64,000 nt of DNA from Chloroherpetonaceae bacterium. Its GTDB lineage: Bacteria; Bacteroidota; Chlorobiia; Chlorobiales; Thermochlorobacteraceae. Below are positions 1-64,000 of the stretch, in pieces. The position numbers and the translations under genes were made by a program. Location: NCBI GenBank assembly GCA_046719715.1, contig JBDNCJ010000005.1, positions 876 to 64,875 on the forward strand, read 5' to 3'. Under the pieces are notes generated by a model. That model saw only the letters and a list, made by a program, of their open reading frames with translations, was not told the DNA's origin and ran no database searches. The number at the start of each line of letters is the position of its first letter. Position 1 is the first letter of the stretch.

Positions 1-347
1 TTTTTCCAATTTGACATCGCCCCTCTCCCTTTCTCGCGCTCCCAAGTAATGCGATTTCGAACGATGAGATATTTTTCCAAAACGAGTTGCAACGCGCCCG
101 ACATTCGCCAATCGCCACACACATAAACGCTCGCCGTCGGCTTCAACGTCTTCATCAATTTTGGTAACCACGATTCAAGGTATTGAATGTATTCAGACGT
201 GGTGCGCGCTTCGAAGACCGTGCCGTTGAACGATTTGGTCAGGTTATAGGGTGGGTCTAAAATCAAAAGCGATACAAACCTTTCTGGTAAGAAGTCCAAC
301 ACATCAAATAAATCATGGTGAAGAATTTGATTTTCAAGGTCGCTCAT
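1..347 (-). CDS. DNA methyltransferase (N4/N6, PF01555-like), N-terminal part only; gene runs off the window start
   Basis: Hand translation of the minus strand from the ATG at 347..345 gives MSDLENQILHHDLFDVLDFLPERFVSLLILDPPYNLTKSF...RITWEREKG. The DPPY catalytic motif lies close to the N-terminus (beta-class order). The gene is absent from the ORF track because it is open at the window edge. Confidence 0.7.
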   Translation of the reverse strand, partial: MSDLENQILHHDLFDVLDFLPERFVSLLILDPPYNLTKSFNGTVFEARTTSEYIQYLESWLPKLMKTLKPTASVYVCGDWRMSGALQLVLEKYLIVRNRITWEREKGRGAMSNWK

Positions 348-460
348 CGACACTGTTGCGCTTAATCTTCGAAGTGCCTTTGCATAATGGACGCGCTCGT
401 TTTCAGAGAGCGTGAGCGTGCGATTTCGTTCTGCACGATGAATTTGAGGCATATATGTCT

Positions 461-1558
461 TCAAGATGCGTTCTTTTCAAGCGAAGTTTGTTTCAGCGAT
501 TTGAGATTTTTTGCGCCCACTAAAAACATCGTTGCGCGAAGGTCGTTCATCAGGCGCAAGGCGAATTGCTTGACGGCATCTGCGCCTTCGGGTTCAAATG
601 CGGCTTTAAGAAAGGGCTTAGCAAGTGCGGCAAGGTCAGCACCAAGTGCAATCGCTTTGGCAATCTCGACGCCGTTTGTGATTCCGCCTGACGCAATCAC
701 TTGCATTGAACGATACGCCTTCGAGCGACGCAAGCGTTTGAGTTCTTCTAAACACACTGCTGTTGGAATGCCCCAGTTTAAGAGTTCTCGCAAACCGCCT
801 TCGGTGAATCGGGTGTCGCAATTAAATTGTTCAGCGAAACGAAGTTCTTCGACCTTCTGCCAATTTGTGCCGCCTGCGCCTGCAACATCAATTGCCTGCA
901 CGCCCCCGTCTATCAAGCGTTTAGCGACTTTTTCAGAAATACCATTGCCGACTTCCTTCGCAATCACCGGCACAGAAATCGAGCGACAGAGTTTCTTCAG
1001 TTGTCCTAAAAATCCTTTGAAGTTCGTATTGCCTTCGGGTTGGAAGAGTTCTTGTGCCGCATTGAGATGCACGATGAGCCCATCGGCACGCACAAGGTCG
1101 AGCAATAATTTTGTTTGCGCTTTCGTTAATCCTGCCGCAACTTCCGCCGCACCGATGTTGGCGAAGATGGGAATCGTTGGCGCAAGTCGACGCACCACCG
1201 AAAAACTTTCGCGATGCGCTTCCGACTCCAACGCTTGACGCATACTGCCAATGCCCAGCGGAATCTTCAACGCTTCGCATGCTTCGGCAAGCACCGCGTT
1301 AATTTGCGTCGCCCCGTTGTAGCCGCCCGTCATAGACGACACCATCAACGGATAACTAATCTTCTTTGACAGAAATGTTGTCGAGAGGTCAATTTCGTGA
1401 AAGTTCACTTCGGGCGTGGCATTGTGGCGAAATTCGTATTGCTCAAATCCGCTTCGCTTGTTGAAATCGACATCACCCTCGAGACACAGCTCGACATGGC
1501 GCTGTTTTCGCTCAATCGTTTGTATGGCTGGGTCGATGCTTGACATATCATCTTGCAT
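461..1558 (-). CDS. fni: type 2 (FMN-dependent) isopentenyl-diphosphate delta-isomerase
   Basis: 365-aa ORF with an ATG start. It contains MVSSMTGG, a glycine-rich FMN-binding TIM-barrel C-terminus (ASGGITNG) and an RKQRHVELC N-terminus, all typical of IDI-2. Confidence 0.85.
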   Translation of the reverse strand: MQDDMSSIDPAIQTIERKQRHVELCLEGDVDFNKRSGFEQYEFRHNATPEVNFHEIDLSTTFLSKKISYPLMVSSMTGGYNGATQINAVLAEACEALKIPLGIGSMRQALESEAHRESFSVVRRLAPTIPIFANIGAAEVAAGLTKAQTKLLLDLVRADGLIVHLNAAQELFQPEGNTNFKGFLGQLKKLCRSISVPVIAKEVGNGISEKVAKRLIDGGVQAIDVAGAGGTNWQKVEELRFAEQFNCDTRFTEGGLRELLNWGIPTAVCLEELKRLRRSKAYRSMQVIASGGITNGVEIAKAIALGADLAALAKPFLKAAFEPEGADAVKQFALRLMNDLRATMFLVGAKNLKSLKQTSLEKNAS

Positions 1559-2221
1559 TTACGTGGTGATGATTTCTTGAAGAGAAAGTTGTTTGAGAAT
1601 TTCGCTCGAGTGTTCAAGTTCTTCAATCCACTCGCGCGGAATGTTTTGAATACCGTTGAGCAGTGCGATTGCGCCACCTGTGATTGCGCCTGTTAAAGTG
1701 GTCACTCCGCCCATGTTGATGGTTGAAAGCACCGTCGTTTCAAAATCGTTGTGATTACGCAACAGCATGGCTAATGCAAAGTCCACCGCATCGTTTTCTG
1801 TCATGGCTTCATCGAAGTGTAACACCAAATCTGTCGGAAAAAGTAAGAGCGCATTAAGGATTTTCGCTTTTGAATCGCCAAAAACACTTGCATCAATCGT
1901 TTCGGCATTTAGTTCGCCTTGTTCGGCAATCGCCCGAAAAAGCAAGGAAAGACGGGCGTTTACAGACGTCGGGAAAAATATATTCGTCCATGCCTCAATT
2001 GTTTGTTCGCTTGGAAGTTGCAGAAGAAGCGGCAGAACGTCTTTAGAATTTTGCCCTTTGCGTAAGCCCGTCGGCGTGGCGGTTGAGTAGTATTCATCGG
2101 TATAGCCTTTAATGCCTTTGAAGTACATTCGAACAATGTGGTGGGGTTTGTGATTAACGGGTAAGCCGAGCGCATCGCCAATCAGCGTTCCGAGTATAAA
2201 GGCTTTTTCTCTTTGCGTCAT
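1559..2221 (-). CDS. ADP-ribosylglycohydrolase-family protein, short, with a degenerate metal-binding motif
   Basis: 220 aa. The N-terminal GTLIGDALGLP and C-terminal ...GGVTTLTGAITGGAIALLNGIQNIPREW match the ARH family layout. Its stop codon directly abuts the fni start codon. Confidence 0.6.
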   Translation of the reverse strand: MTQREKAFILGTLIGDALGLPVNHKPHHIVRMYFKGIKGYTDEYYSTATPTGLRKGQNSKDVLPLLLQLPSEQTIEAWTNIFFPTSVNARLSLLFRAIAEQGELNAETIDASVFGDSKAKILNALLLFPTDLVLHFDEAMTENDAVDFALAMLLRNHNDFETTVLSTINMGGVTTLTGAITGGAIALLNGIQNIPREWIEELEHSSEILKQLSLQEIITT

Positions 2222-2282
2222 TGTCTTTCTGTCATTGCTTAAATTTCAGTTCTTGAATTTGAAAAAACATAACACTTCGCCA

Positions 2283-4052
2283 ATGCCAAGTCCAAAAAAA
2301 TCATCGAGAATTTCTCCCGACCTTTTGACCGTCGCTGAAAAAAGCAACTACAACGCCACTTCTCGTTACGACGATGTCGCCACATTTCTTTACGAGTTGA
2401 AATCTCACAGTTCGCAACTGACGCTTCACACGTTTGGCAAAACGACCGAAGGGCGCAACTTGCTGATGGCAGTATTTTCTGACTTGCCGATTTACTCGCC
2501 GATTCAAGCCTTGAAATCTCAAAAGCCGATTGTGCTTTTGCAGAACAACATTCACGCCGGCGAAGTCTGTCCCAAAGAAGCCTCGATGATGCTGATGCGC
2601 GAACTCGTCTTTGGCAATTTGAACGCGCTCTTGAAAGACCTGATTATTCTTGTGATTCCAATTTACAATGCTGACGGCAACGAGCGCATGAGCGAAGCCA
2701 ATCGGCTTTCTCAAGTCGGTCCTGAAAAAGGCGTCGGCGTTCGCACTAACGCGCTGGGACTCGACCTCAATCGCGACTACATGAAAATCGAAGCCCAAGA
2801 AACCGAACACCTCATTCGCGACGTCTATGTGCAATGGTCGCCCGACGTGATTATCGACGGACACACCACCGACGGCTCACGACATGGCTACGACCTTACC
2901 TACGGCTTTCCGCAAAATCCAAATGCTTACAAAAAACTCATCGACTTCACGCGCGACACCATGCTCCCCGCTGTGCGCGAGCAAATCAAGAAAGATACTG
3001 GGATTGAGATGTTTTACTACGCCGACTTCGTCGACTTCCGCCACCCTGAAAAAGGCTGGGCAACTTACTCGCACCATGCCCGCTACGGCGCTTCCTACGG
3101 CGGCTTGCAAAATCGCATCGCTATTCTGATGGAAACTTACTCCTACGTCTCGTTCAAACGGCGTATCACTGCGGCGTATCACTTCATGCGTGAATGTTTG
3201 GAATTTACTGCCCGCAATGCTTCGAGCATCAAAGCCCTTGTGCGCGAAGCCGAACTCGACGCAATTAAGCGCGGCACCGTCTACGACCCGAAGAAAAACA
3301 TCATTGGAATTGACATCGAGAAAATCGCCTTTGAAAAACCTGTTACCGTTATCGGCTACGAAATCAAAGAGAAAAAAAATTCCGACGGCACTGTAACCTA
3401 CTTACCCACGAACAAGAAGAAACTTTACTCCGCACCCTACTTCGGAAAGTATCGCATCACACGAAGCGTGGCGCGTCCTGTTGCTTATCTAATCCCCAAA
3501 GCCGAGCATCGCATCATTAGAAAACTCAAACAGCACGGTGTCGCCGTTGAAACGCTCTTGCGCGAGTTCACGGCGAAGGTTGAATACTTCAAAGTCAACG
3601 ACGTCAAGGTTTCCGAGCAGTGTTTTCAAGGGCATCGCGAAGTAACCATTTCCGTCGAGCGCGTCCCGATTGAAAAAGAATTTCACACGGGTGATTTTAT
3701 TGTGCCCATGAGCCAACCCGCCTCGCACGTGGTTGCAGGATTGCTCGAGCCCGATAGCGACGACAGCCTCGCTCATTGGAATTACTTCGATAATTACCTC
3801 ACCGGCAAACTGCGTTACGAAAAAGACTTCATCACGGAGTATGAATACAACCTGATTGATTTGCCAAGAACGCGAGAGATTTATGAAAAACTGATTGAAA
3901 AAAATCCCGCCCTCAATGACGAGCAGAAGCAATCGGAGAAGATGAAGTTTTTCTTGACGGCGGTAGGCTACGAAAACGAATTCGTCAATCAAATTCCCGT
4001 CTTTCGCCTTGTGGAGCAAAAGGCTTATTCCGCAGTGGTGCACGGAGAGTAG
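2283..4052 (+). CDS. M14-family zinc carboxypeptidase-like protein
   Basis: The motifs NNIHAGEVCPKEA, IPIYNADGNE, NRDYMK and DGHTTDGS fit the M14 zinc-ligand/active-site layout. The track ORF starts at a TTG (2235); the first ATG is at 2283. Confidence 0.75.
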   Translation: MPSPKKSSRISPDLLTVAEKSNYNATSRYDDVATFLYELKSHSSQLTLHTFGKTTEGRNLLMAVFSDLPIYSPIQALKSQKPIVLLQNNIHAGEVCPKEASMMLMRELVFGNLNALLKDLIILVIPIYNADGNERMSEANRLSQVGPEKGVGVRTNALGLDLNRDYMKIEAQETEHLIRDVYVQWSPDVIIDGHTTDGSRHGYDLTYGFPQNPNAYKKLIDFTRDTMLPAVREQIKKDTGIEMFYYADFVDFRHPEKGWATYSHHARYGASYGGLQNRIAILMETYSYVSFKRRITAAYHFMRECLEFTARNASSIKALVREAELDAIKRGTVYDPKKNIIGIDIEKIAFEKPVTVIGYEIKEKKNSDGTVTYLPTNKKKLYSAPYFGKYRITRSVARPVAYLIPKAEHRIIRKLKQHGVAVETLLREFTAKVEYFKVNDVKVSEQCFQGHREVTISVERVPIEKEFHTGDFIVPMSQPASHVVAGLLEPDSDDSLAHWNYFDNYLTGKLRYEKDFITEYEYNLIDLPRTREIYEKLIEKNPALNDEQKQSEKMKFFLTAVGYENEFVNQIPVFRLVEQKAYSAVVHGE

Positions 4053-4261
4053 CCGTGCGGTGCGTCCAGACCGAGTAACGCATGAACGCCGCCGCCACGT
4101 CAATAGCGATGGATTTTTAGGCGAACGTACTCGGGATTTAACTCCTTGCCAAAGCGGATTTTGTTGCGCGTAATTTAGGAAGATTTCCTTTTTTCAATTC
4201 GGCTCATGCGCGCTATTTTCATTTCAAATCAAACCTTACACATCAAACGCGGTTCAGGCAA

Positions 4262-5161
4262 ATGGCAATCCAACTCAAAACACACGTCGCGCCGACCTCC
4301 TCGCTGTTGCGACTTCCCTTCAAATTCATCGCGCGCCTTTGTGAACGCTCATCTCAATGTCGTAACCTGCTCAGAAGCATACATTTCAAAGGAAAATCCG
4401 TCGCCGTTAATTTTATTGACCTGAACAGCTTTCCAGAGCAAACCCTGCTTGCCGACTGCGACGGCATCAGGTATGAACTTGAGTTGCAAGACGAGATTCA
4501 ACGAATGATTTACTTCAATTACTATGAACGGCAAAGTCTGAAAAGAGTCCTGACATTGATTCGCGAAGGGAGCACTTGCTTTGATGTTGGAGCGAATGTC
4601 GGTTTCTATGCGCTCAATTTTGCAAGAGCGGTTGGTCGCACAGGCAAAGTCTTTGCGTTTGAAGCCAACTCGTCTGTTGCCGAAAAGTTAAAGCGGAATA
4701 TCGCTCTCAATGCGTTTGAGCCCATTATTGAAGTGGCGGAGTGGGCGGTTTCGGACAAGGTCGGCGAGAGTGTGTTCTCAATGACTTCAGACCAAAACAG
4801 CGGCTGGGGTCATCTCGGTGAAGATTCAAGGTTCAAGCACACGATTGTCAAAACCAACACGATAGATAATTTCTTCGAGGAAAAGGGTTTGGAGCACATC
4901 GATTTGATGAAAGTCGATATCGAAGGCGCGGAAGACCAACTCATTGAGGGTGCCGTGCGCGTCTTATCCGAAAAGCGCATCAAGCACATTTACATGGAGT
5001 TCTGCAAGATGCATTGTGATGAAGTTAAACATCGGCTCAACCATCTCGGTCAATTTGGATATTTGCCCGACGACGGAGACCGTGCAACATTGCAAAAAAT
5101 GATGCGCGACGAGGTGTATTCAAGCGAACTTGTTCAGAACTTCCTGTTTCACGCGGCGTAG
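4262..5161 (+). CDS. FkbM-family methyltransferase
   Basis: CFDVGANVGFYALNFA (SAM-binding motif I), KVFAFEANS and IDLMKVDIEGAEDQL are FkbM hallmarks. A paralog lies at 41834..42736. Confidence 0.75.
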   Translation: MAIQLKTHVAPTSSLLRLPFKFIARLCERSSQCRNLLRSIHFKGKSVAVNFIDLNSFPEQTLLADCDGIRYELELQDEIQRMIYFNYYERQSLKRVLTLIREGSTCFDVGANVGFYALNFARAVGRTGKVFAFEANSSVAEKLKRNIALNAFEPIIEVAEWAVSDKVGESVFSMTSDQNSGWGHLGEDSRFKHTIVKTNTIDNFFEEKGLEHIDLMKVDIEGAEDQLIEGAVRVLSEKRIKHIYMEFCKMHCDEVKHRLNHLGQFGYLPDDGDRATLQKMMRDEVYSSELVQNFLFHAA

Positions 5162-5376
5162 GGTACGCTTGCGCCCATCACGAGCAGAAGCGTGATAATG
5201 AATAAATATGCTCGTTTCATCGTCGTCTCCGTTTATTTGTTTTGGTTTGTCAAAGCGGCTTTCAGCGCGTCCAATTCTTTTTTTTGCTGAATCATATACA
5301 GCGTCAGTTCTTCAATTTTTTGAAGCAGTTTGGCTTGGGTATCGCCTAAGCTCACGCCGTTTTCCTGCACCTCTTT

Positions 5377-7050
5377 TTACCGCACAATCTCGTTTAGCAT
5401 ACGCCCGTCGTAGCGATGTGGCTCTTTCAGACCAAGCAAGGCGTGCAGTGTCGGCGCAATGTCAATCACAGCGGATTTTTGAGAGAACTTTCCTCGCCTA
5501 ATGCCTTTTCCACAAAAGAGTATCGGCACGTGCGTGTCGTAGCGGTGATGCGTGCCGTGCGTTGTGCCCGTCTGGCGATACGAAAAAAAAGCGTTCTCTT
5601 TCAGCACGAGTTTTACATCGCCACTCCTTGCAGGGTGAAAGGAGTTCATCACCATAGTGCCGACGGGGTCAAATTCCAGCACTTCTTGCAAGTTCATCAA
5701 CTCTTGGCGCGTGTAGTAATCCACAATCCCACTGAGGTGCATGCCCATTAAGCCGACGAACTTTTCCACTTCCCCCAATTCATACTTCTTTTCAGCAATT
5801 TCTTTTTGATTGAGATAGACTTCGCTGTTTGTAAAGGCTTCAATCACATTTGGATAGAGCGTATCGACGGCGGCTTTGAGCGAATCGAGAAACGGCTTTT
5901 CGTAGAGCCGCAATCCGCCTGCGGTTTGTTCGGGAGTCGGCGCGACGCCATGGTCGGCGGTGAGGACAAAGAGGCAATTTTCAAAACCAATCTTTTTATC
6001 AATGAACTTGAAAAAGTCGTCGAGTTGGCGGTCGAGGCGAAGCATTAAATCTTGCGCTTCGTGGCTTTCGTAGCCGAAGATGTGTCCGCAATAATCGACA
6101 GTTGAGACGGATACGGTGAGCACGTCGGTTACGCCGCGCATGCCGAGCGATTCGCCCTCGATGGTTGCTTTGGCGAGTTCAAGCGTGAGTTCAGAGCCGA
6201 AAGGTGTGGCGGGAATTGGGTCATAGAGTTTATTACGCTTGAAGAGTGGATTATCGGCGGCGGTCCGAAGGTCAAAGACTTTGTGCGGAAAAATCGGTTC
6301 GCTTTCGCCGATGAGCGTGCCTTCGCCGAGCGCGTTATCGATGTTGGTGTAATTTTTTTCGGGAAGCAATCGAGTCCAACTTTTACCGAGATAGCTTTCA
6401 GGCAATTTTTGTGCGTTGAACCGATTGAGCCAATCGGGAAGCGCGGTTCGGTAGTAGGTCGAGGTAATCCAGTTGCCGGATTCGGTGTCGAACCAGTAGG
6501 CGGCGTCGGCGCGTTTGCCGGCGGGCAGAATCGCACCCCTATCTTTGAGCGCAATGCCGATGACTTTACTTTGTGGCGATTCTTTTTTGAGCGCGTCGCA
6601 CACGTTTTCAACGAGCGCGTTTCGCGGCGACATTTTCCCTGCATTTTTTTCAGACGAAATTCCAACGGCTTGAACCGTAGAATCCGACACGCAATACATC
6701 TCGCGTTTGAGTTCCCTCGAATACCAATCGTTGGCAATCATGCCGCTTCGCGAAGGATTCACGCCCGAAAGGAAGGTTTGATGCCCGACGGCGGTAAGTG
6801 TGTTTGAAAATGTGTAATGTGCTTCAGTCAAATTCGCGCCGTTCTTGATGAGGCGATTGAATCCGCCCGATGCTTTTGTTGCGGGCAAAAAGTGTTTTTC
6901 AAGCCGTGTGAGATAATCGTAACGCATTTGGTCGACGACAATGCCGACGACGAGTTTCGGCTTTTCGAGTTTCGGCGTTTGCTTTGATGATTTTGCTTGT
7001 GCAAACAGGAGCGCAGGAAACAAAAGAAGTGCAATCAAGACAAGTTTCAT
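5377..7050 (-). CDS. alkaline phosphatase / nucleotide pyrophosphatase superfamily protein, secreted
   Basis: VVDQMRYDY, GHQTFLSG, DYCGHIFG, TADHGV and GTHG are metal-ligand motifs of the AP superfamily. The signal peptide MKLVLIALLLFPALLFAQA starts at the internal ATG at 7050; the ORF extends to 7110. Confidence 0.7.
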   Translation of the reverse strand: MKLVLIALLLFPALLFAQAKSSKQTPKLEKPKLVVGIVVDQMRYDYLTRLEKHFLPATKASGGFNRLIKNGANLTEAHYTFSNTLTAVGHQTFLSGVNPSRSGMIANDWYSRELKREMYCVSDSTVQAVGISSEKNAGKMSPRNALVENVCDALKKESPQSKVIGIALKDRGAILPAGKRADAAYWFDTESGNWITSTYYRTALPDWLNRFNAQKLPESYLGKSWTRLLPEKNYTNIDNALGEGTLIGESEPIFPHKVFDLRTAADNPLFKRNKLYDPIPATPFGSELTLELAKATIEGESLGMRGVTDVLTVSVSTVDYCGHIFGYESHEAQDLMLRLDRQLDDFFKFIDKKIGFENCLFVLTADHGVAPTPEQTAGGLRLYEKPFLDSLKAAVDTLYPNVIEAFTNSEVYLNQKEIAEKKYELGEVEKFVGLMGMHLSGIVDYYTRQELMNLQEVLEFDPVGTMVMNSFHPARSGDVKLVLKENAFFSYRQTGTTHGTHHRYDTHVPILFCGKGIRRGKFSQKSAVIDIAPTLHALLGLKEPHRYDGRMLNEIVR

Positions 7051-7298
7051 GAACGAACTGACTTTGTTGGTTGGGAGCAAAAGTAAGATTTTGCTTGAGA
7101 ACCCGTGCATTACGATTTTGTTGCGTCCCTATTGAAAGCAGAACACCGATGGAACAGATTGTAAATGATTTGAAGATGAGGGATTTCAAAGTTCATCATT
7201 CCGAGCAACGCGAGGAATCCAATTGGACTCCTCACGCAACTCTGTTCAGACAAATCTTGTCCTTCTCAAAGTGACTTCTCTTTTCATTATCCACTTGC

Positions 7299-9302
<2,004 letters not shown>

Positions 9303-9339
9303 TCAAACCGCGTTTGAACTCAATGTGCCGCAAGAATTT

Positions 9340-9948
9340 TTAAGACTTCGTCGACGAGAGCTCGACGTCGCGATAGATTTCAGCAAGCCTTAATTCAAGC
9401 CCGTGCGTCGGCAGGTAGATGGTTTCTTCTGCTTTCGTGTAGGAGCGCGTGAGCCAGTCGCCTTCTTGGGTGCGCTTGAAGTGCATCACCAACCTTGACT
9501 CCGAATCGACCAGAAGCACATCGGTTAAGGTTTCAATTGCACGGTAGAATTTGAGTTTGGATAAGATTTCGCGGCTGGTATTGGATTTTGATAAGACTTC
9601 AAACACAACGCTCGGATTAAGCAAGGTTTTCGGCGTCGTATCTGCAAGTTCAGGCGTGCCGCAGACAAGCACGACATCGGGATAAAAATATCCCCATTCA
9701 TCTTCTTCCTTGCAATAATTTCCTACGCGCTGGTCGCTGGTAAGCACGCGACACTTTTTGTTCTTTCTGATGATTTCGTTTCTCAATTCACCGATGATAT
9801 TGGCGCAAATTGAATTGTGCGCAAGTTCCGCCCCCGCCATTGCAATAATTTCTCCTCCAAAAAATTCATGCTTGACGTCTTGCTCTGCCTTTTCCAAGGC
9901 GAAGTAATCCTCCTTCGTGAGTCGCCGTTCCAAAACTTTTAGTTCCAT
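9340..9948 (-). CDS. Uma2 (DUF820) family restriction-endonuclease-fold protein
   Basis: 202 aa. The layout EFFGGEIIAMAGA..H, then YPDVVLVCG, then NPSVVFEVLSKSN matches the Uma2 family. Confidence 0.8.
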   Translation of the reverse strand: MELKVLERRLTKEDYFALEKAEQDVKHEFFGGEIIAMAGAELAHNSICANIIGELRNEIIRKNKKCRVLTSDQRVGNYCKEEDEWGYFYPDVVLVCGTPELADTTPKTLLNPSVVFEVLSKSNTSREILSKLKFYRAIETLTDVLLVDSESRLVMHFKRTQEGDWLTRSYTKAEETIYLPTHGLELRLAEIYRDVELSSTKS

Positions 9949-9953
9949 AGCCT

Positions 9954-10247
9954 TTACTTGAAGATGATGTCTTTGACGAATTCTTTGCCGAGCCGCTTGT
10001 TCATTTCTTCAATGATGCCCGCCTTTTTGAACATCAGTTCGTTGCGCCATGCGGCGTTTTTGACTTTCACGTAGAGCAAGCCGCGCTCGATTTTCTCGAC
10101 TTGGGAGACTTTGGTAATGTAAGTGCCGGCGACTTCCGCCCACAGTTTCATCGTGCGAAATTCTTCCGTCGCGCTCTCGAAGTTGAGCTGTTTGTAAAGC
10201 GCATCAAAAACGGTGTGAAGTTTATCCGGCGGTCGTGTATAAGCCAT
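9954..10247 (-). CDS. DUF721 (DciA-like) protein
   Basis: About 97 aa, in the canonical position between recF and gyrB. WAEVAG....T.....E.G.LYVKV.NAAW..EL is typical of DUF721. The track start is a TTG (10256); the ATG is at 10247. Confidence 0.7.
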   Translation of the reverse strand: MAYTRPPDKLHTVFDALYKQLNFESATEEFRTMKLWAEVAGTYITKVSQVEKIERGLLYVKVKNAAWRNELMFKKAGIIEEMNKRLGKEFVKDIIFK

Positions 10248-10252
10248 TGCGT

Positions 10253-11350
10253 TCAACGGGAATGTTCGATTAAAATTTGTGTGATACCATCAAATTCTTT
10301 TTTCTCGGTGGTGGTAAGGACCGATTGCCCCATGGATTTAAGCAACTCGATAAGGTCGGCGGCGCGGCTTCGGTCGAGTTCGCTGAACACATCGTCCAAA
10401 AGAAAAATCGGTTTTTCGTTCAAGATACTTTGAATATAAAAATGTTGGGCAAGTTTAAGGCAGATGACGAAGGTTTTTTGCTGACCTTGTGAGGCAAATT
10501 TTTTTACAGACATGTCGTTGATGAAGAAACTCAAATCGTCGCGATGCGTGCCGAACAGGGTTACGCCACGTCGGATTTCTTCCTCTTCAAGTTGTGCTAA
10601 TTTCAGGCGTACTTCCGATAAAATTTCTTCCTTTGTTGCCTTGTCGCTAATCTTGACGTCGCTGTCGTAGTACAAGGTCGGTGTTTCATCAAACGAGTGA
10701 AAGAGCCGATAGGCTTTAAGAAGTTCTTCGGAAAATTCCTTAACGAATTTTAATCGTCGGAACATGATGGCGGCGACGAGCGCGGCGAAGCTTTCGGTCC
10801 AAACCGTGAGCAGTTCGGGGTTTGCCTTGTCGCGAGAGAGTTTCATTTCGCCGAGCAATCGATTTCGCTGACTGAGCAATCGTCGATACGCGAGCAAATC
10901 TTCTAAATACGCTTTATTGGTTTGTGAAATTGAGGAATCTAAAAAGCGTCGGCGTTCTTGCGGAGCACCTTGAACGAGCGCAATATCAAATGGCGAAAGC
11001 GAGACGCATGGAAACTCTCCAACAATTTTCGAGAACGACTCGAGCGGCGAACGATTGACGAAAACCGTCTTACCTTCTTCGTTGGAAAAATAAACCCTCA
11101 CAGATGCGTCGACGCCTCTATCGTTTTGCCAAACAGCATCAATCTCAAAGTGATTCGTGCCGAACTTTAAGCATTCCGAATCGGCGGCGTTGAGAAAACT
11201 TTTGGTGAGTGCGGCGTAGTGAATGGCTTCAAGAAAGTTCGTTTTGCCCGCGCCGTTTCGTCCATAAAAGATATTCACGCCGTCGCCGAGCGAGAACTTT
11301 GCATCAGCATGACGGCGGAAATTTTGAATATGAAGCGTGAGGAGTTTCAA
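10253..11350 (-). CDS. recF: DNA replication/repair protein RecF
   Basis: LTLHIQNFRRH, the Walker A motif GRNGAGKTNFLEAI, and the signature/Walker B region SQGQQKT...IFLLDDVFSELD. There is no in-frame ATG at the N-terminus, so an apparent TTG start is used. Confidence 0.9.
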   Translation of the reverse strand: MKLLTLHIQNFRRHADAKFSLGDGVNIFYGRNGAGKTNFLEAIHYAALTKSFLNAADSECLKFGTNHFEIDAVWQNDRGVDASVRVYFSNEEGKTVFVNRSPLESFSKIVGEFPCVSLSPFDIALVQGAPQERRRFLDSSISQTNKAYLEDLLAYRRLLSQRNRLLGEMKLSRDKANPELLTVWTESFAALVAAIMFRRLKFVKEFSEELLKAYRLFHSFDETPTLYYDSDVKISDKATKEEILSEVRLKLAQLEEEEIRRGVTLFGTHRDDLSFFINDMSVKKFASQGQQKTFVICLKLAQHFYIQSILNEKPIFLLDDVFSELDRSRAADLIELLKSMGQSVLTTTEKKEFDGITQILIEHSR

Positions 11351-11353
11351 GCG

Positions 11354-12484
11354 TTACACATTGATTCTTACAGGCATGACGAGCATCAAGAGGTTGTTGT
11401 TCTTTTCATCGTTGTGCGGTTTGATAATCGTGGCGCGCGTCGGCGTGCTGAGCTCGAGCTTCACTTCTTCGGCTTCAACGTGTGAAAGCGCGTCTTCGAT
11501 AAACTTCGCATTGAATCCGATAAGCAAATTTTCGTTTTTGAAATCGCATGGAAGCGATTCTTCCGCCGCAGAGCCTTCGTCGGCGTTTTCCGCTGAAATT
11601 CGGATTTCTTTGGGTTCAATCTGAAAGCGCACGTCGCCGCGCGAAGAAAAACGCGCCACCCGCTTGACGGCACCCAACATATTGGCGCGGTTGATAATCA
11701 TTTGCTTGTCGTTTTCAAGCGGAATGACCGCTTCATAATTTGGATAGTTTTCCGTAATCAATCCTGCAACAATTCTCGTTGTGCCGACGACGAACTGCAC
11801 TTTGCCTTCTTTCGTGCTGATGGACACCTTCACATCGTCGTTGCCTGACAGCGACTTCTGAACGATGGAAAGCACGCGCGCGGCAACAATCGCCTTCACT
11901 TTATCGGTTGCCGTTGTTTCGAGCGGTTTGATGAGCCGCACGAGCCGATGCCCGTCGGTGCTGACAGCACGCAGTTCATTCGGCTGAATTTCAAAGAGCA
12001 CGCCCATCATAGCCGGACGCATGGAATCCGTGCTTGCCGCAAAGAGCGTTGTGTCCGCGATTTTCTTCAATTCATTTCCTGCAATCGTAAATTCCACATC
12101 GAAGTCGCCGACTTTTTCTTCCTTTTCACCTTTTGAGATACTGCCCGCAATTCGATACGAGCCTCTATCGGTCTTAATTGAAAAACTCACTTCCCCTTCG
12201 CCGTCCTTTTTCTCGGTTTTGAACTCGGCGACGGCGTCATACATGTTCCTCAAAATATCTTGCAACCGCTTCGCGCTCAAGGCCACCGTGCCTTTATCTC
12301 CCGACTCCACCGCAACGGAAGTCGTAAATGACACATCTCCGTCCGTCGCAAAAAGCGAGAGCACTTTCTTTTCAAGCGTCAGGACAATCGATTCGTAGCG
12401 AAAGTCGGTGGCTTTGGGAGGCAAGGCGAGAACGGCGTTACTTACGGCTTCGGAGAGCGGTTTAATCGAGGAAGTGAATTTCAT
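11354..12484 (-). CDS. dnaN: DNA polymerase III beta sliding clamp
   Basis: 376 aa with the three-domain clamp layout. The N-terminus is MKFT....L, with ATDGHRL-like TDGHRLV and the C-terminal end MPVRI. Confidence 0.95.
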   Translation of the reverse strand: MKFTSSIKPLSEAVSNAVLALPPKATDFRYESIVLTLEKKVLSLFATDGDVSFTTSVAVESGDKGTVALSAKRLQDILRNMYDAVAEFKTEKKDGEGEVSFSIKTDRGSYRIAGSISKGEKEEKVGDFDVEFTIAGNELKKIADTTLFAASTDSMRPAMMGVLFEIQPNELRAVSTDGHRLVRLIKPLETTATDKVKAIVAARVLSIVQKSLSGNDDVKVSISTKEGKVQFVVGTTRIVAGLITENYPNYEAVIPLENDKQMIINRANMLGAVKRVARFSSRGDVRFQIEPKEIRISAENADEGSAAEESLPCDFKNENLLIGFNAKFIEDALSHVEAEEVKLELSTPTRATIIKPHNDEKNNNLLMLVMPVRINV

Positions 12485-12763
12485 TCGGCGATATTACGTT
12501 TTGAGTTTTGAAAAATTGCTTAATTATGAAATACGTCATGACGACGTGAATATCTTGATAACTTTTTTCCGTCTTTGTAAGTGCTGATAAAACAAGACTT
12601 TACGAGAATGACTTTTCTTAATCCCACGTGGAAAAAACGTGAAGGACATATCGCTTTATTCACGTTGATGAGCACTCTGTGAGAATTTAGCACATTAGGC
12701 ACATTTCTTCAACAACCTTTTCAAGGCTTTTCCACATCGTTCTCCACGTCGTTGATAAAAAAA

Positions 12764-14206
12764 TCAAAGTGCCATAATTTCAAGGCGTTTCTTCAACTCC
12801 TCGACGTCTTTTCGAATTTCAGGCGATTCATTTTGCCCCTTCTCAATCGTATTGACGGCATGAATGACGGTGCTGTGGTCGCGTCCGCCAAAGTGCAAGC
12901 CGATGGTTTTGAAAGAAGAATTGGTCAAGGTTTTGCCAAGAAACATCGCTAATTGACGCGCTTGTGCGAGTTCTTGTTTGCGCGATTTGCCTTTAAGGTC
13001 GTTGGGAGAAAGTTTGTAGTAATCGCAAACGACTTTTTCAATCATTTCAAGCGTGATGTTAATGGTGCGGTCGCGAATGATGTCTTTCAAAACGGTTTTC
13101 GTGAGCGAGAGGTCTATCTCGCGTCCGTGAAGCGAGGCGGTCGCCATCAGTTTAATCAAGCACCCCTCGAGCTCGCGAATGTTGCTGACGACGTTAGTGG
13201 CGATAAATTGAATGACGTCGGTGGAAAGCGACGTGCCATTGTCTTCCATTTTCTTTTGAAGAATGGCAAGGCGTGTTTCGTAGTCGGGCACTTGGAGGTC
13301 GGCGGAAAGTCCCCACGCAAAGCGCGAGAGCAGACGTTCTTCCAATCCGCGTAGTTCCTTGATGGGGCGGTCGCAAGTCAGCACAATTTGCTTGTTGGCT
13401 TGGTGAAGTGTGTTGAAGATGTGAAAGACTTCCTCTTGCGTTTTTTCTTTATCGGCGAAAAACTGAATGTCATCGATGATGAGTAAGTCAACATTGCGAT
13501 AGAAGGCGGAAAACTCGCTGCGTCGGTTGGTTTGAATGGCGTTGATGAAATCAAGCGTGAACTTTTCACACGAGACATAGAGAATCATTTCGGCTTTTTG
13601 GCGAGCGCGTACGGCGTTTCCAATGGCTTGCGCAAGGTGCGTTTTGCCCAGACCCACGCCGCCGTAAAGCACAAGAGGATTGAATGTATTTTTGCCCGGC
13701 GTTTCCGAAATTGATTTCGCCGCCGCAAAAGCCAGTGCGTTGCAGTCGCCTTTGATAAAACTTTCAAACACATACTTCGGATTCAAGTAACTTTCGTAGC
13801 GTTGGACGTTGGATTTGTAAAAGTCAAACGCAACCCGCGACGTCTTTACCTCACGCACGGGGGGTTGCTCAACGGGCTGTTGCGGAAGTTTTACCGTAAC
13901 CGGCTCAACGGGCGACTGCTGAACGACAACCGAGTAAGTGAGCTTGGCATTTCTTCCGATAACATCGATAATCGTGCGCTTCAAAAGCGTGTAGTAATTC
14001 TCCTCTATCCATTCATAAAAAAACTGACTCGGCACTTGAATCGTAATTTCCTCGCCCACTAACTTCAATGGCACGATTGGCTCAAACCACGTCTTGAAAC
14101 TTTGCTGATTGTTGATGTTATCTCGAATAATGTCAAGACACTTTTTCCATGCCGTTTGGGCGGCGAGTTTTTCCGTGTTGTCGGCTGATTGGCTTTCAAG
14201 AGACAT
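12764..14206 (-). CDS. dnaA: chromosomal replication initiator DnaA
   Basis: The AAA+ motifs [25 protein letters not shown] and VLTCDRP, plus the domain IV sequence [11 protein letters not shown]. The track ORF starts at a TTG (14269); I prefer the ATG at 14206 (MSLESQ...), which leaves the DnaA box at 14239 upstream. Confidence 0.95.
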
Positions 14207-14711
14207 AACCCAATGGCTTGAATGAATGGTAAGTAAATTTATCCACGTTGGAAAAGGTATTATCAACAATCCATTTTCACATTGTCGGGCAAATCGGACG
14301 GAAGTTCATCGGACTTCCTTCCTTAAAAAATAAAAACTAATCTTTATTCACAAGTAGCCTAAACCACTAAATATCTATTTTCTCGTAGCTTAACAAAGAT
14401 TTTTAAAAATTATCCACGTGTTTGAAAAATAACGCTTAAAGTCATTATCGTTTTTGGCTTGAAGAGAGATGTATTCTTCACAATTTATCCACAGGTGTTG
14501 AAATTGGGATTTCTCCAAAAAACGCTCTCGTGAAAATACCTGAACCCCTGACCAAAGACGAAAATTTTTGAGAATTGCTATTCAAGATGATTCAGTATCG
14601 AGAAAAAGGGCGCAATAATACGAGAAAGCGGGTAACGTAAAAAGTTGTTTTTGAAGAACGGAACGTATATCTTTGCGCTCTTTTCACAAAATTTGAAAAC
14701 TTGCATAACTC
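14207..14711. other. candidate oriC / dnaA-rpmH divergent control region
   Basis: 505-bp non-coding spacer. DnaA boxes: TTATCCACA (14485..14493, perfect), TTATCCACG (14239..14247 and 14410..14418) and TTATTCACA (14344..14352). AT-rich tracts lie at about 14325..14345 and 14395..14412. Confidence 0.55.
14668..14675 (+). promoter_or_regulatory. candidate -7/-10 promoter element TATCTTTG upstream of rpmH
   Basis: It matches the FCB-group TAnnTTTG motif about 37 nt upstream of the rpmH ATG. The identical octamer precedes groES. This is pattern evidence only. Confidence 0.3.
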
Positions 14712-14876
14712 ATGAAACGCACTTTCCAGCCATCAAACCGCAAACGACGCAATAAACACGGGTTCAGAGAGCGCATGGCGACCAAAAACGGGCGCAAAGT
14801 CTTGGCGGCACGCCGTAAAAAAGGACGCTACAAACTCACCGTCAGCGACGAGCCGCGCAAAAGCGTAAAAGGCTAA
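14712..14876 (+). CDS. rpmH: 50S ribosomal protein L34
   Basis: Hand-translated 54 aa: [54 protein letters not shown]. The ORF is below the 60-aa track cutoff. It sits in the canonical position before rnpA. Confidence 0.9.
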
Positions 14877-14917
14877 TGCGAAGCGTGAATGGTTAATGCG
14901 GAAAATCACCGCCGCAC

Positions 14918-15337
14918 ATGCAATCGCGAGCCACACTGAAAAAATGTGAAATCCTGCGGCTCAAAAACGACATAGACGAATTATTCAAAGAGGGGAAGTC
15001 TGTCAAAGTGCTTCCCCTCAAAATTCTGTATCAGGTGCCGCCGCCCAACAGAGCGAAGACGGAAGCGACAAAACTGCAAATACAAGTCATGTTCGTTGTC
15101 AGCAAGCGGACCTTGAAAAGCGCGGCGAGACGCAATCGAGTCAAACGCTGTATGCGCGAAGCCTACAGGAACTTAAAATCCGAAATCGGCTCAACGCTCT
15201 CACAAAAATGCCCATCGGTTCGACAGTTGCGACTTGCCTTCCTGTTTCAATCTGCACAATACGAAATCGTCAATACCAAGCAGATGAAAATGGTGTTGAG
15301 AAAAGGAATTGAAAAAATTATCACACGATTGAAGTAA
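14918..15337 (+). CDS. rnpA: ribonuclease P protein component
   Basis: 139 aa, basic. VSKRTLKSAARRNRVKRCMREAYR matches the RNase P protein RNR motif. It follows rpmH. Confidence 0.8.
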   Translation: MQSRATLKKCEILRLKNDIDELFKEGKSVKVLPLKILYQVPPPNRAKTEATKLQIQVMFVVSKRTLKSAARRNRVKRCMREAYRNLKSEIGSTLSQKCPSVRQLRLAFLFQSAQYEIVNTKQMKMVLRKGIEKIITRLK

Positions 15338-15360
15338 GGGCTTGAACTCAAATTGAAACT

Positions 15361-15636
15361 ATGAACACGCAGCTCCATTGGTTTTGGAAACTTCTCAATG
15401 CGATTCCGATTACGCTGATTCGCTTCTACCAACTGACGCTCTCCCCGTATTTTGGTGGCTCCTGCCGATTCCACCCCACGTGTTCCAACTACGGGCTTGA
15501 AGCCTTCAAAACGCATAACTTCTTTACAGCGTTAGGGCTGACGGTTTGGCGCATCTTGCGTTGTAATCCTTTTGTAAAAGGCGGGCACGACCCTGTGCCG
15601 CAACAAAACTCAAACACAACTTCAAATCATGGATAG
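15361..15636 (+). CDS. yidD: membrane protein insertion efficiency factor YidD
   Basis: [30 protein letters not shown]...RCNPF..GGHDPVP is the YidD signature. It overlaps the yidC start by 8 nt. Confidence 0.85.
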
Positions 15637-17395
15637 AAATTCACTGATTGGACTTCTGCTCATCGGGCTCATCTTTATCGTTTGGATGCAACTGCTTTCG
15701 CCCTCAAAGCCAAAACAGCGACCGCTTCCGAAGCAGACGGATACAAGCGCAACAGCAGGCGCAATCATTGATTCAGATTCGCTCAAAAAACTTGAAGCCC
15801 TTGAAAAAGCCCGTACCTTCGGCGTGTTCAGTGCGGCGGCAGAAGGCGAAGAAAAACTTATCACGGTTGAAACCGACCTCTTTACCGCTGTGCTTTCCTC
15901 AAAAGGCGCAACGCTTAAATCCTTTGTCCAAAAAAAATACCTCAACGAAGAACGCAAGCCGTTTGATTTGATTACCTCGCCCAACGGCGCAACTGCACTC
16001 TTCTTCCAGACCCGCGACGGCAAAAACATTACGACCACTGACCTTTACTTCGCGCCTAAATTTGACTCGGAAAAATTAACCCTTTCGGGAAAGCAATCGG
16101 GGAAAATTCCCTTCGAATTGACGCTGGCTGATGGCAAAAAAATCGAAATCACTTATACCTTCGTCGGCAATTTGTATCGATTTGACTATCAAACAAACCT
16201 GATTGGATTAGGCGACATCGTTCAAAACGGAGAATACCAAGTGGTCTGGAATGGCGGAATTGCGCACAGCGAAAAAAATAGACTCGATGAAGCCATGCGC
16301 TCTTACGCCCACGCGATTCAAGCAGGCGAACTCTTGAAATTAGACGCCGAAAAAGCGGGCGAAACCAAGAAAGAAAACCCCGACGGCAAAACGAAATGGG
16401 TTTCCGTTCAAAGCAAGTATTTCATCGCCGCAGTCATCGCCGAAAACGAAAGCAAAGGCGCATACCTGCAAGGCTATCGCAACACTGATGATGAAAAACT
16501 CATCTTTGAGGATTACACCGTCGCGCTTCGCGAGGACTTGCCGTTCAAGCAAAATGAAGTCAAGGGAAATTTCGCGCTGTATGTCGGTCCGCTTGATTAT
16601 GATTTGCTCAAAGACAACGGCGTCGGGCTTGAACGCGCCATAGACTTTGGCTGGGAGTGGCTCACACGCCCCTTTGCAGAGTGGCTGATTGTGCCCGTCT
16701 TTAACTTTCTCAATCAATACATTACGAACTACGGGCTGATTATCATCATCTTCGCATTTCTCATCAAACTGGTAACCTATCCGCTCACGGCGGCTTCGAC
16801 AAACTCAATGAAGAAAATGGCGACCTTGCAACCGCAACTGCAAGCCGTCCAAGAGAAATACAAAAATGACCCTGCCAAATTGCAAAACGAACTGGGCAAA
16901 ATCTACAAGGAAGCAGGCGTCAATCCGCTTTCCGGATGCTTGCCCGTGCTCCTACAAATGCCGCTTCTCATCGCGATGTATAATGTCTTCAGCGCGTCAA
17001 TTCAACTGCGCCAAGAATCGTTTTTGTGGGCGGACGACCTTTCTGCGCCTGACGCCGTCATTCATTTCCCATTTTCAATTCCGCTCTATGGCGACCACAT
17101 CGCCGTCTATCCGATTCTCATGGCGATTTCTATTTACATTCAGCAAAAAATTACGCCGCAACAATCTGGCGCAATGGCGGAACAAATGAAAATCATGACC
17201 TACATCTTCCCGATTATGATGCTCCTTTTCTTCAATAACCTGCCGGCTGGATTAGGACTCTACTACTTTATGTTCAATGTCTTTGGTCTGATTCAGCAAG
17301 TTTACACCAACTCGACCCTTCCGAAACCCGCCGCAAAGCCCGTTCAAGCCGTAACGCCGAGCGGCGCGAAAAAGAAAAAAGAGAAAGTTGCGTAA
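15629..17395 (+). CDS. yidC: membrane protein insertase YidC
   Basis: 588 aa with an N-terminal TM segment, a large periplasmic domain and a C-terminal 60-kDa insertase core ([24 protein letters not shown]). Confidence 0.9.
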
Positions 17396-17427
17396 GTTTG
17401 ATTCGAACCTAATGATAGAAGCGAGCA

Positions 17428-17970
17428 ATGGAAACCGTAGAAACGACATCAAGCAAATCCGCGAAGACAAAAAAGCGACCAAACCCAACGACAGAGACCG
17501 AATTAACCGCCTCTGCCAAGAAACGCTCTGATTACGAACTTGAACGAGGAAAACCGATGCCCAGCTTCATTCACGGAATCACTCAAATGAGAATTGGCTC
17601 TGCGCTCTCACGCCTTGATGACTTTATGATTGGTAGTGAAATCACGCTGGAGTTGAACCCGAGCATGACGCCCGACATTCTCATCTTCAAAAAGCGCAAA
17701 ATGGATTTTCAGCGCGATGAAAAACGCGTCGCCGAAATGCCGCTTACCGCGATTGAGATTCTTTCGGGCACACAAGGCATGGATAATTTTGATGAAAAAC
17801 TGCCGCGATACTTCGAAGCGGGTGTTCAATCGGTTTGGTTGGTTCAACCGTTTATCAAAACCATCGCTGTGTTTCTTCCCAATCAAGAGCCCCAAGTCTT
17901 CACGAAAGGCGAGTTGCGCGACCCCGCCACCAGCATTTCTCTCAATCTTGATGAAATTTTCAAGAATTAA
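17428..17970 (+). CDS. Uma2 (DUF820) family endonuclease-fold protein
   Basis: YELERGKPMPSFIHG, TPDILIF, PLTAIEILS and GVQSVWLVQP follow the Uma2 layout. This is the second copy in the window. Confidence 0.7.
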   Translation: METVETTSSKSAKTKKRPNPTTETELTASAKKRSDYELERGKPMPSFIHGITQMRIGSALSRLDDFMIGSEITLELNPSMTPDILIFKKRKMDFQRDEKRVAEMPLTAIEILSGTQGMDNFDEKLPRYFEAGVQSVWLVQPFIKTIAVFLPNQEPQVFTKGELRDPATSISLNLDEIFKN

Positions 17971-17978
17971 TCGCGCCA

Positions 17979-18581
17979 ATGGAAACGCTGTATGCGCTTG
18001 ATGTCGCGCTCTTTCGCGCGGTCAATGACCAAACGGGTGTTGCGTTTCTTGATGCGTTTTTCATATTCCTCACCAAGTTCAATCAGTCGTGGTGGATTGC
18101 GGCACTCGCGACAGTGTTCATTTTCATTCGGCGCAAGTGGGAAGGCGTAACCGTTTTGCTTCTTTGCATTGTCGCGATTGCGATTGCTGACCAAACGGCT
18201 TCGCATCTTTTCAAGCCGCTCATTCAGCGCACGCGCCCGTGCTTTGAACTTGCCGATGTGCATTTGCTCATCAACCAGCCGCGCTCGTTCTCCTTTGCGT
18301 CGTCGCACGCGGCAAATACGGCGGCTGTGGCGACGGTGCTCTTTTTCTTTTTCGCAAAATCGACGATGCTTGATAAAGGCTTTGTGTGGGTAATGAGCGT
18401 TTATGCGTTTTTGGTCGGCGTTTCGCGCGTCTATGTCGGTGTGCATTATCCTTCTGATGTGCTGGGCGGATTTCTCATCGGCGTTGCAAGCGGCGCCTTG
18501 ACTTATGGCGTGTTTAGTTACATTTGGAAAAACGTGATTGAAGTAGGACGATTGAAAAAACAAAACAACTCAAAAACCTAA
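17979..18581 (+). CDS. PAP2-family phosphatase (undecaprenyl-diphosphatase-like)
   Basis: The PAP2 motifs are KPLIQRTRP, FASSH and SRVYVGVHYPSD. The protein is multi-pass membrane. Confidence 0.8.
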   Translation: METLYALDVALFRAVNDQTGVAFLDAFFIFLTKFNQSWWIAALATVFIFIRRKWEGVTVLLLCIVAIAIADQTASHLFKPLIQRTRPCFELADVHLLINQPRSFSFASSHAANTAAVATVLFFFFAKSTMLDKGFVWVMSVYAFLVGVSRVYVGVHYPSDVLGGFLIGVASGALTYGVFSYIWKNVIEVGRLKKQNNSKT

Positions 18582-18586
18582 ACACG

Positions 18587-19168
18587 ATGAACACAGTACA
18601 TCTCGGCGACGCCTACGACTTTATGAAAAAAGATATTTTAAGAGTACTCAAGGTAGGATTAAAAAAAAGCATTTACGTTCTACCAATGTTCACTGACGAG
18701 TTTAAAGGGGAGTACTTGACATTTTACAAAAATTTGACGAGTTATGAAGAGGAAACAGATGATAAGATAAAAGAGATTGTGATAAAGGGCGAAAATAGAC
18801 GAAATTATTTTAACGACCCGAACCTGAATGATTATATCGTTTTCATTGATCCAAACACAGGAATCAAAGATAGTTATGGCTGGAACTATATTCATTATGA
18901 TGAGATAGAAATGGTAGCGCGTAACAACAACTTTTTGGTTATCTACGACCAGTCATTTGATAGAAGAAAGGACAGAAAGAAAGAAATTGAATCCAAATTG
19001 AAATCTCTTAAAGACAAAAATCTCCACGCCTTTTACCTCAACGCGCAAACCTCCTTTGCTTTCATCTCTAAAAACGAAGAATTGCTGAATAGAGCAAAAT
19101 GCTTATTGATTAACCAAGTCGCGCTTTCGTGCAGGCTTATTCCTGATGATAAAAATCACGTCAAGTGA
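18587..19168 (+). CDS. hypothetical protein, AT-rich orphan
   Basis: 193-aa ORF with an ATG start. It is visibly more AT-rich and Lys/Asn/Ile-rich than its flanks. The motifs HLGDAYDFMKK, FIDPNTGI and LVIYDQSF do not match any family I can name. Confidence 0.5.
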   Translation: MNTVHLGDAYDFMKKDILRVLKVGLKKSIYVLPMFTDEFKGEYLTFYKNLTSYEEETDDKIKEIVIKGENRRNYFNDPNLNDYIVFIDPNTGIKDSYGWNYIHYDEIEMVARNNNFLVIYDQSFDRRKDRKKEIESKLKSLKDKNLHAFYLNAQTSFAFISKNEELLNRAKCLLINQVALSCRLIPDDKNHVK

Positions 19169-20796
19169 AGCCACCAGAGCAAGGCTTGTGCGAGCAAGAT
19201 TTTGAGAATCATGGCGGTTGGGAAGACGGCGGAGTAAGCGATGTTCGGGGCTTCGCTGTTGGCGAGTTTGCCGATAAAAGAGAGTACGGCGGGTTGTGTT
19301 TGTCCGCCAGCGAGTGCGCCGGTTGCCGTTACCCAATCAAGCCGCAGAATCCACATTGCGCCAACAAGCAGAAGAAAGGCTGATGTGAAGGTGAGCAGTG
19401 CGCCGATGCTGATAAGCATTAACCCTTGCCCGCTAATTGCGTCGGCGAATTGCGCGCCCGATTTAATCCCCACCGATGCAAAGAAAAGCACCAAGCCGAG
19501 TTGGCGAAAGGTCGCATCGATTTCGAGCGGCAAATCCCAAATGAGCGGACCGGTTCGCCCGATGTAGCCCAGCACGAGCGAGACGAGCAATGCGCCGCCT
19601 GCAAGTCCAAGTTTCAATTCAAACTCGCCGAGCGGAATTGGAATTTGTCCAATCGCAATGCCAAGCAAAATGCCGAGCGAGAGCGAGAGGTAGTCCGTTT
19701 CGCTGAGGGCTTTGGCAGAGTCGCCTAAATACTTGGTGAGGTCGGCGATGCGGTCGGCAGGAGCAACGACGCGCAAGCGGTCGCCACGCTCGAGAATTGT
19801 GTCGTCTGTTGGAAAGAAGTCGACATCACCGCGACGAATCCGAGTAACCAGTGCGCCCCAACTGTTTTCCAAATCCAAGTCTTTCAAACGTTTGCCAATC
19901 AGACTTTGATTCGTGAGCAAAATGCGTCGGAAATCGACTTGTTTGCGTTCGCCTTCGGGACTTTCAGCGGTTTCTTCTCCAACGGCGTTTCCTGCCGCGC
20001 GAACAGTATGCTCCGAGCCGACAATGCGCAACACGTCGCCCTGTTGAAGAACGGTATGGGCAACGCCGACGAAAATATCACGACCACGTTTGATTCGGCT
20101 GACCCTCACGCCGAAGGGAATGAGCAACGCCTCGCGCACCGTTTTTCCAACGAGTTCAGAATTTTGCAGCACAAAATTTTTCCCAACAGGTGATTCGGTC
20201 TTTGTGCCTGCTGTGGCTTCGGCGCGCACCGTTTCCCGAGCGACATCAACTCGGCGAAGCGACGCAATCGCAAGTGAAATTAAAATCGGAAGCACAACGG
20301 CGAGCGGATAAACGACCGAGTAACCGACCGCAATCATCGAGGCATCGGGGTGTGCGCCAATGGCTTCTGTCGCCGCCGCCAATGCTGGCGTATTGGTTAG
20401 CGAGCCGCAAAACATGCCCACCAAAATTGCACCGTTCAGCGAAAAGAGACTTGCGCATATCGCCGCAACAAAAGCAACCGTGCCAATCGAGATGATGGAT
20501 AAGAGCGTCAAGGAAATGCCGCGCTGTCGCAAAATTCGAAAAAATCCGGGACCAGACTGTAAGCCAACTGTATAAACAAACAACAGTAGTCCTAACTGCC
20601 CCACCACATCGGGCACTTTGAATCGTCCTTCGCCAAACGCGCCAACTGCTAATCCGACAAATAAAACGGACGCAACGCCCAGCCCGACACCCTTGAATTC
20701 AAGCGTTGAAAGCAAGTAGCCGAAGCCAATCGTGAGAAATAAAAGCGCAATCGTGTTTTGGGAGAGAAAGTCGCGGAGTAAATCCAGAACCGTCAT
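19156..20796 (-). CDS. YidE/YbjL (AAE family) transporter with two TrkA-C domains
   Basis: Duplicated membrane halves (GSLTNTPALAAA / GGQTQPAVL) flank two RCK_C-like segments (GDVLRIVG, GDRLRVVA). The preferred start is the internal ATG at 20796 (MTVLDLL...). Confidence 0.75.
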   Translation of the reverse strand: MTVLDLLRDFLSQNTIALLFLTIGFGYLLSTLEFKGVGLGVASVLFVGLAVGAFGEGRFKVPDVVGQLGLLLFVYTVGLQSGPGFFRILRQRGISLTLLSIISIGTVAFVAAICASLFSLNGAILVGMFCGSLTNTPALAAATEAIGAHPDASMIAVGYSVVYPLAVVLPILISLAIASLRRVDVARETVRAEATAGTKTESPVGKNFVLQNSELVGKTVREALLIPFGVRVSRIKRGRDIFVGVAHTVLQQGDVLRIVGSEHTVRAAGNAVGEETAESPEGERKQVDFRRILLTNQSLIGKRLKDLDLENSWGALVTRIRRGDVDFFPTDDTILERGDRLRVVAPADRIADLTKYLGDSAKALSETDYLSLSLGILLGIAIGQIPIPLGEFELKLGLAGGALLVSLVLGYIGRTGPLIWDLPLEIDATFRQLGLVLFFASVGIKSGAQFADAISGQGLMLISIGALLTFTSAFLLLVGAMWILRLDWVTATGALAGGQTQPAVLSFIGKLANSEAPNIAYSAVFPTAMILKILLAQALLWWLHLT

Positions 20797-20900
20797 GTTG
20801 AGCAATGTTCTTATTCGGAAGTAAACGTGCGAAATTTCTCGCACAAAAATCGTTTGAATCTTTCCAGAAAAAGTGTAGCGGAGACGAGCGCGCGGGGCGG

Positions 20901-21719
20901 TCAGTAAAGCAAGCGTCCGCCGTCGACGCTCAAAACGTGACCGGTGATGTAATCATTTTCGGAAAGAAAGAGCATCGCGTTGACGACGTCGTTTGGAGAG
21001 CCGATACGGCGAAGCGGAATTTTTTCAACAATGTCTTTTTCGTATTGCTTGTCGCGCTCATCGTGTAAGAGCAAGGTGCCCGGCGCGATGGAATTGACAA
21101 GAATTTTCGGCGCGCACTCTTTGGCGAAGACCTTCGTCAAATGCTGAACGCCGAGTTTGGAAGCGGTATAGGGCGCGTAATTTCGCCACACGAGCTCCGC
21201 CGAGACGTCCGACATGGTGATGATTCTTGAAACGAAAGGCTGTTTCATCATCATTTTAGCCGCCTCTTGCATGGTGAAAAACGTGCCTTTAAGGTTAGTA
21301 TCGACGAGGCTATCCCAGTCTTTTTCGCTCACGGTTGGGAGTTGGGTTGGAAAAAAATTTGAGGCGTTGCAAATCATCAAATCCAGTCGCTCGAAGCGAC
21401 GGCGGAAAAACATGAACGCGCGTTTAATTGAACTGACTTTTGAAATATCGCAGTGAATCATTTTGGCGTCGGGCGCAAAGGCGTTGAGTTCGGAGAGCGT
21501 CTCGAGTGCTTCTTCGCGCGAGGAGCGATACGTGAAGCAGACGCGCCAGCCCCGCTTAGCAAGTTCTATCGACATTGCTTTGCCAAGTCGACCAGAGCCG
21601 CCCGTGATAAAGCACACGGGCGAACTCGTCGTGGGTTCAACGCGCTTCGGCTTGCGTTTCAGGCGAAGTGTTTTCAGGTTGATGGACTTGATTGATGATT
21701 TCAGATTCGGAAGTTTCAT
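20901..21719 (-). CDS. SDR-family oxidoreductase
   Basis: ITGGSGRLGKA (TGxxxGxG), NASNF and the catalytic YTASK. The track start is a TTG (21740) overlapping the eno stop; the first ATG is at 21719. Confidence 0.75.
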   Translation of the reverse strand: MKLPNLKSSIKSINLKTLRLKRKPKRVEPTTSSPVCFITGGSGRLGKAMSIELAKRGWRVCFTYRSSREEALETLSELNAFAPDAKMIHCDISKVSSIKRAFMFFRRRFERLDLMICNASNFFPTQLPTVSEKDWDSLVDTNLKGTFFTMQEAAKMMMKQPFVSRIITMSDVSAELVWRNYAPYTASKLGVQHLTKVFAKECAPKILVNSIAPGTLLLHDERDKQYEKDIVEKIPLRRIGSPNDVVNAMLFLSENDYITGHVLSVDGGRLLY

Positions 21720-21736
21720 GGTAATGTTCAAGGCGT

Positions 21737-23041
<1,305 letters not shown>

Positions 23042-23107
23042 TTAGAAGAAACTGACAAAGGTAAGGATTTTGCGCGACTGAATCGCAGCAGAAGAAATGA
23101 ACACACG

Positions 23108-23434
23108 CTATACACCGAAAAAAAACGCTAGCACGCTGTATGCAACAACGGCTGGCGCAAGGGTTGCGACAATAAGCCACAAGAATAACGAGAGATATGT
23201 CAATATCAATATGATGAAGCTCGGTGCTTTGAAAACATCGTATCCAGAAACTTGGTCATAGCGAACATCGACTTTGAACCACTGCTGAATTTTTTCAATC
23301 CCAAAATTCAGAGAAGACGCGTAGAATTTGATGAACCACACTACATAAAACACCACAACGACGGTCGCCGCAATCATCTGTGTTCTCAATTCTTCGGGTA
23401 GACTCGAAATCCATTCGATGACATCGTTCGCCAT
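23108..23434 (-). CDS. hypothetical small membrane protein
   Basis: 108 aa with two or three hydrophobic helices and an ATG start. It fills the ispF-eno gap. No family was recognised. Confidence 0.45.
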   Translation of the reverse strand: MANDVIEWISSLPEELRTQMIAATVVVVFYVVWFIKFYASSLNFGIEKIQQWFKVDVRYDQVSGYDVFKAPSFIILILTYLSLFLWLIVATLAPAVVAYSVLAFFFGV

Positions 23435-23440
23435 TAAACA

Positions 23441-23926
23441 TTACCCTTTCGCAATGATTCGCTCCACAAGGCAAACGGCATGCGCGACAGCGCCGTCTTC
23501 TTTTCCAACGAATCCTAATTTTTCCGAAGTCGTGGCTTTAACGGAAACGGCATCGAGCTCCATCTGCAAGGCGCGGGCGATGTTCTTGCGCATCTGCAAA
23601 ATGTGAGGTGCAATTTTAGGCTTCTCGAGCAAGAGCATGGAATCTACATTGACGGGCTTGTAGCCGTGCTTCTCAACGAGTTTGCCGACTTTTTTGAGGA
23701 GAAGCATGGAGTCGATGTCTTTGTAGGCGGGATTGGTGTTCGGAAAATGTTTGCCGATGTCGCCGAGTGCAAGTGCGCCCAAGAGCGCGTCGCAGATGGC
23801 GTGCAGGAGCACGTCGGCATCGCTGTGTCCGTCTAAGCCTTTGTCGTGGGGAATATCGACGCCGCCGATGATAAGTTTGCGTCCTTCAACAAGCGGGTGA
23901 ATGTCAATACCGATTCCGATTCGCAT
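23441..23926 (-). CDS. ispF: 2-C-methyl-D-erythritol 2,4-cyclodiphosphate synthase
   Basis: [28 protein letters not shown] and DIGKHFP are IspF signatures. Confidence 0.92.
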
Positions 23927-23986
23927 AAATGAGGCGTTAAAGGTTGATGAAGTTGATATGAAAGAGTTGCGTGAAAATAAGGTGAG

Positions 23987-24016
23987 AAAAACGAAAAGCC
24001 ACCGTAGTGCGGTGGC
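23987..24016 (-). terminator. rho-independent terminator after clpP
   Basis: The minus strand reads GCCACCG-cacta-CGGTGGC followed by TTTTCGTTTT, 30 nt after the clpP stop. Confidence 0.5.
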
Positions 24017-24045
24017 GATTCTGCATGGTGCTGTGCGCAGATGAG

Positions 24046-24732
24046 TTATTTTTTCTCGTCTGGTTTCGGGCGTCGCTCGAAAATTTCATCAATTAAGCCG
24101 TAGGATTTGGCTTCGCCGGGCGTCATCCAATTGTCGCGCTCGGCGTCGGTATGAATTTTCTCGGCGGTTTGTCCGGTGTGTTTCGCCATGATTTCTTCGA
24201 GCATGGTGCGCGTTTTTTGAATTTCTTTCGCCATAATCAAGATGTCGGTTTCTTGACCTTGCGCGCCGCCCGAAGGTTGATGAATCATGATACGCGAGTG
24301 CGGAAGCGAGGCACGTTTTCCTTTTTCACCGGCGCAAAGCAGAAACGCGCCCATTGATGCCGCCATGCCAACGCAGACGGTCGAGACAGACGGGCGAATG
24401 AATTGCATCGTATCATACACCCCCAGACCCGCATACACACTGCCGCCGGGCGAATTGATGTAAAGATAAATATCGCGCTCAGGGTCTTCGGACTCCAAGA
24501 AGATGAGTTGCGCTATAATCAGCCCTGCGGAGTGGTCATCGACGACCGTGCCGTAAAAGATGATGCGCTCGCGCAAGAGACGCGAGAAAATATCGAAGGC
24601 GCGCTCGCCGCGTCCCGACGTCTCAACAACCATCGGCACAAGCATGTTGCGCGTTTGATTGATGCTGTTCTCGATGCGCGAATTGAAGAGCTTGTTCGCG
24701 TGATAATCAAATCCAAAGTTGATGTTTGCCAT
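24046..24732 (-). CDS. clpP: ATP-dependent Clp protease proteolytic subunit
   Basis: It contains [17 protein letters not shown], the catalytic-Ser context [11 protein letters not shown] and IMIHQP. The track start is a GTG (24783); I prefer the ATG at 24732. Confidence 0.93.
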
Positions 24733-24816
24733 TTTTCGGAGAAGGTTGAAATTAAGCTGCCGCTCTGCAACGAATCGTTTCACTGCACAAAGAGCGACAA
24801 AAGAAAAACACAGAGA

Positions 24817-25425
24817 TTAGAAAGAAAATTTAATCGTCGGCGTGCGATACTCGGGCAACTTCGTGCCGTCCCAAGAGGGATAGCGATGTCGATACACGGT
24901 GGCTTGAATGGCTTGCACGGCTTGTGCGTCAAGGTCGTTGTGCTCCCACTTGATTTCTTTAACGCGTCCAGTAGGCAAAACGACGAGTTTGAACGAGACA
25001 TAGCCGCGCACGCCGTCCATTCGGCGTTTTGCCGCTTCAATCGTCGGACGCAGTTCGTCCTCGAGGTCGGCGGTGGCATCGCTCATTTTGTCAATATTGA
25101 CGGGCATCTCGCGCTCAATCACTTTTCCTTCAAGTTCAGGCGGAAGCGTATCGGCGCGGGCTTTGGCGTCTTCTTTGGCTTTAATGGCGGCGAGGCTGTC
25201 GTCTTTTCGCTTTTTCTCGGCGAGCGACGCGTCGTAAAGACGTTTTGCCGCCGCAATGGAATCGCGCCGACGTTGCTCCTCGACGGCGGCTAAATCTTGC
25301 GCTTGCTTCAAATCAATATCGCTTTGATTCTTGCACCCCGAACAGCCGGAACAGCCCGAGAGCGCAAGGCAAATCGCCGCCGAAGCGAGCGTCGCGGAAA
25401 CGAGTGAAATGAAGGTGTGTTTCAT
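24817..25425 (-). CDS. hypothetical lipoprotein
   Basis: The signal peptide has a lipobox (LALSGC). A charged coiled region follows, then a C-terminal beta-rich domain with faint TonB-C-like character. It lies immediately upstream of clpP on the same strand. Confidence 0.5.
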   Translation of the reverse strand: MKHTFISLVSATLASAAICLALSGCSGCSGCKNQSDIDLKQAQDLAAVEEQRRRDSIAAAKRLYDASLAEKKRKDDSLAAIKAKEDAKARADTLPPELEGKVIEREMPVNIDKMSDATADLEDELRPTIEAAKRRMDGVRGYVSFKLVVLPTGRVKEIKWEHNDLDAQAVQAIQATVYRHRYPSWDGTKLPEYRTPTIKFSF

Positions 25426-25543
25426 CTGAAAAAGGTTGGAAAAAAGCATTGCTTGAACAAACGAAGATAAAACAGCGGCACTTCATTTTGAAGTGCTTTT
25501 CTGAAAGATTCTTGAATAAGAAACCTCAGTAAAGCGGGTAAGC

Positions 25544-25579
25544 AAAAAGAGGCGAATCCGCCCGATGCGAATTCGCCTC
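25544..25579 (-). terminator. rho-independent terminator after groEL
   Basis: The minus strand reads GAGGCGAAT-13 nt loop-ATTCGCCTC followed by TTTTTGC, about 30 nt after the groEL stop. Confidence 0.55.
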
Positions 25580-25611
25580 TCTTGAAAAATAACCGCGTGA
25601 GCGAAAGAAGA

Positions 25612-27258
<1,647 letters not shown>

Positions 27259-27301
27259 TTAAGTTTTCAAAATTTTTTTAGAACGATGTTGCAAAAACAG
27301 A

Positions 27302-27589
27302 TTAGTTAAGAATGGCAAAAATGTCGCTCTCGCGCATGATGAGGTATTCTTCGCCATCGACGGTTACTTCGGTGCCAGAATACTTTCCGTAAAGCACTTT
27401 GTCGCCGACTTTCACGCTGGGCTTGATGAGCGTGCCGTTATCGGCGGTTTTGCCCGAACCAATCGCGACGATTTCGCCATGTTGCGGTTTCTCTTTGCCC
27501 GTGTCGGGAATGTAGAGTCCGCCTTTTGTCTTTTCTTCCGCTTGTGCCGCTTTCACAACAACGCGATCCGCCAAAGGTTGAAGTTTCAT
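27302..27589 (-). CDS. groES: co-chaperonin GroES
   Basis: [13 protein letters not shown]...[21 protein letters not shown]. The internal ATG at 27589 gives the normal length of about 95 aa. The longer track ORF (to 27700) would run into the CIRCE site. Confidence 0.95.
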
Positions 27590-27689
27590 GATAATTTTCC
27601 TCCGAAAGTTTAAGTGTGGTATGATTGTGAGTAAAAATGAATTGAACGACAAACTATGTAAAGCGCTTGAAATAAACCGTGTGAATTTT

Positions 27690-27716
27690 TTAGCACTCAA
27701 ACGAAGAGAGTGCTAA
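27690..27716. promoter_or_regulatory. CIRCE (HrcA operator) inverted repeat
   Basis: TTAGCACTC-aaacgaaga-GAGTGCTAA is a perfect match to the CIRCE consensus TTAGCACTC-N9-GAGTGCTAA. It lies about 100 nt upstream of groES. Confidence 0.85.
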
Positions 27717-27724
27717 AAGTGTTG

Positions 27725-27755
27725 CAAAGATAAATGTTTTTGCGTGCATTGTCAA
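27725..27755 (-). promoter_or_regulatory. candidate groESL promoter
   Basis: The minus strand reads TTGACA-17 nt-TATCTTTG. The element ends 8 nt upstream of CIRCE, so the operator would sit at or just after the transcription start. Confidence 0.4.
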
Positions 27756-27812
27756 GATGTTTGCTGTGCAAGAGGGCGTAATGAAGAGAAAAGAGTGTCG
27801 GGCGGATTGGAT

Positions 27813-28946
27813 TTAAATTGCTAAGGCGGATTCCGCGTCGAAGGCGCGTTTCAAGCATGTTTCCACCGAATCGCCGACCGCAGTGACGTGTCCCATTTTT
27901 CGCCCGATGCGCGATTCGGCTTTACCGTAAAGATGCACGGTTGCGTTGCATACTAACGCCGAAGGAAGCGATTGAAGCGAAACGGGGCGATGGGTTTTTC
28001 CCAACACATTCACCATCACGGCGGCGGGTGAACGCATAGACACGTCGCCAAGTGGGTAGTTCAAAATCGCTCGAATGTGATTTTCAAATTGCGACGTCGT
28101 GCACGCCTCAATCGTGTAATGGCCGGAGTTGTGCGGACGAGGCGCAAGCTCGTTGATTAAAATTTTTCCGTCTTCTTTTACAAACAGTTCAACACCGAAA
28201 ACACCAACGCCCTCAATCGACTCAATCGCGACTTGCGCCAAGTTGCGCGCCGCCCACTCGGTTTCTTCCCCAATCTCGGCGGGGGCTTTCACGATTTTGC
28301 AAATATGATTTTCCTGAATCGTCTCTACAATCGGATACACTTTGACCGATTCATCGCGCGTGCGAGCGACGATGGTGGCGAGTTCTTTTTCAAATTTCAC
28401 AAAGGCTTCCGCCATGAGGGCGCGAGAAGGAAATCCCAACGCCGCCATGGCATCAGGAATATCGGCGGGCGCGTGAATCGTGCGATTGCCGTAGCCGTCG
28501 TAGCCGCCTGTGCGCGATTTGAGCAAAAAGGGGTAGCGATAATGTCGCCCGAAGTCTTCGGCGTCCTCAATCGAATTTATGGGGGCAAAATCGGCAACGG
28601 GCAAGTTGCTATGGCGAAGCGTTTCTTTTTGAACGAGTTTATCTTGAACGAGCGCAATCGTTCGCGAACTCGGAAACACCGACTTGCCCAGCGATTCCAA
28701 ATACTCGAGCACGCTCGGCGCGATGAATTCATTTTCCAAAGTAATGACCGATGCTTGCTCGGCGAACTTGATGAGTTCGGATTGCTCCGACCACTCACCG
28801 ACAAATGAATACGGGGTAACTTGACTTGCAGGGCTATTGGGCGTGCGCTCGTAAATAGCGACCGTCATACCTAAACGAAACGCGCTGTATGCCGACATTC
28901 GCGCTAATTGCCCGCCGCCTAAAATGCCAATTCTAATCGTCTCCAA
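27813..28946 (-). CDS. purK: N5-carboxyaminoimidazole ribonucleotide synthase
   Basis: IGILGGGQLARM, an ATP-grasp core, ELAPRPHNSGH and the C-terminal GRKMGHVT. The start codon appears to be TTG. Confidence 0.88.
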   Translation of the reverse strand: METIRIGILGGGQLARMSAYSAFRLGMTVAIYERTPNSPASQVTPYSFVGEWSEQSELIKFAEQASVITLENEFIAPSVLEYLESLGKSVFPSSRTIALVQDKLVQKETLRHSNLPVADFAPINSIEDAEDFGRHYRYPFLLKSRTGGYDGYGNRTIHAPADIPDAMAALGFPSRALMAEAFVKFEKELATIVARTRDESVKVYPIVETIQENHICKIVKAPAEIGEETEWAARNLAQVAIESIEGVGVFGVELFVKEDGKILINELAPRPHNSGHYTIEACTTSQFENHIRAILNYPLGDVSMRSPAAVMVNVLGKTHRPVSLQSLPSALVCNATVHLYGKAESRIGRKMGHVTAVGDSVETCLKRAFDAESALAI

Positions 28947-28965
28947 GAGTAAAGTTTGGATAAAG

Positions 28966-30003
28966 TTATTTTGCGAGAATCATCTTGCGCATCTCCGACT
29001 GCGTGCCCACCGTTAGTCGATAAAAATACAAGCCGCTTGACAAATTAAATTGAGCCGCATTGAAGATGAGCCGATATGCCCCCGCGCTCTGTCGTGTCTG
29101 AACAAGCGTTGCGACCTTTCTACCAAGCACATCAAAAACTTCCAAGCGAACATCGCTTGCCGCCGAGAGCCGATACGTGAAAGTCGTTGTTGGATTAAAT
29201 GGATTTGGATAATTCTGTGCCAATTCAAATGCAATCGGCACGCTTTGCGGTGCGGAAAGCGGCGGCGTCGAAAGCACAGTAATCTGTCCGGGCAACGTAA
29301 AAGCGGGAACGCCAAATGTGGAAAGGTCAATGCGAACCGTGGGCGTAACGCGCTTGACAATCCATGTGTTTGAGGCGATCCAAGTGGTGTCGGGAATTGA
29401 GAATAGCGGAAGTGGCGGGAACGGCGGCGGCAAAACTTGTGTGCCGACGCTCGTTGTAATCAAAAAGCGTTTTGCATTGGGGAAAGTGCCAAAGGGAACG
29501 CTCACGGTTTGGTCTGAAAGGCGTCTACCGGTTACAGTAATCACAAGCGGAAGCGTGGTATTTGAATCTAAGGGAACGGTAAATGAGCGCGTCAGCAACG
29601 TGTAGTTTTGATTGACGGCTTGGGCGAAGCGGTAAGTCGAATACCAACCGGTCAAGGTTTGGAGCGAATCGGCAAGGGCGGGCGGAAGCGTGCCCAAAGG
29701 AAGTTCGGCGCCAATGTATTGAAAGGCGGTTGAACCGTCTAAACTGACAAACGACGAATCCCCTAAAACGCCGTCAAGCGAGAGAATAACTTTCGCAGGT
29801 CTGCCTTGATAAAATGTGTCGCCAAGCAAGGAGTCGGTCTGTGTGCGTTGTGTGCCGGGAATGACGTTTTGGAGCGTATCCAAGGTGGCGATGCTGTAGT
29901 GCCATGTGTAGACTGGTTGCGCTGGGAAAAAAGACGCGGCAGTTTGTGCCGTTGCACAGAGCGAAGTTGAAACGAAGAGTATAAGTAGAATCCACTGCTT
30001 CAT
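28966..30003 (-). CDS. secreted protein with T9SS C-terminal sorting domain
   Basis: The signal peptide is MKQWILLILFVSTSLCATAQT. The C-terminus QNYPNPFNPTTTFTY...VFDVLGRKVATL...GLYFYRL is a T9SS type A CTD. The passenger domain was not recognised. Confidence 0.7.
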   Translation of the reverse strand: MKQWILLILFVSTSLCATAQTAASFFPAQPVYTWHYSIATLDTLQNVIPGTQRTQTDSLLGDTFYQGRPAKVILSLDGVLGDSSFVSLDGSTAFQYIGAELPLGTLPPALADSLQTLTGWYSTYRFAQAVNQNYTLLTRSFTVPLDSNTTLPLVITVTGRRLSDQTVSVPFGTFPNAKRFLITTSVGTQVLPPPFPPLPLFSIPDTTWIASNTWIVKRVTPTVRIDLSTFGVPAFTLPGQITVLSTPPLSAPQSVPIAFELAQNYPNPFNPTTTFTYRLSAASDVRLEVFDVLGRKVATLVQTRQSAGAYRLIFNAAQFNLSSGLYFYRLTVGTQSEMRKMILAK

Positions 30004-30054
30004 GAGTTCATGGTAATTGCGTTAAGAGGTGATGAGTTTTTGTGTCGAGTGTTC

Positions 30055-32148
30055 TCACGACTTTGCCGAAACTTCGGGCTCTGGGAGCGGTTTTGGTTTG
30101 ACAGCGAGAATTGCGGCTTCATCGACCTCATCAATTTGTTCAGGCGACATAAATTTTTTCGCATACTCTTTGTAGACGCCTGATTTGACGAAGAGATCGA
30201 GCAGGTCGGGGTCTAAGTGATGTTCGGCTTTCATTTTCGCCATGATGTTCATGGATTCGCTGAGCGTTTTGCCTTTCTTGTAGGGGCGGTCGACGGCGGT
30301 GAGGGCTTCGAAGACGTCGGCGATGGCCATGATGCGGGCGGGAATGGACATTTGTTCGCGTCGCAAGCCTTTTGGGTAACCCGTGCCGTCCATTTTTTCG
30401 TGATGTCCGCCGGCGTATTCTGGGACGCGCGCCAAGTTGCGCGGGAAGGGCAGTTCTTCGAGCATTTGGATTGTAACCACGATGTGGTCGTTGATGACTT
30501 TACGCTCTTCGGGTGTCAGCGTGCCGCGGCGAATCGAGAGATTGTAAATTTCTTCGGCACTTAAAAAGTCGCGCTCTTCGCCGTTGAGGAATATCTTCTG
30601 CGCTCCGATTTTAGCGATGCGATTGATTTTTTCGTCAGCCAAGTATTCACCTCCGATATTGACTTGCTCGAGGAAGCGTTCATCGTCGTCAATTTGCGCC
30701 AAGCGTGCTTTGTAATCGGCTTCGAGCGTTTCTTGTGAGATGCCGTTGCGTAGAGATGCGCTGATGTAATGGATGTAAGCATCGCGTCGTAGTATTTCAA
30801 AGCGCGTTTTGATGGTGTGAATGCGGTCGTAAATCGTCTCGAGTTTCGTGGCTTTATCCATCACATGCACGGGCGTGGTTACTTTGCCGCAATCGTGAAG
30901 CCACGCGGCGATATGCAATTCATACCACTGTTCGGGCGTGAGATTGAAATCTTTGAACATTTCTTCTTGCGACAGGCATGCGGCGCGTGCGAGCATTTCG
31001 GTTAGAATCGGCACGCGATTGCAATGCCCGCCCGTGTATGGCGACTTTTTATCAATCGAATCGGCAATCAATTTGATGAACGACTCGAGCAAAATCTTTT
31101 GCTCTTCATAGAGGAGTTTATTTTCATAAGCGATGCCGGCTTGTGAGGCAAGCGAGTAGATAAAGAGTTCGTCGCGTTTTGAGAATGGAAGCACTAAGCC
31201 TTTCCATTCGTCTAAATTTTGGGAGAGCGGCACGCGAAAGTCGCGCTTTTTATTCATGAGTTGAATAACGCCAATCGGATTGCGCTCGCGATTGAGCATG
31301 GGAACGGTGAGCATCGATTTCATTTGATAATTCCACTTTTCATCGAAAGCTCGACCGCCGAAACTATACGGCACGCCGTCGGGAAGATGATAGACGTCGG
31401 GAAGCGTGAGCGGCGCGCGCGATAAGGCGACGTAGCCGACGATGCTTTTCGGCGTAATCGGCATAATGAATCCTTCGAGGGGAATGTTGCGGCTCATGTT
31501 TTTGGCATAGCGAAAGCGCAGTTGCTTATCGGCGAAGTAATCGTATTCGTCGGAGTCGGTATCAGGTTTTTTTTCAACGAAGTAAAGACTGCCGGCATCG
31601 GCGCCTGTCATTTCCATGCAAGAAGTGAGAATCGTATCGAGGAGTTTTTCCGTGTCGCTTTCGTTGGAAAGTGCCGCGCCTAAATCGCTGATGCGTTGTA
31701 GTTCATTCTGCGATTCCGAAAGTTCGTGTTGAAGGAGCGCGAAGCGGTGTTGTTGGCGGAAAAGATGTTCAACCCGATGAAGAAGCATCTTGAATGCGAG
31801 CGGCGTAACCGGCGTCTCGAGAATATCGATCGCCCCAAAGCGATTGATGATTTCCTCCGTGCCGCCGAGTTCGGTAAAATCGTCTTGTGAGCCGAGCGCG
31901 ACAATCGCAAGATTGCGGCGAAGTTCTACTGGAACACGTTGCTTGGCGCGGTGAAGCATCGTTGCATCAACCAAAAGCAAGATATCAACGACGCCCTCGC
32001 CGCGAGCTTGACGCGCACCCAAGTATGCAACGCCTTGTTGGTATCGATGATACTCAAAGGCGTAACTCATGGCTTTCAAACCGGTCTGAGTAATCGTTGC
32101 CGAAAGTCCTACGTCATCGAGAATATGAATCGTTTCGCTGGTCATCAT
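30055..32148 (-). CDS. HD-GYP domain signalling protein with GAF domain
   Basis: HDCGKV and HHEKMDGTGYPKGL are HD-GYP motifs. There is a central GAF-like segment and an N-terminal receiver-like region without an obvious phospho-acceptor context. Confidence 0.8.
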   Translation of the reverse strand: MMTSETIHILDDVGLSATITQTGLKAMSYAFEYHRYQQGVAYLGARQARGEGVVDILLLVDATMLHRAKQRVPVELRRNLAIVALGSQDDFTELGGTEEIINRFGAIDILETPVTPLAFKMLLHRVEHLFRQQHRFALLQHELSESQNELQRISDLGAALSNESDTEKLLDTILTSCMEMTGADAGSLYFVEKKPDTDSDEYDYFADKQLRFRYAKNMSRNIPLEGFIMPITPKSIVGYVALSRAPLTLPDVYHLPDGVPYSFGGRAFDEKWNYQMKSMLTVPMLNRERNPIGVIQLMNKKRDFRVPLSQNLDEWKGLVLPFSKRDELFIYSLASQAGIAYENKLLYEEQKILLESFIKLIADSIDKKSPYTGGHCNRVPILTEMLARAACLSQEEMFKDFNLTPEQWYELHIAAWLHDCGKVTTPVHVMDKATKLETIYDRIHTIKTRFEILRRDAYIHYISASLRNGISQETLEADYKARLAQIDDDERFLEQVNIGGEYLADEKINRIAKIGAQKIFLNGEERDFLSAEEIYNLSIRRGTLTPEERKVINDHIVVTIQMLEELPFPRNLARVPEYAGGHHEKMDGTGYPKGLRREQMSIPARIMAIADVFEALTAVDRPYKKGKTLSESMNIMAKMKAEHHLDPDLLDLFVKSGVYKEYAKKFMSPEQIDEVDEAAILAVKPKPLPEPEVSAKS

Positions 32149-32358
32149 TGATTGGCGAAAAACTTTGCGAGATTTTTTTTGCGAGTCATGTTACAACAAA
32201 CTGGGATTTTCAATCAATCCACAATCGGCGCGCTTGGTGTGGCTGTCTTCAACGAGAAATATAAAAATCTTCTCGTCATTCTTCGAAACTTTTTCACAAT
32301 CTCTGAAATGTTGTGCTAACTTCACGAACTACGATTTATAGAATTTAATTTTGCAAGT

Positions 32359-33321
32359 ATGTCGCAGTTTGCAATCGGCATTGATGTTGGTGCAACGTCC
32401 ATCAAGTTTGCCGCCGTTTCCAAAGCGGGAGAATTTCTTTCCGAAACACATGAGCCGACCGAAGGCGAGAAGGGAAAAGCAACCGTTGTTCAAAATCTCC
32501 TTAAAGGCATTTCAACGCTGATGGACGGGCTTGAGCCGTCGTCGCTCTTGGGTGTGGGTGTGGGTGTGCCGGGCGTCGTCGGCTACGACGGTGTGATTAA
32601 AACACTGACCAACATTCCCGATTGGCACAACTCAAATTTGGCGACGATGTTACAAACGCAAATGAAGGCGAAGTTTGGCGTGGCGCCGCCGATTGGGGTT
32701 GAAAATGACGCGAATGTCGCCGCGCTGGGTGAGTCGGCGTTTGGCGCAGGCAAGCCGTTTAAGGATTTCGTGATGATTACGCTCGGCACTGGCGTCGGCG
32801 GCGGAATTATCTTGAACAAGCAAATTTTTCGCGGCTCGACGGGCGGCGCAGGCGAACTGGGGCACATCACGATTGACTTCAACAGCGACGTCTTGCACGC
32901 TGGCATTCGCGGCTCGATAGAGGGACTCATTGGACATCGCCAAATTACCGCCTTTGCACAGAAATTGCTGTCGCAATCGCCCTCGCCCATCATTGAAAAA
33001 CTGTGTGGTGGCGACCTTTCACGGCTCGAACCCAAAGTGCTTACCGAAGCGGCAAACGCAGGGGATAAGGTCGCCTTGCAAGTGTGGAGATTTGTTGGAG
33101 AAATTCTTGGCGTTGGAATCGGAACACTGGTGTCGGTGTTAGATGTCAGAAAATTTGTGATTGGCGGCGGCGTTGCAGGCGCGGGCGATTTCGTCTTGAA
33201 GCCGACGTTCAATCAAGCCAAACGCTTTTCGCTCGAAGCCATGCACGACGGATTGGAAATTCTGCCCGCTCAACTCGGAAACCGCGCTGGCGTCATGGGG
33301 GCGGCGGCACTGTGTTTTTAG
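32359..33321 (+). CDS. ROK-family sugar kinase (glucokinase-like)
   Basis: IGIDVGATSIKFA, GVGVPG, ENDANVAALGE and GGAGELGH are ROK signatures. Confidence 0.85.
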   Translation: MSQFAIGIDVGATSIKFAAVSKAGEFLSETHEPTEGEKGKATVVQNLLKGISTLMDGLEPSSLLGVGVGVPGVVGYDGVIKTLTNIPDWHNSNLATMLQTQMKAKFGVAPPIGVENDANVAALGESAFGAGKPFKDFVMITLGTGVGGGIILNKQIFRGSTGGAGELGHITIDFNSDVLHAGIRGSIEGLIGHRQITAFAQKLLSQSPSPIIEKLCGGDLSRLEPKVLTEAANAGDKVALQVWRFVGEILGVGIGTLVSVLDVRKFVIGGGVAGAGDFVLKPTFNQAKRFSLEAMHDGLEILPAQLGNRAGVMGAAALCF

Positions 33322-33330
33322 CGACCGTCT

Positions 33331-33765
33331 ATGAAATTCATCTTGCTTCTCAATCTTGCCTCAACGCTCTTTATGACGGGCGTAATTTGGTTTGTGCAAG
33401 TGGTGCACTATCCGCTCTTCAGCCGCGTCGGCACGGAAACGTTCGCGATATATGAATCCATGCATGCGACGCTCACCACGCTGGTCGTGTTTCCTGCCAT
33501 GATGCTTGAACTCCTTTCGGCTGGACTCCTGCTCCTCAATCACAAAGAGGACTGGCGACTATGGGCGGGGCTTTTCCTGCTCCTCGTGATTTGGATTTCG
33601 ACTATGTTCGTCCAAGTGCCCAAGCACAGCGAATTGAGCACGGGATTCAACGCCGCTGTGCATGCGTCGCTGGTCGCCACGAATTGGATTCGCACCGTTG
33701 CATGGAGCGTGAGAAGCCTCCTGATGCTGTGGGTGGTGGCTGAGATGATAAAGGATAATGGTTGA
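33331..33765 (+). CDS. hypothetical membrane protein (DUF1772-like)
   Basis: 144 aa with four predicted TM helices. The layout resembles the DUF1772 / anthrone-oxygenase-like family, but this assignment is tentative. Confidence 0.5.
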   Translation: MKFILLLNLASTLFMTGVIWFVQVVHYPLFSRVGTETFAIYESMHATLTTLVVFPAMMLELLSAGLLLLNHKEDWRLWAGLFLLLVIWISTMFVQVPKHSELSTGFNAAVHASLVATNWIRTVAWSVRSLLMLWVVAEMIKDNG

Positions 33766-33985
33766 ATCAACCGACAAGCCATACCCGCACCATACCATGC
33801 CGACATTTCACGATGAGGAACTCGCACTGCTTTCCAATCCGCGTTTCTTTGAACAAAAATTACAAGCGACAGAAAAATTGAAACAACTTATGGAAGAGAT
33901 TCGACCACAAGGCTTGCTGGCGCCGCGCACGACGGATTTTCTGAAAGGGCAAATCGCCAAAGGACAAAAAAGATGCTGTTCGTGA
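33758..33985 (+). CDS. hypothetical protein
   Basis: 75-aa ORF with an ATG start overlapping the upstream stop by 8 nt. No motif was recognised. It may be a fragment. Confidence 0.3.
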   Translation: MVESTDKPYPHHTMPTFHDEELALLSNPRFFEQKLQATEKLKQLMEEIRPQGLLAPRTTDFLKGQIAKGQKRCCS

Positions 33986-34046
33986 AATAAGGTTTTGGTA
34001 AATTCAGTTTCAACGTATCGCCGTCAACTTAAACGCATTTTGAAGT

Positions 34047-34307
34047 ATGTTCGGATTAGGATTTCAGGAACTTCTCATCATTTTCATCATCATTTTGCTG
34101 CTCTTTGGCGCAAAGAAACTGCCTGAACTCGCGCGCGGCTTGGGCAAAGGGATTAACGAGTTCAAACGCGCTCAACAAGGCTTAGAGGAAGAAATTAAAA
34201 ACACTTCAAACGACAAGCCCGCCGGCGAAAAGGAACTCGCCGAAAAAATCAGCCGAATGAGCGACGAAGACAAAGCCAAACTGGCTGAACTGTTGAGCAA
34301 AAAGTAA
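34047..34307 (+). CDS. tatA: twin-arginine translocase TatA/E
   Basis: [40 protein letters not shown] is the TatA signature. Confidence 0.88.
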
Positions 34308-34523
34308 GTTTTCTTGTTGGAGTGAAACCAAAGAAGGCGAGCCAGCACACTCGTCTTTTATACTCAGATGAAAAAGTGAAGACTTAAAGTGAAGACTTAT
34401 AAATGCAGGACTCAATCGCGTTAAAGCCATGCTTGAAAATACTTTTGAGAGAAAACATAAGTGGTATGTGGAAAAGACCGTTTGGCATGGTCAAGCCGAA
34501 CTGAAAAGGGAAACCGAGTTGAT

Positions 34524-34958
34524 CTAAAAGTTTATCGATAAACTGGGCAAATCGTTAGAACCCTTGTTTTCAGAGCCGCTGAAAACTTCATGAATCGCTC
34601 TCAAAGCGCGCCGCCAAGTGAATCGCTTCACACAACTGATATCGATTTGCTCAATAACTTGAAAGTTTTCGTCCAGCACAAAGTAGTCTGTCTTTCTCAA
34701 ACTAATTCCAGAAGGGGTTTTAGTCGAGTATTCGTGAATCATACAGTAATAATGCTCCGCGTTAATGGTTAAATCAGACCAGTCTTCTTCCTCATAACTA
34801 TCAGGCTTTAAGAGAACTTTCGTCAGGTGAAGGCGTATTGCCTTGCGAACCTGCTCTTTTGGAGAGATTCCGCTTTTCTGTTCTATCGCTTGCGCGGTAA
34901 CGACAATGGTGGCAACGCAGAAAGAAATGGTACTAAAAAGTAGTGTCTTAAGTTTCAT
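34524..34958 (-). CDS. hypothetical secreted protein, AT-rich
   Basis: The internal ATG at 34958 gives the signal peptide MKLKTLLFSTISFCVATIVVTAQA. The gene has low GC content and no recognised family. Confidence 0.45.
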   Translation of the reverse strand: MKLKTLLFSTISFCVATIVVTAQAIEQKSGISPKEQVRKAIRLHLTKVLLKPDSYEEEDWSDLTINAEHYYCMIHEYSTKTPSGISLRKTDYFVLDENFQVIEQIDISCVKRFTWRRALRAIHEVFSGSENKGSNDLPSLSINF

Positions 34959-35489
34959 AGCAGAGTTACAGTTGTTAAAGTTGTTTGGTGTATTCGGAAC
35001 TACAAAAAAGCATCTCAACTGACTTTGAACGACAAAGCCAACTACAAACATGGACATCAAGTCTAAACTGCTGACCTCATGCCAGAAAATTCTGCACTCG
35101 ATGACCTTTACTCGGTTATCAAGAGCATTAAAGCGCGTTCATTTTTTTACGGAGTAAGGATAGGAGTGCGTTGTATTACTGATGCAAAACTAAAACGATG
35201 AACTTAAACATGCATTACGGGATTTTTACGGTGTTCTAAGTGATTATTTCAAGAGGACTTATGGGGATTTGAGAGATGAAAATTAGAATTGAATCAAAAA
35301 GGAGACAAGATTTTGCTTGTGTTTCAGGCGCAGTTTTAAGCGAATAATTTTGTGTTTATAGGTTGTGCGTATCAAGCCGATTCAGCAGTTAGGGTTTGAG
35401 ATGTGTTTTTAAGGAAGATAAATGTGGTGCGTCAAAAAGGAAAAAGCGTAATTCTCCATAAATTGCGCGAAGCAAAACCACTTTTCAAT

Positions 35490-36686
35490 ATGAAGTCAAA
35501 CCGCGAGCGCACTGAAACGACGCTCATTCACGGTGGAAGCGCGATAAATGAAACAAACGCCGTTGTTCCGCCGATTTGGCAAACCAGCACCTATAAAGCC
35601 CCCGACGACCCCGAAGCCTTTTCGGCGCTGGCGGCAAGCACGAACCCAAGCGAATTTTACTCGCGACACGGCAATCCAACCAACAAGCAAATTGAAGAAA
35701 TTTTAGCGACGCTCGAGGGCACGGAATCAGCAATGCTGACGAGTTCGGGCATGGGCGCGATTTCAACAGTGGTGCTTTCGCAAGTCAAGGCGGGCGAGCA
35801 TGTGGTGGCGCAGTCCTCGCTCTATGCGGCAACGATGGTGCTTCTTCGCGATGTGCTTCCGAAGTGGAACATCGAAGTCAGTTTTGTGAATCAAACCGAC
35901 AACGCCGCCTTCGAAGCGGCAATAAGACCGAACACAAAACTTATCTATGTCGAAACACCGTCCAATCCGATGATGCGTCTCACAGACCTTGCCTTTATCG
36001 GCAAACTTGGACATGCACGCAACATCATCACCGTTTGCGACAACACCTTTGCAACTCCGCTTAACCAACGACCGCACGATTTTGGAATTGATGCCATTGT
36101 GCATAGCGCAACGAAATACTTGGGCGGACACAGCGACCTCACCGCTGGCGCAATTTGCGCCTCAAAATCTATCGTTGAAGACTGTTGGAAAATGATGATT
36201 GTGCTGGGCGCACCGCTTGCCTCGTTTGATGCGTGGCTTTTGCTTCGCGGCTTACGCACGCTTTCGCTTCGAGTCAAAACGCATAACGAAAATGCGTATC
36301 GGCTTGCTCTATTTTTGGAATCGCACCCAAAAATTGAGCGCGTGCATTTTCCGTTTCTTCAATCGCACCCACAGCACGGATTAGCAAAAGCACAAATGCA
36401 CGGCTGTTCAGGCATGATGAGCGTTGAAGTGAAGGGCGAAACAGAAGAAGAGCGATTTGAACGCGCTCAACACTTGATTAAGCGGCTGAAACTTGCCGTC
36501 AATGCCGTGAGTTTGGGCGGCGTGGAAACGCTTGTCGTCCACCCCGCCTCAATGTGGCGGTATCACTACACCGATGAGCAGCGACGGGCGGCGGGAATTG
36601 ACACGGGATTGGTTCGGCTTTCGGTCGGCATCGAGCATAGTGATGATTTGATTTCGGATTTCGAGCAGGCTTTGTCGGAAGCATGA
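35490..36686 (+). CDS. Cys/Met-metabolism PLP-dependent enzyme (cystathionine gamma-synthase / beta-lyase / methionine gamma-lyase family)
   Basis: TLIHGG, YSRHGNPT, the PLP-lysine context HSATKYLGGHSD and RLSVGIE. I prefer the ATG at 35490 (MKSNRERTETTLIHGG); the track ORF begins at 35403. Confidence 0.85.
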   Translation: MKSNRERTETTLIHGGSAINETNAVVPPIWQTSTYKAPDDPEAFSALAASTNPSEFYSRHGNPTNKQIEEILATLEGTESAMLTSSGMGAISTVVLSQVKAGEHVVAQSSLYAATMVLLRDVLPKWNIEVSFVNQTDNAAFEAAIRPNTKLIYVETPSNPMMRLTDLAFIGKLGHARNIITVCDNTFATPLNQRPHDFGIDAIVHSATKYLGGHSDLTAGAICASKSIVEDCWKMMIVLGAPLASFDAWLLLRGLRTLSLRVKTHNENAYRLALFLESHPKIERVHFPFLQSHPQHGLAKAQMHGCSGMMSVEVKGETEEERFERAQHLIKRLKLAVNAVSLGGVETLVVHPASMWRYHYTDEQRRAAGIDTGLVRLSVGIEHSDDLISDFEQALSEA

Positions 36687-36724
36687 GAGATGCTATTGCC
36701 TTACAGATTCTGACTGAACTGTTA

Positions 36725-37498
36725 CTACAATACGCGCTGAACCTCAGAGAGTGGCAGATTGAGTTTTTCAGCAATCGCCTCGTTGCTCAACCCCAATTCT
36801 CGCAAAATCGGAACGGTGGCAAGTTTGCCTTCCAACCTGCCCTCTTCTTTACCTTCAAACTTACCTTCTTCTCTGCCTTCTTCAAACGCTTCTCGGTAAA
36901 ACGCCGTCTCTTTCAACCCAAGTTCTTCTTGAATCTTCAACATCTTTCGTATCTCCTCTCTGGTTAAGGTTCTGAATTTGTAACTCAAAATCTGTTCAAT
37001 CAAATCCAACTCCAACACGCTCGCTCTCTGTGCCAATCTCTGCGCTCGCTCTCCCGCCTCCTCTCCTTTCGCAATCAATAACTCATAGAGCGCAACCGCG
37101 TTTGAATCCGACTCTGTCAATTCGTCCAAATATATCCGTTTCACCCGCTTCAGCGCAAGCAAATCGGCATATGGCTCAATCGCTTTTTGCTCCACGCTTC
37201 GTGAAGGATAAATCACAACCGCTTGCCACTTTGCCGTTGGATACTGTTTGAGGTAGAGAAAGATTTCGGCAAAAAATCGGGCGTAGAATTGCTCATCGGG
37301 TTGAAATTGCGCTTCAACGAAGTAAGTAACATCATCGGAATTTGGAACAAAGACGCCGTCGATGCGGAAGGCGGTTTCTTTGAGTTCAACGGATTTGAAT
37401 TGGTAACGCAAAGCGTCGTCGGGATTTCTACCGATGAGCGAGAAGAAGCCTTGCGGCAAGAGTTGAAGCAGAAGGTAGATGAGTTTATCGGTGCGCAT
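36725..37498 (-). CDS. DUF2887/DUF4351 (Rpn-like PD-(D/E)xK) protein
   Basis: N-terminus MRTDKLIYLLLQ..P..F; core ETAFRIDGVF...YFVEAQFQ.D; C-terminus EEGR.EGK...L....GLS.E.IAE.L.L is DUF4351-like. Confidence 0.7.
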   Translation of the reverse strand: MRTDKLIYLLLQLLPQGFFSLIGRNPDDALRYQFKSVELKETAFRIDGVFVPNSDDVTYFVEAQFQPDEQFYARFFAEIFLYLKQYPTAKWQAVVIYPSRSVEQKAIEPYADLLALKRVKRIYLDELTESDSNAVALYELLIAKGEEAGERAQRLAQRASVLELDLIEQILSYKFRTLTREEIRKMLKIQEELGLKETAFYREAFEEGREEGKFEGKEEGRLEGKLATVPILRELGLSNEAIAEKLNLPLSEVQRVL

Positions 37499-37634
37499 GA
37501 CGATTTTATTTTTGAAAAGGGCACGCGAAACATCGTTCTATTTGCCTACCTCTGAAACTTACGCTATTTTCCGCGCTTACATTGAAAACACAAATGTGAA
37601 ATCATTTTATCCCGAAAATTTCAGTCAATTCTAA

Positions 37635-39299
37635 ATGAAGAAACAGATTTTAATGAACCAACAAGGCGACGAGATTCAAGTTGCGATTGTTGAGGACGGA
37701 AAATTAGCGGAACTGTTTATTGATAGGCCAGATCGCTCGCGAACAGTCGGCGATATTTATTTGGGGCGCGTGCAAAAAGTCGTCGAGGGTTTGCAAGCCG
37801 CCTTCATTGACATTGGGCAAGAGCAAGATGGGTTTTTGCACTTTTCCGACGTCGGCACAACGAGCGAAGATTATCGTGCGCTTGTCGGCGACGATTTTGA
37901 CGAAGACGATGAAGACGACGACGACGACGAGCCAGCCGCCCAGCAACCCCAAGCCAAAAGCCGACCGCAACAAAATGGACAAGGGAGTGCGGCAACCGCG
38001 CAAGATCGACGCGCCGACGCATTGCGCGAGAAGCGGCAATCCTACACGCAGATGATTGCAGGCAAACTCAAGCCCAACGACAGCATTTTGGTGCAGGTCA
38101 TCAAAGAACCGATTAGCACCAAAGGGTCGCGGCTCACGAGCGACATCACGATTGCGGGGCGATTCATGGTGCTCTTGCCGTTTGGACAAGGCAACATCGC
38201 CGTCTCAAAGCGAATTATGAACCGCCGCGAACGTAAGCGGCTCAAAGGCATCGTGCGTTCCATGCTTCCGAACCGAAACTTCGGCGCGATTGTGCGAACC
38301 GTCGCCGAAGAGCAAGACGAGCAACTGCTCCGCACCGACTTGGAAATTTTGCTCAATAAATGGAAGCAAATTGAAGAAGCGGTCAAATCTTCACAACCGC
38401 CGAAAGTCATCTTCAAAGAAGATAACCTCGTTGCCTCCGCGTTGCGCGACTACATGACCGAAGATGTCAATGAAATCGTAACCAATTCGCCGAGCATTCA
38501 CAAAGAAGTGATGAGTTTTATTCGTTGGGCGGCACCTGAAATGGAAAAGAAAGTTCAACTCTACAAAGGACGCCTGCCGCTCTACGAAAGTTACAGCATC
38601 GCCAAAGACGTGGAATCAATTTTCTCGCGCAAAGTGTGGCTTAAATCAGGTGGGTATTTGATTATCGAGCACACCGAAGCAATGGTGGTGATTGACGTCA
38701 ATAGCGGACGCTTCGCCGCCAAGCGCGAGCAGGAGGAAAATTCGCTCCGCACCAATATGGAAGCCGCCAAGGAAATCGCTCGACAACTCCGACTACGCGA
38801 CATCGGGGGCATTATCGTCGTCGATTTCATCGACTTGCTCGACGACCGCAACGCGAAAAAAGTCTATGAAACCATCAAGCAAGAGTTTCGCCGCGACCGC
38901 GCCAAATCGAACATCTTGCCGATGTCGGATTTCGGCATTATGCAAATCACCCGCGAGCGCGTGCGTCCAAGCCTGATGCAACGCATGGGCGACCAATGCC
39001 CCGCCTGCGGCGGCACCGGCATTGTGCAAGCGCGAAAAACCACCGTCCACCAAATTGACCGATGGCTTCGCAAATTCGCGCTCAACACCAAAGGCGGATT
39101 CCAAAAAATCGACCTCTACATCAGCCCTACGCTCATCGAGCCGCTCTACAAAGACCAGCAGTTGAAGCCCGAATACAAATGGTTTCTTCAACATCTCGTC
39201 GTTGTAAAAGTTAAACAAGATGAAAGTTTGAGAAGCGACGACTTTCGATTTGTTCTACCCAAAACGGGCGTCGACATTACCCAAGAATTTTCGCTTTAA
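37635..39299 (+). CDS. rng: ribonuclease E/G family protein (RNase G-like)
   Basis: An S1 domain ([23 protein letters not shown]), [12 protein letters not shown], the catalytic region VVIDVNSG and a Zn-link CPACGGTG. It carries an acidic/Q-rich insert. Confidence 0.85.
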
Positions 39300-39307
39300 A
39301 TTCAATT

Positions 39308-40165
39308 ATGCACAGCATTGAGTTTCTAAAATCCGAAATAGAACGGCTTTCGCCATTAGCATTGGAAACGCTTCGGCACGAGCGCGAAGCACGCACCATT
39401 TTCAACGAGTTTCTGAATCGGCTGAATCAGGGTGAGTTGCGTGCCGCTCAAAAAATGAACGGCAGTTGGACCGTCAACCACTGGGTCAAGCAAGGCATTT
39501 TGTTAGGCTTTCGTTTGGGAGAACTGCGAAAAGTGGAAGTCGGCAGCGAACCCAAACAACTCACCTTCATTGATAAAGACACCTATCCCGTCCGACATTA
39601 TCAAGAGACCGACAAAGTGCGTATTGTGCCCGGCGGCACGGCGATTCGAAGCGGGGCGTATCTTGCGCCATCGGTAGTGGTGATGCCGCCTGCCTACATC
39701 AATGTTGGTGCCTTTGTTGATGAAGGCACAATGATTGATTCGCATGCGCTCGTCGGCAGTTGTGCGCAAGTGGGAAAGCGCGTGCATCTTTCGGCGGCGT
39801 CGCAACTCGGCGGCGTGCTCGAGCCTATCGGCGCACTGCCCGTGATTGTGGAAGACGATGTCATGATTGGCGGAAACTGCGGCATCTACGAAGGCACAAT
39901 TATCGAGGAAAAAGCCGTGATTGGAACAGGGGTAATCTTGAACGGCTCAACGCCCGTTTATGACGTCGTGCAAGAGCGCATCTTGCGAAAAACCGCCGAA
40001 CAGCCCCTCGTCATTCCAAAGGGAGCGGTCGTGGTTGCCGGCGCGCGCGCCATCAAAAACGCATTTGCCGAAGCGCACGGACTTTCGATTTACACGCCCA
40101 TCATCATTAAGTATCGGGACGAAAAAACGGATAAAGCAACGTCTTTGGAAGAGTTGCTCCGCTAA
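39308..40165 (+). CDS. dapD: 2,3,4,5-tetrahydropyridine-2,6-dicarboxylate N-succinyltransferase
   Basis: [16 protein letters not shown], then left-handed beta-helix hexapeptide repeats ([29 protein letters not shown]...). Confidence 0.85.
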
Positions 40166-40191
40166 CAACATTGCAAAACAAAGGAGAAACC

Positions 40192-41067
40192 ATGTGCCGA
40201 TTAGGAATTTATCGTGGCAAGCCGATTACGCTCAAACGCTTCATCTTTGACCCACCACACAACTTCGTCGAGCAAGCGCGCACGCCGCGCGAAATGATTA
40301 TCACGCCCATCAACGTCGATGGCTATGGACTGGCATGGTATAACCGCGACATTCACCCTGAACCTGCCGTGATGAAATCGGAAAAACCGTTTTGGCACGA
40401 CATCAACGCGGCAAACATTTCTGGGAAAATCATCTCGGATACCATCTTTATGCACATTCGCGCCGCCTCGCCCGGCTTGCCTGTTCATCAAGCCAATGCA
40501 CACCCGTTTCAGTTTAAAGAGCAAATTTTCATGCACAACGGCATCGTGAGCGATTTCAAAAAGGGCTTTATGCGCTCTATCCGACAAATGATTTCCGACA
40601 CTTTTTATCCGCACTTGCAAGGCACGACCGATTCGGAGCATATCTTCAATTTGTATCTCACCATTCGCGAAGAACAGCCGAAACTCACCATGCGCGAAGC
40701 CGTGCTCGAACTCTTTGAACGGCTAAATCATCTCGGCAAAAAACACGAGGCGGATTTAATTTTAAACTTCGGATTTACCGACGGCGAAACCACCGTCGCC
40801 ACGTGCTATACGAACATTGACAAATCCGCAACGCTTTATTACACCACATCGAGCACGTTCTTTCCCGATGCTGTCGTCGTTGCGTCTGAACCGCTTGATT
40901 ATCGCGACACAAGTTGGCAGAAATTTCCAATTAACCACTTGGTAGAAATCAACGAAGCACATCAATTCCAATTCGCGCCAATTCCAAATCCGTTCTTCAA
41001 AGAAGGCGCACTGCCGGCGGCGAAACCCGTTACGCTGAAAATTTCAATGCCAACCGAAGCCGATTAA
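40192..41067 (+). CDS. class II (Ntn) glutamine amidotransferase, EgtC/YafJ-like
   Basis: The start MCRLG places the nucleophile Cys at position 2 and is preceded by AAAGGAG. NVDGYGLAWY and HIRAAS..... fit the GATase_4/6 type. Confidence 0.75.
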   Translation: MCRLGIYRGKPITLKRFIFDPPHNFVEQARTPREMIITPINVDGYGLAWYNRDIHPEPAVMKSEKPFWHDINAANISGKIISDTIFMHIRAASPGLPVHQANAHPFQFKEQIFMHNGIVSDFKKGFMRSIRQMISDTFYPHLQGTTDSEHIFNLYLTIREEQPKLTMREAVLELFERLNHLGKKHEADLILNFGFTDGETTVATCYTNIDKSATLYYTTSSTFFPDAVVVASEPLDYRDTSWQKFPINHLVEINEAHQFQFAPIPNPFFKEGALPAAKPVTLKISMPTEAD

Positions 41068-41090
41068 ACCAAGAGACCTGAACCGAATCC

Positions 41091-41837
41091 ATGAGCCAAG
41101 AAATCGTCTACGGGCGCAACGCCGTTGCAGAACTGCTGAACTCAAATCCCGACCGCATTTCAAAAATTTATTTCCAATTCAACACCGACGAAAAGCGGAT
41201 TCTGGAACTCTTTATCAAAGCCAAGCAACATCAAATTTCCATCGGCAAAGCCAGCAACCAGAAACTCGGCGACCTTGCCAAAACAAACAAGCACCAAGGC
41301 GTCGTGGCACTCACCAGCGACGTGCAAATGATTGAGCTTGACGACCTCCTTCAAGATGAATCGCTCAAACCGTTTTTCTTCGTCTTGCTCGACAACCTCG
41401 AAGACCCACACAACTTAGGCGCAATCATTCGCACCGCCGAATGTGCCGGCGCAACGGCGATTTTGCTTCCAAAAGACAACGCCATTCCGATTAATTCAAC
41501 TGTTCATAAAACCTCCGCAGGTGCAGTCTCACATGCACGGCTCTGCCGAATCGGCAATGTGGCGCAAACGATTGAACGGCTCAAAAAGCAAGGTATATGG
41601 GTAGTTGGAGCCGATATGAAAGCCAAGAAAACTTACACCGAGTTTGATTTCACAATGAACACTTGCATCGTCATCGGCTCGGAAGGCAAAGGCATGAGAG
41701 ACCTCGTGAAAAAAAGTTGTGATGAATTAGTGTCAATTCCAATGCGCGGTAAAACAAGTTCGCTTAACGCAAGCGTTTCCGCCGCCGTCATGCTCTACGA
41801 AGTGGTGCGACAACGACAACTTGCAACGAAGCCATGA
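41091..41837 (+). CDS. rlmB: SpoU/TrmH-family 23S rRNA 2'-O-methyltransferase (RlmB-like)
   Basis: An N-terminal substrate-binding domain (YGRNAVAELL), DNLEDPHNLGAIIRTA, IGSEGKGM and SLNASVSAAVMLYE. Confidence 0.8.
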   Translation: MSQEIVYGRNAVAELLNSNPDRISKIYFQFNTDEKRILELFIKAKQHQISIGKASNQKLGDLAKTNKHQGVVALTSDVQMIELDDLLQDESLKPFFFVLLDNLEDPHNLGAIIRTAECAGATAILLPKDNAIPINSTVHKTSAGAVSHARLCRIGNVAQTIERLKKQGIWVVGADMKAKKTYTEFDFTMNTCIVIGSEGKGMRDLVKKSCDELVSIPMRGKTSSLNASVSAAVMLYEVVRQRQLATKP

Positions 41838-42736
41838 CCGAATTAGTGAAAAAGCCGCTTCGCGCGTTATTTCGCGCAGCAACTCGACTTTATCCGCGCG
41901 AGTATGGCAAGTATTCGCTGTTGATGAAATTTTATTTCCCATATCTTGCACCTCTGCCGCCGTCGAGAGAAGTCGTTACGCTCAGTAGTGGAATTCGAAT
42001 GGACTTGGAACTCAACGAGTATGTGCAATCGCAACTTTACCTCTTTGGCAACTTTGAGCCTGCAACGGTCAAAGTGCTGAAACGGCTTCTCAAATCAGGC
42101 GATATGGTGTTGGATATTGGCGCGAATGTCGGATACATTGCGTTGGAAATGGCAAAGTGCGTCGGAGCGTCGGGCAAGGTCTTCGCCTTTGAGCCTGATG
42201 CAAAAAACTTTGCCTTGCTCAAACGCAATCTCGAGCTCAATCCCGACTGCAACATTGAGCCGATTGCGCTTGCCGTTTCTGACACCAACGCGCCACTTCG
42301 ACTTTACAAATCAATCATTGATTTCAACGACAGCGCACACTCGACCTTGCCGAGCGAAAAGCACTCCGTCGACTTCATCGAGATTCCGACGACGACGATT
42401 GACGACTTCGTTCAATCACGCGGCGTTCAAAAACTCAATGCGATTAAAATCGATATCGAAGGCGCGGAAATGAGCGCGTTCAGAGGCATGCGCCAAACGC
42501 TTTCCCGCTTTCGCCCGATTGTGATTTCTGAACTCTGCGCCGAGCACCAAGCGCGTGCAGGCTACACGACACAATCCGTCAAGGAATGGATAGCGACGAA
42601 TGTTCAAATGCAACCCTTCAAAATTTCTGAATCTGGAACCTTGCATAAGGTCAAACTTGAAGAGGAACATGTTGCGGACAACGTCGCCTTCATACCCAGC
42701 GAACGCATTCGTGAAGTTCAACCGCTCATCTCATAA
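41834..42736 (+). CDS. FkbM-family methyltransferase
   Basis: VLDIGANVGYIALEMA, KVFAFEPD and IKIDIEGAEM. The start overlaps the rlmB stop (ATGA). Confidence 0.75.
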   Translation: MTELVKKPLRALFRAATRLYPREYGKYSLLMKFYFPYLAPLPPSREVVTLSSGIRMDLELNEYVQSQLYLFGNFEPATVKVLKRLLKSGDMVLDIGANVGYIALEMAKCVGASGKVFAFEPDAKNFALLKRNLELNPDCNIEPIALAVSDTNAPLRLYKSIIDFNDSAHSTLPSEKHSVDFIEIPTTTIDDFVQSRGVQKLNAIKIDIEGAEMSAFRGMRQTLSRFRPIVISELCAEHQARAGYTTQSVKEWIATNVQMQPFKISESGTLHKVKLEEEHVADNVAFIPSERIREVQPLIS

Positions 42737-42750
42737 CCTTGAAGCCAACG

Positions 42751-43539
42751 ATGATTGAAACCACAGACGAGAAACTCAAAACCACCGTTCACGACTATTG
42801 GAACAGACAACCGTGCGGCACACAATTCACGAGCGACGAGCGCGGCACGAAAGAATTTTTCGATGGCGTTGAAAGGCATCGCTATGCCACACAGCCCTAC
42901 GCCGAATCGCTCTGTAAATTCAAGGCGTTTCGCGGAAAAACCTTGCTCGAAATCGGGTGCGGATTGGGAACTGATTTGCTTCAGTTTGCGCGCAATGGTG
43001 CCATCGTTACAGGCGTCGATTTGACCGAAGAAAGCATTGCCCTCGCACAAAAACGCTTCGATCTTTACGGCGTGCAAGGCACCTTTCGCACCGCCGACGC
43101 TGAAAACCTACCTTTTGCGGACAACTCATTCGACGTGGTCTATTCCTTCGGCGTATTGCATCACACGCCAAACACGCAAAAAGCCATTGATGAAGTTTAT
43201 CGCGTGCTCAAACCCGGCGGCGAAATCGTCGTGATGCTCTATCACAAACACTCGCTTCACGTGTGGCTGGGCGTGCCGCTCTACTTTCTTTACGGTTTAA
43301 CAAAAGGCAAACTGTGGGGCTATGACGAGTGGGTGCGCATTTACGACGGCAAACAAAATCCGCTCGGCAAAGCCTATTCTCGTAGCGAGTTAAGAAAGAT
43401 GTTTTCAAAGTTTAGCGGGGTGAACTTCAAAGTGTGCGACAACCTGCGTCCGCGATTTCCGAAATGGCTCAATGCGCTCAATCAAGCCGTGTTTGCAAAT
43501 TGGGCGGGTTTTTACATCATGATTTATGGCAAGAAGTAA
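42751..43539 (+). CDS. class I SAM-dependent methyltransferase
   Basis: LLEIGCGLGTDLL (motif I), FDVVYSFGVLHH and LKPGG. The ATG is at 42751; the track TTG is at 42739. Confidence 0.75.
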   Translation: MIETTDEKLKTTVHDYWNRQPCGTQFTSDERGTKEFFDGVERHRYATQPYAESLCKFKAFRGKTLLEIGCGLGTDLLQFARNGAIVTGVDLTEESIALAQKRFDLYGVQGTFRTADAENLPFADNSFDVVYSFGVLHHTPNTQKAIDEVYRVLKPGGEIVVMLYHKHSLHVWLGVPLYFLYGLTKGKLWGYDEWVRIYDGKQNPLGKAYSRSELRKMFSKFSGVNFKVCDNLRPRFPKWLNALNQAVFANWAGFYIMIYGKK

Positions 43540-43948
43540 CTTGAACTTGCTACTCCTTCTAAGCGGAAACGGCACAAAAATTCTTCAAGCGCATGGCTTG
43601 TCGCCAAGCGAGACAGATGTCATCAAAATTGATGAGAAAGTCTTTGCATCGCCAAGGGCGGTCTGGCATCTCATTCGCACCAAACCTTACCGTGCGCTTT
43701 ACTTTGGGTGCGACCGTCTATGGGCGCATCGCTTTGCTTTCGTTCAAAAACTGTTTATCGCCATCACAACACGGCGCGGCGGAATCGTCGATGAAATCGG
43801 CGCGAAATCGTCATACACCGCCTTGCAGTTTCTTTTGGTGGAAATGCCGTTGTTCTTGCTTGAACTGCTTGTGAGCCTTCTTGTTGTAGTTTGGTTTCAT
43901 GGTCAAATTTTTTTTGACAGACGTGCCTTTTGCAAAGTTCGCCGATGA
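43526..43948 (+). CDS. hypothetical protein (C-terminal TM segment)
   Basis: 140-aa ORF whose start overlaps the upstream gene by 14 nt and whose stop overlaps the GT4 start (ATGA). The translational-coupling context supports it as a real gene. Confidence 0.35.
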   Translation: MARSNLNLLLLLSGNGTKILQAHGLSPSETDVIKIDEKVFASPRAVWHLIRTKPYRALYFGCDRLWAHRFAFVQKLFIAITTRRGGIVDEIGAKSSYTALQFLLVEMPLFLLELLVSLLVVVWFHGQIFFDRRAFCKVRR

Positions 43949-45132
43949 AGGTGTTTTTTTTCAGGACGGAATACTTCGGGGCAACAACCGAAGGCGGCTC
44001 GCTGGCTGTTACCAAAGGCTTCACCGACGGATTGTTAAAACTGGGACATGTGCCTATCGTCGCGGCAAATCGAGCGCTTCCTCTCTCTCAACATGTCAAG
44101 CAATACACAATCCCTTATCCCGCGTTCTTTAAGAATTTACCCGAAGTGCTGTTTTTCCCTTACAACCGAAAATCGTTTCGCGAAGCCCAAAAAATCATTA
44201 AGCGTGAACAGCCGAACTTTCTCTACCAACGCCACAGCATTTTCAACTATGCGGGTGCGCTCCTAAAGCGCGAAATGGGGATTCCGTTTCTCTTGCAAGT
44301 CGAGGGGTCGGAAGTGTGGGTGAAAAAAAATTGGGGAAAGACGTATTTCGCCAAAGCGTTGGAGTGGTCGGAGGAAATTCAGTTTGAGCAAGCCGATGCA
44401 ATTGTGGTGGTCTCGTCGGTGTTGAAGTCGCAATTGGTTGAACTCGGCGCAAGTGCGGAAAAAATCACGGTGATTCCCAACGGCGTCGATGCCGAGCGAT
44501 ATTCGCCTGATATTTCCGGCGAAGCCGTGCGCAAAAAATTAGGATTGGAAGAAGCATTCGTAATTGGCTACGCCGGCACATTTGGGCACTGGCACGGGAT
44601 TACAGTGCTTGCGAAGGCAGTCAAAGAGATTGTGGGGAGCATTCCAAAGGCACATGTGCTCCTTATTGGCGACGGCGTTTTGCGTGGCGAAGTCGAGGCG
44701 ATTTTAAGAAAAGACGGCGTTCAACACAAAGCAACGATTACAGGAATGATGCCAAGTGAGACGGTGCCTGAATACCTTGCCGCCTGCGACGCGCTCGTGA
44801 TTTCCGCAATTAACAATCCCGATGTGCCGTTCTTCCAAAGTCCTATCAAACTCTTCGAGTATATGGCGATGCAAAAGCCAGTGGTTGCCTCGCGTGTCGG
44901 TCAAATTCAAGAGGTGATTCAGGACGGAGTTAATGGACTGCTGGTCGAGGAGAACGCTCCGTCGGAACTTGCGGCGGCACTGTGCCGACTTGCAAAAGAC
45001 GAGTCACTTTGTAGAAGTCTCGCAAAGAATGCACGCCGTGATGTGGTTGAAAAATATGCATGGCAAGAAAACGCGCGCTCGGTCTTGAAGGTCTACGAAA
45101 CCGTCACGAAACAACTTCACCAAAAACGTTGA
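43945..45132 (+). CDS. glycosyltransferase family 4 (GT-B)
   Basis: GG....V..F...L..LGH at the N-terminus, and a C-terminal EGFG-like region (F.SPIKLFEYMAMQKPVVASRVG...V..GVNGLL). Confidence 0.8.
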   Translation: MKVFFFRTEYFGATTEGGSLAVTKGFTDGLLKLGHVPIVAANRALPLSQHVKQYTIPYPAFFKNLPEVLFFPYNRKSFREAQKIIKREQPNFLYQRHSIFNYAGALLKREMGIPFLLQVEGSEVWVKKNWGKTYFAKALEWSEEIQFEQADAIVVVSSVLKSQLVELGASAEKITVIPNGVDAERYSPDISGEAVRKKLGLEEAFVIGYAGTFGHWHGITVLAKAVKEIVGSIPKAHVLLIGDGVLRGEVEAILRKDGVQHKATITGMMPSETVPEYLAACDALVISAINNPDVPFFQSPIKLFEYMAMQKPVVASRVGQIQEVIQDGVNGLLVEENAPSELAAALCRLAKDESLCRSLAKNARRDVVEKYAWQENARSVLKVYETVTKQLHQKR

Positions 45133-46406
45133 TGAAACAGTGGCTCCAATCGCTTCGCGACTCATATCTCGTCAAGCAAACGCTCTTGCTTTATGGCTCG
45201 CAATTGGTGATGACAGGCTTCGGCGTGCTGGCTTACATTCTCATGGCGCGTGAAATGAGCAAAGAAGATTTCGGCGACCGAGAGGTCATTATGAAACTTG
45301 CCGTCTTTGCAAGCGGCTTCTTTGAGTTCGGAATCTTAACGGCGGGCGCAAGGCTTCTGGCAATCCAACCCGATAAAGCACGAGAGCGACAACTCTTTTC
45401 CTTAATGCTCTGGGTTGCATTGATATTGCTTTCACTCTTTGCACTCTTTTTATTTGCTGCAAGTTTTTTCGTTGATGCACTCTTTCAAACCAGCAAGCCG
45501 ATTGGCGCAACGCTGGCGCTCTTTTCGCTTCCGCTCGCGTTCATCGTGTTCAAAATCTATTTTCAACTGCTTTATCAAGGCACAAACGAGATGCTCAAAC
45601 TCTCGTTCTACAACGCCAGCGTGCAAATCGTATTTCTCGCGCTGTTGGCTGTGCTTTGGTGGCAGGAGCGTGTAACAACGTTTTTCGTCATTGCGGCTTA
45701 TTCGCTCTCCTCTTGCGTGGTCGCGCTCTTCCTGATTGCAAAAGGCAAACCAAGTATGGTGCCATTGGGGACATTCAAAGCGGAGTTATGGGAGGAAATC
45801 AAGCGGTATGGCGCGAAGTTCTACATCGGGCGCACGCTCGCCGTCTTGACACAAAATTTAGATTCCTTGCTACTCGCAACATTCTTCACCAGTGTGAATG
45901 TGGGTGTTTATTCAGTGATGGTCTTCTTTGTTTCGCCAATGCAGATGTTCTCTGATGCTTACTTGGTGGTGCGGTTCAAAAAACTCTCGTCGTTGGAAGT
46001 CATTCCGACATCGCTTCTCAAAGCCAACGCCTTGGTGCTTCTGACCATGAGCGCAATGTATCTTGTGGCAGGACATTGGCTAATTCAATGGCTATTTCCA
46101 AAATACAGCGAACACACCGTGCTTCTTTATCCGCTTCTTTTGGCGATGCTTCTGAACGGACTGTCAAAGCCTTACAATTATTTTTTCTCCGCAAAGGGTA
46201 TGGGCGATGTGCTTCTGCGCGTCGCACTTGTCTTCACAGCGTCAAATCTGGTGATGAACTTTTGGCTCATTCCAAACTATGCCGAAATGGGCGCGGCAGT
46301 AGCAATGCTAATCTCAATGACCGCGCTATCGGCAATTCAAGTCTTTCTCTACACAAGAAACAAAGAAACAGTTGCGGTTACATCGAGAGATAAAAATGAG
46401 CAATAA
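45132..46406 (+). CDS. polysaccharide flippase (Wzx/MOP superfamily)
   Basis: About 12 predicted TM helices with the MOP-type layout. The ATG at 45132 overlaps the GT4 stop (TGATG); the track ORF begins upstream at 45060. Confidence 0.7.
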   Translation: MKQWLQSLRDSYLVKQTLLLYGSQLVMTGFGVLAYILMAREMSKEDFGDREVIMKLAVFASGFFEFGILTAGARLLAIQPDKARERQLFSLMLWVALILLSLFALFLFAASFFVDALFQTSKPIGATLALFSLPLAFIVFKIYFQLLYQGTNEMLKLSFYNASVQIVFLALLAVLWWQERVTTFFVIAAYSLSSCVVALFLIAKGKPSMVPLGTFKAELWEEIKRYGAKFYIGRTLAVLTQNLDSLLLATFFTSVNVGVYSVMVFFVSPMQMFSDAYLVVRFKKLSSLEVIPTSLLKANALVLLTMSAMYLVAGHWLIQWLFPKYSEHTVLLYPLLLAMLLNGLSKPYNYFFSAKGMGDVLLRVALVFTASNLVMNFWLIPNYAEMGAAVAMLISMTALSAIQVFLYTRNKETVAVTSRDKNEQ

Positions 46407-46496
46407 GCAATGGAGAATGGAAAGAAATTGTTATCCACTGCTTATTGCTCGTTACTCAATGTTGTTGGAGTTTTACTCTGCGCTGCGTCGTCAAGG

Positions 46497-47915
46497 TTAG
46501 AGCGTTGACTTGATAGCATTACGAACAAGCGCCATGCCGTCTTCGGCTTCGGCAAGCGTGAGCGTGAGCGGCGGGCGGAATCGGACGGTGCGCTCGCCAC
46601 AGCCAAGCATCACGACGCCTTGCTTCATGGCTTCGCTGATGAACTTGTTGCGCGTGGCTTTGTCGGGCAAATCAAAAGCGCACATTAAACCTCTGCCGCG
46701 CGGATTGGAGACCGTTCCCTTAAATTCTTCGGCGAGCAACTGAATTTTGGTGAGCAAAAACGCGCCGATGTTCTTTGCGTTTGTCAGTAAGTTTTCTTGT
46801 TCGATAATTTCAAGATACTTTTTTGAACGAAGCATATCGACCAAATTTCCGCCCCAAGTGGAGTTGATGCGGCTGGGCACATGAAAGACATTGTCTTCAA
46901 TCTCGTCAATGCGCGTGGTCGACATAAAGCCGCACACTTGGGTTTTCTTACCGAAGGCAATCATATCGGGCAAGCAGAGTTCCTCGCCAACACAACGACC
47001 GAGTGTTTTACAAGTCGTATCGCCAACGGCGCACGGATTGCCCGTGTTCAGCAGTTGTTCCGCCGCCCACATCGTGCCTGTAAGTCCTAACCCGGTTTGC
47101 ACTTCGTCAAAAATCAGCATGGCGTCGTTCTCGAGCGAGAGCAAACGCAAGGCTTTAAGAAATTCGGGACGGAAATGATTGTCGCCGCCTTCGCCTTGAA
47201 TGGGTTCAATAACAATCGCGGCAATGTCGTCAGGATTGTCATGAAAGGCTTGTTTAATTTCTGCAATGGCTTGTGCCTCGAGTTTTTGAACTTCTTCAAG
47301 ATGAGCATCGTTGAGCGGGAAAGTGATTTTCGGATTCGTGATTCGAGGCCAATTGAACTTCGGGAAGAGGTCAGTTTTCGCAGGGTCGGTGTTCGTCATG
47401 GAGAGCGTGTAGCCGCTTCGTCCGTGAAAGGCTTGTTTGAAATGAATGACTTGATGTCCTTTCTCGGTCTTGTAGCCTTTTCTAAAATTTTTCTTAACCT
47501 TCCAATCGAAGGCGGCTTTCATGGCGTTTTCAACAGCGAGCGCGCCGCCTGCAATCCAAAAGGTGTATTTCATGCCTTTTGGCATAGCCAGTTGACGAAA
47601 GGTTTCGACGAATTCCGCCATTTCAACGGAATAGATGTCGGAGTTTGAGGGATTAACAATCGCCGCATAAAGGAGTTTATCCAGAAAGACTTTGTCGTTC
47701 CAAATGGCGGGGTGATTCGCGCCAATCGGTGCAGAGGCGACAAAGGTGAAGAAATCCAATAAACTGCGCTTGGAGACGGCATCGTAGAGATACGCGCCGC
47801 TACTTTTCTGAATGTCTAAAATCATATCCAATCCATCAACCAGCATGGATTTGGAAAGAATTTGGTGCACGAGTTCGGGGGCGATGTCTTTCTTATAGAG
47901 TGTTGGTGAAGTCAT
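46497..47915 (-). CDS. lat: class III aminotransferase, L-lysine 6-transaminase-like
   Basis: MLVDGLDMILDIQKSSG, DFFTFVASAPIGANHP, NPSNSDIYS and FDEVQTGLG closely track the LAT family as I recall it. The PLP-lysine region is FGKKTQVCG. Confidence 0.75.
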   Translation of the reverse strand: MTSPTLYKKDIAPELVHQILSKSMLVDGLDMILDIQKSSGAYLYDAVSKRSLLDFFTFVASAPIGANHPAIWNDKVFLDKLLYAAIVNPSNSDIYSVEMAEFVETFRQLAMPKGMKYTFWIAGGALAVENAMKAAFDWKVKKNFRKGYKTEKGHQVIHFKQAFHGRSGYTLSMTNTDPAKTDLFPKFNWPRITNPKITFPLNDAHLEEVQKLEAQAIAEIKQAFHDNPDDIAAIVIEPIQGEGGDNHFRPEFLKALRLLSLENDAMLIFDEVQTGLGLTGTMWAAEQLLNTGNPCAVGDTTCKTLGRCVGEELCLPDMIAFGKKTQVCGFMSTTRIDEIEDNVFHVPSRINSTWGGNLVDMLRSKKYLEIIEQENLLTNAKNIGAFLLTKIQLLAEEFKGTVSNPRGRGLMCAFDLPDKATRNKFISEAMKQGVVMLGCGERTVRFRPPLTLTLAEAEDGMALVRNAIKSTL

Positions 47916-48088
47916 ACATCGAGTTCCGTTTAGCGTTAGTGACGTTAAGATTTAATGAAGGAGGCAGATTCTTGTATGAACTTGAACCGTGTGAGCATTG
48001 CGGATGCAAGCCGAACTGCCGCAACAGGTTTAGTAAGTTAGAGATGTTTTCTCGCTTCACAAAAGAAAATCGACGGGCACAGTCAGAA

Positions 48089-48706
48089 ATGAAAACCGAT
48101 TTTGAGATGCCGTATTGGCAGATGTATTCGCAGATTGCAGGCGTTGACGAAGTCGGGCGCGGTTGTTTGGCGGGTGCGGTAGTTGCCGCCGCCGTTGTTT
48201 TTGAGCGCGACTTCAAGCCAAAAGGCATCTTGCAACAGGTCAACGACTCCAAACAACTTCCGCCGTCCTTGCGCGAAGAACTTGCCGCTGCAATTAAGAA
48301 AACCGCAAAAAGTTATGCCCTCGCCGAAGTGCCACCAAGCGAGATTGATAAACACAACATTCTCAACGCAACCATGCGTGCTATGAACCAAGCCATCGAG
48401 CGACTTTCGCCTTTGCCTGATTTTCTCTTCATTGATGGCAATTACTTCAAACCCGTGCTTCCAATTCCGTTTCAAACTGTCGTGAAAGGCGACTCGAGCG
48501 TCTTCTCTATCGCCGCCGCGTCCATTTTAGCCAAAGTCCACCGTGATAACTTGATGAAGCAATTAGATGCCGACTATCCGCAATACGGCTTCGCCAAGCA
48601 CGTCGGATATGCCACGCGCGAACACATCGATGCAATAAAGAAATACGGACGGTGCGCGATTCACCGACAAAGTTTCAAGCTCAAAGCTCTTTCAGAAAAA
48701 ATGTAG
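48089..48706 (+). CDS. rnhB: ribonuclease HII
   Basis: IAGVDEVGRGCLAGAVVAAAV, DSKQL and ASILAKV.RD. I prefer the ATG at 48089; the track ORF (47900) would overlap the lat start. Confidence 0.88.
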   Translation: MKTDFEMPYWQMYSQIAGVDEVGRGCLAGAVVAAAVVFERDFKPKGILQQVNDSKQLPPSLREELAAAIKKTAKSYALAEVPPSEIDKHNILNATMRAMNQAIERLSPLPDFLFIDGNYFKPVLPIPFQTVVKGDSSVFSIAAASILAKVHRDNLMKQLDADYPQYGFAKHVGYATREHIDAIKKYGRCAIHRQSFKLKALSEKM

Positions 48707-48848
48707 ACCAAAGGAAATTATTTTTGATTGTTTGAACATTTATGTTCAAGTTCTGTTTTCGCTGATAGAAGAGACGCCTGCACGTCGTGCACGTTTTAAG
48801 AATCAGCGTTAGGCTCATTCACCAACAACTAACAAAGGAAAGAACGAA

Positions 48849-51377
48849 ATGAAAAGAAAACAACTCCTGCTACTCTTATGTTTGTCGCAGACAGTATTAG
48901 CGCAAGATTTCAGGCAGGAACCTATCGGCGAAATTCAACACGTCGAGTTTGTGCGATTTATCGATGAAAATGGAAATTCATCGTGCAGGCAATTCACGCG
49001 AACTGCTGAAGAAGCCGCCGCACTGGAAGAAGCAAAGGCGAAAGCGGGAATGGTCGTGTTACAAAACACCGTTGGAAGACGCGCACAGGGGCAAGGGCTC
49101 GACATTGTGTTGAGAGGCACGCCGCAACTGCTCCAATTTCCTGCCGCAGTAACCGCATTTGAAGTCGCGGCACAACGGCTCGAAGCCTACATTGCCAATC
49201 CCATTACGGTCGTCATTGACGTCGACTACGGTCCAACGCGCTTCGGTTCGCCTTGGGGACCTGGCGTATTAGGTTCAACGAGTTCAGCCGTTATTTCGCT
49301 GTCGGGCTACACGGTTCGTCGCTTTGCGGATTCGCTCATTGCGCGTGCGCCGGGCTACGCGCCAATCTACAACGCCATTCCGCAACCCGTTCCAAATACG
49401 GCGGGCGCGCCAAATCCACTGCCCTCTGGCACGACGCCAAATCTTCAAGCCCTCGGCATTCTGAACGCCAACGGCAACTTGCTTAGCCCTGTGCCCAGCA
49501 TTGGATTTAACTCAAACTTCCCGTTTGACCTTGACCCCAGCAACGGTATTTCACCTGGACAAACCGATTTTGACGCAGTAGCGGTTCACGAAATCGGGCA
49601 CGCGTTAGGGTTTGTCTCCGTCATTGGCTCAAACACAAACTTCTTGCGCACGTGGGATTTCTTCCGATTTCGTCCAGGTGCCGTTACCAATCTGCAAACC
49701 TTCGCAACCGCTCAACGTGTCAACACGCCGGGGCCGAGCCCAAGCGGCGGCGACCAAGTCTTCTGGGACGGCACGCGCGAATGGGAAGTCTCAACCGCAC
49801 GCGGCGACCGCACCGGCGGCGATGGTCAGCAAGCCTCACACTGGCGCGACGACGCTCAACGCGGTAATGTGCCGCTTCTGGAGCGCAAAATCGGTATCAT
49901 GGATCCAAACCTCGCCGCAGGCGTGCGCGACACGCTCAAATTCGCCGACTGGAAAGCTCTCGGCGTGATGGGCTGGCAAGTAACTAAAATCGAAGAAGTC
50001 AAAAACGTTCAAGTAACCAGCGACTTCCAAACTCCAACCTCCGTTCAACTGCAATGGACGAATCCGCAATTCACAGTCGGCGGCGGCACGATTGAAAACC
50101 TTGAAATCTTGCTCTTCCGAAATAATCAACTCATCACGGCGTTCGCGAGCGCGCAACCCAATCAAACCGTTACATTCAGCGATACCGGCTTAACGCAGTA
50201 TGCAACGGCGACCTACACCATCTACGCGCACGACCCCGACTTAGAAGACTCTGGATTCCCCGTTTCAAGAGACATCACTGTTGGCGGCTCGCCGCGCCCT
50301 GCCGCGCCTACAGAAATTACTGCACGAAGCAACGAAAGCACGGTGGTTGTCAGAGTAACCGCCCCGACCGTCCATGACGACGGCACAACGCTGCACAACC
50401 TAAGCGCGATTCGTTTGTTCCGTCTCAATACACAGCCTCAAAACTTGGTGACTGAATTGACCCTCGCAACGACGGACACCGGAAAAACCTTCACCTTCAC
50501 CGATACGCCACCGCGTCGCCCAATTCCAAACTACAACTACGTGGCACAGTTTATTGGTGCTGCGCCGCCAAGCGTCAATGCCGTCGGTCTAGAACGCTCT
50601 ACGTCCAACATTCGCGCGGGCGTTGTTCAAAATGCGAACTACACCGAAACCTTCGAAACCAGCCGACGAAGCGTGGTTGAAGACTTCGCGTGGGATAGCA
50701 CGAACACCCTCGCCTACCAAAGCACTTGGTCGTTTGGCGCGCTAAACTACGGCGCAAACCTCGACGCTTCCGCCTACATTCCGCAAACGCGCATGCTCAA
50801 TGGCGGCGAATTACGCTTTTGGACGATTTGCCGCACCGGCGCAAATGACTCCGGTGTCGTTGAAATCTCGAAAAATCGTGGTGCAACATGGTCGCCCGTT
50901 CTGACCTTATCGAGCAACACTCACCCCGAATGGGCGGCAGGTCAAAATGTGTGGTTCGAAAAAAGCATCTCGCTTTCCAGTTTCAACACGGATACTATTG
51001 TAACCCGCTTCCGATTGCTCAGCAGCGCAAGCGGCGGCGGATTCGGTTGGCTCATCGATGATATTGCGCTCTCGCAAGGCACGCTCTCGACCAATCCGCA
51101 AACGAGCAAGCCGTATCAATTTGCATTAGAACAAAATTATCCGAACCCCTTCAACCCAACCACGACGATTCAGTATGAATTGGCTTCGCCAAGCGAAGTC
51201 AAGCTGCGCGTCTTTGATGTTTTGGGACGTGAAGTCGCAACACTCGTCAATGCGCGTCAAAGTGCTGGACGCTATCGAGCCGAGTTCAATGCAACTGCGC
51301 TTTCCAGCGGCGTGTATTTCTACCGATTAGAAACGCAGGACTTTACGCAGACGAGGAAAATGTTTTTGGTGAAGTAA
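48849..51377 (+). CDS. secreted zinc metalloprotease-like protein with T9SS C-terminal sorting domain
   Basis: A signal peptide, an HEIGHALGF (HExxH) domain, FN3-like repeats, a jelly-roll-like domain, and the C-terminus QNYPNPFNPTTTIQY...VFDVLGREVATL...GVYFYRL. Confidence 0.7.
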   Translation: MKRKQLLLLLCLSQTVLAQDFRQEPIGEIQHVEFVRFIDENGNSSCRQFTRTAEEAAALEEAKAKAGMVVLQNTVGRRAQGQGLDIVLRGTPQLLQFPAAVTAFEVAAQRLEAYIANPITVVIDVDYGPTRFGSPWGPGVLGSTSSAVISLSGYTVRRFADSLIARAPGYAPIYNAIPQPVPNTAGAPNPLPSGTTPNLQALGILNANGNLLSPVPSIGFNSNFPFDLDPSNGISPGQTDFDAVAVHEIGHALGFVSVIGSNTNFLRTWDFFRFRPGAVTNLQTFATAQRVNTPGPSPSGGDQVFWDGTREWEVSTARGDRTGGDGQQASHWRDDAQRGNVPLLERKIGIMDPNLAAGVRDTLKFADWKALGVMGWQVTKIEEVKNVQVTSDFQTPTSVQLQWTNPQFTVGGGTIENLEILLFRNNQLITAFASAQPNQTVTFSDTGLTQYATATYTIYAHDPDLEDSGFPVSRDITVGGSPRPAAPTEITARSNESTVVVRVTAPTVHDDGTTLHNLSAIRLFRLNTQPQNLVTELTLATTDTGKTFTFTDTPPRRPIPNYNYVAQFIGAAPPSVNAVGLERSTSNIRAGVVQNANYTETFETSRRSVVEDFAWDSTNTLAYQSTWSFGALNYGANLDASAYIPQTRMLNGGELRFWTICRTGANDSGVVEISKNRGATWSPVLTLSSNTHPEWAAGQNVWFEKSISLSSFNTDTIVTRFRLLSSASGGGFGWLIDDIALSQGTLSTNPQTSKPYQFALEQNYPNPFNPTTTIQYELASPSEVKLRVFDVLGREVATLVNARQSAGRYRAEFNATALSSGVYFYRLETQDFTQTRKMFLVK

Positions 51378-51406
51378 TTAAAATCCGCTTCCGAAAATCC
51401 GCATAA

Positions 51407-51440
51407 AACAAAAACGGACGCGTTCAAGGCGTCCGTTTTG
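51407..51440. terminator. bidirectional rho-independent terminator
   Basis: AAAACGGACGC-gttcaag-GCGTCCGTTTT forms an 11-bp stem flanked by A-runs and T-runs. It lies between convergent genes (48849..51377 on the plus strand and 51459..51779 on the minus strand). Confidence 0.55.
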
Positions 51441-51458
51441 CGTTTCGTTTGATGTGGC

Positions 51459-51779
51459 TTATCGCGCAAAGAAGGGCTTGTCGTAAAGTTCAAGCCGCTT
51501 TTCAGGCGTAAAGCGAAAATCGAGAATTTCGCCTTCGGGGCGAACCTCAATGAGCGCACCCGATGGGCATGCATCAACATCAAAACAAAGTTGACAAGAA
51601 ATGCAGGCTTTTTGGTCGATGTAATACCGAAAGCCGCCTTCTTGCACGTCGCCGTAGAGTTTGACGCCAATGGCGTTAACTTTGGGCGGACATTGGTCTA
51701 AACAGAATCCGCATGCGATGCACAAGTTCTCGATAATGTCGTACTTGTTCTTCGCACGCTTTTTCACGGCTGCTGCCAT
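51459..51779 (-). CDS. 4Fe-4S dicluster ferredoxin-like protein
   Basis: CIACGFCLDQCP and CISCQLCFDVDACP are Cys clusters. The ATG is at 51779; the track TTG is at 51848. Confidence 0.75.
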   Translation of the reverse strand: MAAAVKKRAKNKYDIIENLCIACGFCLDQCPPKVNAIGVKLYGDVQEGGFRYYIDQKACISCQLCFDVDACPSGALIEVRPEGEILDFRFTPEKRLELYDKPFFAR

Positions 51780-51928
51780 AGCAGTGTCCTCCGTTGTGGT
51801 TAATGGTTGTAAAAAATTATTTCCATGATGAATATAAGGGCTTTTCAATACGTTCCGAAATTCTCTTCGGGCGCGCGAAGTCGCTATGGACGATTAACCA
51901 CGAACGATTTTCAGTCATCAGACGAGCA

Positions 51929-53320
51929 ATGAACCTTCTTGAACAAGAGCCGATTGCCGCCATTGCGACGGCGGCGGGCGAAAGTGCAATTTCCATCGTG
52001 CGCATGAGTGGCAAGGGTGTGCTGGAAATCGCTGATAAAGTCTTTCGCAAAGCGGGCGATAAAAATTTTTCATTCCTGAAAACGGATTCTCACACGGCGC
52101 ATTACGGACGACTCATTGATGCCAAAGGCGAGATGATTGACGAAGTCATGGCAATCGTCTACAAATCGCCGCGCTCTTTCACGATGGAAGATTCGGTTGA
52201 GTTCAACTGTCATGGCGGGGTGATTGTAACGCAGACTGTTCTCGAGACCTTGCTCGAGGCAGGCTGTCGCCTTGCTGAAGCGGGCGAATTTACGCGCCGT
52301 GCCTTTCTCAACGGGCGCATTGACTTAATTCAAGCCGAGGCGATTGGCGAAATGATTCATGCAAAAACGGCGGCGGCGTATCGCTCTGCGCTCTCGCACC
52401 TCAAAGGCGACTTGTCTAAAAAACTCGCCGCCCTGCGCGAAGACCTGCTCAACGCCTGCTCCATGCTCGAGCTCGAGCTCGATTTCGGCGAAGAAGACGT
52501 CGAGTTTCAAAGCCGAGACGACCTCAAAGCCAAAATGCGAAACCTAAACCAAACGCTCACAGAACTTGCCGATTCGTTTAAGTTTGGAAAACTCGTTCAA
52601 GAGGGTGTGCGAACTGCCATCGTCGGCAGACCTAACGCGGGCAAATCCACCTTGCTCAACGCCTTGCTCGGCAAAGAGCGCGCCATTGTCAGCGACATCG
52701 CCGGCACCACGCGCGATTACATCGAGGAAAGTTTCGTCATCGACGGCGTCTTGTTCAAACTCATCGACACGGCTGGACTGCGCGCAACGCACGACCAAAT
52801 CGAAGGCGAAGGCATTCGACGCAGTTACGAAAAAATCGAAGAAGCCGACTTAATTCTTTATCTCATCGATGCCTCAAAGCCCATAGACCCCGATGAACAA
52901 AGGGAGATTGAAGCGATGCGCAAAAAAAATGCAGAAGCAAAACTGTTGACCGTGTTGAATAAAGCGGATAAGGTTGAGAATGTAGAATTCAGGATTGAGA
53001 ATATAGAAGCATTGAAAATCTCTGCACTCACACGCGCAGGCATGGACGAATTGAAAACACGAATGAAATCGCTCGCACTTGGCACAGAAAAACTCTCAGA
53101 GGGAAGTATCATGCTCACCAACCTTCGCCACTACGAGGCGATTCGCAATGCACTGCAAAGTTTAGCGCAAGCCGAAGCACAAGTTGAACGGCACGCGCCG
53201 ACGGAACTCATCGCCTCCGACCTGCGCGACGCGCTCCATCACATCGGCACTATCACGGGCAAAGTTTCTACCGACGATATTCTCAACAACATTTTCGCCA
53301 AGTTCTGCATTGGAAAATGA
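51929..53320 (+). CDS. mnmE: tRNA modification GTPase MnmE
   Basis: IAAIATAAGESAISIVRMSG, the G-domain motifs GRPNAGKSTLLN and DTAGLR, and the C-terminus FCIGK. The ATG is at 51929; the track ORF starts at a TTG (51794). Confidence 0.93.
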   Translation: MNLLEQEPIAAIATAAGESAISIVRMSGKGVLEIADKVFRKAGDKNFSFLKTDSHTAHYGRLIDAKGEMIDEVMAIVYKSPRSFTMEDSVEFNCHGGVIVTQTVLETLLEAGCRLAEAGEFTRRAFLNGRIDLIQAEAIGEMIHAKTAAAYRSALSHLKGDLSKKLAALREDLLNACSMLELELDFGEEDVEFQSRDDLKAKMRNLNQTLTELADSFKFGKLVQEGVRTAIVGRPNAGKSTLLNALLGKERAIVSDIAGTTRDYIEESFVIDGVLFKLIDTAGLRATHDQIEGEGIRRSYEKIEEADLILYLIDASKPIDPDEQREIEAMRKKNAEAKLLTVLNKADKVENVEFRIENIEALKISALTRAGMDELKTRMKSLALGTEKLSEGSIMLTNLRHYEAIRNALQSLAQAEAQVERHAPTELIASDLRDALHHIGTITGKVSTDDILNNIFAKFCIGK

Positions 53321-53362
53321 GACGCGTTTGATTACCCAACTCCCAAAACAAACTTGAAACCA

Positions 53363-53746
53363 ATGAGTCGATTAACGGATAAAACAGACAGCGAGGCTCT
53401 TGACTTCAAAAGCAAAATCGCCGCCTTTGCGAACTTGTCTGATAATTGGGACGGACTCGGAACATCTGAGCCTTCTCAACTTGCAATTAGCAACGCGCTA
53501 TTCGTTCTCGAAGCACTTTTCAAAAATGAGACGCTTCCCGATTTTGTCAATGCAACAAGCGATGACAGCATCGTTGTTCAGCTTCAACGAGAAAACGGTT
53601 TTTACTTGTTTGAATGCTTCAACAACGGCGATATTGTTTTCTTGAAAAAGCAAAACGGCAAGCGAGATGTGGTCGATTTACAAAAGTGGGATATTCAAAA
53701 CGCGGTAGCTCAAATTTCTGCCAACAAAACCAATGCCTTGTTTTGA
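53363..53746 (+). CDS. hypothetical protein (NWDG-motif), first gene of an overlapping pair
   Basis: 127 aa from the ATG at 53363. The motif LSDNWDGLGTSEPSQLAISNA is of a type seen in small phage/TA-associated proteins, but I cannot name a family. Its stop overlaps the next ORF start by 14 nt. Confidence 0.45.
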   Translation: MSRLTDKTDSEALDFKSKIAAFANLSDNWDGLGTSEPSQLAISNALFVLEALFKNETLPDFVNATSDDSIVVQLQRENGFYLFECFNNGDIVFLKKQNGKRDVVDLQKWDIQNAVAQISANKTNALF

Positions 53747-54021
53747 CATTCCCGAAAGATTGCACGCAAACGGCAAATCGCTCGGTACACAATTTGCCGA
53801 CGATGAGAAACTCTTTCGCCGATTCGCGCAAACCGAACAGAATAAGCCCGCCATCATTAACGGCAAATTAACGCACGCCTCGTTCTCGCTTAAAGAAATG
53901 TCGGTCAATCGAGACAAAGTATTCAGAGCGTCCCGAAGACGTGCTTTACAACATTAAAACGGGAAATCACTTTTGGGATTGCGGCATTTACGCCTTTCGC
54001 GTCGGCGAGATTAAATCACTC
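53733..54021 (+). pseudogene. hypothetical gene, frameshifted and 3'-truncated
   Basis: Frame 1 reads MPCFDIPERL...KEMSVNRDK, followed by junk and a stop at 53957. Shifting frame at about 53917 gives a protein-like continuation YSERPEDVLYNIKTGNHFWDCGIYAFRVGEIKSL. That continuation runs into the antisense of the methylase remnant at 54022. Confidence 0.35.
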
Positions 54022-54300
54022 TCACACCTCATAGACCTTCATCACCTCATCGCCGAAGTGGTTAATCACCTTCACGGCGATTTTGCCTGACTTCGGTTTG
54101 TCAAACGGGACTGAAACCGTCGTGTAAAGTTGCGCCCATTTTTCTTCGCTCACCTCCGCCTTCAACGCCCGCTTGAGTTTTTTATACGGGTCGTTTGCGC
54201 CCGTGAAATACGCCTGCCGCACGAAAAAACTCTCGCCGTTGTAATTGGTTTCCTTTTTCAAGCGGAAGGCTGGCGCGCAGGTCGGCGCGAAGAATGTGGT
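54022..54300 (-). pseudogene. DNA methyltransferase remnant (C-terminal ~90 codons only)
   Basis: ...FRLKKETNYNGESFFVRQAYFTGANDPYKKLKRALKAEVSEEKWAQLYTTVSVPFDKPKSGKIAVKVINHFGDEVMKVYEV is the characteristic C-terminus of PF01555-type methylases paired with type III-like helicases. No catalytic or SAM-binding motifs are left. Confidence 0.55.
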
Positions 54301-54377
54301 CGCCGCCGATGTCTACAGTGGTCTCATGGTGTTCATGCTTATCAAAAGTTATTTTCAAAAAGTTACAATGATTGTAG

Positions 54378-54407
54378 GAAAGCGCGAATGAGATTTTTTG
54401 AGTCATA
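54378..54407. repeat. 30-bp imperfect direct repeat, left copy
   Basis: gaaagcgcgaatgagattttttgagtcata matches 55101..55130 at 28 of 30 positions. Confidence 0.7.
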
Positions 54408-54486
54408 AATTTTTCAATGCTTACGAAAGAGAATGAGTTTGTTAAATTCTTGTATCAAAATCGCAACAATTTAGACGACGCTAAAG

Positions 54487-54735
54487 ATGAAAACAATTGA
54501 GGTTACCGTAGAAAACGGCGTGATAACGCTTGCGCCGAATGTAGAACTGCCGAAACATTCACGATTAGCATTGCTCTTGCTTGAGTCGGGCGACGACATA
54601 TCCACACTCGATTTGACGAAACTCGCCGACGCAAACCCGTCATTTGATTTCTTGAAAGCCGAGCCTGACCTTTACAGCGAAGCCGATATAAAACCTGAAA
54701 ATCGCAACCCAAAATATCGTTCTCAACGCCCATGA
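54487..54735 (+). CDS. type II antitoxin (AF2212/DUF104-like N-terminus)
   Basis: MKTIEVTVENGVITLAPNVELPKHSRLALLL is DUF104-like. FDFLKAEPDLYSEADI is a tail common in MazF-partner antitoxins. Its stop overlaps the toxin start (ATGA). Confidence 0.7.
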   Translation: MKTIEVTVENGVITLAPNVELPKHSRLALLLLESGDDISTLDLTKLADANPSFDFLKAEPDLYSEADIKPENRNPKYRSQRP

Positions 54736-55073
54736 AGTTTAGTCGGGGCGATATTGTTGTTGCAGATTTTCCGTTCACGGCGATGACCGATTTCAAGAAA
54801 CGTCCGTGCGTTGTGCTTGCTCAAAGCGATACGCCCGATGATTACATCGTTGCGTTTATATCGTCATCATCGGACGCACGATCTTTGCCGTCGGCGGTGT
54901 CGGTATTACCCACGCACAAAGAATGGGACAAGACAGGCTTGCGCGCGGCGTGCGTGATACGACCGGATAAATTGATGACGCTGCACACATCGCTAATCGC
55001 CGGAAAAATCGGGAATTTGCCCGAAGACCGCATCGCCGAATTGAAAGAAAAACTTGCAGGCTTATTGCTGTGA
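54732..55073 (+). CDS. MazF/PemK-family type II toxin (endoribonuclease)
   Basis: FSRGDIVVADFPF....FKKRPCVVL......DYIVAFISSS............GL...CVIRPDKLMTL......GKIG.L is the PemK/MazF SH3-like fold signature. Confidence 0.85.
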   Translation: MKFSRGDIVVADFPFTAMTDFKKRPCVVLAQSDTPDDYIVAFISSSSDARSLPSAVSVLPTHKEWDKTGLRAACVIRPDKLMTLHTSLIAGKIGNLPEDRIAELKEKLAGLLL

Positions 55074-55085
55074 CTGCGCCGCTTT

Positions 55086-55573
55086 TCACATCGACGCAAC
55101 GAAAGCGCGAATGAGATTTATTGAATCATACACGTCGCGCAGTTCCAGAAACGCCCACTTGCAGAAGTTGCCCGCATTATTGACGGCGGGAATCCACAGG
55201 GTTTTGGCGGTTTCAACTTTTGCCTCTTTCGCCGCATCTTTTTTGCCGGTTACTTCCAGAATCACGTTCAGCACATCGCCCGATTGGGTTTTTATTTTTG
55301 CGCTTTTCGGCGGTAGCAGTGATGCGCTTCGTCGTTAATGACGATGATATTTTTCTGGCCTTTCAAACTTTTTCAGTCGAGCGTCCATTCCGTTTCAAAG
55401 GTGAGTTGATGTTTGTTGCGCGATTTGGCGCGCGCGATGGGCACAAAGTAGATGCTTTCGCGTCGCGATTCGATAATCTCATTTGAAATCCCCTCATGCT
55501 CGAACTTGAAGTGACGCGCGGGTTCGGCGAAGGGCGAATTGATAATCGGATTTTCGATAATTGCGTCGGGCAT
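55086..55573 (-). pseudogene. type III-like restriction enzyme / DEAH helicase (res) remnant
   Basis: The N-terminal 66 codons are MPDAIIENPIINSPFAEPARHFKF... An in-frame TGA follows (55373..55375). Next come 26 codons containing KNIIVINDEAHHCYR (DEAH box), then a TAA stop. After a frame change, the C-terminal segment reads ...GDVLNVILEVTGKKD...WIPAVNNAGNFCKWAFLEL... A full-length protein would be several hundred residues longer. Confidence 0.65.
55101..55130. repeat. 30-bp imperfect direct repeat, right copy
   Basis: gaaagcgcgaatgagatttattgaatcata lies inside the 3' end of the res remnant. Confidence 0.7.
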
Positions 55574-55720
55574 AGAAAGAAAAGATATGAATTAGAATAA
55601 GTGAAGATAGTCAGTTGAGAAAATGAAACAACAAGTGAGAGAGCCACAGAACGAATTAAGTCGTAAATTATCCTCGCATCTCCCCGCAAACAGAAGCCAA
55701 AGCAAAACATCATAAACATC

Positions 55721-56011
55721 ATGTCAAGCGACCATTTTCTTGAACAAATTACCATCGCCGAAGTCTTACTCGAAAAATATGAAAGTCTTTCCGCGAAAGT
55801 GCGCGATGAGACAGCAACCGAAGCCGATAAGCACAATCTTGAATTTGCTCGTGAAGTAATTGCGCTCGCTAAAAATCGAGTCTCAATTCTGCGTAACGAG
55901 CAAGCACGAGAAAAGGGAGAAGAGGTGTGGGTCGAGCGCACGTCAGAGTCTCACAATCCGCACATACGCTTGCACGGCGGGGTGCGTGAAGACGACGTCC
56001 CAAAATCATAA
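55721..56011 (+). CDS. hypothetical coiled-coil protein
   Basis: 96-aa ORF with an ATG start and a charged helical composition. It lies 88 nt upstream of the ECF sigma gene on the same strand. No family was recognised. Confidence 0.35.
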   Translation: MSSDHFLEQITIAEVLLEKYESLSAKVRDETATEADKHNLEFAREVIALAKNRVSILRNEQAREKGEEVWVERTSESHNPHIRLHGGVREDDVPKS

Positions 56012-56098
56012 ATCCAATTAAACCTCTGGACGCATGTAAGCGTCTAACAAACTGTAAGGCAATGCCTCATCGTTAATTCGAGACGCGTAAAGGCGGAA

Positions 56099-56686
56099 AT
56101 GAATCCAAAAAAAACCGATGACGAACTTATTGCGGAATTCAAGAGCGGCACAGCGGCACAAAAAGAAAAAGCCTTTGCCGAACTCTTACGCCGACACCGC
56201 GAGCCGATTTATTGGGTCTGCCGACGACTGCTCAACACCCATGAGGACGCCGACGATGTAACCCAAACCGTGTTCCTGAAAATTTTTCGGGCATTGCCAA
56301 ATTTTCAAGAAGAAGCGCAGTTTTCAACTTGGGCATACAGAATTGCAACCAACGAAAGTTTGAACTTCTTGCGTGCCAAAGCCGTCCGACATGCCGAGTC
56401 GCTTGATGCCTTGTCATCAGAAGCAAACACCGACATCAAAGCCGACAGCAGATTGCCCGACGAAGAACTCATGCGCGCCGAAGAGCGAAACGCCATCGAT
56501 GCGGCAATCGCCTCGCTTCCTGAAAAACAGCGTGCAGTCTTTGTGATGCGCTATTACGATGAACTGTCATATGAAGAAATTGCCAAAGCCCTTGGCGGCA
56601 CCGTCGGCGGCTTGAAAGCCAATTACTTTCACGCCTTCAAAAAAATAAGTGAGTATTTGAAACGAGCCTTGAAAAACGAACCATGA
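56099..56686 (+). CDS. ECF-type RNA polymerase sigma-70 factor
   Basis: Region 2 (DADDVTQTVFLKIFRAL, FSTWAYRIATN) and region 4 (LPEKQRAVFVMRYYDELSYEEIAKAL). Confidence 0.88.
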   Translation: MNPKKTDDELIAEFKSGTAAQKEKAFAELLRRHREPIYWVCRRLLNTHEDADDVTQTVFLKIFRALPNFQEEAQFSTWAYRIATNESLNFLRAKAVRHAESLDALSSEANTDIKADSRLPDEELMRAEERNAIDAAIASLPEKQRAVFVMRYYDELSYEEIAKALGGTVGGLKANYFHAFKKISEYLKRALKNEP

Positions 56687-57306
56687 CCTACGACGACTAC
56701 CGATACGAACTGCCCGATTTCATTTTGGGGAAGTCATCGCCCGATGTGGCGCACGCGATTGAGCGGCTGATTGAAACCGATAGCGCATTTCGCGCCGAGT
56801 ATCTTGAAATGAAAGCGCTCATAGAAGTGGCGACGCCGAGTTTGAACCGTGCCTTTGAGCACGCGCCCGATGCACCGACGCCTGCATACTTCGAAGCACT
56901 TTCCAAAAAAGTGCTTGCACGCGCCGTTCCGAAAAAAGCAACATGGTGGCAGACCTTCAAAACCGATATGGCGTCGCTCTTTGAAGCACCGCGTTGGCAG
57001 TGGGCGGGCGGATTAGTCGGCGCAACCCTTGCGCTCGTGCTTATCGTTTTCGCCTCTGAATTGGACGACGACGCGCGCCGAAAAATTCTCGCAAAAGGCG
57101 GCAAACCAAGCGAAAAACAGCCGGCGTTGCTCATTGCCACCAGCAATTTCGCGCTGGGAATAACGCCCGAACTCGTCGTTGCACAAATCGAGGCGCATGA
57201 AGCTGAAGAGGTATTGAACATCTTGGAAAACAAACTTCCAACAAGAAAACAAACTTACAAGGTGCTGACGGAAGAGGAAGCGGAATCGCTCTTCAAACCG
57301 ATGTAG
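56683..57306 (+). CDS. putative anti-sigma factor (single-pass membrane)
   Basis: Its start overlaps the sigma gene stop (ATGA). It has a central TM segment (WAGGLVGATLALVLIVFA). No zf-HC2 cysteines or histidines are obvious. Confidence 0.5.
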   Translation: MTYDDYRYELPDFILGKSSPDVAHAIERLIETDSAFRAEYLEMKALIEVATPSLNRAFEHAPDAPTPAYFEALSKKVLARAVPKKATWWQTFKTDMASLFEAPRWQWAGGLVGATLALVLIVFASELDDDARRKILAKGGKPSEKQPALLIATSNFALGITPELVVAQIEAHEAEEVLNILENKLPTRKQTYKVLTEEEAESLFKPM

Positions 57307-57331
57307 GCAAGTTCATCAGAGGAAACTAACC

Positions 57332-57871
57332 ATGAGACAAGTGAAAATTCTTCTTATCGCCATGCTCCTATTAGGAGCGGAATCGCTCTCGGCGCAAAAT
57401 CGCCCGACCGAGCGCGGCGCAGACCTTCAAACCCGACGCCAACAGCGTGCAGAACAGCTTGGACAACGCATGCCACGCGAGCAACTCCAGAAGCGCATTA
57501 AGCAACTTCAAATGTGGAAACTCACCGAGCGACTGAACCTTTCCGAAGAGCAATCCATGAAATTCTTTCCGCGATACAATCGCTATCAAGATGAATTAAC
57601 CGACGCCGTGCAAAATCTTCAAATGCGGCTCTCGCGCTTGCAAGAGTTACATCAATCCAATGCAAAAGAAAGCGACCTTGATGGAGAAATCAGAGCTGTC
57701 ATTACAGAACGGAAAAACGTGAGCGATGTTTTACCCAAATATCTCGATGAATTTCGTCAAGTGCTGACCGCACGCCAAACGGCGGATTTGATTCTCTTTG
57801 AGCGCGATTTTCTGCGCGACATTACCGACGCCATCGAGCGCGCCCGAGAACGCGAGCGCAATCAACCCTGA
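57332..57871 (+). CDS. periplasmic Spy/CpxP-like (LTxxQ-type) protein
   Basis: A signal peptide followed by helical repeats with LNLSEEQ / LTARQ motifs resembling the LTXXQ family. Confidence 0.5.
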   Translation: MRQVKILLIAMLLLGAESLSAQNRPTERGADLQTRRQQRAEQLGQRMPREQLQKRIKQLQMWKLTERLNLSEEQSMKFFPRYNRYQDELTDAVQNLQMRLSRLQELHQSNAKESDLDGEIRAVITERKNVSDVLPKYLDEFRQVLTARQTADLILFERDFLRDITDAIERARERERNQP

Positions 57872-57960
57872 TGCTCAACCTTAACGCCCCAAAAACCGTC
57901 CGTTGCGAGAAGCCTGAGAACGTGCTACATTAACCTTCAAGTCAATCGTAGAAGTTATAC

Positions 57961-59397
57961 ATGCAAACTCTGCCGTTTCGTCGGTTCAAGTTCCTAAAAA
58001 AATCAATTCTCGCCGTCCTGCTTTGCTTGTCGTCATGCAAAGAGGAAGTAAGCAAAGTGCCTGAACCGGTCGGCGAGTTCGAGCAAAATGTTCAGCCGAT
58101 TTTCAATCGCCACTGTGTTGAATGTCATTCATCACGAAATGCCGTGCGTCGTCTCTCCCTCGAATCTTGGGAAAGTCTCTTGATGGGTTCGGAAAACGGC
58201 GCGATGGTGATTCCTTTTCACCCAAAATTCAGTCATTTATTTCAGCATCTTCACACCGATACCACGCTTTCGCCGGTTGCGCCGCCGCTCATGCCGATAG
58301 GCAGAAATCCGCTGTCGCGTGAAGATGTGATGGCGATTTACAACTGGATTCAAAACGGCGCGCGAAATCGTAACGGCAAAGTTCCATTTGAAGAGAGTTA
58401 CGCGAAAATCTACGTCACGAACCAAGCGGCGGATTTAGTCGCCGTCATTGACAAGCGCACGGGGCTATTGATGCGCTATGTCGATGTATCCGCACCGGGC
58501 GGCATTTCACAAAACCCGTTGCAATCGCCGCATTACGTAACCGTTTCCAACAACAAAAAGTATTGGTATGTCTCGCTGATTGCAAAGGGAGAAGTATGGA
58601 AGTTTGACGCTGAAACTGACACGCTCGTGGCGAAAGTAAGCGTTGGAAGTTCGCCCGCACATATTGTTTGCTCGCCTGACGATTCAACGCTGTATGTGTC
58701 TAATTTCAGCGCATCGGCTAATCGCATCACGATAATTGACGCAACGACGATGACCGTCAAACGCACTTCACCGCCAATCAACACCGCGCCGCATGGACTT
58801 GCACTCTCGCGCAACGGACGATGGCTCTACGCAACCGCATATGAGAGCGACCGCATTGTCGAGTTGGATTTAGAAACGTTCTCAACGCGCCAATTTCCCT
58901 TGCGCCGCATAGGTGAACCAAGCACGCGCAACTACCGCCCCTATCAAGTGATGCTTTCGCCTGACGAGAAAAAACTCTTCGTTACATGCAACGGCGACGC
59001 CGCCTTCGATGGCGACTTGCGAATTATCGATTTGGAAACACTCGATGTGAAATCCGTGCCCGTCGGCAAATATCCCATTCTGATGGATTACACGCCCGAT
59101 AAATCGAGGCTCTATATTGCCAATCGAAACAGCAATTCGGTCTCGGTGGTCAATGTTCAAAGTGAAACGGTAGCGGCGACGATTGAAAACGTCGGCGTTC
59201 AGCCGCACGGACTTGCCGTGTCAAGCGACGGCTTCGTTTATGTTTCAAACGAATCTTTGATTGGCTTTGTCGGACATCACCCAACTGACGGCGGCTTGCG
59301 AGCGGGCACGTCGTCCATCATTGATTCAAGAACTAATCAAGTCGTTAAGGTGGTCGAGATGCTCTCCTTCCCTGCGGGCGTTGCGATTCGCGAGTAG
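57961..59397 (+). CDS. lipoprotein with N-terminal cytochrome c-like (CxxCH) domain and YVTN beta-propeller repeats
   Basis: A lipobox (LCLSSC), the heme motif NRHCVECHS with PSCyt1-like context (LMGSENGAMVIPF...WIQNGA), then repeated YVSN/YVTN/YIANR blades. Confidence 0.65.
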   Translation: MQTLPFRRFKFLKKSILAVLLCLSSCKEEVSKVPEPVGEFEQNVQPIFNRHCVECHSSRNAVRRLSLESWESLLMGSENGAMVIPFHPKFSHLFQHLHTDTTLSPVAPPLMPIGRNPLSREDVMAIYNWIQNGARNRNGKVPFEESYAKIYVTNQAADLVAVIDKRTGLLMRYVDVSAPGGISQNPLQSPHYVTVSNNKKYWYVSLIAKGEVWKFDAETDTLVAKVSVGSSPAHIVCSPDDSTLYVSNFSASANRITIIDATTMTVKRTSPPINTAPHGLALSRNGRWLYATAYESDRIVELDLETFSTRQFPLRRIGEPSTRNYRPYQVMLSPDEKKLFVTCNGDAAFDGDLRIIDLETLDVKSVPVGKYPILMDYTPDKSRLYIANRNSNSVSVVNVQSETVAATIENVGVQPHGLAVSSDGFVYVSNESLIGFVGHHPTDGGLRAGTSSIIDSRTNQVVKVVEMLSFPAGVAIRE

Positions 59398-59403
59398 TTT
59401 GTC

Positions 59404-60099
59404 TTATTCTGCATTGCAGAGTTTATCAATCGCGGGCTTTTGAGCGAAGAGCACTAATACGTCGCCGGCTTTAATGGTCATATCCGGCGTTGGGATTCCT
59501 AAAATTTTTTCGACGGTTTTTGAACGTAAGCCGAAGGTGCGTGTCTCTCGCTCGGTGCGTTTAATGGTGATGAGATTGACCCCAAAGCGTTCGCGAAGTT
59601 CCAACTCGCCGACGGTTTTTCCCACGAAGGGTTCGGGAACATTGACTTCCACAATCGAGTAATCTGAAGAGAGTTCAAGAGAGTCAATTACGCCGCGATA
59701 GAGCAAACTATCCGCCAAGCGTTCCGCCGCTTCTACGGCGGGAGAGATGACTTCCTCAATGCCCAAGTGGTGAAGAATCCGCTCGTGCGTGGTGGTGGTG
59801 GCGCGTGCGATGATGCGCTTGACGCCGAGATTTTGGAGTGCGGCAACGGTGAGCAACGCCGCTTCAAAATCGTCTCCGATTCCGACAATGACGACGTCGA
59901 AGTCTGCAATCCCTTGTGCTTTCAGGGCTTCTTCTTCGGTCGAGTCCAAGCGAACGGTGTAGGTAACTTTGTCCTTGACGTCGTCTAAATTGTTGATGTC
60001 GCTGTCGATTGCCATCACCTCTGCGCCTTGACGCGCCAAAGTTGTGCAGAGATGTGCGCCGAAGTTGCCGACGCCGATAACGGCTATTTTCTTGGTCAT
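59404..60099 (-). CDS. trkA: Trk/Ktr potassium transport NAD-binding subunit
   Basis: KIAVIGVGNFG (Rossmann fold, RCK_N) and a C-terminal RCK_C (GKTVGELELRERFGVNLITIKR). Confidence 0.85.
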   Translation of the reverse strand: MTKKIAVIGVGNFGAHLCTTLARQGAEVMAIDSDINNLDDVKDKVTYTVRLDSTEEEALKAQGIADFDVVIVGIGDDFEAALLTVAALQNLGVKRIIARATTTTHERILHHLGIEEVISPAVEAAERLADSLLYRGVIDSLELSSDYSIVEVNVPEPFVGKTVGELELRERFGVNLITIKRTERETRTFGLRSKTVEKILGIPTPDMTIKAGDVLVLFAQKPAIDKLCNAE

Positions 60100-60320
60100 T
60101 GAGAATGAATTAAGTTCAATCGCGGAGTAAAAGAAAAGTAAGACAACATTTGGAAATACGAAACTCGACCTCTATTTTTGCAATCCTTTTTGTGATTCCG
60201 CAACAACTGAACAATCGGCAAATGCGTTGCGGTGATTTTAGTCTGACAAGCCACAGGAAAACTGTCTTGATGGTGTAGAAGATTAAAGTCAGCCAAAATC
60301 AAATTCATGTTTGAAATAAA

Positions 60321-60698
60321 ATGGAGAACAAACTTTACGAAACGACGGTCGTGATTGACGGCAATTTAGATGACGAAGCCGTGCAAGCCGTGATTGAAAA
60401 GGTCAAGTCTATTTTAACCTCTCTCGGAAGCGACATCAAGAACGTGCTTGAACCCGGTCGCAAGAAACTCGCCTACAAAATCGGCAAATCAACCATCGGA
60501 TATTACGCTCACATCGAATTTACGGCACCCGCTACGGCGATTGCGGAATTGGAGCGGCAATACCGCCTCAATGAACAAGTCATTCGCTATCTTACCATTG
60601 TGCTGGATAAGCCATTGCTTGAGATTCGTGAGCGCGTTGCCAAGTATGGCACGGCGCAACCATTATCCGCCCCGCAATCCGAAGTCGAAAAAGCTTAA
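60321..60698 (+). CDS. rpsF: 30S ribosomal protein S6
   Basis: [14 protein letters not shown]...[10 protein letters not shown]...GYYAHIEF. Confidence 0.93.
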
Positions 60699-60810
60699 TG
60701 CGCAACACGGCTATGCGTGGAAGTTTAAGACGCAATCCAAGTCAGACTTTCTGTTTTTTTTCTGATACCATAAGATAGCTTGAAAACCTTTTATCCTTGG
60801 AGGATATGAT

Positions 60811-61281
60811 ATGGCAGATTTAAAAATGCCAGAGATTAACAGCGTGGTCATTGCAGGCAACCTGACCAAAGACCCGATTTTCAGACAAACCACGACGGGA
60901 ACGCCAGTGGTGAACTTCACCATCGCGTGCAATCGCCGATTCCGCGACAGCAACAACGAGTGGCAGGAAGACGTCTGCTATGTCGGAATTGTGGCGTGGA
61001 ACAAGTTGGCGGAATCGTGCCGCGATAACCTGCATAAAAGCAGTGCCGTTTTGGTCGACGGCGAACTTCAAAGTCGCACATGGAAACTCCAAGATGGCTC
61101 AACGCGCACCGTCGTTGAAATTAAAGCGCGCCGAATCCAATTTCTCAACAAGCGCCGTCGAAACGACGACGATGTGAGTGTGGTTGAAGAAATCAACGAC
61201 GACGCCAACGTCAATAGCAAAGATTTGTATGAATACAAGTATTTAGCGACGGACGGAGAGGTTTCAAACAACGGACAATAA
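60811..61281 (+). CDS. ssb: single-stranded DNA-binding protein
   Basis: NSVVIAGNLTKDPIFRQT..GTPVVNFTIA.NRRF...W.....Y..IVAW is an OB fold. The tail is acidic. Confidence 0.93.
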   Translation: MADLKMPEINSVVIAGNLTKDPIFRQTTTGTPVVNFTIACNRRFRDSNNEWQEDVCYVGIVAWNKLAESCRDNLHKSSAVLVDGELQSRTWKLQDGSTRTVVEIKARRIQFLNKRRRNDDDVSVVEEINDDANVNSKDLYEYKYLATDGEVSNNGQ

Positions 61282-61365
61282 CCGTATCAATTTTTCAACA
61301 GCGTAACGCGGGCGGGAACGTTCCCGCCCTTGCTTATACCAATACTTTCAACCAGTTATCGAATA

Positions 61366-61644
61366 ATGGCAGAACAACGCAATCGAAACAATAATACGAA
61401 GGGAAAGCAATCCTCGCGTGCGCAACAAGCGAAAAAGCAACGCAAAGCCCCTCCGAAAAATCAAATCGCGTTTTTTGATTATCGCGACGACCGTAAATTG
61501 CGCCGATTCATCAATGAACAAGGAAAAATTATTCCTCGTCGCATCACCGGACTTTCCGCAAAAGAGCAAAACCTGCTTACGAAGTCTATCAAGTGGGCGC
61601 GGCACTTGGCAATCATTCCATTTGTTTCCGACGAAATTCGCTAA
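61366..61644 (+). CDS. rpsR: 30S ribosomal protein S18
   Basis: FDYRDDRKLRRFINEQGKIIPRRITGLSAKEQNLLTKSIKWARHLAIIPF. The ATG is at 61366; the track TTG is at 61330. Confidence 0.93.
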   Translation: MAEQRNRNNNTKGKQSSRAQQAKKQRKAPPKNQIAFFDYRDDRKLRRFINEQGKIIPRRITGLSAKEQNLLTKSIKWARHLAIIPFVSDEIR

Positions 61645-61693
61645 TCCAGAACTTGCTCATCAATAAGGGAACATCACAAAACGATTCAGCATT

Positions 61694-62146
61694 ATGAAAA
61701 TCATCTTGAAAAAAGAAGTCGACAAGCTCGGTGAAATCGGAGACTTGCTTATCGTCAAAGACGGATACGCCCGAAATTACTTGATTCCAAAAGGATTTGC
61801 GGTTCGTGCCACCGACGGAATGTTAAAAGCCATCGAAATCGAGAAAAAGCAAAAAGCCTTCAAAATCGAGCGCGAGCGCAAAGCCGCACGCGAATTGGCG
61901 GAATCGCTTGAACGGCTTCTGCTCAACGTCAAAGTGAAGGCGGGCGAAGAAGGTCGGCTTTACGGCACGGTAACCACGCAAATGGTTGTCGATGGCTTAA
62001 AGTCGAAAGGCTTCGAAGTCGATCGCAAGCAAATCACCATTGACCCACCGATTAAGCAAGTGGGAAAGCACGAAATTGCGGTAAAACTGTATTCCGACGT
62101 CGTTGCAAAATTGAATCTCGAAGTCGAAGCCGAGTCAGCTGACTAA
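61694..62146 (+). CDS. rplI: 50S ribosomal protein L9
   Basis: MKIILKKEVDKLGEIGDLLIVKDGYARNYLIPKGFAV. Confidence 0.93.
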   Translation: MKIILKKEVDKLGEIGDLLIVKDGYARNYLIPKGFAVRATDGMLKAIEIEKKQKAFKIERERKAARELAESLERLLLNVKVKAGEEGRLYGTVTTQMVVDGLKSKGFEVDRKQITIDPPIKQVGKHEIAVKLYSDVVAKLNLEVEAESAD

Positions 62147-62494
62147 CGAATGTTTCAGATTAAATGACTGTCAAGTTTGGGCGAAGATGCTTATCTTCAC
62201 CCGACATCTTCACCAATCATGGCTTTCCGATGTGAAAGCGCGGGGTTAGGCTCTCCTGATGATTGATGAACTAACCAAAAGTAGCCACCAAATCGAACAC
62301 GTTTTTTGGATTGAAATGATGAGAGGCGATTTGAAAGCAAAACTTTCCTTCAAAATAACGGCGGACTTCCGCCGCTAACTTGTTGCTTTTATTCGCAAGC
62401 GTATTGACGCAAGGTCGATAACTACATCATCTTCAACTAACGATTTGGAAACCGATTGCCGACACAGGCACGGTTTAGAAAGGAATGACGGAAT

Positions 62495-64000
62495 ATGTCC
62501 GATACACAACTTTTAACGGAGCAGGTTGCATTAACACTGCCCGACGGCTCTATTCGCCAATATCCAAAAGGCGCGACGGGAAATGACGTCGCAAAATCCA
62601 TCGGCAATAAACTCTTCGAAGCCGCGCTGGGCATCAAACTCAACGGCAAACTCCGAGATTTGAATCTGCCAATTGAAGAAGATGCAACGATTGAAATTAT
62701 CACCTTCGATTCCGACGAAGGGCGCGACCTCTATTGGCACAGTTCAAGTCACTTGATGGCACAAGCGATTGAAGAACTCTTTCCCGGAACAAAGTTCGGC
62801 GCAGGTCCCGCCATCGAGAGCGGATTTTATTACGACATTTCGTCGGAACACCGATTCACCGAAGACGATTTGCGGAAAATCGAAGAGCGAATGTTGGAGA
62901 TTTCCAAACGTGATTTGGTTATCACGCGCGAAGAACTGACAAAGGACGACGCGATTGAATACTTCAAAACTAAACGCATCGACCCGTATAAAGTTGAAAT
63001 TCTCGGAGGCATCAATGAACCCGTCGTCTCGATTTATCATCAAGGCGAGTTCGCCGACCTTTGCACCGGTCCGCATTTGCCGCGAACCTCGAAACTCAAG
63101 GCGGTTCGCCTAACCAACATTTCCGCGTCGTATTGGCGCGGCGATTCGAGCCGCGAACAAATGCAACGCATTTACGGCATCTCGTTCCCGTCGGAAAAAT
63201 TGCTCAAACAGCACTTCGCGCAACTCGAGGAAGCCAAAAAACGAGACCACCGAAAAATCGGGCAAGAGTTGGAACTCTTTCTCATTTCGCCGAAGGTCGG
63301 AAGCGGCTTGCCGATTTGGCTCCCGAAAGGCGCGACGCTTCGACAAGAACTCGAGAACTTTTTGAAAGACGAACAGTTCAAGCGCGGCTATCAAGCCGTT
63401 TATACGCCGCATATCGGCAGCATTGAACTGTACAAAACATCGGGGCATTATCCGTATTACAAAGACTCGCAATTCCCACCCGTTACATTCACTGACGAGA
63501 CGGGCAAAGAGGAACAGTATCTTTTGAAGCCGATGAACTGTCCGCACCATCATCAAATTTATGATGCGAAGCCGCGCAGTTATCGGGATTTGCCGATTCG
63601 CTTGGCAGAGTTCGGCACGGTTTATCGATACGAGCAATCGGGCGAACTCAACGGACTGACGCGGGCGCGCGGGTTTACGCAGGACGATTCGCACATCTAT
63701 TGCCGACAAGACCAACTTCAAGCCGAACTCTGCAACGTGATTGAACTCACGCAACTCGTCTTCTCGACGCTCGGATTCAAAGACGTGCAAACGCGCCTCT
63801 CGTTCCGCGATAAAGCCAACAAAGCCAAATACGGCGGCACCGACGAACTCTGGGAACAAGCCGAAAATGACGTGCGTGCCGCCGCTGAAAAAATGAACCT
63901 CAATTACTTTATCGGCATCGGCGAAGCGAGTTTTTACGGACCGAAAATCGATTTCATCGTCAAAGACGCGATTGGGCGCAAATGGCAACTCGGCACAGTG
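62495..64000 (+). CDS. thrS: threonyl-tRNA synthetase, N-terminal ~500 codons; gene runs off the window end
   Basis: Hand translation from the ATG at 62495 gives MSDTQLLTEQVALTLPDGSIRQYPKGATGNDVAKSIG... (TGS domain), then HSSSHLMAQAI, RDHRKIG and PMNCPHH. The frame stays open to 64000, so the gene is missing from the track, while several antisense shadow ORFs are listed. Confidence 0.93.
   Translation, partial: MSDTQLLTEQVALTLPDGSIRQYPKGATGNDVAKSIGNKLFEAALGIKLNGKLRDLNLPIEEDATIEIITFDSDEGRDLYWHSSSHLMAQAIEELFPGTKFGAGPAIESGFYYDISSEHRFTEDDLRKIEERMLEISKRDLVITREELTKDDAIEYFKTKRIDPYKVEILGGINEPVVSIYHQGEFADLCTGPHLPRTSKLKAVRLTNISASYWRGDSSREQMQRIYGISFPSEKLLKQHFAQLEEAKKRDHRKIGQELELFLISPKVGSGLPIWLPKGATLRQELENFLKDEQFKRGYQAVYTPHIGSIELYKTSGHYPYYKDSQFPPVTFTDETGKEEQYLLKPMNCPHHHQIYDAKPRSYRDLPIRLAEFGTVYRYEQSGELNGLTRARGFTQDDSHIYCRQDQLQAELCNVIELTQLVFSTLGFKDVQTRLSFRDKANKAKYGGTDELWEQAENDVRAAAEKMNLNYFIGIGEASFYGPKIDFIVKDAIGRKWQLGTV

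Follow-up and report, generated by a model that had tools for sequence, protein, structure and literature searches.

Two small overlapping reading frames lie directly behind mnmE at positions 53363 to 54021 of the window (the whole 64,000-nucleotide stretch of Chloroherpetonaceae DNA that was analysed), and they raise the question of what kind of genetic unit they once belonged to. A preliminary description had presented them as a two-gene module, a gene for an NWDG-motif protein with a frameshifted partner. Our comparisons revise both the number of genes and the status of the first. The unit is a three-gene operon whose first gene, a TIGR04255 protein in this lineage, has been deleted in the window, and the first reading frame (ORF1), rather than an intact gene, is an in-frame fusion of about nine codons of that first gene to the core of the second. 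Codon-level and blastn comparisons with the related loci L001 to L006 show that the window locus is a decayed copy of a horizontally scattered operon of the order first gene, B, C.

The intact form of this operon is found on the contigs L001 to L003, where three overlapping genes encode A (242-246 aa), B (158-161 aa) and C (163-165 aa). B is the homolog of ORF1 and carries its NWDG motif, C is the homolog of the second reading frame (ORF2), and A is a TIGR04255 protein. The L001 gene A is a clear member of TIGR04255 at 126.2 bits (cutoff 30) over positions 4-252 with E=1.9e-36, whereas the window keeps nine codons of A and ORF1 has no match. Intact homolog pairs, whose existence the preliminary description had raised as a possibility, are therefore present as conserved overlapping B and C genes in L001 to L003 and in further loci. 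The 14-nt overlap that it had reported between ORF1 and ORF2 (53733-53746) is likewise called in L001, L002 and L003, and overlaps of the genes are also called in L068-L076. The L002 trio is placed after the 3' end of mnmE, as ORF1 is in the window, and the operon lies directly behind mnmE in the window, L002 and L006. The public annotation of the Chloroherpetonaceae MAG carries the identical two products (P0001 and P0008). In the window the locus and its downstream flank read as follows:

51794..53320, plus strand: mnmE, the tRNA-modification GTPase, a conserved upstream neighbour
53363..53746, plus strand: ORF1, 127 aa from ATG, intact, annotated as hypothetical protein SNJ55_02380
53363..53389, plus strand: A-derived stub MSRLTDKTD, the first ~9 codons of gene A by codon-level comparison
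53425..53743, plus strand: gene B core with NWDG at 53444-53455, placed by blastn to L002 1116-1734, alignments and the AlphaFold model
53733..53914, plus strand: gene C pseudogene, codons 1-61 in the original frame, overlapping ORF1 by 14 nt
53915 (placement ±1 nt), plus strand: 1-nt insertion that shifts the gene C frame, from DNA alignment to L001 and L002
53916..54021, plus strand: gene C pseudogene, codons 62-96 in the +1 frame, ending at the deletion junction
54022..54261, minus strand: 3' stub of an N6_N4 DNA methylase, the last 79 codons of ~900 aa, matching the C-terminal residues of the L001 methylase
54252-54340, minus strand: 5' stub of a DUF2281 antitoxin
55083-55379 and 55373-55573, minus strand: Res/DUF4365 stubs

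ORF1, which would extend to 130 aa from an alternative TTG start at 53354, carries LSDNWDGLGTSEPSQLAISNALFVLE with the NWDG motif and is matched by the B-family HMM at E=2.2e-37. Its homologs (n=4) are 56-62% identical at E=1e-31 to 1e-39; with these matches, and with those of the ORF2 frames to their own family HMM, chance reading frames were rejected. The stub MSRLTDKTD aligns with M(V)RLPDKIDD, the conserved beginning of the TIGR04255 protein (242-246 aa) in L001 and L002, after which codon-level comparison shows the reading frame resuming in gene B just upstream of the NWDG motif. ORF1 thus starts as gene A and continues as gene B and is therefore a deletion fusion that preserved the frame, without nearly all of A and without the first ~35 residues of B. 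The position of the junction is informative in structural terms. Intact B is a protein of ~160 aa with a disordered N-terminal tail and a folded core that bears the NWDG motif. The AlphaFold model of the intact protein P0002, built on a 9-sequence alignment, has a mean pLDDT of 74.9, with residues 1-34 below 50 and a core at residues 37-153 that adopts an alpha-alpha-beta5-alpha arrangement at mostly 85-92. It is this confidently modelled core that the predicted alpha-alpha-beta5-alpha core of ORF1 corresponds to, and since residues 1-34 are disordered in the model while the core is folded, a single in-frame deletion removed A plus only the disordered tail of B to create ORF1. The same kind of fusion, in which MRLPDKIDD runs directly into EKIW..., occurs in the relatives L004/L005 and L006. 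An HMM search found no second copy of A, B or C elsewhere in the window.

Damage to ORF2 goes further than the preliminary description had proposed. The frame begins at the ATG at 53733, reads MPCFDIPERL...SVNRDK, and then runs out of frame until a stop at 53957. The loss of frame placed earlier near 53917 traces to a single inserted base at ~53915 (GA[C]AAAG vs GA-AAAG), 2 nt from that estimate. In the +1 frame the sequence yields YSERPEDVLYNIKTGNHFWDCGIYAFRVGEIKSL, and the corrected 96-aa product aligns over its whole length with the intact 163-165-aa homologs at 73-77% identity; its database matches are intact proteins of that size at 72-76% identity and a 152-aa protein at 41%. The continuation beyond the shift is protein-like, as had been suspected, since both ORF2 frames match the family HMM (E=1.4e-16 and 9.2e-12), and it is indeed cut off by the methylase remnant, with homology ending at 54020/54021 and the methylase stub beginning at 54022. 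A frameshift is thus present, but a frameshift alone does not account for the damage, because the last 69 codons, including two invariant histidines, are also deleted. This second lesion is a 224-nt deletion that, relative to L001, comprises codons 97-165 and the 17-nt spacer up to the methylase stop. The remnant retains the LYRRF, SxNRxKYS and DVLYN motifs of the family and has lost both H114 and H123. A programmed frameshift was considered as an explanation and rejected. Codons 97-165 would be missing from C even if the insertion were an assembly error. Frameshifted and truncated, ORF2 is the dead copy it had been taken for. Its dN/dS against intact C (0.10-0.15) equals that of intact pairs, and inactivation was therefore recent relative to divergence.

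The surroundings of the locus have decayed with it. The methylase that survives as a stub in the window is intact (895 aa) and convergent with gene C in L001, and is intact in the syntenic L006. Set against L006, the window has lost to deletion a PIN/DUF2281 pair, a 384-aa gene and DUF4365, together with the greater part of both the methylase and a ResIII helicase. Positions 54022-55573 can be regarded as the graveyard of a defence island that is intact in L006, produced by at least three separate deletions. Only one module of the island, at 54487-55073, has come through whole: an antitoxin-like gene of 82 aa and, overlapping it by 4 nt, a gene for a PemK/MazF toxin (PF02452, E=1e-15). Both genes are intact, and the pair has ~72% nucleotide identity to its counterpart in L006. 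Just downstream of the decayed island, at 56099-57306, an ECF-type sigma factor gene (195 aa) overlaps by 4 nt the gene for a 207-aa putative anti-sigma protein, a pair that looks ordinary.

Gene C belongs to a sizeable family. At E<=1e-3, a profile search started from three C proteins recovered at least 1078 representatives, defined as clusters at 50% identity, and 521 of them remain at the stricter E<=1e-10; every one is a single-domain protein of ~150-180 aa. Three residues are invariant (S57, H114 and H123), R30, R60, D69, P116 and Y121 are among those that are nearly so, and the conserved residues sit in the motifs LYRRF, SxNRxKYS, DVLYN and HxPExCMYPHSEI. As judged from conservation, the invariant residues appear enzyme-like. 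The AlphaFold model of the C protein P0006 is compact and very confident (pLDDT 96.7, pTM 0.90). An alignment of 90 C members gave no credible match in Pfam, searches of C against Pfam, NCBIfam, PADLOC and PHROGs gave no match to a named, toxin, antitoxin or defence family, and Foldseek searches with the C model returned no relative from the PDB (best E 0.22, TM<=0.27) or from the viral structures of BFVD. An ART fold with an R-S-E or H-Y-E catalytic arrangement was considered for C and found no support: the matches to TNT (4qlp_B, TM 0.27, prob 0.08) and to a phage Tpt1-like protein (TM 0.25-0.32, prob 0.08) amount to noise, and no glutamate is invariant.

The B family gives a similar picture. 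Scans of ORF1, corrected ORF2 and the intact homologs of both against Pfam, NCBIfam, PADLOC and PHROGs came back empty, in agreement with the preliminary description, which could place neither protein in a named family. Foldseek searches of B against the PDB gave no fold match, the best values over the PDB searches with B and C together being E 0.15-0.22 and TM<=0.29; no match of C in BFVD was better than E=0.15 either, and PDB sequence searches with single proteins and profiles returned nothing meaningful. Matches of the B profile to PPR proteins were dismissed as repeat artefacts in which no stretch passed. The Bacteroidota version of the operon has in place of B a partner of 152 aa, B2, which bears the motif ...EDDELLLYR...GLxNIIIxxEDCIAFSFIP..., and no similarity between B and B2 is detectable (hhalign E=0.12). 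B2 was seen at L016, L018-L023, L025, L027-L029 and other Bacteroidota loci, and TIGR04255 is the first gene at all B2 loci that a contig end does not truncate.

Co-occurrence of homologs of ORF1 and ORF2, on which the idea of a functional pair depends, is well conserved. Scans of genomes, metagenomes and viral contigs added 60 C loci for a total of 64, and a B-type gene lies directly upstream on the same strand in 59 of them, with the other five cut by a contig end, such that a B-type partner is present at 59/59 assessable loci. These partners comprise 33 of the NWDG type (B) and 26 of the B2 type, the latter all at Bacteroidota-like loci. In the reverse direction, C was found directly downstream in 9/9 loci located via B outside the focal lineage. 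The C sequences fall into clusters that correspond exactly to the type of partner (23 with B2, 29 with B), and within the B cluster the types of first gene are intermixed. The B-C core is therefore an obligate, co-diversifying pair.

Loss of the operon has not affected its genes equally. C without a B-type partner was seen at none of the 59 assessable loci, while B persists without C in three related genomes (L004, L005 and L006). C is entirely lost from L006, and in L004/L005 everything from early C to the N-terminus of Res is gone; as both cases differ from the lesions in the window, C has been destroyed in three different ways in this lineage. The fused B is nevertheless intact in the window, L006 and L004/L005. 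Pairwise dN/dS of B falls at 0.10-0.31 for intact and fused genes alike, and between L006 and L004, which share the fusion junction and have no C, pN (0.069) is far below pS (0.254; Fisher p=3e-5), which places the orphan fused B under purifying selection. In L004/L005, a 42-nt remnant of the mnmE 3' end (7918-7958) lies upstream of the orphan B beside ddl rather than mnmE, and the B locus has therefore been moved by rearrangement together with a piece of mnmE.

Together, these observations lead us to favour, at somewhat below an even chance, a model in which C is an enzymatic effector and B its neutraliser, in the manner of a toxin-antitoxin system. C would be harmful or costly on its own, and B would be its cognate protein neutraliser, made just upstream through coupled translation as in type II antitoxin/toxin pairs. 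The interchangeable first gene would contribute a modular third component, whether trigger, sensor, regulator or second effector, and after loss of C the fused B would be retained as an orphan neutraliser. The model draws on gene order, overlap and sizes that resemble those of type II pairs, on the finding that C never occurs without a B-type partner while B persists without C, and on the non-homologous B2 having taken the place of B in one C clade; replacement by a non-homologous partner is known in toxin-antitoxin families. It draws further on the repeated destruction of C and not B, and on the retention in ORF1 of the structured core of B in full. The enzyme-like invariant residues and compact model of C, the physical linkage of the operon to restriction-modification genes in two unrelated lineages and the moron positions of TIGR04255 genes in temperate phages count in its favour as well. 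The co-occurrence and the pattern of decay fit the toxin-antitoxin-like pair proposed in the preliminary description, and it is from these comparative patterns that we infer the function itself. Purifying selection on the orphan B could, alternatively, reflect a function unrelated to C.

The resemblance to type II toxin-antitoxin systems can be made concrete with the MazEF/PemK pair that lies 740 nt downstream (54487-55073). Shared features are a small co-oriented gene pair in which the upstream stop overlaps the downstream start, an upstream product with a disordered region and a downstream product that looks like an enzyme, a location in a restriction-modification/toxin-antitoxin island, and an upstream gene that survives as an orphan. 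B and C differ from such systems in having no match among the families or folds of toxins and antitoxins, in the lack of a recognisable DNA-binding domain in B, and in the interchangeable third gene that normally precedes the pair.

This preceding gene is the most variable element of the operon, having been swapped among at least six unrelated families, one of which is HEPN. Profile comparison did not relate the first-gene families to one another, to B or to C, and the types are distributed as follows:

TIGR04255-like: 34/59 loci with a B-type partner
Small protein of ~110-138 aa: 8 loci
DUF6941: L041 and L044
COMM-like, ~270 aa: L024, L045 and L050
DUF7380+DUF4209, 620-628 aa: L009, L038 and L068-L076
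Unclassified: remaining loci

The profile of the small first-gene protein has no PDB sequence relative, and its identification as DUF3467 found no support (E=0.12 only). A literature search on TIGR04255, DUF6941 and DUF3467 found nothing relevant. DUF4209 is a predicted catalytically active HEPN RNase family that has been reported in restriction-modification-related operons (Anantharaman et al. 2013, PMC3710099). In Leptospiraceae (L073-L076, e.g. L073 1023-6947), an MmeI-like type IIG enzyme (1032 aa), a DUF7380-DUF4209 HEPN protein (628 aa), B and C follow one another with overlapping stops and starts, a gene string that suggests a restriction-modification-coupled four-gene system. This Leptospiraceae order of B and C behind DUF7380-DUF4209 (C6orf70/ERMARD-type) and a type IIG enzyme matches the remark on such operons in PMC3710099; the lineage of the window differs in using TIGR04255, and the B and C families are not described in the passages of the paper that were consulted.

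The exchange of first genes, a HEPN RNase among them, agrees with a layout of conserved sensor plus variable effector at least as well as with our model. On such a reading, which we rate as rather unlikely, B-C would supply the fixed part of a defence-type system, its sensing or regulatory core, and the effector would be encoded by the exchangeable first gene, as the HEPN RNase in Leptospiraceae and as TIGR04255 or other proteins elsewhere; the system in the window would have died upon deletion of the effector A, with C decaying afterwards. The contrast between the first-gene families and a B-C unit that is inherited as one favours it, as does the presence of DUF4209 among the first genes. TIGR04255 itself also behaves as a separable part. 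Its genes occupy accessory (moron) positions in two temperate Pseudomonas phages, directly after cI in VW-6S (L078 3001-4644) and next to the portal gene in Dobby, a P2-like phage (L077 1114-2786), and in both a conserved ~199-aa protein unrelated to B or C (YYLTQE...LSNSCDI motif) is encoded downstream; A thus recombines with different partners as a module in its own right. The phage genes are alike to gene A of the intact operon in family (sporadTIGR04255 in NCBIfam; phrog_5464) and unlike it in partner.

A link of B to defence is also provided by PADLOC. Distant B relatives (L007, L011 and L008) match positions ~258-355 of 375 in PDC-M32A with E=5e-7 to 2e-3, which is the C-terminal third of this component of the candidate system PDC-M32, which puts an NWDG-type domain within a candidate that was flagged for defence by computation. 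The resemblance is limited: ORF1, its close homologs such as P0002 and the C proteins have no match at E<=1, C matches no PADLOC model, which implies a different partner gene, and a full-length match to PDC-M32A with an adjacent PDC-M32B was not found. Weighing against a sensing core, such a role leaves unexplained why B alone is under purifying selection after loss of A and C, and why C rather than B was lost three separate times. Moreover, the TIGR04255 and small first-gene proteins have no recognisable effector domain, and general defence-island enrichment was not seen among 136 neighbours at 29 loci, a count made without a background control.

Our effector-neutraliser model leaves the contribution of the first gene broad, and the clean co-deletion of A and the tail of B suggests that A acts on this tail. 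This observation would be explained directly if the operon resembled toxin-antitoxin-chaperone (TAC) systems, with the first-gene product stabilising or controlling B through its disordered tail and the B of the window now independent of A. The tails of B are long and variable and contain short hydrophobic stretches, the one in-frame deletion took A together with exactly this segment (1-34, pLDDT<50) and spared the core, and the fused B was then maintained by selection. TAC systems likewise have a three-gene operon whose middle protein bears a disordered extension, and in the window the extension was lost together with the first gene. They differ, however, in their SecB-like protein, which the operon lacks, in an extension that is C-terminal rather than N-terminal as in B, and in that the first gene here is drawn from many unrelated families. 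No SecB match was found in any first-gene type, nor does any first-gene family have other chaperone homology, the small first-gene protein matches DUF3467 at E=0.12 only, and a 628-aa HEPN protein is unlikely to be a chaperone. We consider such a role for the first gene highly improbable.

Whether the operon takes part in genetic conflict at all, as our effector-neutraliser model supposes, can be asked of its genomic context. Among 136 flanking ORFs at 29 loci the commonest Pfam families are ordinary housekeeping or signalling families, with 2-3 proteins matching each restriction-modification or defence model, again without a background control. Tblastn searches of plasmid and phage collections with C and B gave no matches, and C was found on only one IMG/VR contig. 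With the lack of any match to a defence or toxin-antitoxin model, these results favour a non-conflict accessory module, regulatory, metabolic or stress-related, in which C would be a hydrolase-type enzyme and B its partner or chaperone, the restriction-modification adjacency would be fortuitous in a few lineages, and the operon would have been lost here as dispensable. We think this unlikely in view of the patchy phyletic spread of C, which extends over Bacteroidota, Chlorobiota, Leptospiraceae, Acidobacteriota, Nitrospinota and Rhodothermales, and in view of the modular swapping of the first gene, HEPN included. It also sits poorly with the location of the operon beside or inside restriction-modification systems in two unrelated lineages. 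In Leptospiraceae it is fused to the type IIG restriction enzyme through overlapping stop and start codons, and in the focal lineage a restriction-modification and toxin-antitoxin island surrounds it, and the two are decaying together. At one acidobacterial locus (L024 188-3454), an RHS/YD-repeat toxin-like protein (1088 aa) is encoded ~1.2 kb upstream of the COMM-like-B-C operon.

A small overlapping module that resembles a toxin-antitoxin or defence system is of a familiar kind. In the libraries and literature that we searched, we found no description of these protein families, of the fold predicted for C or of an architecture in which a fixed pair follows a variable first gene. Rather more tentatively, and with real doubt, we propose that B-C with its interchangeable first gene constitutes a previously undescribed and widespread conflict system (toxin-antitoxin or anti-phage), in which C would be a Ser/His/His enzyme with a fold not represented in the PDB and B a neutraliser of a new class, able to remain behind as an orphan immunity gene.

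In summary, the copy in the window is non-functional apart from the orphan B and is of little importance in itself. Its value is that it points to a sizeable C family that is without a model in Pfam, NCBIfam or PHROG, that lacks a structural relative despite a near-perfect predicted structure, and that is always accompanied by one of two partner types. The natural decay series, from intact trio to fused B with C to orphan B, offers a genetic argument about which component is dangerous and which protective, and this argument is directly testable. If C is an effector, it would represent a new enzyme fold and the operon a new conflict system of modular build, spread over Bacteroidota, Chlorobiota, Leptospira and other phyla.
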